Virus record (IMG/VR): IMGVR_UViG_3300027970_002011
Location: 1 to 64,000 of that record
Direction: 5' to 3' (one strand)
Length of the DNA: 64,000 nt
Origin: a virus
A program made the position numbers and the translations under genes. Positions 1-64,000 of the stretch are shown piece by piece. Within the stretch, counting starts at the first letter, position 1. Each line of letters opens with the position of its first letter. Below the pieces are notes generated by a model. That model saw only the letters and a list, made by a program, of their open reading frames with translations, searched no databases and was not told the DNA's origin.

Positions 1-902
1 GGATATTCTTTACTAACATAACTTGTTTTTTGATTTTGATAGTCAAAGAACTTATGTTCTAAAATCCTTGTGAATGGTGTATCACTGTCAGTATAATTAA
101 CCACGGGATGTCCTTGAAAACTGTGTGAAGTAATATGGACGTTCTCCCACCTCAAACTACGGTATTCTAATCTACCATGTTCGTAATCAAAAAACTTATC
201 AATTGGTCCTGTGTAGATTATCTTATCCGCAGCCTCTTCCCACATTCTTTTGTTTTCAAAGAAGTCTTGGTTCAAGAACACATCAACATTGTCCAATAAC
301 TTTTCAAATATCTGTGTGTACCCGCCAACAGGAATACCTTGGTATCTATCATTGAAGTAATTATTGTCCCATGTAAACCTTACAGGTATTCTTTTGATGA
401 TTGACGCAGGTAGTTCCGCACATTTCTTCCCCCATTGTTTCTCGGTATATCCCTTAATAAACTTCTCATATATGTCGGTACCAACCATAGACAAGGCTTG
501 TTGTTCTAAGTTAGTTACAGGACCCTTATACCTTTGTTCCTCTATCTTCGCCTTTGCTTGTTCTTCTGTCTTCACACCCCACAGTTGGTAGAATGTCCAC
601 ATATTAAATGGGAGGGTGTATAACTCTTCTTTGTAGTTTGCTATGGGTGAATTAACAAACTGTTTAAAATCTGCAAATTGATTTACCCAATCCCATATCT
701 TTTTACTGTCTGTATGAAAGATGTGTGCACCGTATCGGTGAACATGAATTCCGTCAACATCTTCGGTATAACAGTTACCCCCAATGTGACTTCTTTTATC
801 TATTACAAGTACTCTATGATTTTTACCCAACTCGTAGGCACAGGTTGCTCCGAAGAGTCCTGCGCCTACGATTAGGTAATCATATTTGCTATTCGAAATC
901 AA
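1..902 (-). CDS. glf: UDP-galactopyranose mutase (partial, runs off window start)
   Basis: Not in ORF track. Hand translation gives KYDYLIVGAGLFGATCAYELG...IDKRSHIGGNCY...VHRYGAHIFHT, the FAD-binding GxGxxG and YGAHIFHT motifs of Glf. Start is a TTG/GTG codon at 902-911, overlapping the upstream gene. Confidence 0.93.
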   Translation of the reverse strand, partial: MISNSKYDYLIVGAGLFGATCAYELGKNHRVLVIDKRSHIGGNCYTEDVDGIHVHRYGAHIFHTDSKKIWDWVNQFADFKQFVNSPIANYKEELYTLPFNMWTFYQLWGVKTEEQAKAKIEEQRYKGPVTNLEQQALSMVGTDIYEKFIKGYTEKQWGKKCAELPASIIKRIPVRFTWDNNYFNDRYQGIPVGGYTQIFEKLLDNVDVFLNQDFFENKRMWEEAADKIIYTGPIDKFFDYEHGRLEYRSLRWENVHITSHSFQGHPVVNYTDSDTPFTRILEHKFFDYQNQKTSYVSKEY

Positions 903-2052
903 ATTCAACACCGTCAGAACTTAATACTGGTTCCTCAATTCTACGTTTGAGTTTATCTGACCACTCTTGTAAGAAATTTGATGTGTTATGGTAACAACGG
1001 TCTTCAATCAAGAAACACATCTGAGGGAATGGATTCACTCTTTCTTGTCCCATCATAATTTGTAAGTATCCATAGATTTCATCGTATCTTCTTTGAGTTT
1101 CCAAGAAGAAACACAGGTAGAGTAAGTGTTCGTTTCTTATTGGAGCGAACGCCTCTGCCTGATGAAAACACTTTTCAGCTTTTTCCAAGTCACCAATTAC
1201 TTCCCAAGCCTGACCCATCAAGATAAATGCGAAGTAAGCCATCTCATCAATTCTTGCAGGTCTACCAGTAACATAATAGTTGTGAGAATACTCCATGAAC
1301 TTTTCGTAGTAGAAAATACATCTTCTAGCAAATTCTTTTGAGTGGTCTAAACCAAATGGAAGTTCGTCAGACTTACCCCAACAATCAGAGTATGATTTTG
1401 CAACATACCAAAGGTGATACAAATCTTCTTTAACGGTATTACCAACCACTTTGTCAATCTCAAGTTCCAACGCGTCTTTCAAGAACTTTCTTGGAACATT
1501 CCAAGTCTGTCCGTCACTGTGAACCACATGTCTGAATCCTTCAGGGAGAGTAACTCTAACAAACCCTTCACCGATTTCAGGTAAGTGGATTGTTTCGTGT
1601 CTTTTATCGTGTTGGAAGAACCATGGTCGGTCAGCATTCCACAACCAAGTTCGGTAGTATCTCATACCGTTTGCATGTGCAATTACGTTATAAGAATCCA
1701 CACTCAAGTCATCCAATACGGACCAATCAAAATCTTCATCAATCTCAAGAATCTCATCAGCGTCCATCCTCAAAATCCATTGACATCCGTGGTCTGTTTG
1801 GAGACATGTCTTCAAGGTATGGTCTCGGTTCCAACCTGGATATTGCCATTCAATCTCATAGAGTAAACCAGGGATTCCTTTTTCCGCAAAGAAGTTACGG
1901 ATAATGTCCTGAGTTCCGTCTTTTGAACCGTTATCTTGGATAACCCAATAGTCAATGTGTCTCCACACTGTTTCTAACATTCGGGTTATTGTTGGTGCCT
2001 CGTTGGCAACCATTGCGTTTAAACACAATTTAATTTTCTTGTTATTATTCAT
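889..2052 (-). CDS. Family 2 glycosyltransferase with C-terminal TPR-like region
   Basis: GT-A motifs LNAMVANE, IQDNGSKDGT, WNRD and LRMDADE; helical TPR-like tail (LMGQAWEVIGDLEKAEKCFHQA). Confidence 0.85.
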   Translation of the reverse strand: MNNNKKIKLCLNAMVANEAPTITRMLETVWRHIDYWVIQDNGSKDGTQDIIRNFFAEKGIPGLLYEIEWQYPGWNRDHTLKTCLQTDHGCQWILRMDADEILEIDEDFDWSVLDDLSVDSYNVIAHANGMRYYRTWLWNADRPWFFQHDKRHETIHLPEIGEGFVRVTLPEGFRHVVHSDGQTWNVPRKFLKDALELEIDKVVGNTVKEDLYHLWYVAKSYSDCWGKSDELPFGLDHSKEFARRCIFYYEKFMEYSHNYYVTGRPARIDEMAYFAFILMGQAWEVIGDLEKAEKCFHQAEAFAPIRNEHLLYLCFFLETQRRYDEIYGYLQIMMGQERVNPFPQMCFLIEDRCYHNTSNFLQEWSDKLKRRIEEPVLSSDGVEFDFE

Positions 2053-3292
2053 AGATGTAATTCATTACTTGTTCTTCATTATGATACTTTCTCACTCCCC
2101 CACGGTTTTGAAACTTCTGAGAGTGACCCAGTTCTTCATCCCAATTCCAATCTTCAAAACCCAACTCAATGATTCTCTCATGAATTCGTTTGTCATAGTG
2201 GTCTCGGATTAATCTTGCTCTACGATTGATGTCTGTCGCATTGTTATCAACCGTTGAATTTTTATTGTTATATTGGATGTATAACATTTTTTTGACGTGA
2301 ATCATTCGTGTATGTAGAAATGTATGAACAATAAGTTCAAAGTCATCAGCAACAGGTGTCAACTTGTTGTGTCCACCAATCTCATGATATAGTTTTCTCT
2401 CCCACATTCTTACATGGTTTGGCATTGATATGTTAAACCGTATGGACAATGGATTGATATCGGGGTACCAATGTGCCAATCTCTCCACACCATCAACCAT
2501 AACTTTGGTATGACCTGCATATCCAAAGTCAAAGTAATTGTCGTGTCTCGCATACCAATCACCTGACCAATCGTGGTCATAGTATTTGAATTCACCATCC
2601 TCGTAACACTCGGTCACGTCTGTGTATAGGAAACCAGCATCGGGGTATTGAAGGATGGCATCATGAGAGATTTGTAAACACTCTGAAGTTAATGCATCAT
2701 CATGGTCCAACTCAACCAACCAATCCCCATCACCAAGTGTTGCCGCTCTGTGTTTTGCCAAACCAACGTTACCACCTGTAATTGGATACAACTTGTGAGG
2801 TTTTACCCTGTAGTCCTTCTCAGCAATTTTCTTGAGGATATTCCACGTAACATCATCAGGGGAATCATCCAACACAATCCATTCCCAATTGGTGAATGTT
2901 TGTTTTTTCATACTCTCATAGGTTCTGTAAATCCTTTCGTTTGTCTTATACGTTGGAGTGAATACTGAGAACCGTGGACGTATGTATTCGGTGTTTCTGA
3001 AAACAGACTGACATACAATCACATTTGCCAAAACCATATCAGGTAACGGTTCATCATAATGAATGTGAAATCTCGTTAGATGAAAATGTGGTATTTCAAT
3101 GTTCTCATCAAAAGAAATAATTAGGTCAGGTTTATACTGTGTATAATCTTCAATGACTGTATTCTCATAGGGTAAAGAATAAATCACAACCTCATCATGA
3201 AGGTGTTCCTCCCAGTAAATGTCTGAATGTAATATAATCTCCCCCAAAGTGTGCCAACCGTAAACGATTGCCGATGGTTTTTTTGTTTGCAT
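2045..3292 (-). CDS. Family 2 glycosyltransferase with N-terminal extension
   Basis: FSVFTPTY, WEWIVLDDS, VELDHDD and ADDFEL motifs. Confidence 0.88.
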   Translation of the reverse strand: MQTKKPSAIVYGWHTLGEIILHSDIYWEEHLHDEVVIYSLPYENTVIEDYTQYKPDLIISFDENIEIPHFHLTRFHIHYDEPLPDMVLANVIVCQSVFRNTEYIRPRFSVFTPTYKTNERIYRTYESMKKQTFTNWEWIVLDDSPDDVTWNILKKIAEKDYRVKPHKLYPITGGNVGLAKHRAATLGDGDWLVELDHDDALTSECLQISHDAILQYPDAGFLYTDVTECYEDGEFKYYDHDWSGDWYARHDNYFDFGYAGHTKVMVDGVERLAHWYPDINPLSIRFNISMPNHVRMWERKLYHEIGGHNKLTPVADDFELIVHTFLHTRMIHVKKMLYIQYNNKNSTVDNNATDINRRARLIRDHYDKRIHERIIELGFEDWNWDEELGHSQKFQNRGGVRKYHNEEQVMNYIYE

Positions 3293-3359
3293 ACAATAAA
3301 ATTATAGGTAAACAACTCTACGAGTCAATTGAGTTTTTTCAAGAAAAATATTTATTTGA

Positions 3360-3440
3360 ATGTTACAGGAACTATTACCACTGATATTGGTTTTTCTACT
3401 CCTTGGGATGCTCAGTGTTGCAGTTCGTAATAAAAAATGA
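3360..3440 (+). CDS. 26-aa single-TM peptide MLQELLPLILVFLLLGMLSVAVRNKK
   Basis: Hand-translated; TATTTAT at 3349-3355 just upstream and a hairpin directly after the stop. Confidence 0.55.
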   Translation: MLQELLPLILVFLLLGMLSVAVRNKK

Positions 3441-3465
3441 AGGGTCTCCTTTTACAGAGACCCTT
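3440..3465. terminator. Hairpin between convergent genes
   Basis: aagggtctc / gagaccctt inverted repeat. Confidence 0.65.
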
Positions 3466-3470
3466 ACACT

Positions 3471-4214
3471 TTAGGACAACATTTCCAACATGATACTCCT
3501 GTCACCCTCCCACTTTTTGATTTGTGACCTTGGAATCCAAAACTCCATCAAACCAATCTCTTCCACTCTTTTGAGGTAGTCCTCACGGTATTGTTCCGCC
3601 TGAGACCTGTCGGTGATGTATGGGACCCTCATGTGTTTAGAACAAATCTTACCCATACCAGTCAACATTGAGAACTCATCAGTCAAAGTTTTAGCACAAC
3701 ACATACAAACCTTACTACGTTTTACCGTCATCTTACCTTGGAACTTCACAGCCTTTGGTGATATACCCAACATCTTGGTGATATCAATTAAGGTTGGGTT
3801 AAACTCAAGACCGTAAGTCTCTTTGAGTTGTTGACCAATCTTACGACCAATCAAGATAGTCTCACCAGGAGTCGGAATACGTAGTTTAAGAACCTTGTCT
3901 TTGTATTCCTCCTTGTCAATCTGAGCAATTGCTGCTGTGATTTGTTTGTCAGTCAAAGTTCCCCACTTTTGGAACTTCTCGGCGATGTCCTTTACGAACT
4001 TACTTTCCCCTGTGTATTCTACGATACGTTTGAGTTCGGGACGCTCATCTACAGTAATCTTGGTTGGTTGACTGTTAAGACATTTTTCTGCGGCTTCCAT
4101 TTGTTTTGGTGTTAAACGTCCCCATTGGTCAAGGGAATCTTTCATTTTGTTGATAAAACTGTTGTTTCCTTGGTAGTTACGAACTTTCTCGGTGATTTTG
4201 ATGGTGTCTGTCAT
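3471..4214 (-). CDS. Hypothetical protein with duplicated N-terminal repeat and DUF6011-like Zn finger
   Basis: Two YxG..F...WGxLTxKQ..AA units; CMCCAKTLTD...GMGKICSKH. Confidence 0.7.
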   Translation of the reverse strand: MTDTIKITEKVRNYQGNNSFINKMKDSLDQWGRLTPKQMEAAEKCLNSQPTKITVDERPELKRIVEYTGESKFVKDIAEKFQKWGTLTDKQITAAIAQIDKEEYKDKVLKLRIPTPGETILIGRKIGQQLKETYGLEFNPTLIDITKMLGISPKAVKFQGKMTVKRSKVCMCCAKTLTDEFSMLTGMGKICSKHMRVPYITDRSQAEQYREDYLKRVEEIGLMEFWIPRSQIKKWEGDRSIMLEMLS

Positions 4215-4234
4215 GGTGTTTGTTATTTGTTATA

Positions 4235-4265
4235 CAAAGATACAAATAAACTTCATCCCCACAAG
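4235..4265 (-). promoter_or_regulatory. Bacteroidota-type promoter
   Basis: TATCTTTG (4242-4235) with TTG about 19 nt upstream. Confidence 0.65.
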
Positions 4266-4278
4266 CAAAAAAGAAAAA

Positions 4279-4305
4279 AATCCCCTCTTTTTTTCAGAGG
4301 GGATT
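4279..4305 (-). terminator. Intrinsic terminator
   Basis: aatcccctct / agaggggatt stem followed by a U-run on the minus strand. Confidence 0.75.
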
Positions 4306-4312
4306 CTCACTC

Positions 4313-4780
4313 TTAGTTTTGAGTGAAGGCTTTGTCTGCCCAAGTTTTGGCTCCCATGAAATCCCAAATGTTCATATCACACATTTTGGGGTGAGAACTT
4401 CTCATATCACCAACTGTCATAACTTCCAAGAACCCTTTGTCAATACCGTTCCACTTACCACCTTTGGTAGTGAATACGTTGAACCAATGTCCACTTTCGC
4501 CCTTCACCTGAATGTTAATCAAAGCATCTTTCTTGTAACCAGCAATAACTGAGTGAGGAGTTCCTTTGGTGTCGTGGATAGTGATGAATCCTGCCTGACA
4601 TTTTCCTGCCACACGGAATTCGTATTCCTTGTCTGTGTCTTTAAGGAAGTTAGAGACCGTAACCGACAGACGTTTGCCGTCTATGATGGTGTCAAATGAG
4701 CCGTAGAATACGTCTCCTGACATTACGCCTTCAGTTACTTTGATGATTGATTTGGTCGGGGTAGAGATTGTGTTTGTCAT
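4313..4780 (-). CDS. Hypothetical early protein
   Basis: ORF track 4313..4816; start moved to ATG 4780 because the promoter lies at 4804-4834. Confidence 0.75.
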   Translation of the reverse strand: MTNTISTPTKSIIKVTEGVMSGDVFYGSFDTIIDGKRLSVTVSNFLKDTDKEYEFRVAGKCQAGFITIHDTKGTPHSVIAGYKKDALINIQVKGESGHWFNVFTTKGGKWNGIDKGFLEVMTVGDMRSSHPKMCDMNIWDFMGAKTWADKAFTQN

Positions 4781-4803
4781 AGTAGTGGTTGTTTTTAACA
4801 CTA

Positions 4804-4834
4804 CAAAGATACGCACAAAATCCGAACCGCCAAA
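4804..4834 (-). promoter_or_regulatory. Bacteroidota-type promoter TTTG-N19-TATCTTTG
   Basis: Exact -33/-7 consensus and spacing. Confidence 0.8.
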
Positions 4835-4842
4835 CTTTTTTT

Positions 4843-5148
4843 TTAAATTCTACAAGAACCGTCACAAGCTTGTCCAACGCCATCAATAAAACCCCTTCTC
4901 ATATCAACGTGTGTGTTTTTGGTATAACTTGTTTTTCTACCACAAATAACACAACTTTCATACTCATCATCAGAACGTTCTTCAATACCAACGACATGTC
5001 CGTAATCATCAGTAACTAACTTGACATGTTCGTCATAATTTTTCAAACGGTTATCACGCTCATTCCAATACTTTTCTCTAACGTATTTTCCGAGTTCCAA
5101 ATCATTTGGTCTTTCCAAAATTTCAAGGTTTGTAATTTTTATTTCCAT
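4843..5148 (-). CDS. Hypothetical protein with C-terminal CxxC...CxxxC Zn-binding motif
   Basis: CVICG...GQACDGSC; likely start at MEIKIT (5148). Confidence 0.65.
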   Translation of the reverse strand: MEIKITNLEILERPNDLELGKYVREKYWNERDNRLKNYDEHVKLVTDDYGHVVGIEERSDDEYESCVICGRKTSYTKNTHVDMRRGFIDGVGQACDGSCRI

Positions 5149-5230
5149 TTTTATTTTAATAATACATACCAAATATTGAAAAAAAATACTATCAATTCAC
5201 TTTTACTGTATTTATATTAAAAGTCAGACT

Positions 5231-6007
5231 GTGACCAACGAGAAAATTTATCAATACGTTTTGAAATACTCTTATGTGTTTGACCAAATACCAAACATAC
5301 TTGACCTTATTACCGTACAAATTAATAAATTGTGGGAATGGGAGTATGGTGGAAGATTTAGGAAATTTACAAATGATGATGATTCCAAATTTGCAATTAT
5401 GTTATTTCTACATAGAGAAGGATATTCTTATGACCAAATTATTAATAAAGTTAAAAATACTACCGCAATAATCCTTGGTTCCGAAAACGAAGCCCAAATT
5501 TCAGATACTTGTGATGAATGCGGTGGAGATGGTCGTTATGATTGCTCAATGTGTGATGGTAGTTCAACAGTTGAATGTGATGACTGTGATGGAACAGGAG
5601 AAGTGGATGGTGAGCCTTGCTCCTCGTGTCAGGGTGGAGGTGAACTTGATTGTGGTGAATGCGATGGAGATGGTTATAATCAATGTCATGAATGTGATGG
5701 AGACGGTGTAGTCGAAAACCCCGACAAAACTATGTTTACAACAATAACTTATCTAACCTTCAATCCTGTGATTGCCAACTATTTTAGAGAAAATTTAAAT
5801 GGTGTTGTTCCCGAAATTTCAAACTCAATTTACAATGACTTACATAAATTAGATGAAAGTGATTTTGAAGTTGAATTATTAAACGATTATAAAAAGGTGT
5901 CCAATTATGTTATTGAGGTAACTTCAGACCCTGAGGAATTAACTGAACTAATTTCGGACGCAACTGCCGAAATTGAAAAAAAATACTTATGGATTTTAAC
6001 GGCATAG
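5231..6007 (+). CDS. Protein with DnaJ-type cysteine-rich zinc finger (no J domain)
   Basis: Six CxxCxGx(G/S) repeats; TATTTATA at 5209-5216. Confidence 0.75.
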   Translation: MTNEKIYQYVLKYSYVFDQIPNILDLITVQINKLWEWEYGGRFRKFTNDDDSKFAIMLFLHREGYSYDQIINKVKNTTAIILGSENEAQISDTCDECGGDGRYDCSMCDGSSTVECDDCDGTGEVDGEPCSSCQGGGELDCGECDGDGYNQCHECDGDGVVENPDKTMFTTITYLTFNPVIANYFRENLNGVVPEISNSIYNDLHKLDESDFEVELLNDYKKVSNYVIEVTSDPEELTELISDATAEIEKKYLWILTA

Positions 6008-6519
6008 TAAAATTTTTAAAATCCCGCGGTGGATACCCTAACCCAAATATGAATTTATATTTGGAGATGTTTGACATGACTCAATCAGAATTTCTCATGT
6101 CTATGAACGAGTCTTTAGGTGAAGAAGGTACCAAAACATTATTAAATAAGTCAATCAAAAAATTAACTAAAGACGGACCATTTAGGTTTAATATTGATAG
6201 TTTAGAACCTGGGTCATACGTTGAGTTGGATTTTACAAATTCATCCGTTTATGTTGAAGAAATTAATGATGAAAGATATGTAACAGCCATAATAGAAAAT
6301 TGGGACATACCAAATTCAAATATAATCTACTCACATATAAATGACGATGGGGAAGAAGAGATAAAACATTTTGATATTGATGGTTTATTAGATTTTTTAT
6401 GGGATGAAAACCCGTACGACTACTCCGATGCATTAAATGAATGGATATCATTTCTTACAAAACAAATCAGTTCATATATGGGAATCCCAATAGGATTATC
6501 TGATAGAGTAAAAAAATAA
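5989..6519 (+). CDS. Hypothetical acidic protein
   Basis: 176-aa ORF overlapping the upstream gene and followed by a terminator. Confidence 0.7.
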   Translation: MDFNGIVKFLKSRGGYPNPNMNLYLEMFDMTQSEFLMSMNESLGEEGTKTLLNKSIKKLTKDGPFRFNIDSLEPGSYVELDFTNSSVYVEEINDERYVTAIIENWDIPNSNIIYSHINDDGEEEIKHFDIDGLLDFLWDENPYDYSDALNEWISFLTKQISSYMGIPIGLSDRVKK

Positions 6520-6520
6520 A

Positions 6521-6544
6521 AAAGGTCAGCCGAAACTGACCTTT
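6521..6544. terminator. Bidirectional intrinsic terminator
   Basis: aaaggtcag-ccgaaa-ctgaccttt flanked by A and T runs, between convergent genes. Confidence 0.8.
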
Positions 6545-6604
6545 TCTTTTGGGACTGACCGAATGACAGTCAATCACTCCACCACCTGACATTATGTCAG
6601 GAAA

Positions 6605-6898
6605 TTATTTGGTAACTAAAGCTTCCACCTTAGATTTCATATGTTCTGACAAACTAAGTTCACCAACTGTTGGTGTAACCAAGGAAGTCAAAACAATAGA
6701 GTCAACCAAATACTTGTAAGGAATGTGAACCAAGAAGTCGGTACCATTGAAGAAATCTAAATCTCCTTTGAGTTCCAAACAACCGTGAACCATTTTCAAA
6801 AATAACTTAAACTGAACACCATCAACAAAAGTTTCATTCAAGAGGGTTCCGAACTTCTCGTTCTCAATCCGAATATTGTATGTGAAATTTATTTTCAT
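6605..6898 (-). CDS. Hypothetical early protein
   Basis: 97-aa ORF directly downstream of a host-type promoter. Confidence 0.75.
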   Translation of the reverse strand: MKINFTYNIRIENEKFGTLLNETFVDGVQFKLFLKMVHGCLELKGDLDFFNGTDFLVHIPYKYLVDSIVLTSLVTPTVGELSLSEHMKSKVEALVTK

Positions 6899-6916
6899 AT
6901 CTGTTATTTAACACTA

Positions 6917-6948
6917 CAAATATAAAAAGAACTTTTCAATTCGTCAAA
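6917..6948 (-). promoter_or_regulatory. Bacteroidota-type promoter TTTG-N20-TATATTTG
   Basis: Consensus elements with correct spacing. Confidence 0.8.
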
Positions 6949-7006
6949 TCTTTTTTTAAAAAAATAGGGAACCTCGATTTTATGACCGTAGTCAACCCAT
7001 TCTTAG

Positions 7007-7079
7007 TTGCGATGCCTTGGAATCGAACCAAGCTATGTGGGCTTATGAGACCCATGGAACACCTTGCCCCCCGCCCGCC
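7007..7079 (-). tRNA. tRNA with CAT anticodon (Met or Ile2), atypical
   Basis: Anticodon arm TGGGT-CTCATAA-GCCCA; T arm CTTGG-TTCGATT-CCAAG; acceptor stem needs a bulge; no encoded CCA. Confidence 0.8.
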
Positions 7080-7082
7080 ATT

Positions 7083-7622
7083 TTATAACTTTAAATATCC
7101 GTGGTCAAACTCCCAATGATGGTTCGGACAAAGTCCTACTAAATTATCTTTTGAGTTTATTTCTGTTATCAAGGATTCATCACTGAACGAAGATACAGAT
7201 TTTATATGACAAACTTGAATGTGTTTATCATAACCACAAACTTTACAAGTTTTATCTCCTTTATTTTTTTCATACACATATTGCGCATGTTTTCTAATTT
7301 CGGCTCTAAACTTATAATAAATCCCTTTCTTTTCAAAAAACTTTTTTTTTGTAATTCCATTAAAGAAACTAAATCTTTCGGGTCTTACAATCTCTTTTTT
7401 TTCTTCTTTTTGTTTTTTCTCTCTTTCTAAATTATTAAACTTAGCAGAACAAGAACTATTACAAAAATATTTTTTTCTTACTTCAGAAACTTTTTGGTTA
7501 TCATTAACCCTTATTACCTCACCACAAGATTTACATATATTTGGTGATTGATAATAATCTTCTAATGATTTTTCTCTTCTTTTTTTATTTCCGATTTCAG
7601 CGGCTTTTTGGTATCTGTTCAT
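7083..7622 (-). CDS. HNH endonuclease (free-standing)
   Basis: CKVCG...VCHIK...NLVGLCPNHHWEFD; N-terminal CxxC...CxxxC; AT-rich. Confidence 0.88.
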   Translation of the reverse strand: MNRYQKAAEIGNKKRREKSLEDYYQSPNICKSCGEVIRVNDNQKVSEVRKKYFCNSSCSAKFNNLEREKKQKEEKKEIVRPERFSFFNGITKKKFFEKKGIYYKFRAEIRKHAQYVYEKNKGDKTCKVCGYDKHIQVCHIKSVSSFSDESLITEINSKDNLVGLCPNHHWEFDHGYLKL

Positions 7623-7694
7623 ATATTATAAATATCACAAATATACCGAAAAACCACCACACAACCAAAAAAATACCTCACAATATATTTTAAT

Positions 7695-7963
7695 GATTAC
7701 AATCCCACTTCCCCACGGTCACCTATCCACGTCATGCGCTGGTTGTACCAGCGGGTGTAATCAAATTTTTAAAGAGCTAAACAACATCCGATAAAAAATC
7801 CCACAACTTTCTATGTTTTCTCAAACACTCGTTGTGGGATTGTGAACCGAGGATTTAACTCCTCTTCTTCCGAGTGTCTCACAAAGATAAAACAATTTTT
7901 TCAAATTGTCAAAGGGGCTAAGTGAAACTTTTTTGTGGGGTGTCTCTACCTTTCGGTGGAGAT
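7695..7963 (-). ncRNA. Candidate multi-domain structured non-coding RNA
   Basis: ORF-free stretch with several perfect stems, alternative pairings and two upstream promoter motifs (see findings). Confidence 0.55.
7882..7913 (-). promoter_or_regulatory. Bacteroidota-type promoter TTTG-N20-TATCTTTG
   Basis: Consensus elements; followed by structured RNA rather than an ORF. Confidence 0.8.
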
Positions 7964-7991
7964 TATAAATATAGTTATACTATTGAAAAGT

Positions 7992-8420
7992 TCAATCTTT
8001 TTCAAAAATATTTTGTAAAATTGTTTTTAAATACACTCCTGTATCCATATTATTGACTTTGTCCAATCCAAAATACCCACATTCAGTATGTTCATGTCCA
8101 TCTTGAGCAGTTTCAAGGTTAGGGTACATATACTCGTGAGTATTCAACAAATAAACATACATCATACCTTTTATACTACCGTCTGTCTTTTTCTTTTTTG
8201 GTAGTATACCCACAAAATCTAAATCATAGTTATCTATGTTAATATCGGTCTCTTCGTAAAACTCTCTATATGCAGCTTCTTTAGTTGATTCATCTTTTTC
8301 AATGTGTCCTGAAGGAATTGACCACATATTAGGGTAAGATGACTTGCCGTTTCTTTTGCACAACAAACATTCACCGTTAACTTTAACGACCACACCACTC
8401 AACCTTTTATAATTTTCCAT
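7992..8420 (-). CDS. NUDIX hydrolase
   Basis: Nudix box GHIEKDESTKEAAYREFYEETDI. Confidence 0.92.
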   Translation of the reverse strand: MENYKRLSGVVVKVNGECLLCKRNGKSSYPNMWSIPSGHIEKDESTKEAAYREFYEETDINIDNYDLDFVGILPKKKKTDGSIKGMMYVYLLNTHEYMYPNLETAQDGHEHTECGYFGLDKVNNMDTGVYLKTILQNIFEKD

Positions 8421-8431
8421 ATTTATAAATA
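8420..8431. promoter_or_regulatory. Palindromic back-to-back TATTTATA motif serving divergent genes
   Basis: tatttataaata occupies most of the 14-bp gap between ATG 8420(-) and ATG 8435(+). Confidence 0.6.
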
Positions 8432-8434
8432 ATC

Positions 8435-8785
8435 ATGAAAGTTAAAATAGACGATAACACCTTTAATGTAAAGGTTATGGACGATTACCGTAAACGTGCT
8501 GAGGGTATGATGAACAAAACTTTTAACGAATATTTTAACGGTATGTTGTTTCTGATGACCGACCATACTAATTGTTTTTGGATGAAAAATTGTATAATAC
8601 CTTTAGATATTATCTACATTGACGACCAAATCATATCAAAGGTTCACCACAATTGTCCACCATGTGTTGATGAAGACTGTGAGAGTTACTGTGGTAGAGG
8701 TTATATTATATTGGAAATTGAAGGTGGTACTTGTAAAAGTTTTAATATTAAAAAAGGAGATTCTGTTAAGTTTCTCGTTGATTAA
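8435..8785 (+). CDS. DUF192 family protein
   Basis: GMLF...FWMKNCIIPLDIIYID...ILEIEGG. Confidence 0.88.
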   Translation: MKVKIDDNTFNVKVMDDYRKRAEGMMNKTFNEYFNGMLFLMTDHTNCFWMKNCIIPLDIIYIDDQIISKVHHNCPPCVDEDCESYCGRGYIILEIEGGTCKSFNIKKGDSVKFLVD

Positions 8786-10194
8786 TTTTCCTTTTTACTT
8801 TCCTGAATTTTTTCCTTTAAGACTTTAAAGAACTCTTGTCCAATCATCTTAACAAATTTGATGTATGGTGCGTCATCTCTTTCAGGGTCATATCTATATG
8901 GTCCTGATGGTGGTCTTTGTGCTCTACCCAAATAATTAAGTCCCGAAATATTGGTAATACATTTGTGTCCACCTGAATTGGCTTGAATCAAATCCCAAGC
9001 ATTTACACCAATCTTATCCAACAATTTCATTTCAGGTTCACTTAACTCTGAGAATGGTTTGTCAATGATTGTTTTTAAACTATCTAATATTTGTTCTCCA
9101 TTATCCATCATCATAATCTTACCACCATAAATGGCATCAAAATCTTTGAATGTGAATCCAACTGATTCTGTACCCATACCTGATTCTGCAATGTATTTGA
9201 TTGTTGATAATGGAATTGTTCTATCTTGAAGTTGTGCTTTCCACTTATTCAAAACCTCGTCTTTAACTTCTCCAAGATTTACACCTTTGAGCTCTCTATC
9301 TTTTTTGAATGGATTACAAGATGCTTGTACCAAACCCAAAGGCCACATGATAATCAAAAAGTCCGCCTCAGGATTGTTTCTAAAAGGAGTATATCTGTCG
9401 TAAGAACCAGTACCTTTCAAAGTTCCCATACCATATTGAAGAATGATTCCATCTTCAACTTTCACATTTCGGTGATTTGCCATTGAGTCCATATAGTCTT
9501 TGGAATTTCTTTGGAGTCTTTCAGGTGTCTCGCGAGTGTTCACACTCATCCAAGTCTTTATGTTATTAAGAATTGAATAAAGTGACGGCTCAGAGTCCAT
9601 CACTAAACTCTCTAAGAAACCTTTTTTGTTTTTAAACGCCAAGAGTAATTTGTTAGTCACTAACCCTAACAACATTTTGTTTCTCGCCAAACCTTTTTCC
9701 TTGTCTAATCTAAATAAAAAGTTAACAACTTCTTTTGTTGTTAAGTCATATTTTGCAAAATCAGCAGAGTCAACAGTAGAAATCAACAGAATGTCTGAAC
9801 TTGGGAACAATTCTTTTGGTGAAATTATTTGAGATATAGTCTCAACATTTGAACGGGCTTGTCTAAATGATTTTGAAGCATCTTTTTCAGCACCTACTTG
9901 AGTATCGTGGTGGTCTGTATGAATAACAAACATCGGTTTACCGTGAGCAAAATCTACTAACACGGGCATTACATCACCACTAGCATCAGGTTTCTTTACT
10001 GCAAACTCTTTTTCACCATATTGGATAACCTCAGAATCTACAACATCAATACCATTATCCTCAAGGTATTTCTTCATAGCAATTGCTGTGGTAACACCAT
10101 CTAAATCTTGGTGAAAATATATTTTAGCCTTTGGGTACCTTTTTGCCAAAGCATTAATATCACGTAAACCCGATTCTTTAATAATTTTTTTCAT
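8782..10194 (-). CDS. DHH-family phosphoesterase
   Basis: YFHQDLDG, VLVDF, HTDHH and C-terminal SGGH; likely start at ATG 10194 (TGATG coupling). Confidence 0.8.
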   Translation of the reverse strand: MKKIIKESGLRDINALAKRYPKAKIYFHQDLDGVTTAIAMKKYLEDNGIDVVDSEVIQYGEKEFAVKKPDASGDVMPVLVDFAHGKPMFVIHTDHHDTQVGAEKDASKSFRQARSNVETISQIISPKELFPSSDILLISTVDSADFAKYDLTTKEVVNFLFRLDKEKGLARNKMLLGLVTNKLLLAFKNKKGFLESLVMDSEPSLYSILNNIKTWMSVNTRETPERLQRNSKDYMDSMANHRNVKVEDGIILQYGMGTLKGTGSYDRYTPFRNNPEADFLIIMWPLGLVQASCNPFKKDRELKGVNLGEVKDEVLNKWKAQLQDRTIPLSTIKYIAESGMGTESVGFTFKDFDAIYGGKIMMMDNGEQILDSLKTIIDKPFSELSEPEMKLLDKIGVNAWDLIQANSGGHKCITNISGLNYLGRAQRPPSGPYRYDPERDDAPYIKFVKMIGQEFFKVLKEKIQESKKEN

Positions 10195-10601
10195 CAATCC
10201 CAACCAAAATAATGTGCAATTTTATCAAATAAATCACCGTAATCAGAAATACACTGTTTGAATATTACTTTATCCTTGTCAGGCATCGCATCCATAGTGT
10301 CTTCACCCCACACACCATCAGCAGGATAAACATCAATCATTGACTGGTATTTGACAATTGCCTGAGCACTTTTTGATTTTGGGTAGTTACCGATTGAACC
10401 GTCAATTTTCAACGGTTGACCGGCATCATCCCTAACACCTTTTTTATTTAAAAAACATTGGATTCCACAATTGTAATTGTATCGTTCAATAGTGGTCATA
10501 CCATTATTGAAATCTTCTTTCAAATATTGTCTTGAGGTTGCTTCAATGTGCATGCCAAGAATTCTACTCTTTTCTTCCTCTGTTATTACAAACTTTTTCA
10601 T
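10194..10601 (-). CDS. Protein with peptidoglycan-binding-like domain
   Basis: IDGSIG...AIVKYQ...ADGVWGEDT resembles PG_binding_1. Confidence 0.6.
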   Translation of the reverse strand: MKKFVITEEEKSRILGMHIEATSRQYLKEDFNNGMTTIERYNYNCGIQCFLNKKGVRDDAGQPLKIDGSIGNYPKSKSAQAIVKYQSMIDVYPADGVWGEDTMDAMPDKDKVIFKQCISDYGDLFDKIAHYFGWD

Positions 10602-10602
10602 A

Positions 10603-10974
10603 TTAATATTTAAGAGTTAATAAATATTTTAATTTGTTAACTAATCTTAACATCTCATCTCTAAGATTTAATAAATCAGTATCAAATTTTGAGTTCAGAC
10701 CTTCAGTCATTGAAAACAAAAACTCACATATTCCATCAATAAAATTTTGCATAGATAATTTATTTATATCTTGAAACATTATTGAAAATTCTGCAGGAAA
10801 CTCAGGTCTCCCATATTTTCCCATCATGGCTTCAACAAAGTCATCAATCAAAACACCTAAACCTTCGTAAATGTCTCCGTATGCTTTATGTTTAGCATCA
10901 AACGTAGTTTGCCAATGTAAAAATCTAAATTGATTTTGAACTTGGACTAATTTTAAAATATATTCTTCTTTCAT
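10603..10974 (-). CDS. Ferritin/Dps-like four-helix protein (DUF5856-like)
   Basis: LHWQT...HKAYG.IYE...IDDFVEAMMGKYGR...NLRDEM...KLKYLLTL. Confidence 0.8.
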   Translation of the reverse strand: MKEEYILKLVQVQNQFRFLHWQTTFDAKHKAYGDIYEGLGVLIDDFVEAMMGKYGRPEFPAEFSIMFQDINKLSMQNFIDGICEFLFSMTEGLNSKFDTDLLNLRDEMLRLVNKLKYLLTLKY

Positions 10975-11966
10975 TATACTGGACTCATTAATCTTGTTAA
11001 TGCTGACGTAATCGGCGACATGGATATTTTTTCACCCGTAGCAGCTAAACTCTGTGGTGATACTTGAGTTGTTGTAGTTCCACCCAACTCAGTTTTTAAT
11101 GCTTCTTGACCTTCAGGAGTTGATTCATACTGTTTCATCGCAGCTAACATCTGTTCCTTACTCATCATACCTGAAAGTTCTTCAGGTCCAACAAAATTAC
11201 CAAGACCTAAAAAATCCAAAAATCCGAGATAGAATTTTGTTTGACCCATTAGTACTCTTGTTCTTAGAGAACTTTTCCCAAACAGGTCAGAGAATCTACC
11301 AAACCCAAGACCACCACCATAAAGGAATCTTTGAAGGATGTTTGGTTTACCTAATATTGCCGGGTCCATAAACTTTTCTCTTTTCAAAGCAGATTCTAAA
11401 CCTTGAACCAATTTCATTTGTTCTTGAGGTGTTTTGTTTACCATTAAACGTCTAACACCCATGGACCTTTTTGACGCACTACTAAATAAGTTTGACCAAC
11501 TCTGAAGAGCTTTTTTAAATCCTGATAATAATCCTCCCATATTCGGAATTTTATCAATTACTGTGTCAACTCTTGAAGTCCAATTCTGAGCGGTTTTAAA
11601 TAATTTGTTTGCAGGTCCTTCAACTTTTTCTAACATCTTAAGATTCTTAAGAGCCAATTCAGTATTACCAGCATTAATGGCTTTTTCAGCATTTCTAAGG
11701 TACTTAGTCCCTTGACTTCCGGCTTTCATAGTTCCCATAGCAGTTTTACCAACCGCATCACCAATATATGGTACTGCAGATATTAAAGACAAAAACGCAA
11801 ATAGGGTATCACCCTGTCTATAATAAGAAATGGCATTTACAAAGTCAGTAATTCCTGTCGGGTCAACAATACCCAAAATATCCAAAACATTATTGTACCA
11901 CTTCTCTTCAGTTAGTCTCTGTTTTAGATTGTTAAGTTGTATTTCCGTTAATACTATTTCACCCAT
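10974..11966 (-). CDS. Putative virion protein with pre-toxin TG-like hydrophobic hairpin
   Basis: LDILGIVDPTGITDFVNAISYYRQGD...LSLISAVPYIG; start moved to ATG 11966, downstream of TATTTATA at 11988-11995. Confidence 0.6.
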   Translation of the reverse strand: MGEIVLTEIQLNNLKQRLTEEKWYNNVLDILGIVDPTGITDFVNAISYYRQGDTLFAFLSLISAVPYIGDAVGKTAMGTMKAGSQGTKYLRNAEKAINAGNTELALKNLKMLEKVEGPANKLFKTAQNWTSRVDTVIDKIPNMGGLLSGFKKALQSWSNLFSSASKRSMGVRRLMVNKTPQEQMKLVQGLESALKREKFMDPAILGKPNILQRFLYGGGLGFGRFSDLFGKSSLRTRVLMGQTKFYLGFLDFLGLGNFVGPEELSGMMSKEQMLAAMKQYESTPEGQEALKTELGGTTTTQVSPQSLAATGEKISMSPITSALTRLMSPV

Positions 11967-11997
11967 TTTTTGAATATAAACACTAATTATAAATACT

Positions 11998-12150
11998 ATG
12001 ATACAACTTAATATAAAGGTTGGTGACACAATTTTGATGGGTAGATTTAAAAATAAAAAGGTGATAGTAAAAACTATCACCCTTGACCAACATGGTTTAC
12101 CATTGGTGAACGGAAAACCAATTTGTAATTTTAGATATACGAAAGATTAA
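11998..12150 (+). CDS. 50-aa beta-rich hypothetical protein
   Basis: Hand translation MIQLNIKVGDTILMGRFKNKKVIVKTITLDQHGLPLVNGKPICNFRYTKD; fills the gap once the neighbour's start is corrected. Confidence 0.65.
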   Translation: MIQLNIKVGDTILMGRFKNKKVIVKTITLDQHGLPLVNGKPICNFRYTKD

Positions 12151-12192
12151 AATGTCCAGTTTTTTTGTTAAAAAACAAGACATTTATATTAT

Positions 12193-13059
12193 TTAGGATT
12201 TTTCAGGAAATTCTAAAACCTGTTGTCTTTTTTGTTGAACAAAGAATCCAACCCTTTCTTTTGCCACTTTAGCGTAGTTAGAACTGATTTCAATACCAAT
12301 CCAACGACGGTCTAAAGTTTCTGCCGCAACCATAGTTGTACCTGAACCAGCAAACGGGTCAAGGACAATATCATTCTTATATGTGAGAATCTTAATTGCC
12401 TTGGTTGGGATGTCCATTGAGAAGGTCGCCTTTGTCAATGAACGAGTATCGGCAAAATAATTCCACTGTCCAAATACCAAATCAATAAACTCACGTTTCT
12501 GTTGTTCGGTATACATCATCTTGGCTCTCATGTTACCGTCTTTACCTTCAACCTCACCCATCTCACCAACCCATTCAGGTTGTCCTTTAACAATCTTAAT
12601 ATGTTTCTTCTTGTATGCCAAGATAACACACTCCTTTGGATTATAGATGTAAGGTGCCGAGGGACTCATCCATGACCCCCACGCTGTGGTACGACTTCTG
12701 TGTGGTGATTCCTCTTCAAGGTCCACAACTCCGAAGAACTTGTAACCAATCTGTTTCATAATTTGCCATATCTCACTTAACATGAAGATTCTTCCGCCCT
12801 TGGCTTGTCGGTTAATCTCATACGGGATATTTAAAGCAATCCTACCGTCATCTTTCAACACACGGTATGCTTGTTCCATCCACGACTGTGTGAATTTTGA
12901 ATATTCTTCCCAAACCATATCGTCATCGTGAACATCATAATCAATCCCAACACCATATGGTGGTGATGTTACAATCAAATCTACAGACCCTTCTTCCATG
13001 GTCTTCATCACTTCAATACAATCTCCGTTTACTATTTTTCCTAAATAATTTTCTGTCAT
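12193..13059 (-). CDS. DNA N4-cytosine/N6-adenine methyltransferase (beta class)
   Basis: VTSPPY near the N-terminus; VLDPFAGSGTT near the C-terminus. Confidence 0.93.
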   Translation of the reverse strand: MTENYLGKIVNGDCIEVMKTMEEGSVDLIVTSPPYGVGIDYDVHDDDMVWEEYSKFTQSWMEQAYRVLKDDGRIALNIPYEINRQAKGGRIFMLSEIWQIMKQIGYKFFGVVDLEEESPHRSRTTAWGSWMSPSAPYIYNPKECVILAYKKKHIKIVKGQPEWVGEMGEVEGKDGNMRAKMMYTEQQKREFIDLVFGQWNYFADTRSLTKATFSMDIPTKAIKILTYKNDIVLDPFAGSGTTMVAAETLDRRWIGIEISSNYAKVAKERVGFFVQQKRQQVLEFPEKS

Positions 13060-13060
13060 T

Positions 13061-13261
13061 TTAATATATTGTTACCTTATGTCCCCTAACAATAATAGGA
13101 TTTTCTGTTTCAAATTCCAACCAAGCTTGATTATTATCAATAAAAGTTTTTGTTTTAACCGACACTTCAAATTCAACACAGTTGATGGAAAGTTTTTTAT
13201 CCTCGGATTGTATTACCCAACCATCTAAAATTGAACCTCTTGCTGCTAATTTATATTTCAT
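13061..13261 (-). CDS. Hypothetical protein (probable paralogue of the next gene)
   Basis: Tightly packed ORF with a W-x14-EF pattern. Confidence 0.65.
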   Translation of the reverse strand: MKYKLAARGSILDGWVIQSEDKKLSINCVEFEVSVKTKTFIDNNQAWLEFETENPIIVRGHKVTIY

Positions 13262-13476
13262 TATTCAATAACCAAACAATAATCTTCAAGGGTAATTTTT
13301 TTAGCATCACAAGTAATATGACCTGTTTCTCTACCATCATCCCTATACCCAATAGAAGAGTTTATCTGACACAGAAATTCTATTGAATCAACTTTTAAGA
13401 GTTGTTTATCAATAAACACTTTCCATGGTCTGTCTCCGTTTTTGTGGTTTGAATTATATCTTGCCTCAACCAGCAT
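13261..13476 (-). CDS. Hypothetical protein
   Basis: Tightly packed ORF with a W-x14-EF pattern. Confidence 0.65.
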   Translation of the reverse strand: MLVEARYNSNHKNGDRPWKVFIDKQLLKVDSIEFLCQINSSIGYRDDGRETGHITCDAKKITLEDYCLVIE

Positions 13477-13690
13477 TTTCTATGTTATCAATCTTTCTTT
13501 GAAGATACCAAAGAGCCTTTTTTAAGTCTTGTAATTCTTTATCACTACCTTTCTTACCAGCCCTTGAGATATACTTCACCGTATTCCCAAGATGGAAGTC
13601 AAGTTCCCACGCCTCAATTACTTTGATAACTTCATACACATTATCCTCACCGCCATAATGAGCTGGGTGATTTACCATTTCATTACTCAT
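13466..13690 (-). CDS. DUF3310 family protein
   Basis: VNHPAHY...FHLGNTVKYISRAGKK...DLKKALWYL. Confidence 0.9.
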   Translation of the reverse strand: MSNEMVNHPAHYGGEDNVYEVIKVIEAWELDFHLGNTVKYISRAGKKGSDKELQDLKKALWYLQRKIDNIENAG

Positions 13691-13905
13691 TTTAGTGTAA
13701 AATAATAATCTTTAATTTTAATTGATTTAGTATAACCATGTCTAACCGAAAAAAGAGGTTCTTTTGTCCAACCTACTTTAAATCCAAGTATTGACATCCA
13801 ACCATTCTTTTCACCATTCACATATGAATATAGGTATTTTTCCCCAAATTTCAAATGTGTCTCACGAGCAATCTTAGCTCTGATTTTGTACAGTTTGAAC
13901 GACAT
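13687..13905 (-). CDS. Hypothetical protein
   Basis: Overlapping ORF within the operon. Confidence 0.55.
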   Translation of the reverse strand: MSFKLYKIRAKIARETHLKFGEKYLYSYVNGEKNGWMSILGFKVGWTKEPLFSVRHGYTKSIKIKDYYFTLK

Positions 13906-14074
13906 AATATTTTGACGACAATGGAGATTCTATTATCAAACCTTCTTCAACAAGGTCATCCAATTCTTTTTGTGTTGTCTCTAAATCTTCCTTCAAAATG
14001 TATTTTGAAATGTAGGAGATGTGTAGAGGTTGACGTAGTTTAGAGAGTAAACTATTTAGTTTTTTTCCTTCCAT
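13874..14074 (-). CDS. Small winged-helix-like protein
   Basis: HISYISKYIL...LDDLVEEGLI pattern. Confidence 0.55.
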   Translation of the reverse strand: MEGKKLNSLLSKLRQPLHISYISKYILKEDLETTQKELDDLVEEGLIIESPLSSKYYVVQTVQNQS

Positions 14075-14285
14075 AAGATTTCTTCTCTACTTCTTTTGAT
14101 TTCTTTTTCTTGGTGTCTTCTTCGTGAATTACTTCCTTTTCACCGGTAGACCCCTTGAACTCTGATTTTGGAATGAAGGTCCAATAACCTGTGGACACTC
14201 TTTGGTCAGCATCTTTGTCAGATACACGAAGCATATGACCGAGAGCATACCTTCCGAATTGTTTTGTTGTTTTAATACATTTCAT
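14052..14285 (-). CDS. Hypothetical protein with basic tail
   Basis: Operon-coupled ORF. Confidence 0.65.
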   Translation of the reverse strand: MKCIKTTKQFGRYALGHMLRVSDKDADQRVSTGYWTFIPKSEFKGSTGEKEVIHEEDTKKKKSKEVEKKSYGRKKTK

Positions 14286-14491
14286 AGAAATAAATTTTGG
14301 TTTTGTTTTTTAAGTGTGTAAAAGATTTGGGTTTCATCATGACCCTGTTGAAATAGATTAAAAACATCAGATGATAAGGTATCCATAAAAATAAAAGCAT
14401 CAACCCTCGGAGAGAACAAAGTCTTCAAATCGGAATTTTCCAAATGAACTTTCACTTTCTTTTGGTCTACGAATCGTTTTGTGAATCCCAT
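14282..14491 (-). CDS. Hypothetical protein
   Basis: ATGA-coupled ORF. Confidence 0.65.
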   Translation of the reverse strand: MGFTKRFVDQKKVKVHLENSDLKTLFSPRVDAFIFMDTLSSDVFNLFQQGHDETQIFYTLKKQNQNLFL

Positions 14492-14500
14492 GAAACAAAA

Positions 14501-15286
14501 TTAGGAAATAATTTTTAAACTGTCAAACGATTCCCAATCTTCTTTTGGAACACTTTGAAGGATATACGCCAATAGTTTTCTCTTTAACATCGGAACCAAA
14601 GTCTGTTCAAATGGAAAATTCTCATTGGTATTTACCTCAAATATCGGTAACTTGGTGAAATCCACCAAGTCCTTCCACGATGTTGCATCTTTAACTAACG
14701 TGGTAACTCGTTGACCTTGAGGGTCACCACTCCATACCATATCAAAATAAATCTTGGCGTCTGATTTGGTTCTTTTCATCTTTCTGATTGAATACTCCCA
14801 CAAAAATACTTGTTTCTTACTTTTGTTGGGATAATAGATGTATCCGTGACCAACCCCCATGTTGTCTTTGTTTTTCTTTAGATTGATGGTTGTTGATTCA
14901 TATACTATGGACCAAATGGACTTCCCAATATTAAAGGTGTCCATCAATCTGTTACCAGAAAAAACCAATGTCTTTTCTAACTCACCAAAATCACTGTCTT
15001 GTAGTTCGGGTAACTTAAGTGGTTGAAGTTCTTTCAAAAGAATCTCATCATCACAAGATTCAAATTTCTTTTTTGTTTGTAGTAATCTTTTTTCTTTAAC
15101 TAAAGATTGAACATTTGCTAAGTGAAGTGCCAACTCAACAAAATCAGGATAAATTTTAAACTCGTCAAAATTTTCCTCACATTTTTGAATGTAATTAAGT
15201 AAGGTATATTTGTTATATTCAAAATCTATTGGTTGCGAGAGCATCCAATCAGGATTTAATTTAAATGATTTTTTCTTCCTCGCCAT
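14501..15286 (-). CDS. Hypothetical protein
   Basis: 261-aa ORF (PIDFEYNKYTLLNYIQ...YPDF). Confidence 0.8.
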   Translation of the reverse strand: MARKKKSFKLNPDWMLSQPIDFEYNKYTLLNYIQKCEENFDEFKIYPDFVELALHLANVQSLVKEKRLLQTKKKFESCDDEILLKELQPLKLPELQDSDFGELEKTLVFSGNRLMDTFNIGKSIWSIVYESTTINLKKNKDNMGVGHGYIYYPNKSKKQVFLWEYSIRKMKRTKSDAKIYFDMVWSGDPQGQRVTTLVKDATSWKDLVDFTKLPIFEVNTNENFPFEQTLVPMLKRKLLAYILQSVPKEDWESFDSLKIIS

Positions 15287-15313
15287 TTACATAAGAATAA
15301 AACACCATTTTAT

Positions 15314-16342
15314 TTATTCAACTCTTATGATAAAATAATAAACACCCTCTACTTTTTGTTCATCAACTTTACCATCATAAAGAGACATTATCTCATAACC
15401 ATCACTATCAATCCACCCTTCAATCAAATCATCTTCATAAATAAAGTATGAAAGTCCTAAATCCCATTCCCTAATAAAACTTAAAGTATCGTCCATAGCA
15501 TCACTTACCCTCCCATCAATCACTTGATTAATTAAATCATCAGGAAAATCACCTTCGGGACTTTCTTCTATTTCTTCTATCTTTTGCTCAAACTCATAGA
15601 TGGCATTATTTTCCAATTGGGATATTTTATTTTCAAATACCCCACGTAATTCTCTTGGCGATTTTTCCATTAATTGTTGTAAATTAACAATCTCACCCCT
15701 AACTTTTTCAATCTGATAATTCAAATACTTTATTTCATTATCTTGAACATATGAAGTTTCTCTTTGTGACTTGTCCAACCAACTTTCAGGGTCTTGGTAA
15801 ATCAAGTCATTATACATGTCCTCAGCATATCTTTGAACACTATCATCATCAATATAATTTTCAAGAAAATTGTTTGAGAAAAAATTTATACCTTCACTCT
15901 CAATCATTTCTTTTGCGTATTCCTCAGCAGACCACTTCACTTCTTTTTCATTACCTATAGCATATTGGCTATTATCCCATGAAGTTTCAAAAATTTCCAT
16001 ATTACTATAGAATTCTTCATTTTTTGGGATGATATCATACACATCATAATAATCATTAAACTCAGATAACTCTTCATCAATTTGTTCTAACTGTTGTTGT
16101 AAACTAGTCTTTAACCCTTGGGTGTCATTTTGCATTTCATCTTCAATTTGACTTTTTCTTAACTCAAGTTGTCTTTTTCTTTCTTTACCTTGTTCATCCA
16201 ACGCATTTATCTCATTACTATAGACCAAATGGTCAAATAAAGCGTGCGCCATTAACCCTTCTTTAGGACAATCAGGTCCCAATTTCCAAAGGTCCTTGTC
16301 TCTTCTTAATTCCGCACTGATATTATTTACTTCTGAACTCAT
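15314..16342 (-). CDS. Acidic coiled-coil hypothetical protein
   Basis: ORF track 15314..16384; likely start at ATG 16342, after TATTTAT at 16351-16357. Confidence 0.75.
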   Translation of the reverse strand: MSSEVNNISAELRRDKDLWKLGPDCPKEGLMAHALFDHLVYSNEINALDEQGKERKRQLELRKSQIEDEMQNDTQGLKTSLQQQLEQIDEELSEFNDYYDVYDIIPKNEEFYSNMEIFETSWDNSQYAIGNEKEVKWSAEEYAKEMIESEGINFFSNNFLENYIDDDSVQRYAEDMYNDLIYQDPESWLDKSQRETSYVQDNEIKYLNYQIEKVRGEIVNLQQLMEKSPRELRGVFENKISQLENNAIYEFEQKIEEIEESPEGDFPDDLINQVIDGRVSDAMDDTLSFIREWDLGLSYFIYEDDLIEGWIDSDGYEIMSLYDGKVDEQKVEGVYYFIIRVE

Positions 16343-16408
16343 TACAATTGATAAATATTCGGAGATGTCTATATTTATAGTCAATAAACCTTTAATTTAG
16401 ATAAACTC

Positions 16409-16996
16409 GTGAATTGTGGTATCTATAAAATAACTAATGTAGTAACCAATAAAGTTTATATTGGTAGTAGTTTGAATTTATCTAAAAGGGAGTACAAACA
16501 TTTTTGGATGTTGGATAAAGGTTTACATGATAATTCTTACATTCAAAAGTCATATACTAAACACGGTAAAGATAGTTTTAAATTTGAAGTTATTGAGTAT
16601 TGTGAGTCTTTTAAATTGATTGATAAAGAAAATTATTATATTAATTATTATAATTCAAACGATAGTCGTTTTGGTTACAATTTAGCTATCGTAAATGAGT
16701 TTAGACGAAATACCTACAATGATGAAGTTAAAATTAAATTATCAAAATATAATTTAGAAAAAAACGGAAATTTTGATAAATATTCATTAACAAATATTGA
16801 AACTAACGAGTCATTTATTTTTGAATCATTAGTTGATGGCGCAAACTATTTAATAATGAATGGATTTACCAATGGTAGTCCAAGAAATGTTAGAATGAAA
16901 ATCTCAAACTCATTAAGAGAGAAAAAAGTTAATAATGGTTACAACGGTTCCATAAGAAAAACTTGTTATAAACATAAATTCAAAATAATAAACTAA
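16409..16996 (+). CDS. GIY-YIG homing endonuclease (free-standing)
   Basis: CGIYKITN...VYIGSS...R...E...GYN; low GC. Confidence 0.92.
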   Translation: MNCGIYKITNVVTNKVYIGSSLNLSKREYKHFWMLDKGLHDNSYIQKSYTKHGKDSFKFEVIEYCESFKLIDKENYYINYYNSNDSRFGYNLAIVNEFRRNTYNDEVKIKLSKYNLEKNGNFDKYSLTNIETNESFIFESLVDGANYLIMNGFTNGSPRNVRMKISNSLREKKVNNGYNGSIRKTCYKHKFKIIN

Positions 16997-17014
16997 ATTT
17001 AAAACTAACAAATT

Positions 17015-17161
17015 ATGGGTGGATGCGGCTGTAAAAACAAAAACAACACTAACACAAATCAGATTCAAGCGCCAGTGGTTAAACCCCAGGCTCAACCTGT
17101 TAATGAAAACATCAAAGATGCCATTAAAAGAACAGTAGAAAAGTATTACGTAAAGAAATAA
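17015..17161 (+). CDS. 48-aa protein MGGCGCKNK...VEKYYVKK
   Basis: Hand-translated; A-rich leader, followed by a terminator. Confidence 0.7.
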   Translation: MGGCGCKNKNNTNTNQIQAPVVKPQAQPVNENIKDAIKRTVEKYYVKK

Positions 17162-17185
17162 ACTAATCTGAGATGTTTTTTAGTG

Positions 17186-17212
17186 AAGGGTAGAGAAATC
17201 TACCCTTTTTTT
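17186..17212 (+). terminator. Intrinsic terminator
   Basis: aagggtaga-gaaa-tctaccctt followed by a T run. Confidence 0.85.
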
Positions 17213-17226
17213 ATATTTATGAAAAT

Positions 17227-18216
17227 ATGGCGTTTATTGACTTAGTAATTCAAGATTTTAATGAAGGTGATTATGACCTTTTAGAAACCGCATTTAATGG
17301 GGATGTCAACACATTTTTTAATTATGTTAATAAAAAAGGTAAATTTGAAGAGATAATTGCCGATGATTATAATCATAACGATTATGAAAACGATTACATT
17401 CTGTGGGTTTCTAATAACAAACCAGAAATTTTCCGTAAACTTATTGAAGATAAATTATCCGATGTAACATACATTGATGGTAAATGGTATTTTATAACAT
17501 CTGATAGAGGGGATTTATCCAAACTTTATTGTGATGATAGAGATATTGGTCGTAACACAATAGAATCTATATTGTCAGGTGAATATGATAGTTCTGATTA
17601 TTGGGATTCAGGAATAGATGTCTATGACAACGTAATTGATGATTTAAACGACCAAAACAAACAAACTTTAATTGAAAGATTATTAGAGGAATTGAAAGAT
17701 GAAGAAATCTTACCATCAACAGATTTACTAAAAGAAATTGCATCGTCTCAAGGTCATGATGAGTATGTATCTTTAGACACTGAAACATTAAGTAGAATAA
17801 TCAATGATAAAAAATCTATTAAAGAAATCTTACCCGATGATTTAGAAAGTGAGTTGGTGAGTTTATACTGGAGTGCCTATAATGTGGCATATGAAGATGA
17901 ACTCTACGAATCTATTTGGAGTGAACTTGATTCTATATTTGAAGGTAATGGTGAATGGACTCAAACACCTTCCCCTTATGATAAAAATAAATTTACCCAA
18001 AAATTTCAAATACCTTTTATAGATTTAGAGTCAATTGTAAAAGATTATCTTGAAGATAATCTTAGATATAAAGATAGAACCTTGGAGTATTGGGGTAATA
18101 TTATTAATATAATTGATGATACACATGAGTGTTTAAGAGTTAGAGTACCTGAATATGCAGATTGGACTGAAACCAAACAAAATATCAATTCTCTTTACAA
18201 CGATTACATTTCTTAA
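17227..18216 (+). CDS. Highly acidic hypothetical protein
   Basis: 329 aa, D/E-rich; TATTTAT at 17214-17220. Confidence 0.8.
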   Translation: MAFIDLVIQDFNEGDYDLLETAFNGDVNTFFNYVNKKGKFEEIIADDYNHNDYENDYILWVSNNKPEIFRKLIEDKLSDVTYIDGKWYFITSDRGDLSKLYCDDRDIGRNTIESILSGEYDSSDYWDSGIDVYDNVIDDLNDQNKQTLIERLLEELKDEEILPSTDLLKEIASSQGHDEYVSLDTETLSRIINDKKSIKEILPDDLESELVSLYWSAYNVAYEDELYESIWSELDSIFEGNGEWTQTPSPYDKNKFTQKFQIPFIDLESIVKDYLEDNLRYKDRTLEYWGNIINIIDDTHECLRVRVPEYADWTETKQNINSLYNDYIS

Positions 18217-21200
18217 AGTAATCTTTTTTCTTTCGCCTTTACTACAAGTTTTTGAGCTCTGTCTTCAATTGAATTGATAATGACTTCTTGCTCTTTCAAA
18301 GCCTCAATACACACGGCAATCATCTCTTTGTACTTCATGGTGTAGTTGGTCTCTTCACTACCGAATACAAGTTCAGGGAAATATGGTAAAACTTCTTGAG
18401 CAATGAAACCAATGTTTTTGTGTCCAAGTTTTTCTTTATCATCCCAATTATAATAGAATTCAACACCACGAATTTTAATTAAACTTTCAAGTGCAGATTC
18501 AATAGGTTCGATATTTGTCTTTAATCTAATATCAGATGGTCCTTTAGGTCCTGTAGCACCTTGAGCACCTTGTGGTCCTGCAGAACCTGTAGCCCCTGTA
18601 GCACCTTGAGCGCCAAAACCACTGCCCGCCTTTCCTTGAGCCCCTGTAGCACCTTGAGCGCCTCCAGCACCAGGTCCTTGAGAACCTTGAGCACCTTGTG
18701 AACCTGTAGTCGGATTTGGAGCACCTTGAGCTCCTTGAGCACCAGCTCCTTCAGAAGGGAAACCTTGAGCACCTTGCGAACCAACAGCACCTTGAGCTCC
18801 TTGTCCTCCTTGTGGTCCTTGAGCACCTTGTGGTCCTTGTGAACCTTGGCCACCCGCAGCACCTGTTGAGCCACCTCCACCCTGAGAACCTTGTCCCCCT
18901 TGTGTACCCTGAGCACCTTGTCCTCCTTGTGAACCTGTGGCACCTCCACCACCAGTACCACCTTGCGAACCTTGTCCTCCTTGTGAACCTTGTGAACCTT
19001 GAGCACCTGTGGAACCACCACCACCCTGAGAACCTTGTCCTCCCTGAGAACCTTGCGAACCTGTGGCACCTTTACCTCCACCGCCACCTTGTGAACCTTG
19101 TCCTCCTTGAGAACCTTGTGAACCTGTGGCACCTCCACCACCAGTACCACCTTGTGCACCTTGACCTCCTGTCGGACCTGTGGCACCTTTACCTCCTTGA
19201 GAACCTTGTCCTCCCTGAGAACCTTGTCCTCCTGTCGGACCTGTGGCACCTTTACCTCCTTGTGAACCTTGTCCTCCTTGTGAACCCTGACCTCCTGTAG
19301 ACCCTTGAGAACCTTGAGCTCCTTGACCTCCTTGAGAACCTTGAGCTCCTTTACCACCTTGAGAACCTTGTGAACCTGTGGCACCTCCACCACCAGTACC
19401 ACCTTGCGAACCTTGTCCTCCTTGTGAACCTTGTGAACCTTGAGCACCTGTGGAACCACCACCACCCTGAGAACCTTGTCCTCCTTGTGAACCTTGTGCC
19501 CCCGCACCACCTTGTGAACCTTGTCCTCCTTGAGCTCCTTGACCTCCTTGAGAACCCTGAGCACCTTGTCCTCCTTGAGTACCTTGTGAACCTTGAGCAC
19601 CCTGGCTACCAACAGCACCTAACGAACCTTGAGCACCCTGACCACCCTGAGCACCTTGGAAACCTTGTCCTCCTTGAGCCCCTTGATTACCAGTAGCTCC
19701 TTGCGAACCGACAGCTCCTTGAGAACCTTGTCCTCCTTGTGAGCCTTGTGAACCAACCGCTCCTTGCGAACCTTGTCCTCCTTGAGTACCTTGTCCTCCC
19801 TGAGCACCTTGTCCTCCCTGAGCACCTTGTCCTCCTTGAGTACCCTGAGCGCCTTGCCCTCCTTGTGAACCTGTAGCTCCTTGAGCACCTTGTCCTCCTT
19901 GGGTACCCTGAGCACCTTGTCCTCCTTGTGAACCTTGTGAACCTGTGTTACCTTGGGAACCTTGAGCTCCCTGTACTCCTTGACCTCCTTGAGCCCCTTG
20001 AGCACCCTGAGCACCCTGTCCTCCTTGTGAACCTTGAACTCCTTGACCCCCTTGAGCTCCTTGTGAACCTGTATTACCTTGAGTACCTTGAGTTCCTTGT
20101 GCACCTTGTCCTCCTTGAGAACCTGTTGCTCCTTGAGCACCTTGTCCTCCCTGAGTTCCCTGAACACCTTGACCACCTTGAGCTCCTTGTGAACCTGTAT
20201 TACCTTGAGTACCCTGTCCTCCTTGAGCTCCCTGTCCTCCTTGAGCCCCAACTGCTCCTTGGGAACCTTGACCTCCTTGTGAACCTTGAGCACCTTGACC
20301 TCCTTGAGCCCCAACTGAACCGGGACTACCTTGTGAACCTTGTCCTCCTTGAGTACCCTGTCCTCCTTGAGCTCCAACCGCTCCTTGGGAACCTTGTACT
20401 CCTTGCGAACCTTGAGCACCTTTTCCTCCCTGAGAACCTTGAGCACCAACGGCACCTTGCGAACCAACGGCACCTTGCGAACCTTGCCCCCCTTGAGCAC
20501 CTTGATTACCTGTTGCTCCTTGTGAACCAACGGCACCTTGAGAACCTTGTCCCCCTTGAGCACCTTGATTACCTGTCGCTCCTTGTGAACCAACGGCACC
20601 TTGCGAACCTTGTCCTCCTTGAGAACCTTGTGAACCTGTATTACCTTGAGCACCAATAGGACCTTGAACACCCTGAGCACCTTTAGCACCTTGAGGACCT
20701 ACATTACCTTGACTTCCTTGTCCTCCTTGAAAACCTTGACCTCCTTGAGTACCTTGAGAACCTACAGGTCCAACAGCACCCTGTGAACCTTGAACACCAT
20801 CAGCGCCTACCGCACCTTGAGCACCTGTATTACCCTGAGAACCTTGTCCTCCTTGAGAACCTTGTCCTCCTTGAGAACCTTGTGAACCTGTATTACCCTG
20901 AGAACCTTGAACACCCTGAGCTCCTTGTCCTCCTTGAGAACCCTGTCCTCCCTGAGTACCTTGAGCTCCTTGTCCTCCTTGAGAACCCTGTCCTCCCTGA
21001 GCACCTTGTGAACCTACACCACCAACAGCACCTTGTGAACCTTGAGTCCCTTGAGAACCCTGCCCTCCCTGAGTACCTTGTGAACCTTGAGGTCCTTTTC
21101 CACCTTGGGCACCTTGTCCTCCTTGAGAACCAACATTACCTGTTGCACCTTGTGAACCAACCGAACCTTGTGGACCTGTAGACCCAAAATCACCTTGTTT

Positions 21201-21509
21201 TCCTTGACCTCCTTGAGTTCCCTGAGCACCCGCAGCACCCTGAGCACCTGTTGGTCCGGTATTTGTTGTGCCAGCCCAAAGAGCATTATTAACTACAGTA
21301 CCTGCAGTTGTTGCAATAGTACTAAAAACATAAAGATTGTTAAAAAATAACCTAAATTTAGGTGAGGTATTAATAACTTTAAAATAAACAGTAGTACTAA
21401 CTTTCCAATCAAGTACAGCACTGGAGTAAACCCAAGTTGCCTTAGTATTATTTGTATCATACAACTCAACAGTTGCACTACCTGGTAATATAACGATATC
21501 CTTAGCCAC
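18213..21509 (-). CDS. Collagen-like fibre protein with C-terminal peptidase S74 chaperone
   Basis: About 900 aa of G-X-Y (GSQ/GGQ/GAQ), then SDIRLKTNI...GFIAQEV. Confidence 0.9.
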
Positions 21510-24500
21510 CTATTTTTATACTTAAATCTTTAAGAAAATTATTCAATACTTCAACTCTTTTTTGGTTTTCAATTAATGCCGATATGCCAACCGAAACCAA
21601 TAGCTCATATTGTAAATTCTTATAACCATATTTATCTGTCCAAACTAAATCTGGATATTTTTCTTCAATTTCTTGAGCAATAAATCCAAGGTTTACACCT
21701 GTAATTAGGTATTTGTGTTCTGGTAAATAATCTGACAATTGAGGAATGTCCTCAACCCAATCAAATTTAACACCTCTCATGCTAACAATGTTTTGTCTAA
21801 CGTCTGTAAGAGGTTTAATGTTTGTTTTATATCTGGCATCTGATGGTGGTCCTTGAGCACCTTTAGCACCTTGAGTACCCTGTGGTCCTTTACCACCTTG
21901 AGCACCTGTACCTCCTTGCGGTCCTCTTTGGCCTTGAGAACCCTCGGCTCCTTGAGCTCCGTTACCACTCGGTCCTTTTGTACCAGTGGCACCTTGAGAA
22001 CCTTGTGCACCTGCCGGCCCTTTTGGACCTTGAGCACCTTGAGCACCTGGTGTTGGAGGACCTGTGGCACCAAGAACACCTGTAGTTCCTTGAGCCCCTT
22101 GGTTTCCTGCAACTCCTGTATTTCCCGCGGCTCCTTGAGCACCTTGTGTGGATGACGCAGCACCTTGAGTTCCTTGGGCTCCTTGAGCCCCTTGTACCGA
22201 ACTTTGAGCACCTTGGGCTCCTTGAGTTGTGCTATTAGCTCCCTGAGCTCCTGTATTACCTTGAGCACCTGTTGCACCTTGAGTAGAACCTTGAGCACCT
22301 TGAGCTCCTGTTGAACCTCCACCACCTTGTGAACCTTGAGCACCGGTGACACTACTTTGAGCACCTTGAGCTCCTTGACCTCCTTGAGAACCTTGACCTC
22401 CTTGTGCACCTTGTACAGAACTTTGAGCTCCTTGAGCACCTTGTCCTCCTTGGGAACCTTGACCTCCTTGTGCACCTGTACTAGCACCTTGAGCCCCTTG
22501 TGAACCCTGAGCCCCTTGGGCACCTGTGTTACCTTGTGCACCGGTACTAGCACCTTGAGCTCCTTGTGAACCTTGTGCACCTTGGGCACCTGTATTACCT
22601 TGAGCACCGGTACTAGCTCCTTGAGCACCTTGGGCTCCTTGAGCACCTTGTTTACCCGTAGCTCCTTGGTCACCTTGGACCGAACTTTGAGCACCTTGAG
22701 CTCCTTGTCCACCCTGAGCCCCTTGTCCACCCTGAGCCCCTGTATTAGCTCCTTGGGCACCTTGAGCACCTGTTGAACCACCACCACCTTGTGAACCCTG
22801 AGCACCCGTGACACTACTTTGAGCACCAGTATTTCCTTGTGAACCCTGAGCACCTGTTTTTCCTTGAGCACCCGTAACTCCACCTTGAGCACCTTGTGCT
22901 CCTTGAGCACCTTGTTTACCAACAGCACCTTGAGCACCTGTAATTGCTCCTTGAGGACCCTGAGTACCTTGAGCCCCTGTATTACCTGTCGCTCCTTGAG
23001 CACCTGTATTACCACCTTGAGCACCTGTGCTACCTTGAGTACCTTGAGCTCCTTGAGCCCCTTGGGCTCCCGTATTAGCACCTTGAGCACCTTGTGCCCC
23101 TTGACCACCTTGAGCACCTGTCGCTCCTTGAGCTCCCGTAGTTCCACCTTGAGCACCTGTACTACCTTGAGCACCTGTATTACCCGTCGCACCTTGTGCT
23201 CCCGTGGTTCCACCTTGAGCTCCTTGAGCCCCTTGAGCACCTGTATTACCTGTTGCACCTTGAGCACCTGTGACTCCACCTTGAGCCCCTTGAGCACCTT
23301 GTCCTCCTTGAGCACCTGTAACTCCCGTAGCTCCTGCGGTTCCTCCTTGAGCACCTATATTACCTTGGGCACCGGTATTACCTGTAGCACCTTGTGCACC
23401 CTGTACAGAACTTTGAGCACCTTGAGCACCTTGAGCTCCTTGAGCTCCTGTATTACCTTGGGCACCTTGAGAAGCACCTTGAGCTCCTTGAGCACCTTGA
23501 GCACCTGTATTACCCGTAGCTCCTTGAGCACCCTGAACAGAACTTTGAGCACCTTGAGCTCCTTGAGCACCTTGAGCACCTGTTTTTCCTTGAGCTCCCG
23601 TAACACCACCTTGAGCACCTTGAGCTCCTTGAGCACCTTGTTTTCCGACGGCTCCTTGAGCACCTGTATTAGCACCTTGAGCTCCTTGAAATCCTTGAGC
23701 TCCTTGTGCACCCGTACTACCTTGAGCACCTGTAACACCACCTTGAGCACCTTGAGCACCTTGAGCACCTTGTTTGCCTGTAGCTCCTTGGTCACCTTGA
23801 ACCGAACTTTGAGCACCCACAGAACCTTGAGTACCTTGGGCACCCTGAGCACCTTGTGCACCTGTGTTAGCACCTTGTGCTCCTTGAGAACCTGTTGGTC
23901 CCTGAGCACCTTGAGCACCTTGTGCACCTGTGTTAGCACCCTGAGCACCTTGAGCACCTTTAGGTCCTTGAGCTCCTTGTCCACCTTGAGCACCCGTACT
24001 AGCACCTTGTGCTCCTTGAGCCCCTTGTCCACCTTGAGCTCCTTGTCCACCTTGAGCACCAGGAGTATCATCCGTACCACCCTGAGTACCTTGTGCTCCT
24101 TGAGCACCTTGGGCACCTTGAGCTCCTGTGTTTGCACCTTGAGCACCTTGAGCACCTATCGGTCCTTGAGAACCTTGTGCACCTGTTGGTCCGATTACAT
24201 TACTTGCAGTTCCCTGACTACCTTGTGCTCCTTGAGCACCTGTGTTACCTTGAGCACCCGTGCTAGCACCTTGAGCTCCTTGAGCTCCTTGAGTACCTTG
24301 AGCACCTGTATTACCTTGAGCTCCTTGAGTGGTACTATTAGCACCTTGAGTTCCTTGAGCACCTTGTGCACCCGTTTTTCCTTGGGCACCTTGGACTGAA
24401 CTTTGAGCACCTTGAGTTCCTTGAGCACCTTGAGCACCTTGAGCTCCTGTATTACCTTGAGCTCCTGTGTTCGCACCCTGAGCACCCTGAGCACCTTGTG

Positions 24501-24975
24501 TACCCTGAACTCCTTGAGCCCCTGTGTTAGCCCCTTGGGCACCCTGTCCACCTTGCGTACCTTGGGCTCCCTGTCCACCTTGTGTACCTTGAGCCCCTTG
24601 AGGACCTTGACCTCCTTGAGCCCCTTGAGCACCCGTTGGTCCTTGAGTACCTTGAGCTCCTTGAGCTCCTTTAATATTGGCTTGTGAACCTATCCATTCT
24701 CCAAGATAGTTAATAATCTGAACATACGATGAACTACCATCCCACGCATAAATACCTTCACCATTACTTATGTCATTAACAGAAAAACCATTAGAAGTGA
24801 CTGCTTGAGTACCAATACTACCTACAGAAGAATCCGTGGATGATGAGAATGTTAAATCACCATTAGCATTAACTTTTTGAACCAACTGATTACCAGTGGC
24901 ATCCTCATAAATAATAAAAGGTACTCCACCTGAAAAGGTGTTACCTGAAGGGTATATTATAATATCATTAGCCAT
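21502..24975 (-). CDS. Collagen-like fibre protein (interrupted repeats) with S74 chaperone
   Basis: GAQ repeats with regular 4-residue interruptions, then SDARYKTNI...GFIAQEI. Confidence 0.9.
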
Positions 24976-27900
24976 TAGTAATTCTCAATATATTCCTCTA
25001 ACATAGTTAATCTTTCATCAACAGATGCAATGTTATTTTGATGTTCTTTAATACCTTCAACTAAATATGCATTAAGTTGGGGATAAAGGATATAATAAAA
25101 TCCATTATCTCTCATTTTTACTACTTCAGGGATGTGTTCTCTAACTTGTTGAGCAACAAACCCTAAAGAGTGTGTTTTGTTATTTTCTAAATAATAATTG
25201 TATTCAGGAGTATCTTCGGTCCAATCAAATTCAACAGGTTGTAACATCATCAATTTTGTTAATGAACCCTCTAAAGTTATAACTTCGTTTTTAAGTCTTA
25301 AATCTGATGAGTCATCACAACACATTAATATACATTCAGGGTTCACTTGAGCCTCACCAAACGACATAAATGCACCTCCAAAGAAGGGGTCACAACTATT
25401 ACAATCACCCCTATCATATACAGAATCATTAGACAAACATTGTGGGTTCATTGTAGATGAATAAACAGTATAAGAACCAACCTGATTAGTTAAAGTACAA
25501 TCCATATAAAGCTCATGCATACCCAAATTATAACATGTAGGTCCTGATGGTGGACCTGTATCACCTTGGGCACCTTGAGCACCTTGAGGACCTGTTATAC
25601 CCGTTGCACCTTGAGCCCCTTGAAAACCTTGACCTCCTGTTTGTCCTTGAGCCCCTTGAGCTCCTTGAGCACCAGGAACACCCACACCACCCTGAGTACC
25701 TTGAGCACCTGTAGGACCAGCAACTGCAACACCTTGAGCACCTTGTGAACCTTGTGATGGTAATCCCTCAGGACCTTGAGCACCTTGTCCTCCTGTTGCA
25801 CCTTGAGCACCAGGACTAATTCCTGTACCTCCTTGTGCACCTTGTCCTCCTGTTGGTCCAAAACCTCCTTGAGCACCTGTCGCTCCTGTACTACCTTGAG
25901 GTCCAAGATTACCTGTATTACCTGTCGGTCCTTTACCACCTTGAGCACCTTGTGAACCTGTGGCACCTCCACCACCTGTAGGACCAACCGCACCTACAGA
26001 ACCTGTACCACCTTGAGAACCCTGAGCTCCTGTGGAACCTTGAGGTCCAAGATTACCCGTAGCACCAGTATTACCTTGGGCTCCGGTATTACCCGTATTA
26101 CCTTGAGGTCCTATATTACCCGTAGCACCTGTATTACCTTGAGCACCTTGTGGTCCTGTTGCACCTTGCGAACCTGAGTGACCTGTAGCACCCTGAGCTC
26201 CTGTGGAACCTCCACCACCCGTAGCACCTTGTGCTCCTGAATGACCTGTAGCACCCTGAGCTCCTGTGGAACCTCCACCACCCGTAGCACCTTGTGCACC
26301 GGTATGTCCTTGAGCACCTACGTTACCTTGTGAACCTACAGGTCCTGTAGCACCTGTCGGACCTATATTACCTTGAGCACCAACATTACCTTGAGCACCC
26401 GTATTTCCTGTAGCACCTTGTGCACCTGTATTTCCTGTTGCACCGGCACCACCTTGAGAACCTTGAGCACCTGTAGAACCTTGTGGTCCAATCGCACCTG
26501 TATTACCTTGGGCACCCGTTGAACCTTGAGGTCCTGTTGCTCCTTGTGGTCCAACAGCCCCTTGAGCACCTTCATTACCAAATGCACCTGTTTGTCCTGT
26601 AGCTCCTTGTGGTCCTATTGGTCCTTGAGCACCCGTTGAACCTTGAGAACCTTGTGGACCCGTGGCTCCTTGAGGTCCAATAGACCCTGTACCACCCTGA
26701 GCTCCTTGAGCACCCGTGTTTCCCGTTGCTCCTTGAGCTCCGGTATTACCTTGAGCACCTTGTGGTCCTTTAGCTCCTTGTGGTCCAATAGCACCTTGTG
26801 GTCCAATAGCACCTTGAGTACCCGTTGAACCTTGAGAACCTTGTGGTCCGACGGCACCTTGTGGTCCAACTTTACCTTGAGCACCCGTTGAACCTTGAGC
26901 TCCTTGTGGTCCGACGGCACCTTGTGGTCCAACATTACCTTGAGCACCCGTTGAACCTTGAGCTCCTTGTGGACCTTTAGGTCCTTGTGGTCCAATTGAC
27001 CCTTGGCTTCCTGTATTACCTTGAGAACCCGTAGGTCCTGTGTTTCCTGTCGGTCCAAGATTACCTTGAGCACCGGTGTTACCTTGAGCACCTTGTGGTC
27101 CTGTATTACCTTGTGCACCTGTATGACCTTGAGCTCCTGTTGAACCTTGAGAACCTGTTGGTCCTGTGTTCCCTGTGGGTCCAAGATTACCTTGAGCACC
27201 TATATTACCTTGAGCACCTTGTGGTCCTGTATTACCTTGAGGTCCTACCGCACCTTGAGCACCTTCATTACCAAATGCTCCCGTGGTACCTGTGGCTCCT
27301 TGAGCACCGGTATTACCTTGAGCACCTTGTGGTCCTTGAGCACCTTGTGGTCCCGTATTTCCTTGTGGTCCTAAAGCACCTTGAGCACCTGTCGAACCTT
27401 GGGAGCCGGTCGGTCCTGTAGCCCCTGTTGGTCCTACTGCACCTTGTGCTCCTATATTACCTTGTGCACCCGTGTTACCCGTGGCTCCTTGTGCTCCTGT
27501 ATGTCCTATATTACCTTGAGCTCCTTGAGCACCGGTATTACCCGTAGCTCCTTGAGCACCTGTATGTCCCGTATTACCTTGAGCCCCTTGAGCACCTGTA
27601 TTACCCGTAGCTCCTTGAGCACCTTTATTACCCTGAGCACCGGTATTGCCTTGAGCACCTGTATTACCCGTAGCACCCGGAGGACCAATAGGTCCTTGAG
27701 CACCTGTATTACCTTGTGCACCTGCATTACCCGTAGAACCTTGAGCACCTGTATTGCCCGTAGAACCTTGTTTACCTTGAGCCCCTTGGTCTCCTTGAGC
27801 ACCTTGGTTACCAATTTTACCTTGAGCTCCTATGGCTCCTTGAGCACCTGTGTTACCTATGGCTCCTTGAGCACCTGTGTTACCTTGTGCTCCTACGTTA

Positions 27901-28544
27901 CCTTGAGCACCTTGTGGTCCTTGAGCTCCTGTAAGTCCTTGAGCTCCTTGAGCCCCTATATTACCCTGTGCACCCGTTGGTCCTACCGCACCCGTTGGTC
28001 CAATATTACCGATTGCACCTTGAGCACCTATATTACCCTGTGCACCCGTTGGTCCTACCGCTCCTTGAGCACCTGTATTACCAATGTTACCTTGAGCACC
28101 TGTATTACCCGTAGCTCCTTGAGCACCTGTATGTCCTGTATTACCTTGAGCACCTTGAGCTCCAACGTTTCCTTGAGCACCCGTATCGCCCACCTTACCC
28201 TGAGCACCAATATTACCTGTATTACCTTGAGCACCTGTATTACCCGTAGCACCTTGAGCGCCAACAATATTTGTTGTGGGACCTACCCATCCTTTAGTAC
28301 CATTTAAAACTTGGACACCATTGACAGATAGATTATCTGTAACATTAAGATTTCTAACTGTGAATTCAGTATCAGATAATTTGAATATTGTGTTAGCACC
28401 GACAATCCATTGAAAACTCGTTGTGGCTCCACCTGTTGCAAGCACACGACCAGTCATTGATGCAGTTCCACCATCAAAATAAAAATAAGGAACTGTTATA
28501 CTTGCTCCATCCCCATCGGGATAAATAGTAATATTTTTAGGCAT
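24975..28544 (-). CDS. Collagen-like fibre protein with Cys-rich domain and S74 chaperone
   Basis: GAQ/GNT/GPQ repeats, a Cys-rich segment, then SDLRLKNEV...GFVAQQV. Confidence 0.9.
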
Positions 28545-28615
28545 CTTTGGATTTTATACTCTCTATAAATACAATGAGTTCTAAAACAAATCAAGGAAAA
28601 AACAATAAAATAAAA

Positions 28616-28635
28616 AAGGATGGTCACCCATCCTT
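28616..28635 (-). terminator. Intrinsic terminator
   Basis: aaggatgg / ccatcctt stem with a U-run on the minus strand. Confidence 0.7.
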
Positions 28636-28638
28636 AAA

Positions 28639-28920
28639 TTATTTTATTAAATGTTTTTTTACTATGTCCAATGCCTCGGTGAGCTCATTATAATCTCTTT
28701 CGGGTGCGTATAAAAATGATTTACGTTTTTCACCACCATCTTTAATTATCATTAAAGCAGGTATGTATTCATTTTCAGTGGCTTTAATAAATAAATCATA
28801 CTCTTCCGAATATTTGTCAATATCTCTGTCAACAAACTTAATCTTATTTTCTTTAAGTAAGTCCTTAAACTCCGTGCAGAAAGGACATCCCTTCATAGTA
28901 TAAACAACAACCGTAGTCAT
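28639..28920 (-). CDS. Glutaredoxin-like protein
   Basis: VYTMKGCPFC...YIPAL. Confidence 0.88.
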   Translation of the reverse strand: MTTVVVYTMKGCPFCTEFKDLLKENKIKFVDRDIDKYSEEYDLFIKATENEYIPALMIIKDGGEKRKSFLYAPERDYNELTEALDIVKKHLIK

Positions 28921-29231
28921 TAATACTGTCCCATAAGTTCCATTATCTGTTGTTGTGTCAAAACTCCTGAATTAGTTTTAACTACTTCACCATCTTTGAA
29001 AATTTTTACTGTGGGTACTGAACGGATTCCCATCTCTGATGTTAATTCACGGTTTGAGTCCACATCATATTTGAACATCTCCATTGGGAGTTCTTGACCA
29101 CTGTCTGCAAGTTTTTGCATGTTACCCATTAATACTTTACATGGTCCACACCAAGTGGCGTACATATCCAAAAAGAAAGTCTCTTTGTTTGCAATTTTTA
29201 CTTTAATCTCCTCTGCGGTAAGTTGTTTCAT
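28920..29231 (-). CDS. trxA: Thioredoxin
   Basis: YATWCGPCK...GIRSVPT. Confidence 0.92.
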   Translation of the reverse strand: MKQLTAEEIKVKIANKETFFLDMYATWCGPCKVLMGNMQKLADSGQELPMEMFKYDVDSNRELTSEMGIRSVPTVKIFKDGEVVKTNSGVLTQQQIMELMGQY

Positions 29232-29235
29232 AATT

Positions 29236-29550
29236 TTAAATATTTGTATTTTTTTTTGTTATTAGACTTTTAATAAAGAAATTTACATCTGTTGTTTGTT
29301 CAGGATAAAAATAAATATCCATAGTATATGTCGGACCCCCACCTCTTACGTAATGTAATATAAATCCGTTGATGGTCTTGTAAATAATCTCACGATATTC
29401 CTCTGAAGTGTGAACCTTATCAAAATAAAGACAGGTAATTTTACCATTGTCTGTATTTGGTAAACCACAATTTATACTTCTTATCACCGAAAATATTTTA
29501 TCGGTAGACTCTTCAATTTTTCGTACAACGAAATGGTGTTTTGGAAACAT
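29236..29550 (-). CDS. Hypothetical protein
   Basis: 104-aa ORF in the operon. Confidence 0.65.
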   Translation of the reverse strand: MFPKHHFVVRKIEESTDKIFSVIRSINCGLPNTDNGKITCLYFDKVHTSEEYREIIYKTINGFILHYVRGGGPTYTMDIYFYPEQTTDVNFFIKSLITKKNTNI

Positions 29551-29586
29551 ACTGTTAAATTTAAATTAAAAAATTAAATGAAAAAC

Positions 29587-29865
29587 TTAGTTTAGGAAAA
29601 TATTTCCGAATTTTGTTTCAAGTATGAATGACTCAATTTTTGATTTCTTTTTAGAACCACCATTAATCATTACACAAATGTCAATAAGTTGTTTTTGAGT
29701 AAGAGATATTTCTCTACCATCTTCAACGTTAGAATCTGCAACCTCCCTGACCTTTTCATAAAAATCATCTTTTAGATTTAAAGGTATGAGATTTGCCAAA
29801 TCATCAGGGTTCTGATTAAAGAACCTTTTAAATTCAGATAAATAGATTTGAACATCTACGTTCAT
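29587..29865 (-). CDS. Hypothetical protein
   Basis: 92-aa ORF. Confidence 0.7.
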   Translation of the reverse strand: MNVDVQIYLSEFKRFFNQNPDDLANLIPLNLKDDFYEKVREVADSNVEDGREISLTQKQLIDICVMINGGSKKKSKIESFILETKFGNIFLN

Positions 29866-29882
29866 AATACAAAAATCAAATA

Positions 29883-31214
29883 TTAGACTTCATCATCTTG
29901 TGAGAACTTATCCCACATACCTGTTTCCATTTCAGACCAACCATTCGCCTCTAATGACTTTGGTGCAGATACTCCTGTGTCCTTAAAGTTAATGAATTCC
30001 AAGTTTTCCATGGTTCCTAAACATTCAGGTAGACTTGTTAGTTGAGGATTACTCATAACACCTAAAATATTCAAGTTGTTCAACTGACAAATGTAATCAG
30101 GTACATTATTAATACAATTTACCAACACCAAGTGTTTAAGATTTTTGAACCTTGTAATTGAAGGTGGGATAGTGATAATAGTACCAGCGTTGTCTTTATT
30201 CTTAATTTTGATTTGTTCTAATGTATCAGGTAATGAATTAAACAATTCTTCCAATCCATAAAGACCTACAAACTTACCAACAGAACCTGAACCAAATCCA
30301 TCAATCTTCAAATCTTTACCAGAACCTGCCGTCAAACCTTTTGCAAATTCAGGTTTGAAGTATTGCTTAAGTTCTGCCATAGGACCGTTTAATAAGTCCA
30401 CCAAATTAACACTTCTATCATCTTTATCCATAAACTGATTAGAAGGGAAGTGAAATTGGTATCTTTCAATTGGTAATCCTGTTTGTGCAGATATCTTAGG
30501 GTCATTTGGATTGTACACAACATATAAAGGTCCGTCCTTGATGTAATTGTTAAACCAACTTAAACCAGGTGCAGAAGTACACCATCTCGTCTCTTGTTGA
30601 TTACCACCATAGAAACATGCAGCTTCTTTACCTCTTTCACCCTTATCTTCAATTTTTACAACTTTCCATGTTTCACCATCATAACTTGAGTCAGCACCAG
30701 GGTGAACAGGAAGACTCTTTCTTTCAGCCTTTGTTGTTACCGCCAAAGTTAAATCAAAGTCCTTAATCGCATCATATAATGCATCCACACTCAATTTATT
30801 AATATCTCTTTGTTCAACAGGAACTCTACCCTTAAATCTGTGAAACTTTTTCAAGTCATCAGTAACCTTATAAAGGTCTTCCATGAAACGGTCTTTCATG
30901 ACCTTTACTTCCTGGTCAAAACCATAATCACCAAATGCACGTTCTGTTGTAGGATTTAAATATTGTTTGATTAACCACGGTGTGTATTCACCAACTTTAA
31001 CCTTTTCCAATTCTTCTTTAGTTGCATTGTCTAAATTAACATTATTCAATCTTGATGTAGGGTCGGCATTGATAAGTTTGTAAAGCTCATCTTTTTTCAT
31101 TTTTGGAGCAATAACGTTCTCACCCTTTTTATTAGGTTTTACATACTTGTTCATCAAGATTTCAAATCTTGACTGTTCTAAAATTATTTGTTTTAATACT
31201 GACGTGAATTTCAT
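29883..31214 (-). CDS. Protein with WCT (PcfJ-like) domain and C-terminal leucine-rich repeats
   Basis: AACFYG...TRWCTS...F..Y..DGPLY; IPPSITRFKNLKHL, VPDYICQLNNLNIL, LPECLGTMENLEFI. Confidence 0.75.
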   Translation of the reverse strand: MKFTSVLKQIILEQSRFEILMNKYVKPNKKGENVIAPKMKKDELYKLINADPTSRLNNVNLDNATKEELEKVKVGEYTPWLIKQYLNPTTERAFGDYGFDQEVKVMKDRFMEDLYKVTDDLKKFHRFKGRVPVEQRDINKLSVDALYDAIKDFDLTLAVTTKAERKSLPVHPGADSSYDGETWKVVKIEDKGERGKEAACFYGGNQQETRWCTSAPGLSWFNNYIKDGPLYVVYNPNDPKISAQTGLPIERYQFHFPSNQFMDKDDRSVNLVDLLNGPMAELKQYFKPEFAKGLTAGSGKDLKIDGFGSGSVGKFVGLYGLEELFNSLPDTLEQIKIKNKDNAGTIITIPPSITRFKNLKHLVLVNCINNVPDYICQLNNLNILGVMSNPQLTSLPECLGTMENLEFINFKDTGVSAPKSLEANGWSEMETGMWDKFSQDDEV

Positions 31215-31257
31215 CGTTATTATGTTTAATAATAAATATACAACCTTACAAGAAATA

Positions 31258-32106
31258 TTAATAATTCATTATTAATAACTCTTCTCCCATATTTTGTGTT
31301 TTACCTTTTTTTGCCGCTGCCGCTTTGGCAAACTCTTTTTTTACCCAACGATATTGGTTTTCAGGAAACCAATCGTGTAATAATTCAAAGTCATAGTAAG
31401 ACAACGAGAACTTACCTTGAACTTTTTGGAGAACATTTGCCAATCTTTCGTGGTCTTTCCTATCAAAGTCATGATTAGAATAATATGAACCTTCGCCAAC
31501 AATATAATATGGTGGGTCTGTGTAAAAATATGTTTCGGGTGAATCATATTTTTCAATAACAGTTTGAAAATCCATATTTTCAATATGGGTTATTTTCAAA
31601 AAATGTTCAATCCAAATTGGTTTACTTAATTTATTTTTGAAAGAAGTGAATTTTGAATGGTATTTACCTTTTAAATCAATAAATTTTGATTTTTCAGGAT
31701 TTGCACCTGAAAATACTTGAGATATTACATAAGCATATTTAGCAGCAACCTCATAATCAAATTGTTTTATAATAAAATTTTTAGCAAATATTTCGATTTG
31801 AAAACTTACAAATTGTTGTTCGCAAATAGAATTAGTTGGTGTTACACCTTTTTTTTGGACTTCTATTTTTTCACATTCTTTTAATAATTTATCAGGATTA
31901 CTTAAACACTGAAATAAATTGTAATTAAGAGGATTAAAGTCATTATAAACAACTTTCTTTAAATTAGGGTATTCTTTTAATTCCATATTAAAAAATACCC
32001 AAAACATACCTGAAAAAGGTTCAACATATGTTTCAATGTCTTTAGGAATAAATGGTACAATCCATTTACCTATTTTAGATTTTCCACCAATATATGATAA
32101 TGCCAT
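31258..32106 (-). CDS. D12-class (Dam-like) DNA adenine methyltransferase
   Basis: YIGGKS, YVEPFSG, VYNDFN and FYTDPPY. Confidence 0.92.
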   Translation of the reverse strand: MALSYIGGKSKIGKWIVPFIPKDIETYVEPFSGMFWVFFNMELKEYPNLKKVVYNDFNPLNYNLFQCLSNPDKLLKECEKIEVQKKGVTPTNSICEQQFVSFQIEIFAKNFIIKQFDYEVAAKYAYVISQVFSGANPEKSKFIDLKGKYHSKFTSFKNKLSKPIWIEHFLKITHIENMDFQTVIEKYDSPETYFYTDPPYYIVGEGSYYSNHDFDRKDHERLANVLQKVQGKFSLSYYDFELLHDWFPENQYRWVKKEFAKAAAAKKGKTQNMGEELLIMNY

Positions 32107-32107
32107 T

Positions 32108-32719
32108 TTATATTATTTGTTTGAATTTTATAAATTTTCTTTCTAAGAAGGTCACCGCGTTTGAGTAAATATAATCTCTAAATTTCATAATATCCATAAT
32201 TTTACTAATTTTTACGATAGAATAATTTTCATATTTATACGATTTACCATATCCAAAAAAATTAACTATATCATCATTGAAATTATTATTTGAACATATA
32301 CTAACAGAAAATGAATTAGTTCTGTTTTTTACTTTGTGAATACTTCCATCTCCGTCAAAATATCCCCTAATAAAATGAGACATGTGTGGCTCATCTAATT
32401 TTGGTAACAATATTTTTTGAGTTTTATTATTAACACATCCTAACTCAAATAGTTTATTAACTAATAAATTTGAATATAACGTAACCATACAATATTCAGA
32501 TTTACCGTCAACACCACATTTTATTGGTTTTTCACATTCTATGTCTTTAAGAAATTTTTCAATGTGGTTTTTATCAGTATTTTTTAGTTTTAATTTTATC
32601 TCACCACTTTTACCATCTTTCATTCTTACGTAACCATCGGCATATAAAAACCCCAACCAATACGCCGATTTTTCATTTAAATCATGAAAAAAACACTCAT
32701 TAAAATTATATTTTCTCAT
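32108..32719 (-). CDS. Double-motif LAGLIDADG homing endonuclease
   Basis: AYWLGFLYADG and FIRGYFDGDG. Confidence 0.92.
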   Translation of the reverse strand: MRKYNFNECFFHDLNEKSAYWLGFLYADGYVRMKDGKSGEIKLKLKNTDKNHIEKFLKDIECEKPIKCGVDGKSEYCMVTLYSNLLVNKLFELGCVNNKTQKILLPKLDEPHMSHFIRGYFDGDGSIHKVKNRTNSFSVSICSNNNFNDDIVNFFGYGKSYKYENYSIVKISKIMDIMKFRDYIYSNAVTFLERKFIKFKQII

Positions 32720-32864
32720 AATATTCTTTAACTAAGTTTTGAATGAATTTAGATATACTAACTTTTTCGTTTTTTAATTTGTCAAAAAGATGTTTATCAA
32801 TACTAATTCCGTATTTTACTTTTTTATCTTTATCTTCTTTATTAGGTCTTCCAATTTTTGTCAT
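32706..32864 (-). CDS. 52-aa ribbon-helix-helix-like DNA-binding protein
   Basis: Hand translation MTKIGRPNKEDKDKKVKYGISIDKHLFDKLKNEKVSISKFIQNLVKEYYEKI; overlaps the LAGLIDADG start. Confidence 0.7.
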   Translation of the reverse strand: MTKIGRPNKEDKDKKVKYGISIDKHLFDKLKNEKVSISKFIQNLVKEYYEKI

Positions 32865-33044
32865 ATAGTATAAATATTACAAAATATAATAAAAGTGCGT
32901 CAAAAATCAAATTTATCTAACAAAAAACCAAAAGCAAGTTTCCAATGTTAAATTTTTCATCTGACTTGTATTATGTGTAGTAAATGTTATATTTATGTTA
33001 AGAGAGTGTTAACACTTTTCATAAACCAATAAATCTATAAACAC

Positions 33045-33275
33045 ATGAAAAAAATATTTTTGGTTATGATGATGGGATTAATGATATTACCATCATTCGC
33101 TCAAGGCGGAAAAGGAAAGAAGAAACACAAAAGACAACACAATACAGAAGTGATGTCTCCAGTGCGACCAATTCACAGAGAACGTTGGGTTGAACGAAAC
33201 GGTGATTTTTACGTAATTGTATCAAGAACCACTATTACTGAGGAGGATTATAGAAGAATCCAAAACAATAAGTAA
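33045..33275 (+). CDS. Small exported protein
   Basis: Signal peptide MKKIFLVMMMGLMILPSFA|Q. Confidence 0.7.
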   Translation: MKKIFLVMMMGLMILPSFAQGGKGKKKHKRQHNTEVMSPVRPIHRERWVERNGDFYVIVSRTTITEEDYRRIQNNK

Positions 33276-34163
33276 TTAGTCATAACAGTTCTTATAAGGT
33301 CTACAAGAGGCTTTTTGACTGAACCCCATGTCCCCACATGGGGTTTTTTCACAATATGACTTACCATACTTTCTTGGTTTCTTGAACTTACTGTCTTCTT
33401 TAAGTTCATTGCCAGTCTTATAATTTTTAATATCCGTAGAAATTTCAATTACGGTTGAATACAACATCTTAAGAAATTCCCCCCACATTTTAGGGTTGTT
33501 TGTCTTGATGAGCATTAAAACTTGAATTACGTGTGGTAACTCTTCATCTAAGGATTCTGATGAAATATCTAACAGAACATTTTTAGCAATCTCATCAGCC
33601 TCACCTTTAGCTGCAAAATATTTCACCAAGGATTTTAAACTGTTGAGTAACTCTTGTTTTGTTTTAACACCTAAAAGACTTTTATACTCATTGACAATCC
33701 CCTCTAAGATTTCATTACTGTACGCTCTAAATTCAAAATCATGCCCCCAATATTCATCACTACCAGCACTTTTATATTTTTCTATTTGTTTAGGACTTAA
33801 ATAAAGAGTCGTGTTCAAATCATTAACGTGTTGAATTTCGTGATAGATTACATTGTATAGGGACTTCTTATTTGGTATTAAAACTTTATCAGGATTGACA
33901 ACCATAAAAAGGTTATCTAAAGAACGTGGTTTGGTTGGGTCGTGTTGAAAAACTGCCCCCTGTTCACTAAAGTCACTTAAATAATAAACTGGTATATCAA
34001 ACTCAGCACCCGATGGGTCATTGACATAAATTGTACCTTTCAACGGATTTTCATCATCCAAGTCTTCATAGTCTTTCCAAATAACATCAATAACATTTTT
34101 GATGTCGGATATGGTTCTTTGATTTAACTTAACTCTTTTGGAACCCTCGTTGATTGTTTTCAT
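33276..34163 (-). CDS. Putative HExxH zinc metallopeptidase-like protein with Cys-rich tail
   Basis: VIYHEIQHV...EFRAY; tail YCEKTPC...GFSQKASC...NC. Confidence 0.6.
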   Translation of the reverse strand: MKTINEGSKRVKLNQRTISDIKNVIDVIWKDYEDLDDENPLKGTIYVNDPSGAEFDIPVYYLSDFSEQGAVFQHDPTKPRSLDNLFMVVNPDKVLIPNKKSLYNVIYHEIQHVNDLNTTLYLSPKQIEKYKSAGSDEYWGHDFEFRAYSNEILEGIVNEYKSLLGVKTKQELLNSLKSLVKYFAAKGEADEIAKNVLLDISSESLDEELPHVIQVLMLIKTNNPKMWGEFLKMLYSTVIEISTDIKNYKTGNELKEDSKFKKPRKYGKSYCEKTPCGDMGFSQKASCRPYKNCYD

Positions 34164-34179
34164 ACAATCATAAATACCA

Positions 34180-35106
34180 TCAATTAGAATTCAAATCAGA
34201 TTTGTTGAACTTAACTCTCAATTTGACATACATATCCCCTGTTGGGTAACCTTTACCTTTAAGTCTTAAAGGTTTGTTTGTATCAAATTCATTTGGTGAC
34301 GGAATTTTAATATCACCATCAGGGTGTGGGATATGATATACATCATTTTTAAGTTCATCATAATTGAACTCTAAATTATAAATCAAATCATTACCCATCT
34401 TTTGAAACTCTTTTGTGTTGTCCATAACAACCTGAATTATCAAATCACCATAGAAACCATATGAGAAATCACCCTTTTGAGAAATACGTAGGAACTGACC
34501 GTCATCAACATTCTTTGGGATGGTAATTTTAATGGTTTCAAATTTTGGTTTGGTACCAACACCACTACATGAATTACAATATTTTGTTAGGATTGAACCT
34601 GTCGTACCACAGTGTCCACATCCACGTCTAACAACTTGTTGTAAGAATCCTGAACCCATAACTTGAGTAGTGAATCCTTGACCTTGACAGTGATGACACG
34701 TGACTCTATCACCACCACTACCCCTACAATCACCACACGGATGGTTTCGTTGGAAGTTTAAGTCTTTCTCCACACCCTTATACGAATCTATCGGTGTGAG
34801 GTTTAGTTTGACAATCTTATCGGCATTTTTTCTTGGACTTTGTGGTCTTTGACCCCCACTAAACATGTTTTTAAAGAAATCCTCAAATTCAGTTCCATTA
34901 AATGGGTTGTTTTTCTGGCTTAAGTAGTTATTCTTTTTAGTAGGGTCTGAAAGAACGTCGTAGGCTTCGGCTATTTCACGAAATTTTTCACCACCCTCAG
35001 GATTAACATCAGGATGGTATTGTTTAGACAATTTTCTATAAGCACGTTTAAGTTCTTCATCAGTGGCATTGTCCTGCACACCTAATATTTCATAGTAATC
35101 TTTCAT
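34180..35106 (-). CDS. dnaJ: DnaJ co-chaperone
   Basis: J domain with HPD, four CxxCxGxG-type repeats, C-terminal substrate-binding domain. Confidence 0.93.
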
Positions 35107-35752
35107 GTTAGTAAATCCAAAGTATCAAATAGTTCTTTTCAAAGATAAGGTTAAGAAAAAGATAATAAAGAAGTTTAACAATTTCAAAAATTGTGAAAAC
35201 TTTTTTAATTTATTATTGGAAGAATCTGACAAAGTTATCTTCCCAAAACAAATTGAGGGTACTGTAGAATGTAAATTTGAATTGGGTATACTCCAAGATG
35301 GTTATAAGTCTGATATTCCACAATACACCACCGATGAATTTGGTAGGAATGTCAAAATACAATTGATTGATAATAAATGGGGACTAATTAAGGTATCCAT
35401 ATACAATCAAGAAGAAAAGATTTACGATATCAAAAACAAAAAGAAGGTCACAGTATCACAATTAATTTCAAAACATTTAAGGGGTGACGGTCTAAAGATG
35501 ATTAACTCACTACACAATAAAATCATCATACAAAAAGATGATGATTTTTCAGTATTTACAACTAAGTCACCATCTGAGACATCAAGATTACTTGATTGTC
35601 TTACCGAACACTTTATAAAATCACAAAAGAAAGACTGTCTTATTGTAAAAGACACATCAACGGCTCAGAAAAAATATTTAATAGATTTTTTAAATAGTAA
35701 TGGGTTTGATAAAAAACTACTTTACAGACAATACACTACTTTTCCTCGGTAG
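35105..35752 (+). CDS. Hypothetical basic protein
   Basis: 215-aa ORF, divergent from dnaJ with overlapping ATGs. Confidence 0.75.
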
Positions 35753-36011
35753 GCTCCTCAAGAGTTTCTTTGGGAGTTTCCTCAACCTCTTTTTTCAACA
35801 TGAAGTAAAATTCAACACCTGAGATATCAATCAAGAACTGTTTGTGATGTCTATCAATCTCCCTGAAATGACCTAAGATTTTGTCGTATTCGGGTTTATC
35901 TAATTCAAAAACCATCATCCTATCATAATTTGGAAATAGGTCATTGATTGCGTCAGATAACAACGCTAATTTTTCTAATTCCCCCAAAGGAGCTTCTGTA
36001 TTCTGTTCCAT
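35736..36011 (-). CDS. Hypothetical protein
   Basis: ORF in the operon. Confidence 0.65.
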   Translation of the reverse strand: MEQNTEAPLGELEKLALLSDAINDLFPNYDRMMVFELDKPEYDKILGHFREIDRHHKQFLIDISGVEFYFMLKKEVEETPKETLEEPTEEK

Positions 36012-36157
36012 ATTGAATTTTTCGGTTTTTGAAATAAATCAGTTTTTTTCATTTGAATGAGTTGTTGAGTAAATCTTTCCTTTTCCCTCATCAACTCAGC
36101 TTGGTCTTTTTGTTTTTCCTTATTCAGCCAGTCCAATAGTTTCTCCTTGTGGTTCAT
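35975..36157 (-). CDS. Hypothetical protein
   Basis: Helical ORF with amphipathic C-terminus; likely start at MNHKE. Confidence 0.55.
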   Translation of the reverse strand: MNHKEKLLDWLNKEKQKDQAELMREKERFTQQLIQMKKTDLFQKPKNSIWNRIQKLLWGN

Positions 36158-36548
36158 CTGTCTCAACATTTAAATTTGCGGTTTCATCAAATCCAATTGA
36201 AAGATTTTGTAAATGTTTCAAATCAGTTTTTTCAAAAGTCTTTTTCAACTCTGCGACTACATTATGAAATAGTCTCTCTTTCTCTTCTCTTTCTCGGTTC
36301 AACTTAATTACCTTGAGAATCATTTCAACGTTTTTCTGAACAGTCTTTTCATCAAACTCACAAACAAAACTCATTCCTCTCCAACCTTCTTCTTTATAAT
36401 CAAAAGGAACTACTTGAAATTCTGTTGTAGTACTCTTTGGCATTGACCAGTTAGCTGGGAATTTAACATCTAGACTCATATGAGTCTCAAGTCGTCTTAT
36501 TGCAACGAAAAAATTTTCAAACTGATTTAATACTGTATAAAGTGTCAT
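36120..36548 (-). CDS. Hypothetical protein
   Basis: 142-aa ORF. Confidence 0.7.
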   Translation of the reverse strand: MTLYTVLNQFENFFVAIRRLETHMSLDVKFPANWSMPKSTTTEFQVVPFDYKEEGWRGMSFVCEFDEKTVQKNVEMILKVIKLNREREEKERLFHNVVAELKKTFEKTDLKHLQNLSIGFDETANLNVETDEPQGETIGLAE

Positions 36549-36724
36549 GTCCTAATAATATAAGTGATAATATAACTCAAGGAAAGTCCAAAAAACAAAA
36601 GGTCCCTACTGGAGAAATCAATTTCTTTCCCCAATAGGATACCCATGAGCTTAATGAAATTTTTGAATAGGACAAACAATGAAAAAATAAAAATAAATAA
36701 GAACAGTGTGTCCGTATTAAACAT
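36545..36724 (-). CDS. 59-aa two-TM membrane protein
   Basis: Hand translation MFNTDTLFLFIFIFSLFVLFKNFIKLMGILLGK...LLFFGLSLSYIITYIIRT; ATGA-coupled to the next gene. Confidence 0.7.
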   Translation of the reverse strand: MFNTDTLFLFIFIFSLFVLFKNFIKLMGILLGKEIDFSSRDLLFFGLSLSYIITYIIRT

Positions 36725-36725
36725 A

Positions 36726-36899
36726 TTAGTCTTTTTTTGAATGTTCCAAAATTTCAGCTCTTAATTGTTGTAGTAAACTCTTAAGTTCTTGAGCAGATTT
36801 ACGAGCTCTTGTACCAGCGCTCTTGTTACCTTTGTAGAACTTTTCTGAATCAACAGATAGAGTTTCACAAGCTTCCTTAATTTTTTGTAATGTTTCCAT
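36726..36899 (-). CDS. Histone H1-like (Hc1-family) small protein
   Basis: Hand translation METLQKIKEACETLSVDSEKFYKGNKSAGTRARKSAQELKSLLQQLRAEILEHSKKD; GNK.AG.RAR motif. Confidence 0.8.
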   Translation of the reverse strand: METLQKIKEACETLSVDSEKFYKGNKSAGTRARKSAQELKSLLQQLRAEILEHSKKD

Positions 36900-36947
36900 A
36901 AATTATTTTAAATTAAAAATAGTGGATTATGTTCTCTCGTCAATAGA

Positions 36948-37415
36948 TTAACCAATATGAATTACTTTATTTTGTAATGTTTTGTATAATTCGGTTAAAA
37001 TATCTAAATCAGATTTTGCGAACGGTTTATTTAAATCAAACAACTCCTCAATAAATTCAGGAATTGCTTCCCGATAATTACCTTGAGATTGTGAGTAAAA
37101 ACTATCGTGAAAGAAATTCCACAAATATTCTTTGTGCTCACCATCAGAGTCAATCAATATGTTTTCTTTTTCATAATCTTTTATCATTTTACTCCAACAC
37201 CAATCAAAATGGTTCTTCTTATCGTGGTTGGATAATACTACTTTAGTTTCGTGACTTTCCTCACCAAAATATGTATCAATTATTAAAATCGCTAAAGAGT
37301 TGAAGATATCGCCGAAAAGTTCAACTCTTTCCGGGATGATGTTATGCACGCTGAACCATATATCAACTTCACTAAACGGAAGTGACTTGGACATCCAATT
37401 ATAAAAATTCTCCAT
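36948..37415 (-). CDS. Hypothetical protein
   Basis: 155-aa ORF. Confidence 0.75.
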   Translation of the reverse strand: MENFYNWMSKSLPFSEVDIWFSVHNIIPERVELFGDIFNSLAILIIDTYFGEESHETKVVLSNHDKKNHFDWCWSKMIKDYEKENILIDSDGEHKEYLWNFFHDSFYSQSQGNYREAIPEFIEELFDLNKPFAKSDLDILTELYKTLQNKVIHIG

Positions 37416-37460
37416 AGGGTCTCTATGGAGAATTTAATATAAAATTAAAATTATTAAAGA

Positions 37461-39029
37461 TTATTGAGTTTTTTGGTTGTATCCAACGATATTCATCATT
37501 CTTGAAATCTGTTCATTCATAAGATTTGTTTTCTTATCTTCTTTAGATTCCAATTGTTTAAAAATCTTTTCGGATTTTTGAGAACCTTTTTTCAATTTCA
37601 AATCACCATCTTCAGTTCCTTCACCAGCTTGGTCAACAGGTTGAGGATATCTCTTATAAGATGCATTCATTTGTTCTGCACCATATACGTTATCCTTGAA
37701 ATTTTTATACATTTTTTCACCAAGTTCAGATGATACAACATTACCTAAGTCATTACCATCTTTGTCTTTTGTAGCGTTTCCTGTTTTTGAAGAACCTTTC
37801 AAATTTGCCTCAATCCACTCATCATTTGGTTTGATTTCATCATAAACCAAATTTGTTTGACCTGGGTAAGCAAATGCATCAATATACTCTTCAACCGCGT
37901 CTGAAGGTTTGTAAGCTTTCTTATCCATTTCCTTCATTTCACCATTACCTTTAGGGAAATGTTTAGGTTCTGTTGTATATCCCTCAACATTACTATCTTT
38001 AGACCATTTTTCAAGTTTCTCTTTAGTTGCCTTTAAACTTTCTTGGTTTGTATTTTTGTTCTGTTTAGATACTTTTTTCAAGTCAGCATCTGCAGCTATT
38101 TTATTTTGTTCCATAACAAGTCTTTCAATTAATTCAATAACTTCAGATTCTGTCATTTGAACACTTTCGTGTTTAGCACCTTTGAATCCTCCAATGTTTT
38201 TAGCAAAATTAGCCATTTTAACAACTTTACTGTCATCTGACTTCATTGCTTTATCAATACATTTTTTAGTAACTTCACCGTCTTTATCTAAACCTTCTTT
38301 TTTACACCACTGACCAAATTTACCTGAAGTACCTTTCTTTTCCATTTTTTTGGTTACTTTTTGAATAAAATTATCTTTTTCACCTTCTTCACCAATAAAC
38401 ATATGTGATGAATATTCATCATCATCATCTTTGTACTCGTCAAAATCATTATAATCCTTTTTTGGAACCATAGTTTGTTCTTTGTCTTTTTTAGGATATA
38501 ATCCCGTATTTCTTTTTAAAGCATTTTTTATGAAATTGGATAAAAAATCTCCATCATCAGTTTTCTCAGGATAAACTTGACCTTCTTTAACTTCATAAGT
38601 TTTACCGTCAACTTCAAAAGACGATTTACCGTCTTTTTTAGCTTTTGCTAACGCTCCTGAAAACGCATTACCTTCTTCCATATCATTTTCATTGAACTCT
38701 TTCGCAACTTTCCTTTCATAGTTATATCCTACGTTCTTCACTTTACCAACTTTTTTAGGACTATCTGTTGAGAAATCTCCATAGGGTTCAACCTTTTCAA
38801 TTTGGTCATCACCCATAGTGTATTCTTTCATATCTTTTTTAGTTCTTAATTTTTTGAAGTCATCGGCGGTAATTTTACCTTTTGGTTCGGCAACATCAAT
38901 TTTGTGTTGTCCACCATGTAACTTAGATTTTTTTTCAATCTCAGATACAAGATTTCCAACTTTTTTATTTAAAGTTTCATCAAGGACTTGTTTCACAACT
39001 TTATCCAAATATTTTTCAAATCTATCCAT
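37461..39029 (-). CDS. Low-complexity charged protein, putative head-internal protein
   Basis: K/E/D-rich mosaic of short modules separated by hydrophobic-x-E sites; TATTTATA at 39046-39053. Confidence 0.7.
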   Translation of the reverse strand: MDRFEKYLDKVVKQVLDETLNKKVGNLVSEIEKKSKLHGGQHKIDVAEPKGKITADDFKKLRTKKDMKEYTMGDDQIEKVEPYGDFSTDSPKKVGKVKNVGYNYERKVAKEFNENDMEEGNAFSGALAKAKKDGKSSFEVDGKTYEVKEGQVYPEKTDDGDFLSNFIKNALKRNTGLYPKKDKEQTMVPKKDYNDFDEYKDDDDEYSSHMFIGEEGEKDNFIQKVTKKMEKKGTSGKFGQWCKKEGLDKDGEVTKKCIDKAMKSDDSKVVKMANFAKNIGGFKGAKHESVQMTESEVIELIERLVMEQNKIAADADLKKVSKQNKNTNQESLKATKEKLEKWSKDSNVEGYTTEPKHFPKGNGEMKEMDKKAYKPSDAVEEYIDAFAYPGQTNLVYDEIKPNDEWIEANLKGSSKTGNATKDKDGNDLGNVVSSELGEKMYKNFKDNVYGAEQMNASYKRYPQPVDQAGEGTEDGDLKLKKGSQKSEKIFKQLESKEDKKTNLMNEQISRMMNIVGYNQKTQ

Positions 39030-39071
39030 AACGGTCGTTTTAATCTATAAATATCTAAACTTACAGAATGA

Positions 39072-39812
39072 TTACTTTTTCTTCTTTTTAAAATGATTAT
39101 AAAGAATCCTTTTTATTATTTGTTCTTCAACACCCAATCTTGTACTCACATTTTTAATTGCTTCATCTAAAGATGACTTATTTTTGTAAACAACAGCACC
39201 AGCTCCTTGATTACAATATGGGAATGTTAAACATTTCTTTTTAACTTGTGCGAACTTACCACCTTTGTAAATTGGTTTTTTACCACCTCTCCAATTCTTA
39301 TCGTTTTTAGCAACAAATGCCGGTGTTGAATATTGACCCGAAGACGCTGTGGTAGTTGCTTCCGTTGCTTCAATTTTCTTTAAATTATCGTAATAATTTG
39401 GGTCTTCAAAAAGATGGTCTTTAGCAATTTCCATTGCAACATCAACACTATTGGTATGTTCCATTTCAACTTTAATACCTTTCACCAATTGACTCTTCAA
39501 ATGTTTTACCATATCATCAATATGGTCATATCCTTTCTTGTCGTGTTTTTTTGCAATGTCTTTTAATGTCTTGTTTTTTGAAAGACCTCCAGGTATTTTT
39601 TCCTCTTCTTTAGTTTCTTCCTTGGCAAATAATGGTGCCGAAAATGCTCCCGCAGAAGCCGCCCCTGTAGCTTCAGTGGTTTCTTCATTTTCAGTCATCT
39701 CATCAGAATACTTATCTAAATCTGACACAACATCAATATCTTTTGATATTGTTGGGTCGTTTATGTAAGCCTTTTCAAGACTCTGTTTGAATAAATTAGA
39801 TGATGATTTCAT
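39072..39812 (-). CDS. DUF5661-like protein
   Basis: GIKVEMEHT...AMEIAKDHLFEDPNYYDNL; duplicated TEAT...(A/S)G..S.P.F motif. Confidence 0.7.
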   Translation of the reverse strand: MKSSSNLFKQSLEKAYINDPTISKDIDVVSDLDKYSDEMTENEETTEATGAASAGAFSAPLFAKEETKEEEKIPGGLSKNKTLKDIAKKHDKKGYDHIDDMVKHLKSQLVKGIKVEMEHTNSVDVAMEIAKDHLFEDPNYYDNLKKIEATEATTTASSGQYSTPAFVAKNDKNWRGGKKPIYKGGKFAQVKKKCLTFPYCNQGAGAVVYKNKSSLDEAIKNVSTRLGVEEQIIKRILYNHFKKKKK

Positions 39813-39816
39813 TTGA

Positions 39817-40062
39817 TTATGCGTTCTTTAATCTTGGTTCCCAATAACTTCTATTCATCCACATGAATTGGTAGAATTCTCGGAACATTCTAAGTGTAAT
39901 GTCTTTAATATCACCCTCAAGTTTACCTCGTTTAATTTCTTTAGCAATCTTATCAATTAACTTATCTTCAAATTGTTTTAATGTATTGCTCTCCAAGAAA
40001 CTTTTCATCTCTTTTCTAATCAATACTTCAACTTCTTTTACTTCTGAACTAGTTAGTGCCAT
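39817..40062 (-). CDS. Hypothetical protein
   Basis: 81-aa ORF in the operon. Confidence 0.7.
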   Translation of the reverse strand: MALTSSEVKEVEVLIRKEMKSFLESNTLKQFEDKLIDKIAKEIKRGKLEGDIKDITLRMFREFYQFMWMNRSYWEPRLKNA

Positions 40063-40064
40063 AG

Positions 40065-40496
40065 TTATTTTGTTATGTATAAATAGGTTAATGTACCAAT
40101 TAAAACTCCTGAAATTATATTAGTAAAAGTTCTTTTAGCTTTGATTCTCTTTAATTCCTTTTGGGTAATCTTGAGTTCTTTTTGATAAATTTCTGTCTTC
40201 TTTTTTTCATCTGATATAATCAAATTGTAATTTTCTTCTTTCAACTTCATCTTATCAATTACAGAATCTTTTAAAGAAACAATGTTCTCAAGTTCAATAA
40301 TGTGTTGATTGGACATTTTCAATTGAGCAAATGCCGAATCCCCCCTCAATAAATCAATTACTATTTGTTTTGCCACAGGGACTGGCAAAACTATCTTTTG
40401 TGTATCAGTATAACTCTTTGTAACGGTCTGCGAAAAACATGTCGAGCTCAACATGACCATACTTAGAAGCATCACTAATTTTTTTACTAAACTCAT
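40065..40496 (-). CDS. Exported coiled-coil protein with C-terminal TM (spanin-like topology)
   Basis: Signal peptide, coiled coil, C-terminal hydrophobic helix. Confidence 0.55.
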   Translation of the reverse strand: MSLVKKLVMLLSMVMLSSTCFSQTVTKSYTDTQKIVLPVPVAKQIVIDLLRGDSAFAQLKMSNQHIIELENIVSLKDSVIDKMKLKEENYNLIISDEKKKTEIYQKELKITQKELKRIKAKRTFTNIISGVLIGTLTYLYITK

Positions 40497-40779
40497 TTCC
40501 TATTTGGGTTTTTGTTTCTTTTATGGTTTCAACTCTTGTCTCCACTACCTTAATTTCTTCACTTACTTTATCAATGTCCGATTGAATTAGTTGTTGGTTA
40601 AACTCAACCATTTCTATATGGGACTGTAAAGAATCAAGTTCTCTTTTACTTTCTTTTGATATCTTAACTACCGTTGTTATTTGTATCAAATACCAAAGTA
40701 TTACTAAAACAAGAATAACCTTGAGAACATTTTTCAAGGTTAAATCTTTTTTATCAAATATTTGATTAGGACTAATCAT
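40405..40779 (-). CDS. N-terminal TM plus coiled-coil protein (i-spanin-like topology)
   Basis: VLKVILVLVILWYLIQI then heptads; overlaps the next gene by about 90 nt. Confidence 0.55.
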   Translation of the reverse strand: MISPNQIFDKKDLTLKNVLKVILVLVILWYLIQITTVVKISKESKRELDSLQSHIEMVEFNQQLIQSDIDKVSEEIKVVETRVETIKETKTQIGNEFSKKISDASKYGHVELDMFFADRYKELY

Positions 40780-41356
40780 AATCTTCAGGAGCTTGTTTTC
40801 TTGCCGCCAATACTTTAGACCACTTGGATTTAAACTTTTCATAAAAAGTCTTCAACTTATTAATCATCTCTAAAGTTGAATCGTCAATTTTTAACATGTT
40901 ACCATTAATATAGATTCCACTGTCCTCACCAATAGTATAAATGAACTCAACATCACTGTCAATGATTTTACCTGACCATTCTACCGTGTTTGGATAAACG
41001 TTCAATTGATTGAAATCAACCAAGTCAGATACTTCTTCAGTGAATTCATCAATGGTGTCTTGGAATGAAACTTTATCATCTGAAGTAATATCGGTTTCAG
41101 CCTTTGTCTTACCATGAATCGCCATTATTGAACCAGAAATTTTATATCTCTGCACAAAATTAGTTTCTTCTTCCTCACCTCTGTTTTTTGGTTTTTCAAT
41201 GGCGGTTTCAAATGTATTGTCATCAATACTTGCTTCAATGTCAGCTGCGACATTTATTGGTCCAAGTTTTTCGGCATTAAGTTGTTCGTTGATTAGTCTT
41301 GCTCTTTTGACTAAATCTTTAATAGAGTCATACCTTTCGTTCATATAATTGTTCAT
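40772..41356 (-). CDS. Hypothetical protein
   Basis: 194-aa ORF with an RLINE|Q motif. Confidence 0.75.
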   Translation of the reverse strand: MNNYMNERYDSIKDLVKRARLINEQLNAEKLGPINVAADIEASIDDNTFETAIEKPKNRGEEEETNFVQRYKISGSIMAIHGKTKAETDITSDDKVSFQDTIDEFTEEVSDLVDFNQLNVYPNTVEWSGKIIDSDVEFIYTIGEDSGIYINGNMLKIDDSTLEMINKLKTFYEKFKSKWSKVLAARKQAPEDYD

Positions 41357-41945
41357 TTTCTAATTCTTTTTTAAAGTTATCAAAATCAAATGCCGGACTA
41401 ACATCTGTATATCTTTGATGGTAATTACTTCTTGTTGTTACACCTTGAAATAATTCTATACCATCAACTTTTACATTGTGTCCAACGAATTTATTAGGGA
41501 TTTCAAAATCTTTACACAACATCTTACACAACTGAGCCGTTTTGATAATCTGCTCGTTTGTATATGGTTGCCAAAAATTATAATCTCTCCATTTTTTTTC
41601 GTAAACCTCTTGTTTATAAATATTACCAAACCAATTAAGGTAAAACGATGATAATGGTTTTTTATTTAACCAACCCAAATTTTCAAGGACAATTGAAATC
41701 CCCGCACTTTTCATTGAATTATCTGAAAAGAATTCTGAACTGTATTTCGGATTTAACAACTCATAAATCACACCTTCCTGTGAAATTACATAGTTAGGTA
41801 TCTTTTTGTATTTACCATTATACCTAAATTTAAGAGAGGTCAAGTATTCACCGACCTCCCTTGAAGTATGACAAAGAATTATTTGTCTTTTTTTCTTGGG
41901 TTTACCAAACCCTTTAAAATTACCATATTTGATAATATCAACCAT
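41328..41945 (-). CDS. N-acetylmuramoyl-L-alanine amidase-like (Amidase_2) protein
   Basis: QIILCHT, NYVISQEGVIYEL, ISIVLEN, YTNEQI, DVSPAFDF. Confidence 0.75.
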   Translation of the reverse strand: MVDIIKYGNFKGFGKPKKKRQIILCHTSREVGEYLTSLKFRYNGKYKKIPNYVISQEGVIYELLNPKYSSEFFSDNSMKSAGISIVLENLGWLNKKPLSSFYLNWFGNIYKQEVYEKKWRDYNFWQPYTNEQIIKTAQLCKMLCKDFEIPNKFVGHNVKVDGIELFQGVTTRSNYHQRYTDVSPAFDFDNFKKELENEQLYERKV

Positions 41946-42648
41946 TTCTACCAGTATATCTTAATACTTTTTTCTCAGGTTGTGTAATGTTTTCATCTTC
42001 TTCCTCTGTTAATACAGAAAACTTATTGGATGTAATATGTTGTAATACGTCTTCAAGTTTTTCTAAATCTTCAGGTGTTGGGTTAATTTTTTCAGGTTCT
42101 TCATTCAATAACTCACCTTCCTTCTTACCCGCATCTTTAGAAATTTTCTCAATATCAACTTCTTCTTTTGGATTAACATTGTTTTTCCCTGTCTCTTCAA
42201 ACTTGACTAACATATGTAAGAATGATAATGAAATAAGTGGTAACATACCACCAGAAAACAACGCTAAGAATCTTTTATGTGAAACCATACTACCTGACTC
42301 AACACCAATATAAGAAACTATTGGGTCAACCATCTCCACCCAACTTTGGAATGACGCTGAGTTAACATCTATGTACTGATAAGCAAAGAAGATATTACCT
42401 AAGAACTGAATTAACGTAACAATACCAAATGGAAAATATACTTTATTTCCCATCTGTGCCGATATTGCGGCAAGAGCTGCCAATGCCGCAATTTCAATAC
42501 CAACTGACAAATATATTGCCCAACTAATTGGGTTTGTTATACCATACCAAGTTGTTACGTGAGATATTGAGACAAACGCAACTGTTAATATTGGTACTAA
42601 AAACGCAATATAGATTATGGTTTTGAAGTTTTTCTGAAACCAATTCAT
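41938..42648 (-). CDS. Four-TM membrane protein with charged C-terminal tail
   Basis: Four hydrophobic segments. Confidence 0.75.
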   Translation of the reverse strand: MNWFQKNFKTIIYIAFLVPILTVAFVSISHVTTWYGITNPISWAIYLSVGIEIAALAALAAISAQMGNKVYFPFGIVTLIQFLGNIFFAYQYIDVNSASFQSWVEMVDPIVSYIGVESGSMVSHKRFLALFSGGMLPLISLSFLHMLVKFEETGKNNVNPKEEVDIEKISKDAGKKEGELLNEEPEKINPTPEDLEKLEDVLQHITSNKFSVLTEEEDENITQPEKKVLRYTGRNG

Positions 42649-42918
42649 TTATTTAATATCAAGTTTTTTTATTTCTTCGTCAATTTCAGTTTGTCTTCTA
42701 ACATCTAAAAGTTTTCTATCAGTTGCCTGAATCATTCTTTTTTCAGCCTCTAACCCACTTCTTTTCAACTCTTTAGTCATTTCTTCTTTAGTAACCAAAG
42801 TTTCCATTTGTTTATTTATTTTTGATAATTGTCTCGTATCTCCGCAACTTTTAAATAAACCTAAAACAGCAATTACTAAAATAATTACGTTAAAATTCTT
42901 TTTTACAAATTCTTTCAT
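42649..42918 (-). CDS. Membrane-anchored coiled-coil protein, possible lipoprotein
   Basis: VIILVIAVLGLFKSC then coiled coil. Confidence 0.65.
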   Translation of the reverse strand: MKEFVKKNFNVIILVIAVLGLFKSCGDTRQLSKINKQMETLVTKEEMTKELKRSGLEAEKRMIQATDRKLLDVRRQTEIDEEIKKLDIK

Positions 42919-42938
42919 AGTTTTTTTATTAATAAATA

Positions 42939-43739
42939 TTATAGATACTCAAACAGGTCGTTAGACTCATTACGAAGTTTACGTAATGCCTTTTCTTTAA
43001 TTTGTCGTACACGTTCTTTTGTCAGTTTGAAGTCATTACCGATGTCCTCTAAAGTTCTTGTTTGACCTGACAAACCAAAGTAATCTTCAATAATAATTTT
43101 TTCTCTATCATCCAAGATTCCCAAAATTTCTTTTAATTTCTCTTTGAGTATTTCCTTTGTGTCAAATATTGAGTCAGGTAATTCTGCATCAGGATTCTTA
43201 ATCAAATCCAACAACGTATCACCTTCTTCATTTAGAGGTGCATCATAATTTATTGTCGTTGGGAGATTAACAAACTTATCAGGTAAATCCGCCCCGTTTT
43301 TTTCAACTTCTTTCTTGGCCTTCTGAAGTTCTTGTACGACGTTAACCGGGAGTCGGATAGTACGAGCATTTTCATTTAGAGATTGAAGAATTGATTGACG
43401 AATCCACCAAACTGCGTATGAAATAAAACGTAGTTGTTTAGTCCAATCAAAATTCCCAACCGCCTTTAATAGTCCCAAATTACCCTCAGCAATCAAATCT
43501 GATAATTCAAGCCCTTGGTTTTGATACTGTTTAGCCACAGTTATAACAAATCTCAAGTTACCAATTAAAAGTTCCTGTTCAATTTGTTTCTTTTCTGATT
43601 CTGTAATATCACCTGATAGAATTTTTTGAGCCAATTCACGTTCTCGCTCAACTGTCATTACTTTAATCTTGCGAATATCTTTAAGATATGTTGCAATTTC
43701 TTCTTGATTGATTGGAATTGTAGATATTTTGTCTTTCAT
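42939..43739 (-). CDS. RNA polymerase sigma-70 factor, RpoD-like (no region 1.1)
   Basis: YLKDI, NLRFVITVAKQY, DLIAEGNLGL, RFISYAVWWIRQSI, TLEDIG...LTKERVRQIKEKALRKLR. Confidence 0.95.
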   Translation of the reverse strand: MKDKISTIPINQEEIATYLKDIRKIKVMTVERERELAQKILSGDITESEKKQIEQELLIGNLRFVITVAKQYQNQGLELSDLIAEGNLGLLKAVGNFDWTKQLRFISYAVWWIRQSILQSLNENARTIRLPVNVVQELQKAKKEVEKNGADLPDKFVNLPTTINYDAPLNEEGDTLLDLIKNPDAELPDSIFDTKEILKEKLKEILGILDDREKIIIEDYFGLSGQTRTLEDIGNDFKLTKERVRQIKEKALRKLRNESNDLFEYL

Positions 43740-43740
43740 G

Positions 43741-44280
43741 TTATTTAGATAGTTTTTGTAGTAATTTTTTTTCGTTTTCAGTTAAAGAGTTAAAACCAAA
43801 TTCTGTGATTTTATCCAATAAGTCATCCAAAGATAATGTTTTCTTTTTAGACTTTTGAATAATTGTTTTAATTTCATCCTCATCATCATCGTCATCATCA
43901 TCCTCTTCCATCATGTCAATAATCTCCTGTTGTAATTTTTCAAAATCACTATGAATTTTAACAGTGTCGGATTGAACATTGGAGTTTTCATTCTCTTGTT
44001 CTAAATCCGTTAAGTTACTTGCAAAGTCATTATTGACAAGTACGCTAACATTTTCCGAAGGTGAAACTATAACCATATCAACATGGTTATTCAAAACATC
44101 TTTAACATAACTGGTTATATTGTTTAAATTCCAGTCAGATTCAAAATGTGATATGATAAAGGTATTCGTATTTGAAAGTTTTAACTTTTTTGAGCTAACC
44201 ATAGGTGCGAGACAAATATTAATCGCCCTAACTCTATCATTGACTTGGAAATCACCCAACATTGTAATTAAATAATTCAT
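43741..44280 (-). CDS. Hypothetical protein with acidic tract and DUF6576-like C-terminus
   Basis: Poly-D/E run; LDDLLDKITEFGFNSLTENEKKLL; TACATTTG promoter element at 44299-44306. Confidence 0.7.
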   Translation of the reverse strand: MNYLITMLGDFQVNDRVRAINICLAPMVSSKKLKLSNTNTFIISHFESDWNLNNITSYVKDVLNNHVDMVIVSPSENVSVLVNNDFASNLTDLEQENENSNVQSDTVKIHSDFEKLQQEIIDMMEEDDDDDDDEDEIKTIIQKSKKKTLSLDDLLDKITEFGFNSLTENEKKLLQKLSK

Positions 44281-44332
44281 ATGTCTTTTTATTTACTACA
44301 AATGTAATACCAAAATGGTAATAGAACCAAAC

Positions 44333-44860
44333 TTATTTACGAAAAATCCAACAGTTTTCCATGATTGTTCGTGTGGGTAACATTTCGTCTACCGCTTTAA
44401 CAACACCAGGCCATGAATCCTCATAATCATGACCTGATAGTATTCCCCCCCTTTTAACTTTTGGTAACCACAAACCGATATCTTCTTTAACAGATTCGTA
44501 AGTGTGTGTTAAGTCAATGAACACGACATCCAAACTTTCATCTTCAAATTGACTTACAACTTCTGAAGACAACCCTCTGATTGATTTGTAGGTTCTTTCC
44601 CCCATGTTTTTTTTAAAAACTTCATAGATATCAACTTCAGTTGCCAACTTATGTGTAGAGGTTAACTCATTAGGGGAACCCTTCCATGAGTCAATAATGA
44701 TTACATTACGATTAATGGCTTTGTCAACTAAATAAGATGATGACTTACCAAGCCACGCACCTAATTCAACCATTGTACCACCCTCAGGACATTGTTCTAT
44801 TAGGTAGTCATAACTCTTAAGGTGATTAAACCACCCTTTAATCTCAGTATAATCTTTCAT
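44333..44860 (-). CDS. Class I SAM-dependent methyltransferase (Methyltransf_24-like)
   Basis: VELGAWLGKS, VFIDLTHTYE, GGILSGHDY...GVVKAVDE. Confidence 0.88.
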   Translation of the reverse strand: MKDYTEIKGWFNHLKSYDYLIEQCPEGGTMVELGAWLGKSSSYLVDKAINRNVIIIDSWKGSPNELTSTHKLATEVDIYEVFKKNMGERTYKSIRGLSSEVVSQFEDESLDVVFIDLTHTYESVKEDIGLWLPKVKRGGILSGHDYEDSWPGVVKAVDEMLPTRTIMENCWIFRK

Positions 44861-47232
44861 TATTGTATGACTCTTGATACGTTTTCTTCTTTTTTAATTC
44901 TAACAACATTGTCAGCCCAGTTCGTAACCAAAGGATTGTGTGTGATTACAAATACCTTTTCAAAGTAATCTTTAATCTTAGTGAAGAACTCTCCAACTAA
45001 TTCTAAGTTATCGTTTGAAATTTTTCCAAACACCTCATCCCAAACAATGATATTTGGTTTTGGTAATGAACATATCTTACTCAACACGGCTCTAAGTGCC
45101 ATACTCGCAATTGTTCTTTCATAACCTGAACCTGATGACATCAACTTTTCAATACCCGTTGAATTGTCAATCATGATGAACTCCACTTCATTCTTATCAT
45201 TGATTCTAATCTCCAAGTTAAAGTAACAAGAATCTTGTAACAATCTTTGAAGTTCTTGATTAATCAATGGCATCATGGTTTTCATGATGATTTTTGAAAT
45301 ACCGTTCTTACCAAACAATTCCAAGTAGATTTTATAAATCTTTTCCTTCTCAAATTCAACTTTAATCTTTTCAATGATTTCAGAATTTGTTTGAATCTTG
45401 GCCGTTGCTGAATTAATATCATTGTTGTTATTGATTTGGGCTCTTTCAAGTTCTCTCTTTCGGTTAATCAATTCATCAATACGTAATTGAGCCTTAATAA
45501 TCTTTGCCTCAAGTTCTTGGTTCTTCTTAATCTTTTCTTGAGACTCAATGTATCTTTTAAGTACATCTTGTTTTTTCTCAAGTTTAAGTTTTTCTGCTTC
45601 CAATCCAACCTCAAATTTTTCCTTAATGAGTTTGTTACGTTCATACTCATCAAAGTCTTTTTTGAGTTGCGTGTAGGACTTTTCTTTGAAATCAAGGTCT
45701 TTCCACTGTTTTGATAACTTGTCAACCTTCTTCTCACAATCACCCAACTCATCAATCTTTTTCTTTGTCAGTGCGGCTTCCATCAATTTGATTCCACAGT
45801 GCTCACACTGAATCCCATCTCCAAACTTCTTAACCAATTCTTCAATATCTTCAACTTTTTTCTGAGCAAGAATAAGTTCACCGTTTGTGGTTTTCATCTC
45901 ATTTCTAATCTCATCATGTTTGTCCTCATGATAGTATGATGTGGGTTCCTTAATTATAACACCATTGATTTGGGTTTTAATTTTTTCACATTCCCTTTCT
46001 GAGTTTGAAATTTCACTTTGTATGTTGATTGGGTTTAAACCTAAAAGTTCTTTATCTATGTCAGAGTATTTCGCATTTAACAAACCGTCTTTATATTCTT
46101 GACCAGTTGATAATCTTTCGGTAACATCAACAATCTCCTTTTCAACATCAACATTAGTCTGTTTAAGGGTGGTGATTTTTTCTTTCAATAAATCAATATC
46201 ACCCTTTAATGTCTCAGTATTGTAGACATTAGACATCATACTTTTGGTAAAGGTAGAAACGATTTCTTTACCCGTCTCTTCTTTTATTTTCAAGAATTCA
46301 AGACCCATAAACCTACTCAGGACTTGTCCACGAGCAGTTGGTTTAGAATCAATGAGTTCCTCCAAATTAGTAGATGTAGTTAAAATAGTCATCAAGAAGT
46401 CATCCATATCACCAATAGAATTCTTAATAAACTTCTCAGTTTCTCTTCTTTGTTCTCCTGTAAAGTTTTGGTAAGAACCATCCCCCAATTTTTTTAAGAA
46501 ATCCAATTCGGTTTTGACATTCCAATCACCAGACTTAGACTTCTTTCTTTCAATTGTACGAGAAACCACATACTCATCGCCATCAATAACGATGTCACCC
46601 CTAACCTGTACTTTATTAGAGTCACGGAACCTATTGAAAATTTCTTCCGCCTTCTGTGTTTTAGTGGTGGTGTTAAAGAATAGAAACATCAATAAGTCCA
46701 CAGTTAAAACTGTTTTACCACCAAAGTTTGGTGGGTCTGATTCCACAACAGTTATACCGTTACACTTCTCAAAGTCCAACACTTGATTGTCACCATAACT
46801 CAAAAAGTTAGAGAAGTGAATCTTCTTAATATACCACTTTTGAAATGGTGTAACCTCAACATTCTGTTGAATTAACTTATTCTCAACCGCCTCATCAATT
46901 TTTACAATGTCATCATACTTATCACCACTACCCTTACTTTCCAAAAAAGATTTCATCAACTCACGTTGATAGTTCTTATCCATAATGTTAAATGAAACAT
47001 CCACAGTTTGTTGTCCTGTTTCAGTTTGTTTTGTCTTGGTAATGACATTAACATTTAATGAATTGTATTTCTTTTGAAAATAAGTTTTTACACTCTTAAT
47101 TCTCTCTTGAGTGAAGTTTTCAGGCGTGTCTTCCCAAACAACCTGAATGTAAGGATTTTCGTATTCTTCTAATTTTATTTTTTCTGACATAGTAGTTAAA
47201 TCGTAATTAATTGGTGGATTAAATAAGTCCAT
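44860..47232 (-). CDS. Rad50/SbcC/gp46-like SMC ATPase with N-terminal extension
   Basis: FSNFLSYG, NFGGKT, coiled coil with CEHC hook, SGSGYE, IVWDE, ITH. Confidence 0.92.
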   Translation of the reverse strand: MDLFNPPINYDLTTMSEKIKLEEYENPYIQVVWEDTPENFTQERIKSVKTYFQKKYNSLNVNVITKTKQTETGQQTVDVSFNIMDKNYQRELMKSFLESKGSGDKYDDIVKIDEAVENKLIQQNVEVTPFQKWYIKKIHFSNFLSYGDNQVLDFEKCNGITVVESDPPNFGGKTVLTVDLLMFLFFNTTTKTQKAEEIFNRFRDSNKVQVRGDIVIDGDEYVVSRTIERKKSKSGDWNVKTELDFLKKLGDGSYQNFTGEQRRETEKFIKNSIGDMDDFLMTILTTSTNLEELIDSKPTARGQVLSRFMGLEFLKIKEETGKEIVSTFTKSMMSNVYNTETLKGDIDLLKEKITTLKQTNVDVEKEIVDVTERLSTGQEYKDGLLNAKYSDIDKELLGLNPINIQSEISNSERECEKIKTQINGVIIKEPTSYYHEDKHDEIRNEMKTTNGELILAQKKVEDIEELVKKFGDGIQCEHCGIKLMEAALTKKKIDELGDCEKKVDKLSKQWKDLDFKEKSYTQLKKDFDEYERNKLIKEKFEVGLEAEKLKLEKKQDVLKRYIESQEKIKKNQELEAKIIKAQLRIDELINRKRELERAQINNNNDINSATAKIQTNSEIIEKIKVEFEKEKIYKIYLELFGKNGISKIIMKTMMPLINQELQRLLQDSCYFNLEIRINDKNEVEFIMIDNSTGIEKLMSSGSGYERTIASMALRAVLSKICSLPKPNIIVWDEVFGKISNDNLELVGEFFTKIKDYFEKVFVITHNPLVTNWADNVVRIKKEENVSRVIQ

Positions 47233-47236
47233 AACA

Positions 47237-47422
47237 TTATTGTCCTGACATTACAAATCCTGTGTTTTCTTCTGTCGTACCCGTTGAAGCTTGTTCTCTT
47301 AGGTCCTCCAAATACTTCTTCAATTTCTCATTGTAAAGTTTTTCATAGGTGTGTTGAGCACTTTTGATTTTTTGGTTGCGAGCAGCAACTTTTTTTCTGT
47401 GTTCTTTTTCTCTTTTTCCCAT
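47237..47422 (-). CDS. Small basic hypothetical protein
   Basis: 61-aa ORF in the operon. Confidence 0.65.
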   Translation of the reverse strand: MGKREKEHRKKVAARNQKIKSAQHTYEKLYNEKLKKYLEDLREQASTGTTEENTGFVMSGQ

Positions 47423-47424
47423 TT

Positions 47425-47745
47425 TTATTTTTCGTTTTCAAACCATTCAATAATTGAGTTCACCGCCCATACACCTCCCGATGCCAATAGTCCGTCAAAG
47501 AACCATGAAATCCATGTTGGTGTGTCATACAAGAAACTTGTAGGTGAAAATAAAGTTAGACCCAAAAAGAATCCAACCCATGTTGATGTACACATCATAC
47601 AAGAAATCAAACCTGAGATGAATTTCAAAATTGGTGAAAGTTCCGCCCAAGCGTGTACCCATTGTCTTTGTGTGTCAAAGATAGAACCGTAAACCAAAAT
47701 TTGGCTCAGTCCATACGCTAAAATAATCCAAGTGAATATTATCAT
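47425..47745 (-). CDS. Membrane protein with CxxC (DUF1360-like)
   Basis: GLISCMMCTSTWVG within TM helices. Confidence 0.7.
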   Translation of the reverse strand: MIIFTWIILAYGLSQILVYGSIFDTQRQWVHAWAELSPILKFISGLISCMMCTSTWVGFFLGLTLFSPTSFLYDTPTWISWFFDGLLASGGVWAVNSIIEWFENEK

Positions 47746-47753
47746 AATTTATT

Positions 47754-48575
47754 TTATTTATAAAGTTTATTGTCCAAGTTGGACCCTTTTAAATATAAGG
47801 CTTTTTGGTCTTGTTGTAACTTATTTAGTTCGTTAATTTTACTTTTTAATTCAGAAATTTCAACATCTCTATCAATTACTTGTTGCCTAATTTTTTGTAG
47901 AGTCTCTTGAAGTTTATTTGTGTTATCGGGATTGTCGGTCTTTTGTTTAAGAATGTCTAAAGAATGTCTAAGTTCATCTAGTTCTTCATCTTTCTTAGAC
48001 ATTTTATAGTGGAAAATATTTTCGTTTTCTGTGGTTATAGTGGAAAATTCTCGCTCTTTATCGGTAATTTCACCCTCTTTAGTGGAAAATTTTCGTCTAA
48101 GTTCATCTAGTTCACTATCCTTTTTAGACATTCCATTTTCCAACTGTTGTATTTTTAACAACAGTTCATTTTCACTACTGTTGTCGTAAATTGTTACAAT
48201 TTTTTCGACAGGAACCTCTTTGATAATTTCCTTGATAACTACTTTGTCAACGGGAACCTCTTTGATAACCTCAACCAATTTTTCAACGGTTACAACTTTT
48301 TCAACGGGGACCTCAACGTATTCAATCTTAACCACTTCTTTGATAACCTCAACAGGTATTTCCACCCGTTTTTCACGAATTACCTCTTTTTCCACCCATT
48401 TTTCTTGAATCCCACCCATATTTCCCAAAAGTCCATACTTTTCAATACGGTAACCTTGTTTGAATGAATCCTTTATTAAAGTATCAATATCCAAACCGTT
48501 TAAAGCACAGAAGGATTCTAAGTCTTTTAACTCTTCCTTAGTTAATACTATTGCCTTCTGTACTCCAAAACTCAT
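47754..48575 (-). CDS. Protein with V/E/K/P (EVPVEK) repeats and coiled coil
   Basis: EIPVEVIKEV, EVPVEKVV, EVPVDKVV, EVPVEKIV. Confidence 0.75.
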   Translation of the reverse strand: MSFGVQKAIVLTKEELKDLESFCALNGLDIDTLIKDSFKQGYRIEKYGLLGNMGGIQEKWVEKEVIREKRVEIPVEVIKEVVKIEYVEVPVEKVVTVEKLVEVIKEVPVDKVVIKEIIKEVPVEKIVTIYDNSSENELLLKIQQLENGMSKKDSELDELRRKFSTKEGEITDKEREFSTITTENENIFHYKMSKKDEELDELRHSLDILKQKTDNPDNTNKLQETLQKIRQQVIDRDVEISELKSKINELNKLQQDQKALYLKGSNLDNKLYK

Positions 48576-49354
48576 TAGACGTTTGCTAACTTTTCCTTAC
48601 CCGTCTCTAAGTCTTCGTAAGAAGATATCTTGAATGACAAAAAAGGTTTTGGATTTGGCAAATCAACGAAGGTGTATTCATCGGATTCCAAGTCATAAAC
48701 ACCATAACCATGCTTTGTAATACTTTCCCCAAAATTTTGTTGTACAGTTGAACCTATCATATATGCTTTCTTACCCCCTGGGATATCAAATACTTGACGT
48801 TTGTGAATATCACCGCAGAGTACCAAATCACACCCTTCAAACTTCGAAGCCTCAAAACCATCTTCAAATTTGTAACCAATGTCTGTTGAAAGCCCGATAA
48901 CAGGTCCATGAAATAATCCAATCTTAACCCTATCAGTTTGAGGAATCTCAGGTTTAATGTTGTGGTCCATAAGCGAGTAAACCACCCATTCAATGTTCTC
49001 ATCTTCGTAAGAACCTCTGTTTTTATAGTATACAATGTTTTCATTCTTAAGTGAATCAATAATCGGAGACAAAGCATCCAACCTTGATTGGTTATTTTCA
49101 AGGAAGTCGTGATTACCAATAATTAGAATGGTTTTAGTAATTGATGCACATTCGGTTAAAATCCAAGCAACAAACTCTACCAATTCAGGTGTCATTTGAT
49201 TCTTTGAATGTACCAAATCACCAGTAAAAACAATACGGTCAGGTTTTAAAGCTTTCCACTCACTCAAAGCTTGTGTTAAGATTTGTTTATACAAGTCGTG
49301 GTCTTTAAATAGACGCACGTGTAAATCCGAAAAGTGAATTAATCTTTTTATCAT
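48575..49354 (-). CDS. Mre11/SbcD/gp47-like metallophosphoesterase nuclease (short)
   Basis: SDLH, TGDLVH, GNHD, FHG, GDIH, QQNFGE; start at ATG 49354 (ATGA coupling). Confidence 0.92.
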   Translation of the reverse strand: MIKRLIHFSDLHVRLFKDHDLYKQILTQALSEWKALKPDRIVFTGDLVHSKNQMTPELVEFVAWILTECASITKTILIIGNHDFLENNQSRLDALSPIIDSLKNENIVYYKNRGSYEDENIEWVVYSLMDHNIKPEIPQTDRVKIGLFHGPVIGLSTDIGYKFEDGFEASKFEGCDLVLCGDIHKRQVFDIPGGKKAYMIGSTVQQNFGESITKHGYGVYDLESDEYTFVDLPNPKPFLSFKISSYEDLETGKEKLANV

Positions 49355-49557
49355 TCTGGCATTGCAAATTCTGAGTTGATGTGACCACAACTGTCACACT
49401 TATAGATTGGGAACGGCACAATTCCGTCGTTCATTGAACCAGTCATAAGTTTAGACACTTTTTTGAATTGGAATGCTTCAACAAAAGTGGTGTTTTCACA
49501 CTGTTCACATTTAAGTGTTTCAGCGGTTTTTAGATTTATAGTTAATTTTTGTTCCAT
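49351..49557 (-). CDS. Zinc-ribbon protein
   Basis: CEQC...CDSCGH. Confidence 0.75.
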   Translation of the reverse strand: MEQKLTINLKTAETLKCEQCENTTFVEAFQFKKVSKLMTGSMNDGIVPFPIYKCDSCGHINSEFAMPE

Positions 49558-49561
49558 ATTA

Positions 49562-50434
49562 TTAGAAATTTTCAATTTTTGTTATCATTTGTTTCATGAC
49601 TTGCTCAATCATATTAATAACATTATCTTGGTTCTCACCATCGTGTCGTGTTACAATTTTCAAATCTTTTTTAAGTTCATCCAAATCCAAATTTTTAATC
49701 AGTCCAATTTTCTTGTCAACATTATTCTTAGCCTTACGATATTGAAACCTATTAAGAGCCTCCACACGAAATATAAAAATGAATTTAGACAAGTCTTCAT
49801 ATTCCCACCCGTTTTTGTTAACCAAATGGTCTTCAATCGCACTATCTATCTGATTGTATATTTGGACAGTACCACCAAGAGCATTTTGAGTTTCCTCGGT
49901 AAAGAATGCCAATTTATTGTAATTACTATTCTTCTGCTCACCCTTTCTAATTAGATAAGCTAAGAAACCATTCTTAGAATATCTTACAAAAGAAAAGTTA
50001 TCAGTTTTTGCCGCAGTACACCACTTTGTATTAGAACCATATTTTAAAGAACCTATTTTAGTTAAAGGCTCCAAAAACAAATAATTCTTATCCTCATAGA
50101 GAATACGTATGTGTTCATCACGATTGAACTCAGAATCAAATTTTTTATTTCTAGCAGTTTCAACAACAGACAATAATGTTTGCCAAGATTTATATTTTTC
50201 ATGATACAAATCTTTTTCTTCAATCAAATGAATGTATAATTCAAAATCTTTTACCGTATCAATAATTTCTCTACTAACATAGTTTAGATTTTCGTTTTTT
50301 CTATTGACCCACATACTACAAAAGTATCTCAAATACTTTGTGGTTTGAGTGTAGTCTGCATTGGAAAACTTATTAAACATCACCTTCCCAATCTGTGACT
50401 CATATTGTTGTCTTAATTCATCTCTCTTAGACAT
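49562..50434 (-). CDS. Protein with WCT (PcfJ-like) domain
   Basis: GSLKYGSNTKWCTAA...F.RY...G.LAYLI, similar to the domain in 29883..31214. Confidence 0.7.
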   Translation of the reverse strand: MSKRDELRQQYESQIGKVMFNKFSNADYTQTTKYLRYFCSMWVNRKNENLNYVSREIIDTVKDFELYIHLIEEKDLYHEKYKSWQTLLSVVETARNKKFDSEFNRDEHIRILYEDKNYLFLEPLTKIGSLKYGSNTKWCTAAKTDNFSFVRYSKNGFLAYLIRKGEQKNSNYNKLAFFTEETQNALGGTVQIYNQIDSAIEDHLVNKNGWEYEDLSKFIFIFRVEALNRFQYRKAKNNVDKKIGLIKNLDLDELKKDLKIVTRHDGENQDNVINMIEQVMKQMITKIENF

Positions 50435-50469
50435 AACTTAATTTTTTATAAAAAATACAAAACTTTTTT

Positions 50470-51330
50470 TTACTTACCAAGTATTGTTTTCATATTCATG
50501 TTCATAATCGTTGACATAATATCTTTTGGAACTCGGAACTCTTGATAGGTCTCATCGTCCTTGAGTAATACCACAATACATCCCAGTAGTTTGATGTTCT
50601 CATATTTTGTCCCTTCCAACATCTTAACCAATAACTTACCGTAAAAAGGTAGTTGAAGATAGTAGTGACCCAATGCGTTGTTTGGGTATGAATCAAACGG
50701 AGCATACATTGATTTTGTAAACCTATTGGTTTCAAAGTTTTTTTCTTTATTTGTCTTCCAATCCGTAATCAACAAACCAAACTCATCACCTTTAGCATTC
50801 GTAGTCAACCATACCTTGTCAGGTTGCCCTGTATATCCCAACTCAGGATGACCCAACACCATTTCCGTATCTAACAAAACCAAACCTCGTTGTTCTGACA
50901 AATCAAGGTAATGTTTACCAGCACGAATCATGGAGTCACTTTTCGCTTGAGCAAAAATGTCACATTCAAAAACAGGTTGACGAACTTCCTTATAACCCCC
51001 ATTTCGGGCGATGGTCTCAGTTTCCAAATGAAAGTGAGTTCTACTTCCCAAGTTGGTGGATTCAAGTCCAAGTTGTTTCCACTCTTCCATCAAACGTTCG
51101 GATTCAATGTAATCACCACCAGCCTTTTTCAAAGCAGCTTCTTCAGTTGGGAACTCATCATAAAACTTCTTTAACACCTTTGATACTGATGGGAAGTTAT
51201 CACGGACGTTACCATCCAAATCTTTCATCAAGTATTTGTGTTCATCTTCAAAGAACTCTAATCCAAATTCTTCTCGTTTCTTCTCAATAATCAAACGGAT
51301 GTCTTCCGCAGTCTCGTTTAGGTTTATCAT
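50470..51330 (-). CDS. PD-(D/E)xK exonuclease
   Basis: PSVSKVL, GSRTH, TGQPD, DWKTNK, YYLQL. Confidence 0.88.
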   Translation of the reverse strand: MINLNETAEDIRLIIEKKREEFGLEFFEDEHKYLMKDLDGNVRDNFPSVSKVLKKFYDEFPTEEAALKKAGGDYIESERLMEEWKQLGLESTNLGSRTHFHLETETIARNGGYKEVRQPVFECDIFAQAKSDSMIRAGKHYLDLSEQRGLVLLDTEMVLGHPELGYTGQPDKVWLTTNAKGDEFGLLITDWKTNKEKNFETNRFTKSMYAPFDSYPNNALGHYYLQLPFYGKLLVKMLEGTKYENIKLLGCIVVLLKDDETYQEFRVPKDIMSTIMNMNMKTILGK

Positions 51331-52241
51331 TTTATTTCGTAGTAGTATTCGTCAATCTTGCCTTTTAAGTCACATACGTCCTTATCCTTCGGCAATTTAA
51401 GGATTTTAATTTTATTATACAAGCGTCCACCATTTAAATTGTGATAGACTCTAAGTGCGTTCTCCCAAGCGTCACCATCCAAACAAATATGAATATCACC
51501 CTGTACCTTTTCATATAGGGTGGTAAACAAATTCTCAGATAACATCTTTCCTAGCATAGGGATTGGGTTGGGTAAAAAGAAACCGTCAAACACACCTTCA
51601 CAAAGATACACATCTTTTGTCCAATCTATTCTACTTTCGTTAAAAATAATTTCATCTTTTGGAACTGATGGGTTTTTGTATTTCATTTTCTTTGGTGTCC
51701 ACGCCCTGGCAATAAAGTAATTCAATTTGCCATCCATGTCATATGACGGAACAATAATCCTGTAGGCATAATCACCGGTAACTGTATATCCAATGTCGTA
51801 TTTCTGAATTATCTCATCAGTGATACCACGAGAATAAAGATAGGTAATCGCCTCACGGTGTGGTATAAACCTTATGTTAGAGTCTTCAAACTTTTTATAA
51901 CCTTCAGGGAGTCGTGCCCATACTTTTGGTTTTTCTCTAACAAACTCTTCAGATGGACGGATAAGTTCGTATGTCTTCTTTTGTTGTTTGGTTCCAAAAT
52001 GGTCAAGTAACTTACCGAGGGGTCCTTGGGTTCCGTTAGTTTCGGAACAAGCCCAACATTTGTAAACCCCTCGGATGTAATTGATTTCCAAGTTACCCTT
52101 ACCATCAGACTCAAGACCCTTTTCTTGGGCACATACGGGACAGTCAAAAGATATCTGTCCCTTTGACTCATAGTGCTGTTTCTCATTACCTAATACGTCA
52201 ATGAGAAGTTCTACTATTACCTCGTTTTCTTGAGTCATCAT
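51327..52241 (-). CDS. DNA primase (Zn finger plus TOPRIM)
   Basis: CPVC...CWAC, YLYSRGI, CEGVFDG, CLDGDA, KDVCD. Confidence 0.93.
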   Translation of the reverse strand: MMTQENEVIVELLIDVLGNEKQHYESKGQISFDCPVCAQEKGLESDGKGNLEINYIRGVYKCWACSETNGTQGPLGKLLDHFGTKQQKKTYELIRPSEEFVREKPKVWARLPEGYKKFEDSNIRFIPHREAITYLYSRGITDEIIQKYDIGYTVTGDYAYRIIVPSYDMDGKLNYFIARAWTPKKMKYKNPSVPKDEIIFNESRIDWTKDVYLCEGVFDGFFLPNPIPMLGKMLSENLFTTLYEKVQGDIHICLDGDAWENALRVYHNLNGGRLYNKIKILKLPKDKDVCDLKGKIDEYYYEIK

Positions 52242-52263
52242 TTAAAGATAGTAAACTTCACTA

Positions 52264-52644
52264 TCAATTCCAAATAATATTTTTGATTTTGATTGTACCA
52301 TACGATTTCACATCCAAACCAACAAGCTCACAAAATGACTCTACTGAATCTTCAAGTCTCCTTCTAAAAAATTTATTCAGTTTAACCTTGGATATACCAT
52401 TTTGACTAAGAATCTCACTACTTAACCAATTACTTCCACTACCCACACTAGCATAAATTTTACCTTCAAAAATTATGTCCACCTCATGAAAAAAAGGCGC
52501 CCAACTCCATTCGGTTTTGTACTTACGAACTTTTTTAATTTTAAGTTTACCATCGACATGACTGTTACTAACCATAACACCTCTTCTGTTTATTTTTTGA
52601 ATCAGAGTGTTTAGTTTTTGGTCCTTAATGAGTTCTTTTTTCAT
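52264..52644 (-). CDS. Hypothetical protein
   Basis: 126-aa ORF; TACCTTTG element at 52649-52656. Confidence 0.7.
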   Translation of the reverse strand: MKKELIKDQKLNTLIQKINRRGVMVSNSHVDGKLKIKKVRKYKTEWSWAPFFHEVDIIFEGKIYASVGSGSNWLSSEILSQNGISKVKLNKFFRRRLEDSVESFCELVGLDVKSYGTIKIKNIIWN

Positions 52645-52672
52645 ACCTCAAAGGTATGCCAAGTTTGTTAAA

Positions 52673-53269
52673 CTACCAAATTTTTTCTGTATTCATATAA
52701 CCAAGAACACAGGTATATGAATCGCTCATATCAAAATTTTCTTTCTTAAGTGTGTTGTTCTTAGTATAGAGCCAAGTAATTTGTGGTTCTTTTTTGGCAA
52801 CTTGTTGCCAAATGATTTCTTTCTTGTCGGCGTTTTTGGGATACCCGCCAAATAAAACAAACTTGTTCTTATCGTTCTTTTGAACTAATTCAGGAAATGC
52901 CGCCTTACGAGCATTGTAAGTTGAAATAAGTTCAGGTATAACACCCAACACATCCCAAACCTCTTTACAGATTAGAGTATTGTATCTCATAAGAGTTCCT
53001 ACAGTATAAACATTATTTGAGTTCAACAATGGTTCCTCAATAATAACTTTGGTAATACCAAAATCTTTATACTCAATTAATTTTTGACGAACAATTTCAC
53101 TCTTACGAATTAGTTCTTCAATCTTATTTTCACTCTTTGGTTTTGGTACCGGTGATACGTGCGTTAATTCCAATAATTGTTGGGATGGTATATCAAAAAG
53201 TGCAATACCGATTGTTTTAGTACTTACATCTAAACCAAGTACTTTTGGTGTGTTTTGGAATTTTGCCAT
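52673..53269 (-). CDS. RuvC-like Holliday junction resolvase
   Basis: LGLDVSTKTIG, VIIEEP, DMSDS. Confidence 0.85.
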   Translation of the reverse strand: MAKFQNTPKVLGLDVSTKTIGIALFDIPSQQLLELTHVSPVPKPKSENKIEELIRKSEIVRQKLIEYKDFGITKVIIEEPLLNSNNVYTVGTLMRYNTLICKEVWDVLGVIPELISTYNARKAAFPELVQKNDKNKFVLFGGYPKNADKKEIIWQQVAKKEPQITWLYTKNNTLKKENFDMSDSYTCVLGYMNTEKIW

Positions 53270-53270
53270 A

Positions 53271-55460
53271 TTAAAAGTCTAACTTCACTACAAACTGTTG
53301 AATACCCTGTCTTTTAACGGGAGATTGTAGCTTAGAAATAACTATAAGGTCTTTGGCGGAATCGTAAAGTCCAATTTCCGTAATATATGGATTTGTACCT
53401 AACACATACGATGGATTTGATGAAGAAGTGAACTGATTTTGTCCCAAATTAATCAAATACTTCATTTCATAAATGGTTGCTTGAATATCCGTTTCTAAAT
53501 TACCATAGAAGAAATACTCATCACCAAAGTTCAAAACATTTGGTTCATTTAACTCAGGTAAGTCAATATAGTTTGCCAAGTTGTAAGTTGTTGCTCCTGT
53601 GTAATCTTCAAGTGATACTTGGAACACTTGACCTGTCACACCACTTACAGGAATAAATCCATTAACCAAAGTTATCTGACTTGTTACATCAATTTCTTTC
53701 CATGCAGTAGCACTTGGTTTTGTGTCACCCGATATTTTCTGAACCAACAACTTCATTGAAGTTGCGGTAAATCCTGTTAGTGGGTCTTCACCCATAAACG
53801 GAAACTCATCTCCGAATCTAACTGCAACATTCTGTGAAATTGTACCAACAGTTTTAATAGGTCCTGAAATCTTAGAGTAGTAATTACAATGTAATGAGTC
53901 TGTGAATCCTGTGGTATCAAATCTATATGTTAACCATAGTTTATCAGCTTCGTTATTTAATATACCTGTAGATGTCTCATCAGTGAAACAAGAGTTTGGT
54001 GTTAATAAACTTAATTGTGGTGCGGGTAATGTCCAATTTCTATTTGCTTTATATGACATCGCAGCAATAACTTCCTCATCATCAATAATCACAATTTCTT
54101 GGTCAGGGAAGACTTTACCAATACGATTCAAATTACCATTAGCATTTGCATTTAAATCATATAAATGATAGTATCTAATACCCGGGTCATTCATGTCAAG
54201 ATTCTCAGTTGACTTTATGTATTGAGGATAACACAAGTCATAACCTGGAGGGTCAATATAAAACACTTCACCAATTGTAGTTCCTGTGGTTTTGTGCCAC
54301 ATCAATGTTGGAATTGTCAATTTAAAACTTCTTGCTAATCCTGGGTCAGTTGTTGGGTTCTGTGGGTCAAACGGATTTGTTGCAAATTTCTCACCATAAA
54401 CATTATCAATAGATTGATTTGTGTAGTGAATAATTGCAATGGCTTTTTGTTCTCTTGGTTCAACAATAATTTTATCGTTAAATGAATTGTAGTAGAACGT
54501 AGAACTTGTATCAGTTTGACCACTATTTTGTTGGTAACCCAAATATTCTTTAGTCCCAATATAATCCACCGAACCATAATATGGATATGACTCATAAATG
54601 TTTGAGAATACACCCGCAGGGCTTTCACTCCATGGAATATTCATATTCCAAATAGGTGTTATCTCACGTTGGGATACATCACACGGACTTTCAAAATTAA
54701 ATGAATCGTTTTGCCAATAAGGTGCCGGTGTTACAGTATCATACAACTGAGTCATTCCTGAAGGGTAAATTAAAACTCTACCAATGGTTCCGCCAGGTAA
54801 ACTTGAATAATCAGGTACCGACCTATCCAAAGTCAAATTCCAAGTTGTTGTTCCTGTAGTTCCTGTCGTAGGGTTTAAACTAACAATTTGATAAGTTAAA
54901 ATTGGTGATGTTGTGAATTCTCCAGTATTACTACCATTACCATCCAAATACATAACGATGATATCACCAATACTTGGTGTTCCTGATGTGGTCGCCGCAA
55001 AATCATAATTAATAGTTACACCACTTGTTTGACCCGTTAAGGTTCCCATATCAACAATATAATTTGATGTTACGGTATAGGCCGATGAAGTTTGTGCTGA
55101 GAAGGGATATGATGAACCTGTGAAAAATCCTAAAGGCGATTGTGAATTGTAAATAGGTTCAACTTGAGCATCCATAAATGGAATACCATATGTGTTACCT
55201 GAAGTACCATCAACATATAACGGGTATTTAATATTTTGTTTGTTTGATTGTGGTGAACCGGTATCATTTTGAGCATTAAATGCCGGCATTAAAATACTAT
55301 TATTTGTTAAATTATAATTCGGTACTGCAGTATAATTAACCTCACTATCACCGATTGAAAAATATGATACTACGAAATTACCCTGCGATATATTTCTTCT
55401 ACCAACATCAGTGATTCTTGTGTTGATTAACCCCGCGGTATTTTTGATAATGTATGCCAT
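53271..55460 (-). CDS. Virion structural protein (tail/baseplate-associated)
   Basis: Beta-rich; N-terminal TDVGRR...YFSIGDSEVNY and C-terminal ITEIGLYD...ISKLQSPV resemble tail-collar-type motifs. Confidence 0.7.
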   Translation of the reverse strand: MAYIIKNTAGLINTRITDVGRRNISQGNFVVSYFSIGDSEVNYTAVPNYNLTNNSILMPAFNAQNDTGSPQSNKQNIKYPLYVDGTSGNTYGIPFMDAQVEPIYNSQSPLGFFTGSSYPFSAQTSSAYTVTSNYIVDMGTLTGQTSGVTINYDFAATTSGTPSIGDIIVMYLDGNGSNTGEFTTSPILTYQIVSLNPTTGTTGTTTWNLTLDRSVPDYSSLPGGTIGRVLIYPSGMTQLYDTVTPAPYWQNDSFNFESPCDVSQREITPIWNMNIPWSESPAGVFSNIYESYPYYGSVDYIGTKEYLGYQQNSGQTDTSSTFYYNSFNDKIIVEPREQKAIAIIHYTNQSIDNVYGEKFATNPFDPQNPTTDPGLARSFKLTIPTLMWHKTTGTTIGEVFYIDPPGYDLCYPQYIKSTENLDMNDPGIRYYHLYDLNANANGNLNRIGKVFPDQEIVIIDDEEVIAAMSYKANRNWTLPAPQLSLLTPNSCFTDETSTGILNNEADKLWLTYRFDTTGFTDSLHCNYYSKISGPIKTVGTISQNVAVRFGDEFPFMGEDPLTGFTATSMKLLVQKISGDTKPSATAWKEIDVTSQITLVNGFIPVSGVTGQVFQVSLEDYTGATTYNLANYIDLPELNEPNVLNFGDEYFFYGNLETDIQATIYEMKYLINLGQNQFTSSSNPSYVLGTNPYITEIGLYDSAKDLIVISKLQSPVKRQGIQQFVVKLDF

Positions 55461-55486
55461 CTATATTAAATACTTACAAAGAAATT

Positions 55487-57475
55487 TTATACCCCACCGC
55501 CAGCTTGATTAGCCCCAAGAGCATGTTGCATTATTGCCGTTCCTTCACTATTCACAACTGAACAACAAATACATCCTGAGATAGATTGATTTGTGGTTGA
55601 TACTGTCACATTTTGTTTAATAACTGTTGAACATCCTTGGACATTTCTTGGTAGAGTAACTTCCATGTCAGATACTGATGTACCGCTAACAACATCATTA
55701 TAACCCATCGTAATTGTTGTATAGGTTGAAACATCAACGGTTTGAGTTTGTGTATTTGGTGAACAATATGGTCTATTAGTTGTTGATGAACTTGATACTG
55801 GTGTAGTTGTTAATGTTGTGTTGTTTTTCTTAACCACATTTGTATAATCAATTATACCGTCACCAGGTCTTTGAACCAATTGGTCGTTATTAATTAACAA
55901 ATCAAATGTGATTTGTGTACCTTGTGGGATTGGTGGTATAATATTAACCTTCCAAGTCATTGACTCTTGATTTACTCCAATTGGATTTGATAGTTTCTGA
56001 ACACCAATACTATAAGTTGTAACCGATGCTTGGTTTGCAACTGTTGTTACTTGAGAGTACTCATCACCATTTGAATCTTTTACCACAACACTATAACTTC
56101 CACCACACAAATCAGAGAATATGTTTGATGTTTGGTATGTTGTTCCATTGTTAATAGAATATTGGTAAGGTCCTGTTCCTCCAATCGGATTAATTAAGAT
56201 TGAACCGTTACAAACTGCTTCACAGTCTGCCAAACTTGTAAGAATTTGTGCCGATAAGAATACCGCAGTTGCACATGATTCATCCTGAACACTAACAGTT
56301 GCAGGAATTTCTGAACCAACTGAATACCAACCACTCAATGGTGGTACTGTTGGTGATTGTGAGTTAAGTGTTCCACCATATGCTGTGTATCCACTCGTTA
56401 CCCACACACCTTGAGTTGGGTTCCATACAACATTGTATCCTGAACCATTTGTCCATGATGGTTTACCATTGACAACACCATTTGGTGTAAATTCAATTTG
56501 AACAGGAACTTGTTCTTGCCAAATAATATTAAAACAAAGTGTTGGATAAACTGGTGATGGTGTTGGTGTATTTGTTGGTGTAAGTGTTGGCGTTGGTGTT
56601 GGTGACGGAACTATCATTGAACATGTTGTAGTCGCTGTAAAATCACCATAAAAATCAACAACAGTTACTGTGTATTCACCCCCATCTAAATTAAATAGGT
56701 ATGGTGTTTTTTGTCCACCCTCCCAAGTAATATTATAAGGAGCAGTTCCACCTGTTATTCTCAAATATAATTTTCCATCGTAACTTGTTGAAGACGATGG
56801 GTTGGTTCCATAACATTCAACCCCAAGTGGAAACAATGTAATTACATCACAATTGTTCGCTAATTTTGTAAAGGATTGATTACTTGGAGTAATCGTTGGA
56901 GTAGGTGTTAAAGTTGGTGTGGGTGTTGGTGTCTTTGTATTTGTCGGTGTTGGTGTAAGAGTATTTGTTGCCGTTATTGAAGGTGTGGGTGTTGGTGTTA
57001 CACAAGACGTTGACGCTGGTACCCCCAATTTAACAACACCGTTGTATGGCTTTGTGTAATCAAAAATAATTGCGGTTTCTTCTCCGTTTCCTTCTTGAAA
57101 CACTCCACAACAATCATAATAATAGTATTGTCCTGTTGTATAACCTGAACCACAAACTATTAATGTTGGTGTTGGTGTGTGGTTTGGGGTTCTTGTTGGG
57201 AATGGACTTGGGGTAAACGAAGGTTCAGGAGTTTCCTCACAAGGATAAAGTAATATACCCTCAAAATTAATATAACCTGTTCCACCATTTTCAATATAGA
57301 CATCCTCAGAATCTGAGTAAGCACCGTTCTCTAAACAACCACAAACACTTGAAAATTGTCCCGCACCAATAACATGACTTTCAAGAGATAAGGTGGTACA
57401 ATTATAGGTATAATAAATCTGATTTACATCAGAATTATTCCATACCATCCATCTAACACAAGTTGTACAAGCCAT
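55487..57475 (-). CDS. Structural protein with Cys modules, TP linkers and two SprB-like repeats
   Basis: GGTAPYNITW...LDGGEYTVTVVD and GGTGPYQYSINNG...LCGGSYSVVVKDSNG. Confidence 0.75.
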   Translation of the reverse strand: MACTTCVRWMVWNNSDVNQIYYTYNCTTLSLESHVIGAGQFSSVCGCLENGAYSDSEDVYIENGGTGYINFEGILLYPCEETPEPSFTPSPFPTRTPNHTPTPTLIVCGSGYTTGQYYYYDCCGVFQEGNGEETAIIFDYTKPYNGVVKLGVPASTSCVTPTPTPSITATNTLTPTPTNTKTPTPTPTLTPTPTITPSNQSFTKLANNCDVITLFPLGVECYGTNPSSSTSYDGKLYLRITGGTAPYNITWEGGQKTPYLFNLDGGEYTVTVVDFYGDFTATTTCSMIVPSPTPTPTLTPTNTPTPSPVYPTLCFNIIWQEQVPVQIEFTPNGVVNGKPSWTNGSGYNVVWNPTQGVWVTSGYTAYGGTLNSQSPTVPPLSGWYSVGSEIPATVSVQDESCATAVFLSAQILTSLADCEAVCNGSILINPIGGTGPYQYSINNGTTYQTSNIFSDLCGGSYSVVVKDSNGDEYSQVTTVANQASVTTYSIGVQKLSNPIGVNQESMTWKVNIIPPIPQGTQITFDLLINNDQLVQRPGDGIIDYTNVVKKNNTTLTTTPVSSSSTTNRPYCSPNTQTQTVDVSTYTTITMGYNDVVSGTSVSDMEVTLPRNVQGCSTVIKQNVTVSTTNQSISGCICCSVVNSEGTAIMQHALGANQAGGGV

Positions 57476-58122
57476 CAGGGACAAATAATAAAGTCAATTA
57501 TGATTCCTGTTGAATCTATTTGTACCGCGTATGTATTAGCACCAAATGTCATTTTTCTCCACCTATTAATTTGATTTACCGGATTGTATAAAACACCCCC
57601 AAGATTTGTTGAATAAACCTCCGCACCCAATACAGGTATTGTTGGTGTATCAACATAATAAGTATAGTATTGAGTCACCAAAAGTGAATCATCACAAACA
57701 CCTGAAGAACCAACATATAAATTAGCACCTATGGTGTGTCCATAAACTAATGGAGTTGGAGTTGGAGTAGGTGTTTTAGTTGGCGTTGGAGTCGGTGATG
57801 CAACTACACTGGTTGATACAGTTGGTGTAACAGTTGGTGTCACCGTTTTAGTTGGTGTTGGAGTTGCCGTCTTAGTTGGTGTTGGCGTTTGTGTGGGCGT
57901 TGGAGTTGGTGTTATGGCAACTGTATGATAAACTATACAACCAGCAACGTCCACAACTTTAATTATAAAATTTTCTGTAGCATATGTGTCATCAACTTCA
58001 AACACATATGGTGCATTTGCAACAGTTGAGACATAGGTACAACTACCACTTAAAGCATCACAAACATACACATCAAAAGGTGTGTTAGCTGTAATTGTAG
58101 TTATTTCTATATTAACTGGCAT
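57475..58122 (-). CDS. Thr/Pro-linker structural protein
   Basis: N-domain PFDVYVCD...C; (TP)n linker. Confidence 0.75.
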
Positions 58123-58139
58123 CAGTTATAAATAATATT

Positions 58140-59399
58140 TTATTGGTATTTTATGTATACCGGTTGATTAACAACAAAATTTATTGGTGAACCCGAAATC
58201 AATACAAGTTGTCCCGCTTGAAGTGGTGCTGTTTCATCATGGAAGAAGTTAGAACCATCAACCGCGAAACTATTTGTATTACCACTATAAGTTGCCGTAG
58301 CACCACTTTGAGAGAATGATATTGAATAAGAACTTGTTGTTAACAAGTTGGAATAATAACTGTATCTGCTTGTACCACTAATGTCAACATAACTCCAATA
58401 AACCGCTCTATCAGAAATTCCGAATTGATTTGGTGTTGTAATACCTGTTGATGTTATGTAGTTTAAGAACACTGTTTCACCGGTAGGTGGAGTGTTAAAA
58501 TTCGTATTCAAATCATACGCAAAACCAAGTAATGGTCCTCCTGATGGAGTTACCGTTGGTGTTGGTGTAGTACTCGGACTAAGACCAGGTGTTACTGACG
58601 GTGTTGGTGTGGGCGATTGAGTCGCCTCAGGAGTTATTGAAGGTGTTACCGAAGATGTTGGTGTAGGACTAACAATCAAGGAACTAGTCGGAGTAATAGT
58701 GTTTGTTGGAGTAACTGATGGACTTACTGTTATACTCGGTGTAATTGTTTGAGTTGGTGTTAAAGAATTTGTCGGAGTTACTGTTGGTGTTACTGTAACT
58801 GTTGAAGTTGTCGTTATTGTTGGAGTTGGTGTTTGAGTTGATGTTGGTGTTTGAGTTGGAGTTTCAGTTGGGGTTGGGGTTTGAGTCGCTGTTTGTGAAG
58901 GTGTGTTAGTTGGTGTGTATGTTGGAGTAACTGTAGGAGTTGGTGTCTTACTTGTTGTTGGAGTAAGTGAGTTTGTTGGCGTTACTGTAGGTGTTAACGA
59001 GTTCGTGGGGGTTGAAGTTTTAGTAGGTGTAACGGTTGGAGTTGAAGTTTTGGTTACAGTTGGTGTCGGTGTTTGTGTTGTAGTACTAGTTGGTGTTACA
59101 GTGTTTGTTGGTGTGAGTGATGGAGTTAAACTTATTGACGGTGTAACAGTCGGCGTTGGTGTTGGAGTTACGGTATATGCAATTGATGTGATACCTGTTA
59201 TCACACAATTTTCATCATCCACAACTTTAACCATGTAACTATCACCATTGTTGTACGGTGATGGTATATCAAATATGTATGGTAAATCGCCAGTCACAAT
59301 AGTTGATATGTAAAAGCATGAGGTACCACCACTTTGACAGATATAAACATCATATGGTGACGTTCCTGTAAGAGAATTGATTGTAACTTTTATTGCCAT
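58140..59399 (-). CDS. Thr/Pro-rich mucin-like structural protein
   Basis: N-domain PYDVYICQ...C, paralogous to the neighbour; about 210-aa T/P/S tract. Confidence 0.8.
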
Positions 59400-59400
59400 T

Positions 59401-62400
59401 TTAACATTCGGTTATTGTTGATGGTGTAATACTTTTAACCATCAAAGGACTTGTTGATACCGTATCAGGTAATGAAGTGTAAGGACAAATATCACAAGTT
59501 GACGAGTTGTATACTTTAGAACCTGTTGTTTGACCTTGTTGGATTGTTACTGTAAGTTCAGTAGTACTGTTACCTAAACAGTCAAAAGTTTCCATTTCAA
59601 ATACCACTTGTACGGTTTGTGTTGCAGCTACAGGAATTCCGTTATTTAATAATGTAACCGTTATTTTATTTTCTGTTCTTGTATATCCTCCACACTGGTC
59701 AGGTAAGTTATTATTATAATTCGCATCATCCCAAGAAATACAAGCGATTTGACTATTAGTACCTGTTGAACCAACACAAGTTTCACAATCTTGGTAAACA
59801 ACTGTTTGTAGTCCCGCGAAATAATCACCACTGTAGTTTATGATGTTGGTATTACCCACAGGGTAGTAACTTTGGTATTGTCCAACATATACCCAACAAT
59901 TACCTTCTGAGTCTTTGAATGATTTAGTTGGTGTTAATGCAAATTCAACAAATGAAGTTTGAAGAACTGTTGTCTGAGAATATCCAAAACTATTCTGAGA
60001 ACAAGATTGGAATACATATATCCATGCCACGTTAGTTGATGATGGTGTTGGTGTTAATGTCGGTGTAATTGAAGGTGTTGGTGTCATTGTTGGTGTTAAT
60101 GTTGGTGTTGGTGTAAACGCAACTTCACAATCCACACAATTACCATACATGGCTTTAACTTCACTAACGGTTGAGTTAGAAGATAAATTCTCATCATTTC
60201 TAACATAAGTTAAACAGAAGATATCCCCGTTAAGTACTCCTAAGAATGTTGTACCAGCAACTAAAGGTGTTCCACTAAACACAAGTGAATCATTTGTATA
60301 GAACTCAAGGTCACTTTGACAATCCTTCAATACTTTTGTGGTTACACAAGTAAATGCATCATCCACAAATCTGTATGTCACAGCCCCAGCAACATCCACA
60401 GTTCTTGTTGGACTTAAAGATAATGTTGGGGTTGGTGATGGAGTTTCAGGTAAGAATCTTTCAAAATCAAAATCAATACCCGTATTACATGTAGGTGTTG
60501 ATGGTGTCGGTGTTGGCGTAACCGCAAACTTAGTAAATTCAAAATTAACTACGTCACAAGTTATTGATGGTGTTGGTGATGGATATGGAACATAGTCACA
60601 ATCAAAATACGCAACAAAATCTAAAGTGTTACAATTTATCGGCGAAGGCGTTGGTGTTGGACAAATTCCTGTTGTAAAGTAGTTGGCTGAAATGTCAGGA
60701 CAAGGATTATAACATGGGTGTGCTCCCTCTAATAAACAACTACCACCCAAAGTATCACTTAAACACCAAAACGAACCTGTGTAGTAAATGTAACCTGTTG
60801 TAACACTATCTCCTGTATAATAATATCTTGAGTTATATGTTCCCCCAATTTCATAGTTACCTGAGTAATCTACCAAATCAGGTAGACTGGTTCTCAAGCA
60901 AAATTCTGTAGTTGCACACACACCCACCGATGGTGTTGGTGTTGGAGTAGCATTTGGGGTTCTTGTTGGACTTGGTGTTGGATTAATTACACAAATACCT
61001 GTTTGAACCACAATTACCTCAGAAGGTGCAATTATAGTATCTTCACAAACACAATATGTTGTTACCTCTAAAGGTGCCAATTCAACGGTCAATTCATTTC
61101 CATAACAATCAATGTAACTAACTTCAGCAAAGGTAGTGTCACTAGTGTTTGTTATATCATATTCCAAACAATTACAAAGAATTGTTGGGGTATCTGTTAC
61201 TGAAGGTGTGATAGTTGGTGTAACCGAAACACTTGGTGTTATAGATACTGATGGTGTAACGGTTGGAGTTGTTGTTGGAGTAACTGTTGGTGTTTTTGTA
61301 ACTGTTGGTGTAACAGATACTGATGGCGTAACAGAAACCGAAGGAGTTACCGACACAGAAGGTGTAACTGATGATGTAGGTGTTAGTGTCGGTGTAACAC
61401 TTGAAGTTGGCGTTGTTGTTGGAGTGTTGGTTGGGGTTATAGTTGGGGTTGGTGTCAAAGAGGGACATACGTATGGTTGTAACGTAAAACAATCATTACA
61501 AGTTAAATAAAACGTAAGTGTATGTCCAACAGCATTATAAATTGGACCACTTGCAACATATGGTATTACTGTCGCACACCCTGTAAATGAAGGTCCTGTA
61601 ATACCATAGGTATCACCCTCATTTAAAATACCCGAAACATTTTGGAATCTAAATACGTTACTTGGGTTACAACAATCTTGAAATAAATAAATGTCATAAG
61701 GTTCCGATGGAGTAACCGTAGGAGTTACCGTTGGAGTTACTGATATACTTGGTGTAATAGAAGGCGTGTTTGTAGGAGTTACCGTTGGAGTCGTTGTTGG
61801 CGTATTTGTGGGAGTATGTGTTGGTGTTACAGACTCTGTTGGAGTTGGTGTAATTGTTGGCGTTGATGTCGGTGTATCCGATGGAGTTACCGATGCCGTA
61901 ATTGATGGTGTATTAGTAGGTGTAGAAGTTGGTGTGTCTGTTGGAGTAACCGATGGTGTGACTGTTGGTGTAACAGAAGACGTTGGAGTTATTGTATTAG
62001 TTGGAGTTATTGTATTAGTTGGAGTAATTGTATTAGTTGGAGTAACTGTTGGTGTTAAAGATTCTGTCGGAGTTACTGACGGTGTATTGGTTGGTGTTGT
62101 TGATGGCGTTAATGGTGGTGTACCTGTTGGTGTAACAGAAGACGTTGGAGTTATGGTATTAGTTGGTGTAATTGTTGGGGTAACAGTGTTGGTTGGTGTA
62201 GTACTATTTGTAGGAGTCACCGTTGGAGTTACGGATTCTGTTGGTGTCACAGTAACTGACGGTGTTAAAGAACTTGTTGGCGTAAGTGAAGGTGTATTTG
62301 TAGGAGTATTGGTTGGTGTATTTGTAGGAGTATTTGTTGGTGTAAGTGTTGGTGAATTTGTAGGAGTATTGGTTGGTGAATTTGTAGGAGTATTTGTTGG

Positions 62401-63390
62401 TGTTAAACTATTTGTTGGTGTATTGGTAGGTGTGATGGTTGGAGTATTTGTTGGTGTTTCAGTCGGTGTTGGTGTTAATGTTGGTGTTGGAGATGGACAA
62501 ATAACACACTCAGAACAATTTGAGAAAATTTCGGTAGATTGTATTAAAACAGAACCTGTACCACCTAAAGTAACACTCTGAACTTCCCAACAAGTGCCTA
62601 AATAAGAAATAACATTACCATTTATTGGTACCGTACATCCCGCAGCATCAATTGATGATGTATTTGTACCATCACAACAATCTATTAACGTTGCTGTCCA
62701 ATCAAAACAAGGATTAACTCCTTCACACTCAACACAAGAATTATGAAAAGTCTTGTAAACACCAATAGAAGCCCCTGGTGTTCCTGAAATAATTTCAAAA
62801 CAACATCCATCAACATCATATACAAGTCCAACACTTGAACTCGCATTTGGTACCGTAATGGTTAATTGTACAGTACCAGTACAACAGTCTTCTACTAAAA
62901 CATCAGTTAGAGTTTGTCCAGGAGATATTGTTGGTGTTGGAGTTTGTGTAGGAGTTTTTGTAACCGTTGGTGTTACAGTTGGCGTTTTTGTTTGAGTGGG
63001 TGTAACTGAAGGTGTTGTTGTTGGTGTTCTTGTTGGTGTTCTTGTTGGTGTTACAGTAGGTGTTTTTGTTTGAGTTGGTGTTGGTGTTGGTGAAGGAATT
63101 AAAGTAACCGCCAATGAACATGCACCAAGACCACACGCAGGGTCAGTACAATCAGTTGCGACTAACTGTAATGATGTTACTGTTCCAACAAAAGTACTAT
63201 TTCCAGAACCAGGATTAACTAAAGATGGTCCGTATACAATCTCAAAACAAACACCACCGCCGCCTACAGCCCTGAAAACATCACCAACAGAAATAATTCC
63301 CGATGGATATAACGGACTTGATACACTGTTAAGAGTAACAATATTAAAAGGGTTTTTACAACACTGTAATTGAATATATGCGGTTGCCAT
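59401..63390 (-). CDS. Large Cys-rich, Thr/Pro mucin-like modular structural protein
   Basis: Repeated xDCC...CxxC modules separated by long TPT tracts. Confidence 0.8.
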
Positions 63391-63454
63391 CTAAGAAATC
63401 TCTACCTAATAAATACCCAAATGATATTTTTCATCAAAAAAAGATATAGTTATT

Positions 63455-63679
63455 ATGAGATTAATAAAGGAATTCTTCAATATATTTATAATTGTGAGAC
63501 TTTTAAAAACAATCAAGAAAGTAATTGAGGAGGCTGAGGATAGATATCTCTCAGCATGTGAAAATAATGTTCCATTAAAAGAGTTGGACAAACTTGAGGA
63601 GAATTATAAAAAATCACTAAAGTTAATGGAGATGTTAGAAACAAAATCTCCTGAAAAAACAATCAAAAAGAAATCTTAA
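63455..63679 (+). CDS. Hypothetical protein
   Basis: 74-aa helical ORF filling the gap. Confidence 0.55.
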   Translation: MRLIKEFFNIFIIVRLLKTIKKVIEEAEDRYLSACENNVPLKELDKLEENYKKSLKLMEMLETKSPEKTIKKKS

Positions 63680-64000
63680 ATTTCTCATCGGGTAAGGATA
63701 CTCCTTTTTTACTTACCACATCTGAACAAACCTCGTTTGCAAAAGATATTGATTGAATTAAGTCATTTGTTTTGATATAGTAGGATACAAATGATGCAAC
63801 AAAAGTATCACCAGCGCCACTAACATCTATAGTATCTTGTGGTTTTGGTGACCTATAAATACTACCCATATACATCGCTCCTTTAGAACCCAAAGTTATT
63901 ATAAATTTATCGGGATGTTCGTCAACCAAATTTTTATTGTTATTATATTCTATTTCATTTTGTTTGACAAAAGAAATATTTTCAATAATATCCCAACTCA
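63663..64000 (-). CDS. PfkB-family sugar kinase, HldE/RfaE-like (partial)
   Basis: ITLGSKGA...DVSGAGDTFVA; frame stays open to the window end. Confidence 0.85.
   Translation of the reverse strand, partial: SWDIIENISFVKQNEIEYNNNKNLVDEHPDKFIITLGSKGAMYMGSIYRSPKPQDTIDVSGAGDTFVASFVSYYIKTNDLIQSISFANEVCSDVVSKKGVSLPDEKFKISF

Follow-up and report, generated by a model that had tools for sequence, protein, structure and literature searches.

What does a phage keep in a 369-nt gap between two minus-strand genes, one for a NUDIX hydrolase (7992-8420) and one for an HNH endonuclease (7083-7622)? The question is raised by a window of 64,000 nucleotides, the whole stretch of DNA analyzed here, which covers positions 1 to 64,000 of the 79.6-kb IMG/VR virus record IMGVR_UViG_3300027970_002011 (CheckV completeness estimate, ~26%). 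The window is AT-rich (~31% GC), the locus has a GC content of 0.36-0.42 compared to ~0.30 in its surroundings, and its fold z-score is -3.4 on each strand relative to shuffles. The upstream neighbor, the NUDIX gene (minus strand; Pfam PF00293, E = 2e-15), ends in a stop codon that abuts the non-coding locus, and it is 91-99% identical in 17 related contigs. A first-pass annotation, made from the letters alone, had proposed a novel switchable or pseudoknotted RNA at 7695-7971, a reading that appears to be partly supported when homologous sequences are compared. We consider that the stretch, read from the minus strand, probably holds the control region of a phage stable-RNA cassette, with a Nus-type leader, together with the first cargo, and that the cassette has decayed in this genome.

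A non-coding locus read from the minus strand

The description of the locus as ORF-free was correct in that it is non-coding, though small plus-strand ORFs do exist (7693-7794 and 7922-8056), the frames of which are broken in homologues. The stems hold many G-U pairs and no A-C pairs when read from the minus strand, and the minus strand is therefore the RNA strand, as the annotation had assumed. Its remark that no known family could be recognized agrees with covariance-model searches, in which Rfam gave no family at the gathering score, nor at E-values up to 10, over search segments of 801 nt and 106 nt; weak Rfam matches to snoRNA and U7 models were set aside as chance. Blastn of 7000-8500 against INPHARED phages gave no match, and neither ARAGORN with its default settings nor the tRNA model of Rfam detected a tRNA in the window.

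Relatives carry tRNA-Met and GOLLD at the same site

The modules of this locus are common, on the minus strand, to >85 lake-phage contigs. Seventeen relatives align colinearly with two parts of the window, 8500 to ~7790 and 6938 to 6000; between these parts the window has 849 nt (the HNH gene and 7623-7787), whereas the relatives have ~1.1 kb with a tRNA-Met(CAT) and GOLLD. The GOLLD of the 17 relatives scored 315-326 bits against Rfam RF02032, and the same model at the relatives' syntenic site gave 292-329 bits for full-length matches and 242-263 bits for two matches cut by contig ends, the threshold for membership being the RF02032 gathering score of 150 bits. Because colinear relatives have it before tRNA-Met and GOLLD, the right half of the stretch is the conserved upstream sequence of a tRNA-Met/GOLLD locus. 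The closest relatives do not have the left half: their tRNA-Met and GOLLD occupy the same site, and the 68-nt block described below is missing. Since these relatives have only 7788-7991, and ~85 other contigs combine the block with different leaders, the stretch is not one RNA domain, contrary to the single RNA of ~270 nt that had been proposed. Among block-bearing loci, GOLLD follows the block and tRNA-Met in all 10 with enough sequence, starting ~0.9 kb after the tRNA, which agrees with the published position of GOLLD env-38 downstream of a Met-tRNA (bioRxiv 10.1101/2024.12.08.627333).

Taken together, these sequence comparisons indicate that GOLLD in Bacteroidota lake phages is part of a fixed cassette of rRNA-style leader, optional 68-nt RNA, tRNA-Met, and GOLLD. 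The order of modules runs from a ATATTTATA box through a GNRA hairpin and A-tract, a promoter of the Bacteroidota sigma-A type, a GAGA-capped two-part hairpin, and boxA to the cargo, which in relatives consists of the 68-nt block (optional), a start-type tRNA-Met, and then a second promoter-hairpin-boxA unit with GOLLD.

Upstream box, GNRA hairpin, and promoter

The first module is the conserved ATATTTATA box (7964-7972, minus strand), which contains TATTTATA (7964-7971). Its form ATATTTAT is invariant in 17/17 distinct homologous sequences, and TATAAATA/TATTTATA occurs 18 times in the window compared to 5 expected, mostly 5-20 nt 5' of start codons on the coding strand. The box may be a phage-specific promoter or upstream motif. 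It is followed by a GNRA-capped hairpin, CUCCACC-GAAA-GGUAGAG (7944-7961, minus strand), and then by ACACCCCAC and an A-tract (7943-7922) just 5' of the promoter; in homologues this hairpin likewise precedes RAACAYCCCC and an A-tract. Three of its four core pairs covary, 97% of alignment cells are paired compared to 17-44% when the partner is slid, and its covariation score of 0.835 compares with at most 0.121 for the slid controls. The hairpin and the box, both of which the annotation had listed, are real and conserved, but as modules in a chain and not as parts of one ~270-nt RNA.

The Bacteroidota-type promoter P1 (7882-7912, minus strand) comprises TTGACA (7912-7907), a 17-nt spacer, and TATCTTTG (7889-7882). 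It matches the pattern TTGACA-N17-TAnnTTTG exactly, a pattern with 2 matches in the window compared to 0.2 expected, and transcription from it would start near 7878-7875. The -33 and -7 boxes are kept in 26 distinct homologues, with a variable spacer, and both start signals noticed at first, the host-type promoter and the TATTTATA box, are retained among homologues. The same promoter design precedes GOLLD in a related locus (L012), where the GOLLD gene has its own promoter, GNRA hairpin, and GUUCUUUAAA.

Leader hairpin and boxA-like word

Between the promoter and the leader hairpin lies a 34-nt insert (7842-7877, minus strand) with ACACUCG (7877-7871) and a hairpin, GAGGA-GUUAAA-UCCUC (7864-7849; gagga 7849-7853 and tcctc 7860-7864 on the plus strand). 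The insert was found only in the window's clade and in two further loci (L048 and L061), and is missing from other homologues; its hairpin covaries (GGAC/GUCC, AAGGA/UCCUU). It also supplies the 5' arm of an ACACUCG/CGAGUGU helix (acactcg 7825-7831 with cgagtgt 7871-7877 in plus-strand coordinates), which the annotation had proposed as half of a pseudoknot. As this helix is confined to the sub-clade with the insert and never varies there, the pseudoknot finds no comparative support.

The boxB-like leader hairpin itself (7793-7841, minus strand) has an outer stem (7841-7831/7807-7797; on the plus strand, gttgtgggatt 7831-7841 with aatcccacaac 7797-7807), an inner stem (7828-7823/7818-7813), a GAGA cap (7822-7819), and a U-run (7798-7793, A6 on the plus strand). 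Compensatory changes were found in 6 of its 15 pairs; 95% of cells are paired and the covariation score is 0.395, whereas sliding the partner gives 33-56% and at most 0.149. All 22 distinct sequences keep the outer stem of 9-11 bp fully (100%) paired, two of its positions showing AU/GC exchanges; the inner stem covaries, and its GAGA loop is conserved. The comparison of homologues that the annotation had suggested thus revealed covariation in the leader hairpin and in the GAAA hairpin. A U-run of 5-7 nt follows the hairpin in 20/22 variants and is broken or missing in some homologues (L041, CUUAAUAAAU; L154, CUUCUUUAAAA).

Downstream of the hairpin is a boxA-like word, AGCUCUUUAAAAA (7766-7778, minus strand; core GCUCUUUA at 7777-7770; listed short form GCUCUUUAAAAA). 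The window's AGCUCUUUAAAAAUUU at 7778-7763 matches 15/17 bases of the E. coli rrn boxA-spacer ugcucuuuaacaauuua (Table 1 of PMC2724277), E. coli being a reference that may differ from the phage's own host. Assignment to boxA was based on a boxA word (in E. coli rrn, UGCUCUUUA) occurring on the nascent RNA downstream of a promoter, which is the arrangement found here. A G[CU]UCUU.. word is present in 49/53 distinct regions 5' of tRNA-Met among the loci retrieved, and in homologues the G[CU]UCUUUAA word comes after the U-rich run. Three sequence features of an rrn-type leader are in place, namely the boxA word, a hairpin between promoter and boxA, and a stable-RNA cargo in the relatives, the cargo being broken in the window. 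The hairpin had first been read as a terminator; with the boxA word coming after it, the hairpin of an rrn-type leader is a better fit. No promoter motif was found between the leader hairpin and the tRNA, and hence the block and the tRNA depend on read-through.

Mechanistically, host RNA polymerase would initiate at the promoter, and the nascent hairpin and boxA would recruit NusB/NusE-type factors as in ribosomal RNA operons, which would let transcription proceed into the cargo despite the lack of translation. The block might then be freed as a small RNA by an RNase P cut at the 5' end of the tRNA together with another nuclease acting in the AU-rich spacer after boxA. The Nus-dependent antitermination, the processing, and any function of the block are inferred, whereas the modules with their conservation and covariation, the synteny, and the insertion and deletion are seen in the sequences themselves.

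RNA-library contigs and a possible terminator gate

Fourteen runs recorded as RNA contain between a quarter and a third of the words sampled from the stretch; they stem from 14 studies, which cover lakes, rivers, and estuaries as well as one sediment and one marine sample. Short contigs from the RNA libraries of four studies span sequence both 5' and 3' of the host-type promoter; they are assemblies that carry no information on strand, ends, or levels, may stem from DNA carry-over, and are uninformative for the parts they leave uncovered. One contig (X2) joins the end of the NUDIX gene to the leader; a second (X1, 155 nt) runs from 7943 to 7794 with 0 mismatches and ends 5 nt past 7794; and two from two other studies (X3 and X7) extend from the leader loop or 3' arm through the U-run into the block and then the tRNA. 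The expression that the annotation had expected is thus suggested by contigs covering modules on both sides of the host-type promoter, with the reservation that DNA carry-over is possible and the strand is not given.

These contigs also bear on the best-surviving alternative, in which the promoter and the hairpin with its U-run are a small-RNA gene in their own right or else a terminator gate close to the promoter. Given the U-run in 20/22 variants and the position of the hairpin upstream of boxA, the hairpin could indeed terminate transcription before boxA is made, which would yield an ~85-nt RNA (~7878 to 7793), and a phage antiterminator would open the gate late for the block, the tRNA, and GOLLD. 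The window's 11-bp stem directly abuts U6, and a T-rich run follows the stem in the same 20/22 variants, but the loop region that the stem encloses measures ~23 nt and holds a conserved inner stem with a GAGA cap, features uncommon in a plain terminator, and the terminator scan did not call the leader hairpin; moreover, the U-run is broken or missing in the homologues noted above. The perfectly matching 155-nt contig ends close to where such an RNA would end, but that end at 7794 coincides with a strain break-point, and the contigs from two other studies traverse the U-run into the block and tRNA. A gene at 5231-6007 has a weak match to a Q-like antiterminator (phrog_127, E = 5e-5), and GOLLD expression was reported to rise during lysis (bioRxiv 10.1101/2024.12.08.627333), both as a late-opening gate would have it. 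On balance, we consider a terminator gate unlikely and retain the reading of an rrn-type leader ahead of a stable-RNA cassette.

A near-invariant 68-nt block

The first cargo of the cassette is a near-invariant block of 68 nt (7695-7762, minus strand), which the annotation had noticed as a second domain. An 18-mer probe from this domain matched ~30 different IMG/VR contigs, a second, non-overlapping exact probe returned the same set plus two more, and a probe with the inner hairpin left free found 53 metagenome contigs; all of these probes returned only near-identical copies. Variation is confined to four places, namely nt 17, positions 46-48, nt 53-54 (an insertion or transition), and nt 60-62 (a 1-3 nt bulge), together with one further variant in which A7 is changed to U and compensated on the 3' side. 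Sequences differ pairwise by a mean of 0.00-0.02 in the block, compared to 0.02-0.20 for the tRNA next to it and 0.26-0.5 for the flanks; that is, the block is more conserved than the tRNA it adjoins. It sits 5-12 nt 3' of the boxA-like word and 13-16 nt 5' of tRNA-Met, and tRNA-Met follows it in every one of ~80 other contigs, the window being the single exception. Searched on its own, the block had no Rfam match at E-values up to 10, even with a 106-nt search space, and a covariance model found no diverged copies in 414 kb of other phage loci.

The block is closed by a helix of GAUUACA/UGUAAUC (GATTACA 7695-7701 with TGTAATC 7756-7762 on the plus strand) and then CCC/GGG, with pair probabilities of 0.84-0.99 and the variable bases in between behaving as a bulge. 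Its interior fold is ambiguous: the minimum-free-energy fold and the RNAalifold consensus agree on an extended irregular hairpin that bears an apical AUGAC loop and takes ~50% of the ensemble, and a perfect 7-bp hairpin, CGCUGGU-ACA-ACCAGCG (CGCTGGT 7737-7743 with ACCAGCG 7747-7753 on the plus strand), takes ~25-30%. The substitutions all fall in unpaired positions of the extended fold or preserve pairing, and they are too few for a covariation test. With almost no covariation, a fold z-score of -1.3, and a split ensemble, it is conservation and context that argue for the block being a structured RNA.

Three other origins or roles were rejected. As for a host gene copy or att site, a 26-nt pattern of the block occurred in 1/185,579 species genomes, on an 11.9-kb contig of a MAG labelled Woesearchaeota that has the same phage cassette. 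As a coding sequence, neither the minus-strand frame (MTWIGDRGEVGL, then a stop) nor a 33-codon plus-strand ORF holds, both being shifted by 1-nt indels in common variants. As a partner pairing with the downstream tRNA or GOLLD RNA, it gave duplex energies no better than those of shuffled blocks, and the block and downstream tRNA/GOLLD have only a 7-mer in common in 14/23 loci, which is within chance.

The block could also act at the DNA level or be selfish, either as a short inserted element, bounded by 7-bp inverted ends (GATTACA...TGTAATC) and moving from one phage cassette to another, or as a recognition site for a protein or nuclease, in which case its invariance would reflect recent spread or DNA recognition. 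Its presence does vary between near-identical genomes (present in the window, absent from L002-L018), it occurs with several different leaders and tRNA variants, many contigs break inside or beside it, and it is flanked by similar AT-rich spacers, UUUAAAAAUUU and AUUAAGAUAUAUC, resembling the single spacer of block-less loci. Both arms of the perfect inner hairpin are, furthermore, invariant in >80 contigs even with the free search. A mobile or DNA-recognized element is, however, at odds with the constant orientation and position of the block between boxA and tRNA-Met within a transcribed unit, with its absence elsewhere in the 414 kb of other phage loci, and with a sole species-genome match that lies on a phage-like contig with the same cassette. 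The few substitutions preserve pairing (C-to-U opposite G, A-to-G opposite U, and the compensated A7-to-U), the block is present in RNA-library contigs, and a relative of the HNH gene in L041 targets the tRNA where there is no block at all. We regard a selfish or DNA-level role as unlikely, but as a serious rival.

If the block does function as an RNA, one speculative model, to which we give little chance, is that it represents a new small phage RNA class acting with the start-type tRNA-Met and GOLLD. UCAU in the anticodon loop of the tRNA-Met 13 nt downstream is the complement of the apical AUGA loop displayed by the lowest-energy fold of the block, and a codon-anticodon kiss might hold or shield the tRNA much as a T-box specifier does, or else bring it to the GOLLD cage. 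Such a kiss would, if true, explain both the fixation of every block base and the constant company of tRNA-Met.

Decay of the cassette in the window

In the window, the cassette has decayed: an HNH gene is inserted nine bases into tRNA-Met, a crippled tRNA-Met-like copy follows it, and GOLLD is lost. Similarity to intact cassettes ends at 7674, nine bases into tRNA-Met, and the stump that is left, UGUGAGGUA (7674-7682, minus strand), can be aligned with the opening 9 nt of tRNA-Met in every other contig that has the block. Next to this junction is the HNH homing-endonuclease cassette (7083-7673, minus strand), with a -7 box TATATTTG at 7645-7638 and an ORF at 7622-7083 (Pfam HNH_2, PF13391, E = 2e-8), which is missing in the 17 colinear relatives. 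Proteins related to it (33-55% identity) are found in phage tRNA arrays, often abutting tRNA-Met, and in L041 such a relative interrupts tRNA-Met ~12 nt in, behind the same box-hairpin-promoter-hairpin-boxA leader and with no block. Given the occurrence of its relatives in tRNA arrays and this block-less case, the HNH gene looks like a homing endonuclease aimed at the tRNA gene and not at the block.

Downstream of the HNH ORF lies a degenerate tRNA-Met-like sequence (7008-7079, minus strand), alignable over the whole of tRNA-Met, which retains a good T arm and a good anticodon arm (UGGGU-CUCAUAA-GCCCA) but has a broken acceptor stem (4/7 pairs). It scored 13.7 bits in Rfam, only against tRNA-Sec, was drawn by ARAGORN only at -ps80, and had no IMG/VR match to its exact variant elsewhere. 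A group I intron in tRNA-Met carrying the HNH gene was considered and rejected, as there is only ~76 nt of non-ORF sequence and the 5' half of the tRNA is duplicated, not split. Further on, a GOLLD-type promoter, TTGACG-N17-TATATTTG (6917-6948, minus strand), is fused directly to a 97-codon gene at 6898-6605. This segment is 95% identical to the one that follows tRNA-Met in three other loci (L078, L084, and L109), colinearity with the relatives resumes from 6938, and RF02032 matches nothing in the window or anywhere else in the 79.6-kb record. Since the fusion has the word GAAAAGUUCUU in common with the downstream gene's own promoter in relatives, the sequence suggests that GOLLD was lost by recombination between two similar promoters. 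As a result of the HNH insertion and the loss of GOLLD, the leader and block now precede the HNH gene.

The proposed single ~270-nt RNA

The least tenable reading is the original one, in which a ~270-nt RNA carries the ACACUCG/CGAGUGU helix pseudoknotted with a terminator stem, switches through pairings of 7834-7843 with 7699-7708 (gtgggattgt with acaatcccac) and of 7914-7924 with 7706-7714, and yields two isoforms that depend on the promoter used and fold differently; the complementarities and motifs were all located in the window at the coordinates given, two conserved start signals lie upstream, and the fold z-score is -3.4, but by comparison with homologues this model is largely refuted and very improbable, as the block is entirely missing from the closest relatives, the 5' helix arm is missing in most block-bearing homologues, and the minimum-free-energy fold has the canonical leader hairpin instead of the pseudoknot helix. 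Its switches fare no better: of the alternative 10-bp pairing, homologues keep only an invariant CCCAC/GUGGG core, the adjoining variable bases showing no covariation, and in the other pairing the cacttcccc partner (CACUUAGCCCC) is unconserved, becoming CAUAAAAAU in most homologues.

Comparison with known systems

The decayed stable-RNA cassette proposed here can be set beside several known systems. With the lambda PR'-tR' 6S RNA/Q unit, the window shares a strong promoter, a U-run hairpin within ~85 nt, and promoterless genes after it; it differs in that a boxA word comes after the hairpin, no qut-like site was identified in it, and its Q-like match is weak.

Bacterial rrn leaders consist of promoters, a boxB hairpin, boxA, and boxC, on which an antitermination complex of NusA/B/E/G, SuhB, and S4 assembles, comparable to lambda nut sites. 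The window differs in having phage RNA cargo instead of rRNA, a U-run and a GAGA-capped inner stem in its hairpin, and no clear boxC. The order of promoter, hairpin, and boxA ahead of untranslated stable-RNA genes, including a tRNA, is the same, with the hairpin before boxA as in rrn leaders, and the boxA core is the same, GCUCUUUA here and ugcucuuua in E. coli rrn, though the leader of the host phylum may differ. The promoter-hairpin-boxA design of the leader is thus of a known kind; what is new here is a 68-nt block under extreme constraint that is catalogued in no database, together with the decay of the cassette.

Free-standing homing endonucleases are known from phages, for example T4 Seg/Mob and HNH genes in phage tRNA clusters. 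The window resembles these cases in that an HNH ORF is present in one genome and missing in colinear relatives, the flank of the conserved target (tRNA-Met) is duplicated and diverged, and the relatives of its HNH protein are embedded in tRNA arrays. It differs in that the insertion, known from sequence alone, appears to deprive the phage of tRNA-Met and goes together with the loss of GOLLD. The locus shows the cassette to be dispensable and to be targeted by homing endonucleases.

GOLLD RNA loci of phages (Rfam RF02032) were reportedly described by Weinberg et al. in 2009. GOLLD is among the largest bacterial and phage RNAs and forms protein-free cages. The structure of the cage was described by Kretsch et al. 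(bioRxiv 10.1101/2024.12.08.627333). The window occupies the same genomic slot, where colinear relatives have tRNA-Met and then GOLLD in place of the window's HNH gene; it differs in that only the upstream leader, the block, and a broken tRNA are left, and, to our knowledge, neither the block nor the leader modules belong to the Rfam GOLLD model or its published description. The block offers a short, testable handle on the role of the cassette, and the window, with a block but without tRNA or GOLLD, represents a natural mutant and a ready comparison to the intact GOLLD loci.

An HNH endonuclease gene and its probable tRNA targets

The HNH endonuclease gene that sits in the tRNA-Met gene of the window (7083-7622, minus strand) has relatives, at 27-55% identity, hosted by phage tRNA arrays (loci L022-L045), one of which carries 26 tRNAs within 6 kb. 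The stop codon of the HNH gene lies 1-20 nt from the start of a tRNA-Met in at least five loci, and in L041 an HNH relative interrupts a tRNA-Met downstream of a GOLLD-type leader. As a family, these endonucleases appear to be specialists in homing into the tRNA genes of phages.

Directly 3' of the HNH stop codon in the window is a degenerate tRNA-Met-like sequence (7008-7079, minus strand) with a good T arm, a CAU anticodon arm containing three G-C pairs, and a broken acceptor stem. One RNA-library contig ends in a 12-nt loose end, GGCGGGCGGGGG, immediately after the spacer of the block (the near-invariant 68-nt element upstream of tRNA-Met in other contigs), which hints that the same tRNA-like variant also follows the block in another phage that lacks the HNH gene. 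Optional, putatively structured segments occur immediately 3' of tRNA-Met in the window, in L048 and in several contigs: a GC-rich hairpin, GUAGACC...GGUCUAC, at about 3365-3440 of L048, and a UAAGAAUGGGUUGACUACGGUC...UUUUUUU segment at 6960-7006 (minus strand) of the window and in L077, L079, L082, L096, L104 and L106.

Loss of GOLLD and the limits of the conserved island

The window lacks GOLLD, which relatives carry as a segment of about 0.9 kb; the gap is a clean one, at the junction between a GOLLD-type promoter (6917-6948, minus strand) and the gene downstream (6605-6898, minus strand). Here the -33 box of the GOLLD-type promoter, TTGACG, is joined to the -7 box from the promoter of the gene that follows; as GAAAAGTTCTT is common to both promoters, we suggest that GOLLD was deleted by recombination between them.

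Many contigs (L075-L111 and L112-L164) end inside the block or tRNA, or within 170 nt of them. A genome terminus at this site was rejected because the end positions are scattered; they are as expected of a conserved island whose divergent flanks break metagenome assemblies. The sole match among species genomes, L109 (CAZGIL010000023.1), is an 11.9-kb contig from a MAG that bears the label Candidatus Woesearchaeota. Since a complete phage cassette (promoter, hairpin, boxA, block and tRNA-Met) and a tRNA-Asp are present on it, the contig probably comes from a phage and was mis-binned.

Recurrent motifs and putative regulators

Across the whole window, TATAAATA/TATTTATA occurs 18 times versus 5 expected (e.g., 7627-7634, 8420-8431, 28564-28571, 39046-39053 and 58127-58134). 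The coding-strand form, TATTTATA, lies 5-20 nt upstream of many start codons, and the motif may be either a phage-specific promoter or an upstream element. A second exact boxA-like word, GTTCTTTAAAA (50042-50052, minus strand), falls inside or adjoins an ORF (49562-50434) and may be due to chance. On the minus strand, 18213-28544 is taken up by a run of three very large ORFs, of 1098, 1157 and 1189 codons, and numerous further ORFs are nested within them on either strand. Finally, a 258-codon ORF (5231-6007, plus strand) contains a DnaJ-type CXXCXGXG zinc-finger region and has a weak PHROG match to Q-like antitermination proteins (E = 5e-5); it could have a bearing on how transcription passes the leader hairpin of the cassette.
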